Made by a program: the position numbers and the translations under genes. Under the pieces are notes generated by a model. The model searched no databases. It was not told the origin of the DNA and saw nothing but the letters and a program-made list of their open reading frames with translations. Positions 1-15,645 of a stretch of DNA of 15,645 nt are shown here, piece after piece (the first letter of the stretch is position 1; each line of letters begins with the position of its first letter). Origin of the DNA: Methanosarcinales archaeon (GTDB taxonomy: Archaea; Halobacteriota; Methanosarcinia; Methanosarcinales; EX4572-44); NCBI GenBank assembly GCA_004212095.1, contig RXIJ01000051.1:1-15645 (forward strand). Direction: 5' to 3'.

Positions 1-792
1 TGCGATCCGACAGATGATCATTGTCGGTGCGAATTATCTAAGGAGGAAAAGACAGATGCTGAGAGGAGGGAGAAGTTATGTCCTGTGTGTTATCTGTTTG
101 GGTGTGGTGGGTGGAGGAGGAAATTCAAATTGGAATTAAGAGCGGATAAAAATAGAAATATCGGGGATACTATCACAGAACCTCTTGAAGTAGGTAAAAA
201 AATATGGATGAGATTCGTTATCTTAAACAAAATATATCCAGAAGAGTGTACATTGTTAGTAAAAACAATAGAATCAATTTCAAAATATGGTTCCGTTGGT
301 GGAAAAACAGTCTTCAAGCCATCCGAAAATCCTAACAAGAATAACAAGTTACATCATCAAGATTTTGGTTTGATCCAATTGGAAGATAATATAGATTGTA
401 AATTATGTTCACGAGATGATGTTAGTAGATATATAGATAGTTTTAAACAACCTGATAGTGATCCAAATTGGCCCAATTTCAATAATTTTTGGTTTGCCAA
501 TGGAAAAGTATTGAACAGAAAAGTACACAATCAGATCGTTAATCGACCAGATAAAACCCCTACTAGGTATTCTGATAATGCCACAAACTTGCAGAGATGG
601 CTCGGTGGAACTCCTCAAAAAGATAGTAAAAAGATAATCTCCTTCCACACACCATCTGGTAAGCGAACATGGGGTTATGCAAGAAACACTGGAGAACTTG
701 AAGAGATAATTAACATGGTGATTGCAGCGAAAGGTTGGAGCCGAAAGGATTTTAAAAAAGGGGAGGTTGTGCTCAATGAACTCTTCCAATAA
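1..792 (+). CDS. cmr1: Cmr1-like RAMP (Cas7-group) subunit of a type III CRISPR-Cas effector; 5'-truncated by the window edge
   Basis: Frame 1 is open from nt 1, with no stop before the GTG at 85 used by the ORF track, so the gene begins left of the window. Translation from nt 1 reads CDPTDDHCRC...EKLCPVCYLFGCGGW. This is a Cys-rich knuckle directly before the CxxCxLFG motif typical of Zn-binding type III RAMPs. A later Gly-rich segment reads SKYGSVGGKT. It is the first member of a tightly coupled operon with cmr6/cas10/cmr4/cmr5/cmr3-like genes. Family-level assignment (Cmr1 versus another Cas7-like RAMP) relies on position in the operon. Confidence 0.6.
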   Translation, partial: CDPTDDHCRCELSKEEKTDAERREKLCPVCYLFGCGGWRRKFKLELRADKNRNIGDTITEPLEVGKKIWMRFVILNKIYPEECTLLVKTIESISKYGSVGGKTVFKPSENPNKNNKLHHQDFGLIQLEDNIDCKLCSRDDVSRYIDSFKQPDSDPNWPNFNNFWFANGKVLNRKVHNQIVNRPDKTPTRYSDNATNLQRWLGGTPQKDSKKIISFHTPSGKRTWGYARNTGELEEIINMVIAAKGWSRKDFKKGEVVLNELFQ

Positions 793-2143
793 GACCCATG
801 ATTTATGGAATTATCGAAAAATTGTGACCGAGGAAGACATCAAGCAATTGCTTGGAGATGAAAAAATAAATGTACCTTCCAGAATTCAATTGTTAACTCC
901 TGCAGTAGCCACCGATCTAAAAGACCATGCTCGAAGTGGAGATCGTGGTGTGGTGTCTTATATGTCATTAGTCGATAATGCAGACACCAAAAAAACAGAG
1001 TATTCTTATTCAAAATATATTGAGAATAAGTCCGAAATTATGAAAGATATTGGCGTATGGAAGCCAGTGATTCCAAACATGGAAATTCTACCGCGATTCA
1101 GTTGGTTTCTACAATTTAAATTTATACTTGAAAAATCCATGACTAGTAAAGATGATGAAATCTTTTACATAATTGATAACCCGGTGTGCAAAGAAAAAAT
1201 ATTCAAGGTTCCGATGTACCCAGCTTCAAGCTGGAAAGGGCGGCTCCGCTGGGTTGCATCCAAGAACTGGATCGAACATGATGGGTCCGCCGAAGGTCGC
1301 CTTCGCTTAAGTTTGCTTTTCGGCGATGAGACTGGTGAGGAAGGGGGGCGCGGGTTGTCAGTCTATCTGGACAATGCTCACAACGAGTCCAAAGCGCAGT
1401 ATCGAAAAATGTTAAAACAGGTGTTCGGGATTGGTTCTAACGAGGATATGCCCCATCATGCAGGCAAATTGTATTTTTATCCTACATTCTTTAATCGTAT
1501 CGGTCTGGAAGTAATTAATCCACATGATAGAAAAACGCGTGCTGGCACCAAACCAATTTATTTTGAATGCGTTCCAATGGGGGCGGATGGGCATTTTTCA
1601 CTTTTGTTCGTTCCTCGTGACAATAGTGATTATTCAGTTATTGGTGTAATCCAGGATATACGATTCACACTCAAGGCACTGAGTGATATGTTCCTCCTTT
1701 ACGGCTTCGGCGCTAAAACCTCCAGCGGCTTTGGGGTTGCAAAACCGGATCTTACTGAAGGGAACATCATCTTAAAAGCTGTTGGCATAGAAGCCAATCA
1801 AAAAGAGATAGAAAAACCACAACCGCCTGAAGAGGTATATGAAAAGTATCTCAACGAAAATGGCAGCGTTAAGGAGGAATTTAGGGGTAGTGGCAAGGCA
1901 GGGTTACTCAGCAGTCCTGAATATCATGAAAAGGGGAATCAACTGGGTGGAGGGGGTTTTAAAGAATTTGGGAGATTTAAGCAATGGTATGTTAAATCTA
2001 GCGAACGATGGCAGAAGCATCTCAAGTCCAAAGATGCCCCAGCACCTGAATGGCCGAACTGGACATTTTCGAGCTTCAAGGAATTGGCAGAACTGGCTGA
2101 ACAGATTGAAAAATCATTAAATCCTCAGGAGGGACCAAGGTGA
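776..2143 (+). CDS. cmr6: Cmr6-like RAMP subunit with a ~130-aa C-terminal extension
   Basis: ATG at 776 is preceded by GGGAGG (761-766). The TTG at 722 in the ORF track would overlap the upstream gene by 70 nt. RAMP motifs: VPMYPASSWKGRLRW (P-x-SS-x-KG-x-LR type), LLFG, AGKLYFYP and INPHD. The Gly-rich loop YGFGAKTSSGFGVAK matches the Cmr6-type GAKT-x-x-G-x-G signature. Its stop overlaps the cas10 start (GTGA at 2140-2143). Confidence 0.7.
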   Translation: MNSSNKTHDLWNYRKIVTEEDIKQLLGDEKINVPSRIQLLTPAVATDLKDHARSGDRGVVSYMSLVDNADTKKTEYSYSKYIENKSEIMKDIGVWKPVIPNMEILPRFSWFLQFKFILEKSMTSKDDEIFYIIDNPVCKEKIFKVPMYPASSWKGRLRWVASKNWIEHDGSAEGRLRLSLLFGDETGEEGGRGLSVYLDNAHNESKAQYRKMLKQVFGIGSNEDMPHHAGKLYFYPTFFNRIGLEVINPHDRKTRAGTKPIYFECVPMGADGHFSLLFVPRDNSDYSVIGVIQDIRFTLKALSDMFLLYGFGAKTSSGFGVAKPDLTEGNIILKAVGIEANQKEIEKPQPPEEVYEKYLNENGSVKEEFRGSGKAGLLSSPEYHEKGNQLGGGGFKEFGRFKQWYVKSSERWQKHLKSKDAPAPEWPNWTFSSFKELAELAEQIEKSLNPQEGPR

Positions 2144-4797
2144 CCGCTGATCTTAAGATTCTTACAGATAAGCAAGATGACCTGCTGCTGGCAGAGGTTG
2201 CGGCATGGCTGCACGACATGGGAAAATGCAGCGATGAGATGATAGAACGGCAAGCATCAGACAAACCACAACAACCAATTTTTCGGGGTGGAAATGATTA
2301 CAAAATCCATTTTTCACATCTTTTGGGTAGCAAAGCTAATTGCCGTATTGTTCTTAACGGTGAAAACGTCACACTGAAAGATTTGATAGAAAAAGGTATG
2401 CCAAAAGCGATAAGAAATAGCAATGAGTCTTGGATAATTCGATTTTTAGGAAGATGTCACGCTGCAGCTCATATTGAAAAAGAGGGGCAAGCTGATGCAA
2501 AACAAACAATCAACGACACTCGCTTAAGCAGTCCATTTGGATATGAAACAAAACCTTTAATTGGTATTACTTCTGGACTCAAAGGATTACCATTTGGTGG
2601 TATCTCAAACCGATCCCCATTTCTGAATGATCTGAAAAAAGTATTCAAAAATGCACCAGGTGACACTGAAAGACCAATAAATGAAGTGGATCTATGGGAC
2701 TGGTCAAGCATCGTCGCCGCTTTGTGTAAATCGGCTCTGGCTGGTGAACTTCTCGGAAACAAAACACCCAACCCAAACGATTTGAGATGGCGGCTTCTGG
2801 CGATAAGATTTGATTCAGAACAGATATGGGGGACTGCCTCAAAGATGCCGATATTGAACGCAAGAAAAAGGTGGGTTACTGATGGATTGGATAACGTGAA
2901 AAATCTTTTTGAGGAGGAATATCCTCTTGGAAACGAAGTTTACAGGGATGAAAACGGCAGCATATTTGTTGTACCTGACATTCAAGATTTAGTTAAGATG
3001 AGAGACTCTAAAAAAGATAAGACGTTAGAGGAAGTAATATCAGAAACACTTGGGTACAAAGGCGAAATTGTCATCACCCCGTCTATGGATACAGATCCAT
3101 GGTGGGGGCAAGATCCAAAAAGACGTCCTAATGAAGACAAGATTCCACCCATCGGTGAAATTCTCTCTAAAAACCCACGCTCTCCGCCAGATGCAACAAC
3201 AGTGAAACAATGGTGGGACGCGGCTCACGGCAATCCTGAAATGTGCACAATTTCGTGGCTGCGTCCGCAAGGACCGACTAAAAAGGGACTCAACCGAAAA
3301 GCATCGGATCATTGGGCAGAAAAAGTTACAGGTAGAGCAGAAGAATGGCTACGAAATAGACGTGACACAACAATATGGATAGATGAGGCGACAGACACCT
3401 ACGGACGAATCTGTTTGATAACCGGAAAACTCGATATTTCAGATTGGCTGAAACCAGATGGGCACATCAAGACCTTACTCGTAAAACCCCCGGATGCATC
3501 AAATAAGGCAGAACCAAAAACCCCATCCTTTGCCCGCATACGCAGGATATGGACGACCACAAAAACATTCTGGGTTGATGTGACGCGGGATTTACAAGAA
3601 AATATAGATCCAGCCAAGAGGCTGAAGATAACCGGGGAATTTATCCCAGAGAATTCATCCAATCATCTCACAAAGTTCAGCGCCTACGAAGCCGAACTGG
3701 ATGAGGTACGGTTCAGCATCTTCCACGCTGGCGGCAGTGAGTACATCATCACTGATAACCTTCAGCGGCTGGCTGAAAAAATGGACGTTACTGTAGAACG
3801 GTTAAAAGCACACATCGATGGCAAGACCCTGTGTATTTACGATTCCGAAGGAAAAAACAGACAAAAGCCCATCGGTCATCTGGCAGCACCGCAACTTGAA
3901 ACCGAAGCCATATCCTACCTTCCTGCAATACCTATCCTCTCTGAGCCCAGCATATTCATGGCAATTGTTCCTGCCGATAAAGCCCTGAAGGTAGCTAACC
4001 ACATCAAAGAAAAGTACGAGAAAGAGATGGGGAAGGTCAGGAACCGCCTACCGCTCACTCTGGGGATGGTATTTGCCAAATCCCACACCCCATTAGCCGC
4101 TCTGATGGACGCAGGCAGAAGAATGCTTCAGCAGTCCCACGAAGAGGAGGACTGGACACTGTACACGGATGCAATTGATTGCGGTACGGAATGTATCCTG
4201 AACTTCACAAACAAGCAAACATGGCACATCCCTGTGAAGATGGGTGACAAGACAACTGATGACATCTGGTATCCGTACTTCTATGTAAACGGGGTTCCCA
4301 CTGGACGTTCTACTGCGTTCAAGAGTATAAACGGGTGGCTGGTCCATGCCAGGGAATTAAAGAAAGGCGATACAGTAAAAATTTGTCCCTCCAGATTTGA
4401 TTTTGAATTTCTGGATTCTGCTTCCCGCAGGTTTGAGATAAGTTATGATCAGGAAACCGGAAAACGGCGAGATATCTTGAAATCAGAAAGACCCTACCTG
4501 CTGGAGGAACTGGAACATTTTCGGAGATTACGGGGGATTTTTTCTGAAAAAAAATTAGCAAGGACTCAGATCAAGAATATGATCGGTCTTATAGAGACGA
4601 AACGAGAAGAATGGTCATCAAAAAAAGATGATGATATTTTCAGGAGATTTGTTCACGATGTTCTTCACAATGCCAACTGGAATGATGGAATACCTTCCGA
4701 GATAGAGGAATTGGAAGATGCAGCAGTCAGTGGTAAGCTCAGAGATATTGTTGAACTCTACATGGATATAATTAAAAATCAGGAGGAATCTAAATGA
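2140..4797 (+). CDS. cas10: Cas10 large subunit (HD domain present, cyclase GGDD motif absent), type III-C-like
   Basis: 885 aa. GTG start at 2140 lies 6 nt after AGGAGGG (2127-2133). The permuted N-terminal HD motif is AAWLHDMGK (His-Asp at nt 2212-2217), with downstream histidines in GRCHAAAHIEK. The Palm1-like block is LLAIRFDSEQIWG...NGSIFVVPD. The Palm2-like block is RICLITGKLDISDW ... PILSEPSIFMAIVPAD ... RLPLTLGMVFAKSHTPLAALMDAGRRML. This aligns by spacing (~35 aa) with the canonical IYSGGDDIF...LTLSAGI...P arrangement. No GGDD/GGDEF string occurs anywhere in the protein. Confidence 0.85.
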   Translation: MTADLKILTDKQDDLLLAEVAAWLHDMGKCSDEMIERQASDKPQQPIFRGGNDYKIHFSHLLGSKANCRIVLNGENVTLKDLIEKGMPKAIRNSNESWIIRFLGRCHAAAHIEKEGQADAKQTINDTRLSSPFGYETKPLIGITSGLKGLPFGGISNRSPFLNDLKKVFKNAPGDTERPINEVDLWDWSSIVAALCKSALAGELLGNKTPNPNDLRWRLLAIRFDSEQIWGTASKMPILNARKRWVTDGLDNVKNLFEEEYPLGNEVYRDENGSIFVVPDIQDLVKMRDSKKDKTLEEVISETLGYKGEIVITPSMDTDPWWGQDPKRRPNEDKIPPIGEILSKNPRSPPDATTVKQWWDAAHGNPEMCTISWLRPQGPTKKGLNRKASDHWAEKVTGRAEEWLRNRRDTTIWIDEATDTYGRICLITGKLDISDWLKPDGHIKTLLVKPPDASNKAEPKTPSFARIRRIWTTTKTFWVDVTRDLQENIDPAKRLKITGEFIPENSSNHLTKFSAYEAELDEVRFSIFHAGGSEYIITDNLQRLAEKMDVTVERLKAHIDGKTLCIYDSEGKNRQKPIGHLAAPQLETEAISYLPAIPILSEPSIFMAIVPADKALKVANHIKEKYEKEMGKVRNRLPLTLGMVFAKSHTPLAALMDAGRRMLQQSHEEEDWTLYTDAIDCGTECILNFTNKQTWHIPVKMGDKTTDDIWYPYFYVNGVPTGRSTAFKSINGWLVHARELKKGDTVKICPSRFDFEFLDSASRRFEISYDQETGKRRDILKSERPYLLEELEHFRRLRGIFSEKKLARTQIKNMIGLIETKREEWSSKKDDDIFRRFVHDVLHNANWNDGIPSEIEELEDAAVSGKLRDIVELYMDIIKNQEESK

Positions 4798-5750
4798 GTA
4801 AAGATGGTAAAAAGTTGTACACCCACCAGCGTTTTGTGTCAATGGCACTCGACCCTGTGCATATCGGAACCGGGGGCTATCGCCTTGGGCGTGTGGACAA
4901 TACGATAGTCAGAGAGCCCGGAACGAACCTGCCAAAGATACCAGGTACCAGCCTGCTTGGTGCAGCCAGAAGCTATGCTGCAATGCGCTATGGAAAACCA
5001 GAAGCTGCAGGACAACATAAGAAATTAACGAATGATCAAAAGAAGAACTGCCCGATAATCTATACGTTCGGCACATATGCGGAAACAGGGGGCGGTCAGG
5101 CAGGAAAGGTAAGCATCGGTGACGCACATATTCTCTTCTTTCCAGTCTATTCTATGGCTGGTCCTATGTGGGTAAGCACAAAGGAAGTGATAGAATGTGC
5201 TGGCTTTGGATCGAACGGCGTTAATGATATAGGCGATGAGACGGTACACACATCTCTTAACTTGACAAAGGATAGACTCAATCTCGGTTGGTTATTGCTC
5301 AAAGCCGAAACCGGGCTTAGCATAACCTTACCAGATCCAGGCTCAAGCAAAGAAGAATGGCCGGCAATATTCAGTAGAATCGCTCTTGTATCCCCAAAAT
5401 TGTTCTCGCAGATAGTCAACAGCAACCTCGAAGTCCGCACTTCGGTTGCAATAAATCCGGAAACCGGTGCAGCCGAAGATAAGGCATTGTTCACCTATGA
5501 GGCGATACCACGAGCAACATGGCTATGGTTTGATGTGATAGATGATAACTATTCAGGAGCTTTTCCAGTAACTGAAAATCAGTTCAAAGGTGGGGAGGAA
5601 AACAGTGGAGATTCGATTGGAAAGAAATGGGATTGTCCATTAGATGTTGTCAGAACAGGACTTGAACTGGTAGAGTACCTCGGCGTTGGCGGCATGGGTA
5701 CGCGAGGCTTCGGTAGAATTAAACCTCTGGCTGACTGGGAGGTTGAGTGA
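4794..5750 (+). CDS. cmr4: Cmr4-like Cas7 backbone RAMP (target-RNA-cleaving subunit)
   Basis: ATG at 4794 overlaps the cas10 stop (ATGA), with AGGAGG 8 nt upstream. The N-terminal motif MALDPVHIGTGGYRLGRVDNTIVREPGTNLPKIPGTSLLGAARS matches the Cmr4/Csm3 pattern L-x-P-x-H-I-G-x-G...D...P-x-IPG-[ST]S-x-x-G-x-x-R. The catalytic-position Asp is D35 at nt 4896-4898. The C-terminal Gly-rich loop is LGVGGMGTRGFGRIK. Confidence 0.85.
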   Translation: MSKDGKKLYTHQRFVSMALDPVHIGTGGYRLGRVDNTIVREPGTNLPKIPGTSLLGAARSYAAMRYGKPEAAGQHKKLTNDQKKNCPIIYTFGTYAETGGGQAGKVSIGDAHILFFPVYSMAGPMWVSTKEVIECAGFGSNGVNDIGDETVHTSLNLTKDRLNLGWLLLKAETGLSITLPDPGSSKEEWPAIFSRIALVSPKLFSQIVNSNLEVRTSVAINPETGAAEDKALFTYEAIPRATWLWFDVIDDNYSGAFPVTENQFKGGEENSGDSIGKKWDCPLDVVRTGLELVEYLGVGGMGTRGFGRIKPLADWEVE

Positions 5751-6115
5751 TGAATCTTGATCTTGAATCTGCAAAAGCCGCACAGGAAATAATAACAGAA
5801 ACAAAAGAAAGAAAAGCGAGTGAAGTAGAAAATATTATCACCAAAACCCTGGGTGTTCTGCAGGAAAATGGGGTTTACGCGTGCATACTATTCCTTTGTT
5901 CTCGTAACAGCGACTCTGATAATGTGGTTAGAACAAAACTACTTGAAATGACAAAACTGCTGAAACTTGAGCCACCAAATGGAGATAAATCCGAAGACGT
6001 ACTGAAATTTATAACCGACAACATCTGCAACGATATTGACGCCATCCTGCTGACCAAACAACTCTGGGAGCAGATATTGATCTATGCCCGCTATGGTGCG
6101 AAAGCCAGGGAGTAA
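5750..6115 (+). CDS. cmr5: Cmr5-like small subunit (Cas11)
   Basis: A ~121-aa protein whose composition suggests it is mostly helical, lying between cmr4-like and cas5-like genes as in III-B/III-C operons. The segment LGVLQENGVYACILFLCSR resembles the Cmr5 helix-turn region. ATG at 5750 overlaps the cmr4 stop (TGATG); a GTG at 5747 is an alternative start. The call rests mainly on size, composition and position. Confidence 0.55.
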   Translation: MNLDLESAKAAQEIITETKERKASEVENIITKTLGVLQENGVYACILFLCSRNSDSDNVVRTKLLEMTKLLKLEPPNGDKSEDVLKFITDNICNDIDAILLTKQLWEQILIYARYGAKARE

Positions 6116-6119
6116 TAAC

Positions 6120-6908
6120 ATGAGATGGTCCCTCTATCAGGTAAGTCTACGCATCCTTTCACCGATCCATATCGGATGGAGAAAAACAGGGAATCTGCAG
6201 CAAACTCGCCCGTATGTGACTGGCAAGACTCTGTGGGGTGCATTAACGGCTAGACTTGTTAGGGACTTAGGGAATAATAATTATCAGAAAATGGGAAAGA
6301 TTGTTAACGACAAATTGATGTTTACATATTTTTACCCAACTACAGACTCCAGCAAGGTCGTTGTGTGGCCATGGGATGATTCAGATAAATTTTCATGGAT
6401 GTATCTTGGCAGTTACGCCAGTACTGCATTAAAAGACAAAATCGTCGATGAGGGCATGCTACACGAAACAGAGTATATATCCACAAAAACCAGAGATGGA
6501 AAACAGGTATATTTGATGGGATATATTATTGAAAAAGAAGGCTGTGAATTGGCATGGAGAGAGGCACTAAAAAGGATTCAGATTGGTGGCGAGCGAGGAT
6601 ATGGCTGGGGACGTGTTAAACTAATTGACAAACCTAAAAAGAGCAAATATTGTTTTAATAGTTATGCCTTTGATAGTAACAGAGATATACCTCAAATTAC
6701 TGTGCAAAAAGACAAACCAATCCTTGCCCATGCTCTGGTAGATGGATTAAATTGTAATGGAACAATAGAACCTTTTGTTGGTAGAGAGACAAACGAAAAC
6801 AAGGAGTTTGGAGGGGTGGTTTCCAGAGCAGAGATTTGCTGGATTCCAGGCAGTGCAGTAAAGAGAGAAACAATGTTTATGATGTCAGAGAAAGGAATAT
6901 GGAAATAA
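6120..6908 (+). CDS. cmr3: Cmr3/Csx10-like Cas5-group RAMP subunit
   Basis: ATG at 6120 lies 4 nt after the cmr5 stop and is preceded by GGGAG (6106-6110). The ATG at 6084 in the ORF track would overlap cmr5 by 32 nt. The N-terminal RAMP motif is LRILSPIHIGWRKTGNLQQTRPYVTGKTLWGALTARL, the Cas5-group pattern with x-x-T-L-x-G-A-L. The Gly-rich loop is IQIGGERGYGWGRVKL. Confidence 0.6.
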   Translation: MRWSLYQVSLRILSPIHIGWRKTGNLQQTRPYVTGKTLWGALTARLVRDLGNNNYQKMGKIVNDKLMFTYFYPTTDSSKVVVWPWDDSDKFSWMYLGSYASTALKDKIVDEGMLHETEYISTKTRDGKQVYLMGYIIEKEGCELAWREALKRIQIGGERGYGWGRVKLIDKPKKSKYCFNSYAFDSNRDIPQITVQKDKPILAHALVDGLNCNGTIEPFVGRETNENKEFGGVVSRAEICWIPGSAVKRETMFMMSEKGIWK

Positions 6909-6962
6909 GAAAAAGAGCTATGAGATAGTTTGAGATCGGTAAATCCATGACATTAAATAATA

Positions 6963-7013
6963 GAGCGTATCTGGCTACGATGCTACGCATCTTCGCCAAC
7001 TTCAGATACGCTC
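6963..7013. repeat. Perfect 11-bp inverted repeat (hairpin with 29-nt loop) in the cmr3-CBS intergenic region
   Basis: gagcgtatctg (6963-6973) is the exact reverse complement of cagatacgctc (7003-7013). The loop contains a short direct repeat, gctacg (6974-6979 and 6982-6987). Function is unknown; it could be a transcript-end structure or a 5'-UTR structure. Confidence 0.3.
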
Positions 7014-7058
7014 AAAATGGTAAAAAGAACAGCACAACCTAAGTAGGAGGAATATGAT

Positions 7059-7547
7059 TTGAAAGTTAAAGATGTAATGAACACAAATGTAATAACGTGC
7101 ACACCTGAAGAAACCGTAAAGAACGCCGCACAGGTACTGAAGAAACGCAGAATAAGCGGTCTTCCGGTAGTAAAGAACAATCGGCTTGTTGGGATAGTAA
7201 CCGAGACAGATATATTAAAATTATTAAAAAACCCTTCTGTTAGTGAAGACCTGTGGCTTCCAAGCCCCTTTGAAGTAATAGAGGTGCCACTACGAGAGCT
7301 CATCGGATGGGAAGAATTAAAACACAGTCTCGAAAGCATCGAAAACAAACCGGTGGAAAAGATAATGACGAAGAAAGTTTACACGGTCTCGCCTGAAGAT
7401 AGTATTGAAACTGCATCTGAAAAAATGGTAAAACATAGAATAAACCGGCTGCCAGTGATGGAAAACGAGAAGCTTGCCGGGATAGTTGCGCGCGGCGACA
7501 TCATAAAAGCCTTATCAGATGAAAGAAGTAAAAACATTGTTGAGTAA
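7059..7547 (+). CDS. CBS-pair (Bateman module) domain protein
   Basis: There are two tandem CBS motifs: VKDVMNTNVITCTPEETVKNAAQVLKKRRISGLPVV..NRLVGIVTETDILK and VEKIMTKKVYTVSPEDSIETASEKMVKHRINRLPVMENEKLAGIVARGDIIK. The TTG start at 7059 lies 8 nt after TAGGAGG (7044-7050); the in-frame ATG at 7077 is an alternative. Confidence 0.85.
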   Translation: MKVKDVMNTNVITCTPEETVKNAAQVLKKRRISGLPVVKNNRLVGIVTETDILKLLKNPSVSEDLWLPSPFEVIEVPLRELIGWEELKHSLESIENKPVEKIMTKKVYTVSPEDSIETASEKMVKHRINRLPVMENEKLAGIVARGDIIKALSDERSKNIVE

Positions 7548-7554
7548 AATCCGC

Positions 7555-7749
7555 ACACAACGTGAGCAGAACTACACAACCTCGTTGTGTAAAAAATAAC
7601 CTAAAACTTTCAATTCTCGATTGCGGGAAGCAATCGAGTTGTGTAGCAATCAAAATTCATCAAGATGTGATTGTCAATCACCCCTCCCTTCGGAAGGGGC
7701 TTGAACTGTGAGGATCAAGAGTAATTGATTGATTAGGAGGCTTAGAAAT
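7555..7749 (+). ncRNA. Candidate IscB-associated omegaRNA (HEARO-type RNA); boundaries approximate
   Basis: This non-coding stretch lies directly 5' of iscB on the same strand, where IscB guide RNAs are encoded. It holds several strong stems. acacaacg 7555-7562 pairs with cgttgtgt 7583-7590. ctacacaa 7572-7579 pairs with ttgtgtag 7639-7646. ctcgattgc 7616-7624 pairs with gcaatcgag 7630-7638 (9 bp, 5-nt loop). A GC-rich hairpin spans 7681-7699 with a UUC(G)-type loop. cttga 7700-7704 pairs with tcaag 7715-7719. The first two stems interleave in pseudoknot topology. More stems continue into 7784-7845, so the RNA could extend towards 7918. Confidence 0.4.
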
Positions 7750-9108
7750 ATGCAGAAGTTATCAGTAGAGTTTAAGAACACACCAGGGAATGCTTCTCAA
7801 GTTCCTTGCTCTGTAAATGAGATATTAACCAGAGAGGACACTCTCAGTGTATCTAGTAAAGTACTGGCTGATAACAACTCCAATGAGAACCTACACTCTG
7901 GTATGAGTGGACAAAACATGAGAGTATTTGTCTTAAACATGCGTGGCAACCCATTAATACCAACAACACCAGGGAAAGCAAGAAAATTATTAGAACAAAA
8001 TAGAGCAAAGGTTGTGCAGCGAACACCTTTTACGATCCAACTATTATATGCAACAGGAGAAACAAAGCAAGATATTACTTTTGGTGTTGATCCAGGCTAT
8101 TCTTATATTGGCTATAGTGTTGTATCTGATACCACAGAACTGATAGCCGGTGAGGTTGAGCTTAGGAATGATATCACGAAATTGCTTGATCAAAGAGCAT
8201 CTTACCGCCGAACGCGCAGAGGTAGACTATGGCATCGAGAACCACGTTTTAACAATCGAGGCAGGGATAATGGATGGTTTGCACCAAGTATTCAGCACAA
8301 GCTTAATAGTCACATTAATTTCATTGACCGGATAAAGAGCATTCTACCAATAACGAAAACAGTTGTTGAGATTGCTTCATTCGATCAACAGAAGATACAA
8401 AATCCAGAGATATCGGGAGTTGAGTATCAACAGGGTGAATTGTTGGGATATGAGATCAGGGAATACCTGCTCGAAAAGTGGAAAAGGACATGTGCTTATT
8501 GTGGTAAAACTGATATACCACTTGAGATTGAGCATATTATCCCGAAATCAAGAGGCGGTTCAAACCGTGTTAGTAACTTAACAATTGCCTGCCATGCCTG
8601 TAATCAAGCCAAAGATAATATGACTGCTGGAGAGTTCGGGCATCCAACTATCCAGACGAAAGCTAAAAAGCCATTAAAATCTGCTGCTTTCATGAACATT
8701 GTTAAAAAAAAATTGGCAAACATCCTGGATTGTGAAGTCACTTATGGTTATATCACGAAACACGACAGGTTTAAATTAGGTCTTACTAAAAGCCATGTCA
8801 ACGATGCATTCGTAATCGCAAGTGGTAATACTCAACATCGATGTGAAACAGATACTGTAACATTAACAAGGCGTAACAACAGAAGCATCCAAACGAACCG
8901 AAAAGGATTTAAACCGTCTATAAGGAGGCATAGGTATAATCTTCAACCAAATGATCTTGTTGAACATGATGGATTATTATATTGGGTTAAAGGTGTCTTC
9001 AATTATGGAAAATGGGTTCGGTTGGTAGATTCAGCAGGGATTATAATCAATTCAAATATTAAAAAAGTAGAGTTGTTAAAATATGGTAAAGGACTACAAT
9101 TTACGTGA
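7750..9108 (+). CDS. iscB: IscB (OMEGA-family RNA-guided nuclease; RuvC with inserted HNH, Cas9 ancestor-like)
   Basis: The domain order is readable in the translation. PLMP domain: MRVFVLNMRGNPLIPTTPGKARKLL, with PLIP at nt 7951-7962. RuvC-I: FGVDPGYSYIG (Asp at 8089-8091). Arg-rich bridge helix: RASYRRTRRGRLWHREPRFNNR. RuvC-II: TVVEIASFD (Glu at 8368-8370). HNH: CAYCG...LEIEHIIPKSRGGSNRVSNLTIACHACNQAK (His at 8533-8535). RuvC-III: SHVNDAFVIA (Asp at 8803-8805). A C-terminal beta-rich domain reads LVEHDGLLYWVKGVFNYGKWVRLVD. The start is uncertain. ATG 7750 has a strong TAGGAGG (7734-7740) 9 nt upstream. The conserved core begins at ATG 7918, and the ORF-track TTG is at 7729. Confidence 0.85.
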   Translation: MQKLSVEFKNTPGNASQVPCSVNEILTREDTLSVSSKVLADNNSNENLHSGMSGQNMRVFVLNMRGNPLIPTTPGKARKLLEQNRAKVVQRTPFTIQLLYATGETKQDITFGVDPGYSYIGYSVVSDTTELIAGEVELRNDITKLLDQRASYRRTRRGRLWHREPRFNNRGRDNGWFAPSIQHKLNSHINFIDRIKSILPITKTVVEIASFDQQKIQNPEISGVEYQQGELLGYEIREYLLEKWKRTCAYCGKTDIPLEIEHIIPKSRGGSNRVSNLTIACHACNQAKDNMTAGEFGHPTIQTKAKKPLKSAAFMNIVKKKLANILDCEVTYGYITKHDRFKLGLTKSHVNDAFVIASGNTQHRCETDTVTLTRRNNRSIQTNRKGFKPSIRRHRYNLQPNDLVEHDGLLYWVKGVFNYGKWVRLVDSAGIIINSNIKKVELLKYGKGLQFT

Positions 9109-9144
9109 ACACAATTTATCCCCTTTCTTTCGGGAGGAGTCTTC

Positions 9145-9160
9145 AAATTAAGATAAAAAA
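9145..9160 (+). promoter_or_regulatory. Possible archaeal TATA-box-like element for argJ (would give a leaderless or very short-leader mRNA)
   Basis: The A/T-rich run aaattaagataaaaaa is centred ~27 nt upstream of the argJ ATG at 9179. There is no GGAGG-type RBS in between. This rests on sequence inspection only. Confidence 0.25.
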
Positions 9161-9178
9161 GAGGTCGAAACAGGTACG

Positions 9179-10348
9179 ATGAAAGAACTTAACAGTGGAA
9201 TCTGCGCCATAGAAGGTATCAGCACGTGGGGTATTAAAGAAGGGAAATATGGACTTGCCATAATACTTGCAGAGGGTTTTGCAGTTGCTGTCTACACACA
9301 GAATAAAGTAATTGCTGCTCCACTGGTTGTTACAAAGAATCATCTTGAAAGTCAGGAAGGGCGCATAAAAGCAATTATTGTAAACAGCGGAAACGCCAAT
9401 GCCTGCACAGGTCAAAAAGGAATTGAAGATGCAGAGGAAATGTGTAAAATCCTCGCACAAAAGCTCAATTGCAAAAAAGAAGAAATCCTTGTTGCATCAA
9501 CAGGCATAATCGGGCGACTTCTCTCAGTTGACAAAATAAAACAGCAAATAGATAAAGTAATGCCAGGAATTGCATCAGGAAGTGTTGCAAGTCAAAAAAC
9601 AGCAGAAGCAATAATAACCACTGACACCACGATCAAGCAGTTCGCAGTAGAAACCGTGGGGAATGTACACGTTGGCGGTATTGCAAAAGGTGCAGGAATG
9701 ATTGCACCAAACATGGCAACAATGCTCGCTTTTATCTGCACGGATGCGTGTCTTCCATACGATGTTCTACAGGACTGCCTGCAGAAATCCGTAGATAAAA
9801 GTTTTAATATGACAATCGTTGATGGGGATACTAGCACAAACGACATGACAATCCTCATAACCACTGGAAAAAGGGAATGCAACGTAACAGAATTCCAGCA
9901 AGCACTGGATACAACCTGCATCAATCTTGCCAGGATGATGGCAAAAGATGGGGAGGGTGCAACAAAACTAATCGAACTTACGGTAACAGGTGCAGAAACG
10001 CCAGATGACGCAAAAAAGATCGCACGAACGATACTTACATCACCACTTGTAAAAACCGCAATCTTCGGGGAAGACCCAAACTGGGGGCGCATCATTGCAG
10101 CAGCAGGTAGAAGTGGTGCAAACATGAACCAAAAAAAAATAACCCTCAAATTCTCAGACAAGAATGATAGTGCAACAACAATAGATAAGGGAAACATCCT
10201 TGAAACCACGAGCAAAATTAAAAAGATAATGAAATCAGACACCATTAATATAGAACTTGACCTTAACATCGGGAAAGCTACAGCAGCGGGTTGGGGATGC
10301 GACCTTACCTACGAATATGTAAAAATAAATGCAAAATACAGAACATAA
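9179..10348 (+). CDS. argJ: Bifunctional ornithine acetyltransferase / N-acetylglutamate synthase ArgJ
   Basis: Hallmark ArgJ blocks are present: NSGNANACTGQKG, VASTGIIG, AIITTDT, GGIAKGAGMIAPNMATMLAFICTDA (self-cleavage site A-TML), VDGDTSTNDM, KDGEGATKLIE, FGEDPNWGRI and WGCDLTYEYVKINAKYRT. Confidence 0.9.
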   Translation: MKELNSGICAIEGISTWGIKEGKYGLAIILAEGFAVAVYTQNKVIAAPLVVTKNHLESQEGRIKAIIVNSGNANACTGQKGIEDAEEMCKILAQKLNCKKEEILVASTGIIGRLLSVDKIKQQIDKVMPGIASGSVASQKTAEAIITTDTTIKQFAVETVGNVHVGGIAKGAGMIAPNMATMLAFICTDACLPYDVLQDCLQKSVDKSFNMTIVDGDTSTNDMTILITTGKRECNVTEFQQALDTTCINLARMMAKDGEGATKLIELTVTGAETPDDAKKIARTILTSPLVKTAIFGEDPNWGRIIAAAGRSGANMNQKKITLKFSDKNDSATTIDKGNILETTSKIKKIMKSDTINIELDLNIGKATAAGWGCDLTYEYVKINAKYRT

Positions 10349-10360
10349 GAACGTCCTTTG

Positions 10361-11248
10361 ATGATGACTGATAAAAATATTGCGATTATAGCTTTCAAAA
10401 GGGATGAGGTGAAAGCAAGACGACTCCAGCGTAATCTTGGTGCAGACCTGTTGTTCTATTGTGAAGGTGTATTTGAAAAAGCACTTTCGTACAGTGCGGT
10501 TGTAGCAATAATGGCTGTGGGAATAGCGGTTAGGTCTGTAGCTCCCTTTTTAAGGGATAAATGGTCTGATACTCCGCTTGTTGTTGTGGATTCGAATCTA
10601 ACTTTTGCAGTATCTCTTGTGGGGGGACATCATGGTGCAAACGAGCTTGCCTTAAAACTTGGAAAACTCGGACTTGTTTCGGTGATTACTACTGCAACCG
10701 ATGCACATCAAAGACCATCGGTCGAGGGAATTACAAAACAGTTGGGGGCAAGGGTTGTTAACAGACAATCAACAAAAAGTGTGAATCTTGCACTTCTTAA
10801 AGATGATGTACCTGTAATTTATCTCAGTGGCCCAAAAGTTGTGCTGGTTGATGACAATGTTTCTGTGGTTGAAAAGAAAGACCTTCGCGGAAAGTTCATC
10901 GTTGGAATCGGTGCACACCGTAATATTAACAGTGATAAAGTGATTACAGCTGTTATGATGGCAATTGAAACTGCAGGTGTTTCCATTGATGATGTTTCTT
11001 TTTTTGCAACTGCTGAGTTAAAAAAAGGTGAACAGGGACTTATTGGTGCAGCAGAGCATTTTGCCAAGCCAATAGTGTACGTGTCGCACGATATTATTAA
11101 CACGATGAACCCGCCTTCTGCATCAAAGGCGTCACGTCTTGGACTGGTTGGTGTGTGTGAACCCGCGGCTCTTGCAGTATCCCACAAAAAAACAATTATT
11201 CTTCCAAAACAAATCTACGGAGATGTGACCATTGCAATCGCAAAATAA
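10361..11248 (+). CDS. cbiG: Cobalt-precorrin-5A hydrolase CbiG
   Basis: The N-terminal block is NIAIIAF. The C-terminal CbiG block is IVGIGAHRN...VITAVMMAIETAGVSIDDVSFFATAELKKGEQGLIGAAEHFAKPIVYVSHD...GLVGVCEPAALAVS. It lies directly upstream of, and overlaps, cbiH. Start candidates are TTG 10358, ATG 10361 and ATG 10364. Confidence 0.8.
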   Translation: MMTDKNIAIIAFKRDEVKARRLQRNLGADLLFYCEGVFEKALSYSAVVAIMAVGIAVRSVAPFLRDKWSDTPLVVVDSNLTFAVSLVGGHHGANELALKLGKLGLVSVITTATDAHQRPSVEGITKQLGARVVNRQSTKSVNLALLKDDVPVIYLSGPKVVLVDDNVSVVEKKDLRGKFIVGIGAHRNINSDKVITAVMMAIETAGVSIDDVSFFATAELKKGEQGLIGAAEHFAKPIVYVSHDIINTMNPPSASKASRLGLVGVCEPAALAVSHKKTIILPKQIYGDVTIAIAK

Positions 11249-12011
11249 TAACAATAGCAACAACAATAAACTGTATGTAGTTGGTATTGGACCCGGTTCT
11301 GTGCAGGATATGACCATTCGTGCACAAAAAGCACTTGAGACCTCTGAATACATACTTGGAAACAGCACGTATCTTGACCAGATAGCTCCACTACTTGACG
11401 GGAAAAAAGTTATTAGAAGTTATATGGGGGATGAGGTGAAACGTGCACAAAAAGCACTCGAACTTGCAGAGAACAGCATCGTATCCATCATCAGTGGTGG
11501 TGATGCCAACATCTACGGTATGGCAGGACTCGTTCTTGAGGTAGCAGAGAAAAAAGAACAAACCAATATTGAAATAATACCAGGTGTTACTGCTATTACT
11601 GCATCAGCAGCATGTCTTGGAGCACCTATCACAGCAGACTTTGCAGTCATAAGTTTGAGTGATCTCCTTACACCATGGGAAATTATTAAAGAGCGGCTGT
11701 ATGCTGCTGCCAGAGCCGACTTTGTGATAGCCCTCTACAATCCCAAAAGCAGGAAGAGAACAGGTCATCTCAAAGAAGCAATTCAAATAATCTCACAGGA
11801 GAAAAAACCGCAAACACCGGTCGGAATAGCTCAAAACATAACAAGAGAAGGTGAACACACAATCGTCACAACACTTGGAGAATTTATGAAATTCTATGAG
11901 GACGTTGATATGCGCACAACAATTCTCATTGGAAACCGGGAAAGTAGAATATGGAATAACGCCGATAGAGTGATAACACCACGTGGATACCATAAAAAAT
12001 ATGACTACTGA
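11232..12011 (+). CDS. cbiH: Cobalt-factor III / precorrin-3B C17-methyltransferase CbiH
   Basis: Tetrapyrrole methylase motifs are present: LYVVGIGPGSVQDMTIRAQKALETSEYILG and IISGGDANIYGMAGLVLE. The only start-type codon upstream of the GIGPG motif is TTG 11232, which overlaps the cbiG 3' end. The resulting N-terminus has a poly-Asn tract (QNNNNSNNN). Confidence 0.85.
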   Translation: MQSQNNNNSNNNKLYVVGIGPGSVQDMTIRAQKALETSEYILGNSTYLDQIAPLLDGKKVIRSYMGDEVKRAQKALELAENSIVSIISGGDANIYGMAGLVLEVAEKKEQTNIEIIPGVTAITASAACLGAPITADFAVISLSDLLTPWEIIKERLYAAARADFVIALYNPKSRKRTGHLKEAIQIISQEKKPQTPVGIAQNITREGEHTIVTTLGEFMKFYEDVDMRTTILIGNRESRIWNNADRVITPRGYHKKYDY

Positions 12012-12615
12012 TATTGGAGCAACAACACAGGAAGCACGCGATATATCAAACAAAAGCCGAGATATCGTATCGCAGATAATTAAAGGGAACACCATTGAAG
12101 ACGGTATAAAAAAACGGTGCATAATTGCAACAGGTGATCCCTCGTTCAAAGATTTGATCGTATTCAAACACAACCCTGTTGAAGAAGGAATTAAAGCAAT
12201 CAAACAATCATGCACTATGTACACAGACATTCACATGGTGCAGATAGGAATATTGAAAAAAGGGCACAACTGTGAAATAGAGTGTGCTCTTGACTATGGG
12301 AAAAACATTGCAGAAGAAAAACAGATCACTCGCACATCAGCAGGATTTCTTGCCCTTGGGGAACGACTCAACCACAGCATAATAATAATCGGAAACGCAC
12401 CATCTGCAGCAATAACAATCAACAATATGATAAAACAGGAGATTATCGAACCCTCTCTTGTAATTGCGACACCAGTAGGATTTGTCAATGCTTCAAACTC
12501 AAAAGAGTATATTCGAAACATGAGCATTCCATCGATTACAAGCATCGGTACACGAGGCGGCACACCAATAGCAGTAGCAATAATAAACGAAATAATTAAC
12601 CGAATACAAATTTAA
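12001..12615 (+). CDS. cbiC: Cobalt-precorrin-8 methylmutase CbiC
   Basis: CbiC/CobH blocks are present: RCIIATGDPSF, MYTDIHMVQIGI, ITRTSAGF, IIIIGNAPSA, VIATPVGFVNASNSKE and GTRGGTPIAVAIINE. ATG 12001 overlaps the cbiH stop (ATGACTACTGA); GTG 11983 is an alternative start. Confidence 0.85.
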   Translation: MTTDIGATTQEARDISNKSRDIVSQIIKGNTIEDGIKKRCIIATGDPSFKDLIVFKHNPVEEGIKAIKQSCTMYTDIHMVQIGILKKGHNCEIECALDYGKNIAEEKQITRTSAGFLALGERLNHSIIIIGNAPSAAITINNMIKQEIIEPSLVIATPVGFVNASNSKEYIRNMSIPSITSIGTRGGTPIAVAIINEIINRIQI

Positions 12616-12627
12616 AATTTCGGTGTC

Positions 12628-13086
12628 TTAATGACCAGGGAAATCTACGACCTCTCTGAGTATAAACTCAATTTCTTTATCTTTGTATCTAAAATTAGCC
12701 ACAACCTTTTTTAGATTATCAGACAATTTATTATATCCCCATAAACACCTTACTTTTGTTTCTTCTGCATCATTTCTGACAGAGTAATAAGGCAGGTTTA
12801 CATGGAAAAATGAGATCGTGTCGGCATCTCTTAAAACATCCACTCTTCTGTTGCCTCCTGTTTCATGACTACTTACAAGAAAAAAAACATCATTGATCAA
12901 TTCCTTTCCTACGTTGCATTCCACCATTATTTCTTTTAATATCTTGGCGCTGTTTAAAGCATGAGCTTTTTTAAAATCATCGTAGCTTATGTAGTCTTTC
13001 CGTATTACTTTTTGTTCTTCGATAGCTCTTTCAATATCATGACCTAAAGCAGCTATTTTCAAAGCGTCATCAGCATTAGGCTCCAA
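12628..13086 (-). CDS. Small HD-domain (metal-dependent phosphohydrolase-like) protein; true N-terminus probably lies upstream of the called start
   Basis: An HD dyad occurs in KIAALGHDIER, with later SSHETGG and LRDADTISF blocks. The ORF-track start is a TTG at 13084-13086. The same frame stays open to 13233 and encodes ...KKKLEEIIDKSLVPEDPIHSKNTLEWLLK, supplying the upstream His of an H...HD...D arrangement. No ATG, GTG or TTG occurs in that stretch. Confidence 0.6.
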   Translation of the reverse strand: MEPNADDALKIAALGHDIERAIEEQKVIRKDYISYDDFKKAHALNSAKILKEIMVECNVGKELINDVFFLVSSHETGGNRRVDVLRDADTISFFHVNLPYYSVRNDAEETKVRCLWGYNKLSDNLKKVVANFRYKDKEIEFILREVVDFPGH

Positions 13087-13180
13087 TTTAAGCAGCCACT
13101 CCAGAGTGTTTTTCGAGTGTATCGGGTCCTCGGGAACAAGAGATTTATCAATAATCTCCTCGAGCTTCTTCTTTACGCAA

Positions 13181-14539
13181 TCAATACTGTCTATTTTTAT
13201 ATAGAACCACCACCCTTCTGATATTTTCTGTATTCATCAAAATAGCGATTAAAAGGATTGTTAAGAATGGAAAGTCTATTATTTCCACATGAAATAAAAA
13301 ACGCATATTCAGTAGTGCAAAAAGAAATATAATAAATATCCTGACATCACGACCCATTCTGAAATAGTGTCCTTTTAAACCGATTTTTTTCTTCATAAAG
13401 CCGTCATATTTGTCAGCGGTATAGCTATTCATGAATGTTCCTATAATTGCCAGAAACCCGACAGCAAGACACAGGATGTTTTCACTTAGAAAATAGACGT
13501 AATACGTCAAACCGAAAAGAAGGAATGCATCTGCATAGCGATCTAAAACAGCATCAAACCATGCTCCAAACTCTGTTTCATTGAATTTCAATCTTGCTAC
13601 TTCGCCGTCACAACCATCGACAATAGATGATACCTGTGCCAGTGTTGCCCCGATAACTAAATTAATCCATCCCCCTAAAAAGAAAAAAAATGCCCCAATA
13701 CAACAGAGGATAAAAGAGAGAAATGATATAACGTTTGGAGTAACACCCGTTTTCACAAGACACTTTGAAATTTTAGTTGATATCGGTCTGTTAAAGTGTC
13801 TTGACACTGGTCCATCGGAAGTCTTTTTTAACGTATCCAAAAGCTTGTTTTCAGCTTTTTTAAATGTTCCCTCATCATCCACATCAATCCAGTAGTCATT
13901 CGTAATATCAAAGGTTTTAGCTTTTCCTCTGTTAGCCAGTACCTTTACTCCTCCGGAAAGAGTGCTATCACCACTACGTGAACTTTCTTCCAAGGCTTCA
14001 AATATTGCAGGCGAACAAAGAAAAATTCCAGTGTCGTAAGCGTTATATTTCTTGATGTTCTTGCCTATGTCTAAAATCCTGTTATCTTCAACAAGGACTT
14101 TGGTAACATCATCAACATCAACAAGCTTGTTTTTAATGTTGTAATCTACAGTTAGTACAACTTCGCCATCTGCTATTTCTTCATCTTTTAGTTTTACCAG
14201 TATTGATTCATCGAAGATGTGATCTCCCATCAGCAAAATAAAATTTTCATTTAATAGTTTTTCTGCCTTAAGGACAGATATGCCGTTCCCATTTTTCCAT
14301 TCTTCGTTTATGATATGGGTTATTTTTATATTTCTGTCTTTTTTAAACTGGTTGAGATGTTGTCTTACTTTTTCGCCATTGTACCCGGTTACCACATAAA
14401 AAGAAGTCAAGCCGCTCTTTTTTGCAGTTAGTATTGCCCGTTCAATAAGGGATAATCCAAGAAGAGAAACGAGAGGTTTTGAATCACCCCTTTTTGATAG
14501 CCTGCTTCCCAGTCCTGCAGCGATGATCAGGCATTTCAT
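13181..14539 (-). CDS. Bifunctional CTP:inositol-1-phosphate cytidylyltransferase / CDP-inositol:inositol-1-phosphate transferase (IPCT/DIPPS-like)
   Basis: The N-terminal sugar-phosphate nucleotidyltransferase fold carries MKCLIIAAGLGSRL...KPL...LLMGDHIFD. The C-terminal membrane domain carries the exact CDP-alcohol phosphatidyltransferase motif D-G-x2-A-R-x8-G-x3-D-x3-D, as DGEVARLKFNETEFGAWFDAVLD (about nt 13529-13621), followed by hydrophobic helices. It lies 2 nt downstream of the MIPS gene. Confidence 0.8.
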   Translation of the reverse strand: MKCLIIAAGLGSRLSKRGDSKPLVSLLGLSLIERAILTAKKSGLTSFYVVTGYNGEKVRQHLNQFKKDRNIKITHIINEEWKNGNGISVLKAEKLLNENFILLMGDHIFDESILVKLKDEEIADGEVVLTVDYNIKNKLVDVDDVTKVLVEDNRILDIGKNIKKYNAYDTGIFLCSPAIFEALEESSRSGDSTLSGGVKVLANRGKAKTFDITNDYWIDVDDEGTFKKAENKLLDTLKKTSDGPVSRHFNRPISTKISKCLVKTGVTPNVISFLSFILCCIGAFFFFLGGWINLVIGATLAQVSSIVDGCDGEVARLKFNETEFGAWFDAVLDRYADAFLLFGLTYYVYFLSENILCLAVGFLAIIGTFMNSYTADKYDGFMKKKIGLKGHYFRMGRDVRIFIIFLFALLNMRFLFHVEIIDFPFLTILLIAILMNTENIRRVVVLYKNRQY

Positions 14540-14541
14540 TA

Positions 14542-15645
14542 TTAATCCTGTCTTCTTGCGTGAATGAAATCCTCTGTTAATTGGTATGCCTCGTCATCGG
14601 TAAATTGTCGGGGCGGGTGTTTCATAAAGTATGCTGAAGGTGAATACAGTATCCCTCCTTTGTTTCTTTCAAGTGCCAGTTTAGAGCATCTTATGGCATC
14701 TATTACAACTCCTGCGGAGTTTGGAGAGTCCTCAACAGAAAGCCTGAGTTCGAGGTTCATCGGAACATCACCAAAAAGTTTACCCTCCATCCGAATGAAA
14801 CAAAGCTTGTTGTCTTTCTGCCATGCTACCCAATCACTTGGACCAATGTGGATATTTTCGTCATCAAGTCGTTTTCCAATCACTGATTGAACTGCTTCTG
14901 TTTTTGATATCTTTTTTGACGCAAGTCGGTCTCTATTGAGCATGTTGAGAAAATCAGTATTGCCCCCGGTATTTAACTGGTAGGTTCTTTCTAATTTTAC
15001 ACCTCTTTTCTTGAACAGATCAACCAGTGTTCGGTGAGTGATTGTAGCACCAAGCTGGGCTTTAATGTCATCACCTATTAGCGGTATGCCCTTATCTTCA
15101 AATCTTTCCGCCCACACCGGATTACTCGCTATAAAAACAGGCATGTTATTTATAAACGCTACACCTGCCTCAAGTGCACACTCGGCATAGAATTTTGTGG
15201 CTTCTTCAGAGCCTACCGGGGTGTAATTTAAGAGGATTTCAACTTTTGATTCTTTCAAGAGGGTAACTACGTCTTCCTTTGATGGTTCATTTTCGTTACT
15301 TAAAATAAAGGCATATTTCTCATCATAATTTTTCAAATGTGGAGAAAAGCCGTCCAGTATCCTGCCCATGTTTACCTTCACTCCGGTTGTTGGTATATTT
15401 TCACAGAATACTTTCGTACAATTCGGAGGCTCAAAGATAGCCTTTGAAACGTCTTTTCCAACTTTTCTTTTGTCTGTATCAAAAGCGACTGCCACTTCAA
15501 TATCATAAGGCTTGTAACCTCCGATCTCCCAGTGCATGAGTCCGATAGCTTCTTCACGGTCTTTATTTTTATAGTACTCAATTCCCTGGATAAGTGAACT
15601 TGCACAATTACCGATTCCTACAATTCCTATTTTAATTTTTTCCAT
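14542..15645 (-). CDS. myo-Inositol-1-phosphate synthase (archaeal short type)
   Basis: The N-terminal Rossmann motif is KIGIVGIGNCASSLIQGIEYYK. Other blocks are GDDIKAQLGATITHRTL, YQLNTGGNTDFLNM and SKKISKTEAV. The start ATG sits exactly at the right window edge (15643-15645), so the gene is complete. Confidence 0.9.
   Translation of the reverse strand: MEKIKIGIVGIGNCASSLIQGIEYYKNKDREEAIGLMHWEIGGYKPYDIEVAVAFDTDKRKVGKDVSKAIFEPPNCTKVFCENIPTTGVKVNMGRILDGFSPHLKNYDEKYAFILSNENEPSKEDVVTLLKESKVEILLNYTPVGSEEATKFYAECALEAGVAFINNMPVFIASNPVWAERFEDKGIPLIGDDIKAQLGATITHRTLVDLFKKRGVKLERTYQLNTGGNTDFLNMLNRDRLASKKISKTEAVQSVIGKRLDDENIHIGPSDWVAWQKDNKLCFIRMEGKLFGDVPMNLELRLSVEDSPNSAGVVIDAIRCSKLALERNKGGILYSPSAYFMKHPPRQFTDDEAYQLTEDFIHARRQD

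Follow-up and report, generated by a model that had tools for sequence, protein, structure and literature searches.

The stretch between positions 7673 and 9152 of the window (the whole DNA analysed here, 15,645 nt of a Methanosarcinales archaeon) is very probably a non-autonomous IS200/IS605-type (ISC) transposon which was recently inserted between a CBS-domain gene and argJ, carries an intact IscB nuclease together with its omegaRNA and would act in a homing-type manner. It is an ordinary yet intact representative of a known family, of which thousands of elements, archaeal ones included, have been described. It is also an unusually complete natural example, in which occupied site, empty sister site, guide, TAM and mobile sibling fit the published homing model. 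The features to which the following sections refer are:

7657-7672, + strand: predicted omegaRNA guide TCATCAAGATGTGATT (host flank, adjoining HEARO model position 1 on its 5' side)
7673-9152, + strand: whole non-autonomous IS200/IS605-type (ISC) element, 1480 bp (empty-site comparison)
7673-7909, + strand: omegaRNA scaffold (HEARO match 7673-7894 and an extra 3' terminal hairpin, 7894-7909)
7735-7740, + strand: AGGAGG, Shine-Dalgarno-like, 9 nt before ATG 7750 (conserved in 25 relatives)
7750-9108, + strand: probable full IscB ORF, 452 aa and stop, EF812_04375 (stop-free frame in relatives)
7750-7917, + strand: 56-codon N-terminal leader, also omegaRNA scaffold, predicted to be disordered (substitution pattern, AlphaFold2)
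7918-9108, + strand: conserved IscB domain set, 396 aa (NF040563, Pfam, PDB matches, Foldseek)
7951-7962, + strand: PLMP motif, here PLIP (aligns with PLMP of OgeuIscB and TbaIscB)
8089-8091, + strand: RuvC-I catalytic Asp (aligns with OgeuIscB D61)
8173-8262, + strand: Arg-rich bridge helix, limits approximate (helix residues 142-158, Pfam RRXRR)
8368-8370, + strand: RuvC-II catalytic Glu (aligns with OgeuIscB E193)
8491-8604, + strand: HNH insert between RuvC-II and RuvC-III (Pfam HNH_5, HNH, HNH_4)
8794-8805, + strand: RuvC-III H-x-x-D (H 8794 and D 8803 align with OgeuIscB H340/D343)
9109-9152, + strand: end distal to the omegaRNA (left end in the nomenclature of Meers et al.), decayed (comparison with relatives, DNA folding)
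9153-9157, + strand: predicted TAM ATAAA, 3' of the target in omegaRNA orientation (adjoins the insertion in the empty-site comparison)

Identity of the nuclease and its catalytic residues

The ORF at 7729-9108 on the + strand (459 aa) encodes an IscB with a RuvC fold, as the earlier note had claimed for a solo IscB; profile, sequence-to-PDB and fold comparisons agree on this assignment. The search with IscB and Cas9 profiles, which the same note had proposed, gave 384.9 bits for NF040563 (NCBIfam guided_IscB; residues 66-363 of the 459 aa), which is more than twice the cutoff of 175. Pfam RRXRR was matched with 215.5 bits and the Pfam models HNH_5, HNH and HNH_4 all matched residues 255-303. 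In the sequence-to-PDB comparison, IscB chains were found with E-values of 2e-46 to 4e-38. The core of the protein was modelled with confidence by AlphaFold2, and a Foldseek search with this model retrieved 8csz as top match (E 8e-27), all top matches being IscB-omegaRNA complexes; 8dmb (IsrB) as well as 9lgi and 9k31 (Cas9) were matched across the RuvC lobe.

Within 7918-9108 the domain order is PLMP, RuvC-I, bridge helix, RuvC-II, HNH, RuvC-III and a beta-rich C-terminal region. All RuvC and HNH residues named in the earlier note were found at the positions it gives. Among 96 homologues, the PLIP prolines P68 and P71 (motif at residues 68-71) are nearly invariant, R153, R157 and R163 of the bridge helix are invariant, and the catalytic residues, including the HNH His, are invariant or nearly so and align with those of OgeuIscB. 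The HNH insert has the pattern CxxC...H...N...CxxC, with CAYC at 8491-8502, the catalytic His at 8533, SNLT at 8572-8583 and CHAC at 8590-8601 (CHAC-N to 8604). The C-terminal residues 403-451 are beta-rich with high pLDDT in the AlphaFold2 model, and the alignments with IscB which Foldseek returned extend over about 500 columns.

The best-characterized relative for comparison is the OgeuIscB-omegaRNA complex (PDB 7XHT, 7UTN, 8CSZ; Kato et al., 2022, PMC9640706). Both proteins have the same domain order, from PLMP to RuvC-III and on to the C-terminal region, which interacts with the TAM in OgeuIscB; their catalytic D/E/H/D and HNH His coincide in the alignment, and both have a HEARO-type scaffold with a 5' guide. 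They differ in that identity is only about 21-25% in the Foldseek alignments, and in size, OgeuIscB having 496 aa and the conserved domain here 396 aa, i.e., 100 aa fewer. Further differences are the TAM (NNRR-type against a predicted ATAAA) and the start: OgeuIscB begins about 12 residues before PLMP, whereas the ORF in the window appears to start inside the scaffold. The core of RuvC and bridge helix is also present in IsrB and Cas9d (type II-D Cas9); Cas9d has the HNH domain as well, which IsrB lacks in contrast to the window protein. A type II CRISPR-Cas9 was rejected because arrays and adaptation genes are absent from the window and the Cas9 models scored far below their cutoffs (TIGR01865 35 against 100, Cas9d 60 against 375).

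In GenBank the protein is recorded as EF812_04375, a 100% identical protein of 452 aa which is mislabelled as 'hypothetical protein'. In some database sources, homologues go under the names 'McrA' or 'HNH endonuclease'.

Labels of this kind would fit a plain, McrA-like HNH endonuclease acting without RNA guidance, a reading with a negligible probability. The HNH domain is flanked by RuvC motifs, the RuvC-lobe fold matches IscB, IsrB and Cas9, the guided_IscB equivalog score is more than double its cutoff and a HEARO RNA lies adjacent; on the grounds of profile, HEARO and Foldseek matches the plain endonuclease was rejected.

Boundaries of the element, guide and TAM

The ends of the element and the position of the guide, which the earlier note had left to an alignment of copies, could be fixed by means of empty sites and the alignment of relatives. 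In Candidatus Argoarchaeum ethanivorans (L052), to which the host of the element is close and whose flanks are about 94% identical at the nucleotide level, the orthologous site lacks the element and reads ...CAAGATGTGATT/ATAAAAAGGAGG, whereas the occupied site reads ...GATGTGATT(7672)/IS/ATAAAAAAGAGG(9153...). In short form, an empty ...GATGTGATT/ATAAAAAGG faces an occupied ...GATGTGATT/IS/ATAAAAAAG, and a target duplication is absent. Empty sites were present in three related contigs (L052, L053 and L054). The insertion lies between the CBS-domain gene, which has the same orientation as the element, and argJ; judged by these flanks it is recent and later than the split from the genome with about 94% identity. 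Homology to another copy (L051) and to about 24 relatives begins sharply at 7673. The segment 7548-7672 is conserved in a relative without the element and is thus host intergenic DNA outside the element. For the same reason, the hairpins at 7556-7590 and 7616-7638 were rejected as transposon-end structures.

The scaffold was identified with the Rfam model HEARO (RF02033, the IscB omegaRNA), which matches 7673-7894 on the + strand over its full length (model positions 1-211) with 114.9 bits at a gathering score of 83. RF02033 does not comprise downstream elements (Meers et al., bioRxiv 10.1101/2023.03.14.532601). In the alignment, judged by eye, the arms of the additional terminal hairpin at 7894-7909 co-vary across the relatives. 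RNAalifold on 21 relatives revealed compensatory changes in 25 of the 36 pairs of the omegaRNA. The subterminal hairpin on the omegaRNA side is intact (-11.0 kcal/mol, z -3.1). Of the long structured non-coding region which had been proposed upstream of the nuclease, the HEARO part is hence real, and 7548-7672 falls to the host; nor is the remainder simply non-coding, as an open frame from ATG 7750 overlaps its 3' two-thirds.

The guide is placed directly before the scaffold, at 7657-7672, and its probable length of about 16 nt is adopted from the work on OgeuIscB (Kato et al., 2022). The 14 TAM-proximal nucleotides match the empty site in L052 and the two TAM-distal positions differ; the window also shows a 10-nt indel there relative to the site of the sister genome. 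The guide sequence is unique in the window, and the flanks of the relatives are unrelated at the guide position. ATAAA, the putative TAM, is the reverse complement of TTTAT, a TnpA-type target motif, and G/ATAAA follows the end structure in nine independent relatives. The predicted target in Ca. A. ethanivorans would be AGCAATCAAGATGTGATT-ATAAAAAGG.

The reading frame within the omegaRNA scaffold

According to the earlier note, the conserved core is compact, with about 396 aa counted from Met 7918. This holds for the conserved domain; the product itself is likely longer. The frame which leads from the AUG at 7750, inside the scaffold, to the IscB domain is free of stops in 25 of 25 relatives, and we therefore regard a product of 452 aa starting at this AUG as likely, rather than one of 396 aa. 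The two other frames contain 110 and 94 stops, and the chance of a stop-free AUG frame is 0.3-6% per sequence. The leader varies from 168 to 279 nt across the relatives and the frame is kept nevertheless. The spacer between AGGAGG and AUG is 5-13 nt in the relatives, with the exception of L031 (23 nt), which has its own inserted Shine-Dalgarno (SD) sequence.

In all lineages the frame from the scaffold AUG either continues in frame into IscB or stops at an IscB start with a separate SD. The second arrangement is found in four out-of-frame lineages, where the upstream ORF ends 2 nt before, 4-6 nt after or 29 nt into the IscB start and this start has its own AGGAGG at a distance of 8 nt. Fused lineages are devoid of an SD at the canonical IscB start, as is position 7918 here, and five relatives (L013, L018, L024, L029 and L040) lack any ATG, GTG or TTG in the range from -8 to +4 codons around it.

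The SD-like sequence is also part of the RNA fold. GGAG at 7736-7739 forms one arm of a long-range (pseudoknot) pairing with CUCC at 7878-7881; the corresponding alignment columns (72-75/241-244) show changes on both sides in two to three sequences, and the pseudoknot brackets of HEARO fall there. L031 has a deviating pairing arm, GAGAG, and an insertion ahead of its AUG which supplies a separate AAGGAG. The encoded leader peptide appears unconstrained: substitutions are distributed over the three codon positions without periodicity (0.344/0.322/0.334, compared with 0.287/0.204/0.508 in the IscB core), and AlphaFold2 assigned residues 1-55 a pLDDT of about 30 and no secondary structure. A real folded domain in the leader was rejected on these two grounds.

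It is rather unlikely that IscB starts at ATG 7918 instead, with 7673-7917 as purely non-coding scaffold and the upstream frame untranslated. An ATG is present at this position in both the window and L051, characterized IscBs such as OgeuIscB begin at a comparable distance from PLMP, and the leader, predicted to be disordered, is without constraint at the protein level. The absence of stops in one frame only, its maintenance at variable leader lengths, the position of the upstream ORF end beside SD-equipped IscB starts in the out-of-frame lineages, and the missing SD or even start codon at the canonical position in the fused ones argue for the start at 7750.

On this start a further and more tentative proposal can be built, which we consider possible but less likely than not: in a mostly archaeal clade of IscBs, the nuclease frame would begin inside its own guide-RNA scaffold, so that the RNA is either folded or translated and IscB regulates itself. 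The AUG would stand in place of a small hairpin of the scaffold, and translation of about 56 unconstrained codons would run through structured RNA. A given transcript would have to serve either in its folded form as omegaRNA or as message. By binding the 5' leader of its own message, IscB would mask the SD and stop its further production, a built-in autoregulation. The overlap points to a simple circuit by which a selfish nuclease would limit itself. For the use of archaeal IscB orthologues in genome editing it would imply a risk of choosing a wrong N-terminus or a scaffold which contains a ribosome-binding site.

TnpB, from the same transposon superfamily, sets a precedent for a single DNA stretch that encodes a guide-RNA scaffold as well as part of a nuclease. 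The overlap in TnpB affects the 3' end of the ORF and a conserved protein region, whereas the one in the window affects the 5' end, with the translation start and an unconstrained peptide. Meers et al. place the omegaRNAs of TnpB inside the ORF or downstream of it. No description of an ORF starting in its omegaRNA was found in the searchable part of the literature.

Mobility, homing and host context

A profile search among all window ORFs of at least 100 aa detected no tnpA (Y1_Tnp), in agreement with the earlier note. As only about 1.5% of iscB genes are located near tnpA (Meers et al.) and TnpA is missing near about 98.5% of the loci, its absence is typical and bears on the autonomy of the element, not on its membership in the ISC family. 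The comparison of copies, also proposed beforehand, yielded a second one (L051) at a different locus with an unrelated upstream flank; the two are 94.6% identical over 7673-9124 without gaps. A dN/dS of 0.236 between them demonstrates purifying selection on IscB.

The distal end is degraded. In relatives it consists of NNNNCAATT, an inner hairpin, TCTTC and TTGNNNN, and both arms of the outer stem change together (sequence listing, by eye). Here the 3' arm of the outer stem is missing and the inner stem is weakened; DNA folding gave -1.7 kcal/mol (z +0.5), compared with -8.0 and -11.7 in relatives. Because this hairpin has decayed, the present copy may no longer be excisable, and the cycle of excision and homing may be broken in cis.

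By analogy with the family, the element would act as follows. As the omegaRNA has its start outside the element, transcription would come in from the host DNA upstream. In the RNA, about 16 nt of flank sequence (7657-7672) would serve as guide and precede the scaffold (7673-7909), and the same transcript would be translated to IscB, most likely from AUG 7750. The resulting RNP would bind guide-complementary DNA with a 3' ATAAA, where HNH is expected to cut the target strand and RuvC the other strand. The natural target would be the unoccupied CBS-argJ site; the sister genome has such a site, and 14 of the 16 bases of the guide agree with it. Repair of a break there from an occupied copy would allow the element to persist or to home; the occupied site would be immune, because the guide sequence is followed by the scaffold and not by ATAAA. 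Mobility would require TnpA in trans.

The closest published parallel is the IscB of ISGst from Geobacillus stearothermophilus (Meers et al.). It is likewise non-autonomous, has an AT-rich TAM which equals the TnpA target motif, lies in the same orientation as the upstream gene and has the empty site or donor joint as predicted target. Differences concern the TAM (TTCAT for GstIscB, TTTAT/ATAAA predicted here), the archaeal host and decayed distal end of the window element, for which no cognate TnpA was found, and its overlap of ORF and omegaRNA.

Two other interpretations of the locus have to be weighed. That it is a decayed relic, immobile and non-functional with an ORF intact by chance, is improbable. 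The decayed distal hairpin, the absence of tnpA from the window and the single copy seen are in line with it, but all 452 codons and every catalytic residue are preserved, the omegaRNA is matched over its full length, the alignment to the copy elsewhere is gapless with a dN/dS of 0.24, and the insertion postdates the split from a genome with about 94% identical flanks. The same residues, omegaRNA match and dN/dS favour the view of the earlier note that the nuclease is probably working and not decayed. It is likewise quite improbable that IscB has been domesticated for a cellular role in defence or regulation, perhaps connected with the neighboring type III CRISPR effector genes. These genes are situated about 650 bp upstream (85-6908), and the decayed end has probably fixed the copy in place. 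Nevertheless, the CBS gene between them and the element is part of a conserved CBS-argJ synteny, three related contigs have an orthologous site without the element and a near-identical copy exists at another locus. Domestication is unsupported because the orthologous site of the sister genome is empty and the guide is simply the insertion flank. Of the two possibilities left by the earlier note, non-autonomous or domesticated, the first therefore stands, the window being devoid of tnpA. An association with CRISPR was rejected, as neither arrays nor repeats occur in the window.

A relative from Methanolliviera (L003) is also associated with argJ. The idea that both elements share one argJ site via homing was rejected, because positions and guides differ: the L003 element sits inside argJ, after codon 11, and has a guide of its own.

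The IscB protein and its omegaRNA

The ORF at 7729-9108 (+) counts 459 codons from a TTG and contains ATG codons at 7750, 7903 and 7918. An earlier note had recognized in it the PLIP, RuvC and HNH motifs of an IscB nuclease, and each was found exactly where it had been placed:

7951-7962 (+): PLIP (PLMP-type) motif, read in the ORF
8089 (+): RuvC-I Asp, matching OgeuIscB D61 in the PDB-search alignments
8368 (+): RuvC-II Glu, matching OgeuIscB E193 in the same alignments
8491 (CAYC), 8533 (His) and 8590 (CHAC) (+): HNH motifs, read in the ORF
8794-8805 (+): RuvC-III H-x-x-D, its H and D matching OgeuIscB H340 and D343

The four OgeuIscB residues were named catalytic by Kato et al. (PMC9640706). 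The NCBIfam equivalog model for the RNA-guided endonuclease IscB scored 384.9 bits (curated cutoff 175), whereas the NCBIfam Cas9 and Cas9d models matched only in the HNH region and far under their cutoffs; Pfam returned RRXRR at 215 bits and three HNH models. All chains returned by the PDB sequence search were of IscB, IsrB or Cas9 type, with TbaIscB, OgeuIscB and engineered IscBs on top (E 2e-46 to 4e-38). An AlphaFold2 model built from an alignment of 96 homologues has a confident core, and the model's best Foldseek matches in the PDB were IscB-omegaRNA-DNA complexes (8csz, E 8e-27; 9nvu, 9liq, 7utn, 7xht), followed by IsrB and Cas9d. The alternative named in the earlier note, a plain HNH nuclease without a RuvC fold, is therefore ruled out by profile, PDB alignments and fold matches alike. 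The label "hypothetical protein" in GenBank is outdated.

The structured region which the note had seen upstream of the ORF is real: Rfam HEARO (RF02033), since identified as the omegaRNA of IscB (Meers et al., bioRxiv 10.1101/2023.03.14.532601), matches 7673-7894 (+) over the whole model at 114.9 bits (gathering score 83), and HEARO RNA occupies the equivalent position at seven related loci. RNAalifold on 21 relatives gave 36 consensus pairs, 25 of them with compensatory double changes. Past the model end lies an extra hairpin (7894-7909), whose arms covary across relatives in an alignment judged by eye; this is in line with Meers et al., who remark that downstream elements are missing from RF02033.

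Insertion site, guide and state of the copy

At about 24 related loci similarity sets in sharply at GTCAA(T/C)CACC (window 7673), and the sequence upstream is locus-specific. L051, a copy found in another metagenome, is 94.6% identical in a gapless alignment over 7673-9124 and has an unrelated upstream flank. The decisive evidence on the boundaries is the empty site in L052, a contig of Ca. Argoarchaeum ethanivorans (RPGO01000026.1) which is 93-96% identical to the window on either side. There the CBS gene directly adjoins argJ, as it does in the empty-site contigs L053 and L054. The empty site reads ...AGCAATCAAGATGTGATT/ATAAAAAGGAGGTC and the occupied one ...ATCAAGATGTGATT (7672)/element/ATAAAAAAGAGGTC (9153...), and the element is therefore 7673-9152 (1480 bp). 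It adjoins ATAAA (reverse complement TTTAT), the predicted TAM, and no target was duplicated; insertion without duplication beside such a motif is usual for IS200/IS605 elements. G/ATAAA also directly follows the end structure in nine independent relatives.

The predicted guide is the flank 7657-7672 (TCATCAAGATGTGATT), which has no second match anywhere in the window. Its 14 TAM-proximal bases, the positions that matter according to Kato et al. (PMC9640706), are identical to the L052 empty site. Given these limits and a guide lying in the flank, 7548-7672, which the note had counted to the element, is host intergenic DNA outside the 7673 boundary. Ten bases at 7653-7662 (AAATTCATCA) are extra relative to L052 and look like a short duplication around ATCAA; they affect the TAM-distal end of the predicted guide, whose positions 15-16 differ from the empty site as a result.

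As had been noted, tnpA is absent: no window ORF of 100 aa or more matched a Y1 transposase. This is the usual situation, since ~1.5% of iscB genes lie near tnpA (Meers et al., bioRxiv 10.1101/2023.03.14.532601). Between the conserved cores of window and L051 dN/dS is 0.236 (64 differences, codon positions 16/11/37), which shows that purifying selection has acted on the protein since the divergence of the two copies. The omegaRNA-distal end of relatives forms a nested structure of NNNNCAATT, inner hairpin, TCTTC and TTGNNNN, with an outer stem whose arms covary (sequence listing judged by eye). In the window the outer 3' arm is gone and the inner stem weakened; folded as single-stranded DNA, this end reaches -1.7 kcal/mol (z +0.5), compared with -8.0 and -11.7 kcal/mol in two relatives and -11.0 kcal/mol for the window's omegaRNA-side hairpin. 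Given the degraded distal end, TnpA may no longer accept this copy as a substrate.

Judged from sequence, the gene is a member of the IscB/OMEGA family inside an ISC-type IS200/IS605 element, with the sequence-testable hallmarks of both and a putative C-terminal TAM-interacting domain; what it lacks is a distal hairpin in intact form and a TnpA nearby. There is no association with CRISPR. The core finding is ordinary, and its added value lies in a complete natural example and in a testable idea on translation and autoregulation.

Probable ORF start inside the omegaRNA scaffold

Gene callers assign most homologues 450-460 aa, as against the ~396 aa from Met 7918 given in the note. We surveyed the leader frame in 25 clade sequences at DNA level. 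In all 25 an AUG follows a conserved, SD-like AGGAGG (in the window, AGGAGG 7735-7740 and AUG 7750) at a spacing of 5-13 nt. The one exception in spacing is L031 (23 nt), in which the scaffold arm has diverged to GAGAG and an extra AAGGAG lies inserted ahead of the AUG. The frame from this AUG contains no stop up to the IscB domain in any sequence (110 and 94 stops in the other two frames); by shuffling, a stop-free frame in a single sequence is expected with a chance of 0.3-6%. The leaders measure 168, 171, 174, 177, 180, 186 or 279 nt and are in frame with IscB in 21/25. For the remaining four (172-173 nt), the stop of the upstream ORF falls immediately ahead of the IscB start codon, on it or shortly past it (TAATG, (A/G)TGTTAG, one stop 29 nt inside the coding sequence), and each IscB start has its own AGGAGG at 8 nt.

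Initiation at ATG 7918 is possible as a minor or alternative start. In fused lineages the canonical IscB start is not preceded by an SD, apart from a GAGG core of four bases in L002 and L021, and five of these lineages (L013, L018, L029, L040, L024) lack any ATG, GTG or TTG between codons -8 and +4. The window product is most likely the 452-aa protein of GenBank (EF812_04375). The note's 396 aa thus describe the conserved domain and not the likely full product, which would start at ATG 7750, and its upstream region is structured RNA as stated but probably not purely non-coding, as a stop-free frame from ATG 7750 crosses the scaffold. The leader peptide itself is not under selection: leader substitutions are equal over the three codon positions (0.344/0.322/0.334; core 0.287/0.204/0.508). 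AlphaFold2 models residues 1-55 without secondary structure, at a pLDDT of ~30. Within the SD, GGAG doubles as one arm of a long-range scaffold pairing with CUCC 7878-7881, with compensatory changes. In our reading the frame must stay open because ribosomes load at the scaffold-internal SD-AUG; as a hypothesis only, IscB synthesis might be limited when folding or IscB binding hides the SD.

The ORF start inside the omegaRNA appears to be a clade-wide feature. No description of it was found in the searchable literature, of which coverage is incomplete; the sole mention in Meers et al. (bioRxiv 10.1101/2023.03.14.532601) is that some HEARO matches overlap annotated ORFs. In L002 and L021 the IscB frame is open for 121 codons, through the 5' scaffold into the host flank, which may be chance or read-through from a host gene. 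Two more distant IscBs (L033, L034; 53-54% identity) carry an in-frame, K/E-rich N-terminal extension of 66-71 codons that looks unlike the omegaRNA-derived leader.

Proposed cycle and argJ neighbourhood

What we show here is membership of the family, the RNA, the exact insertion, where guide and TAM lie, selection and the existence of a mobile sibling; the remaining steps we infer from the family. Transcription would enter from the host side, in the direction in which the CBS gene is also read. The RNP would recognize guide-complementary DNA followed by ATAAA, and HNH and RuvC would cut the two strands. The natural target would be the CBS-argJ site in its empty state; with an occupied copy as the repair template, the element would be restored or spread. 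The occupied site would be spared because the scaffold follows the guide sequence there.

At the empty site (L052 5969-6000; window 9153-9178) the predicted TAM lies inside TTATAAAA, ~20 nt upstream of the argJ ATG, a sequence similar to an archaeal TATA box. This sequence is interrupted by the insertion (GATT/ATAAAA), which has placed argJ 1.5 kb away from what used to lie upstream of it. With an ATAAA-type TAM, elements of this kind could be drawn preferentially to archaeal promoters. Independently, the 5' end of argJ has received a second insertion in Ca. Methanolliviera (CABGHG010000004.1, 9649-11348): behind codon 11, within argJ, sits a 1700-bp element whose IscB has 61% aa identity, also at ATAAA, and precise removal of the element restores MVTVTNRAADE/IKGGICAIEG. 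An ORF from ATG 11253, in the iscB 3' end, continues in frame past the transposon end into argJ; the N-terminus of this ArgJ may therefore be encoded by the element.

Type III CRISPR effector genes (RAMP proteins, Cas10 palm domain) occupy window 85-7018, with no CRISPR array in the window; L052 and L053 have argC and other genes in their place. Since synteny with L052 starts only at ~7019, there is a second indel next to the CBS gene. The CBS-argJ spacer contains a perfect and a near-perfect hairpin, at 7616-7638 (CTCGATTGC-GGGAA-GCAATCGAG) and 7556-7590 (CACAACG...CGTTGTG), respectively. Both are host features outside the element, and the L052 spacer has a related, partly duplicated version in which GCAATCGAG is repeated.
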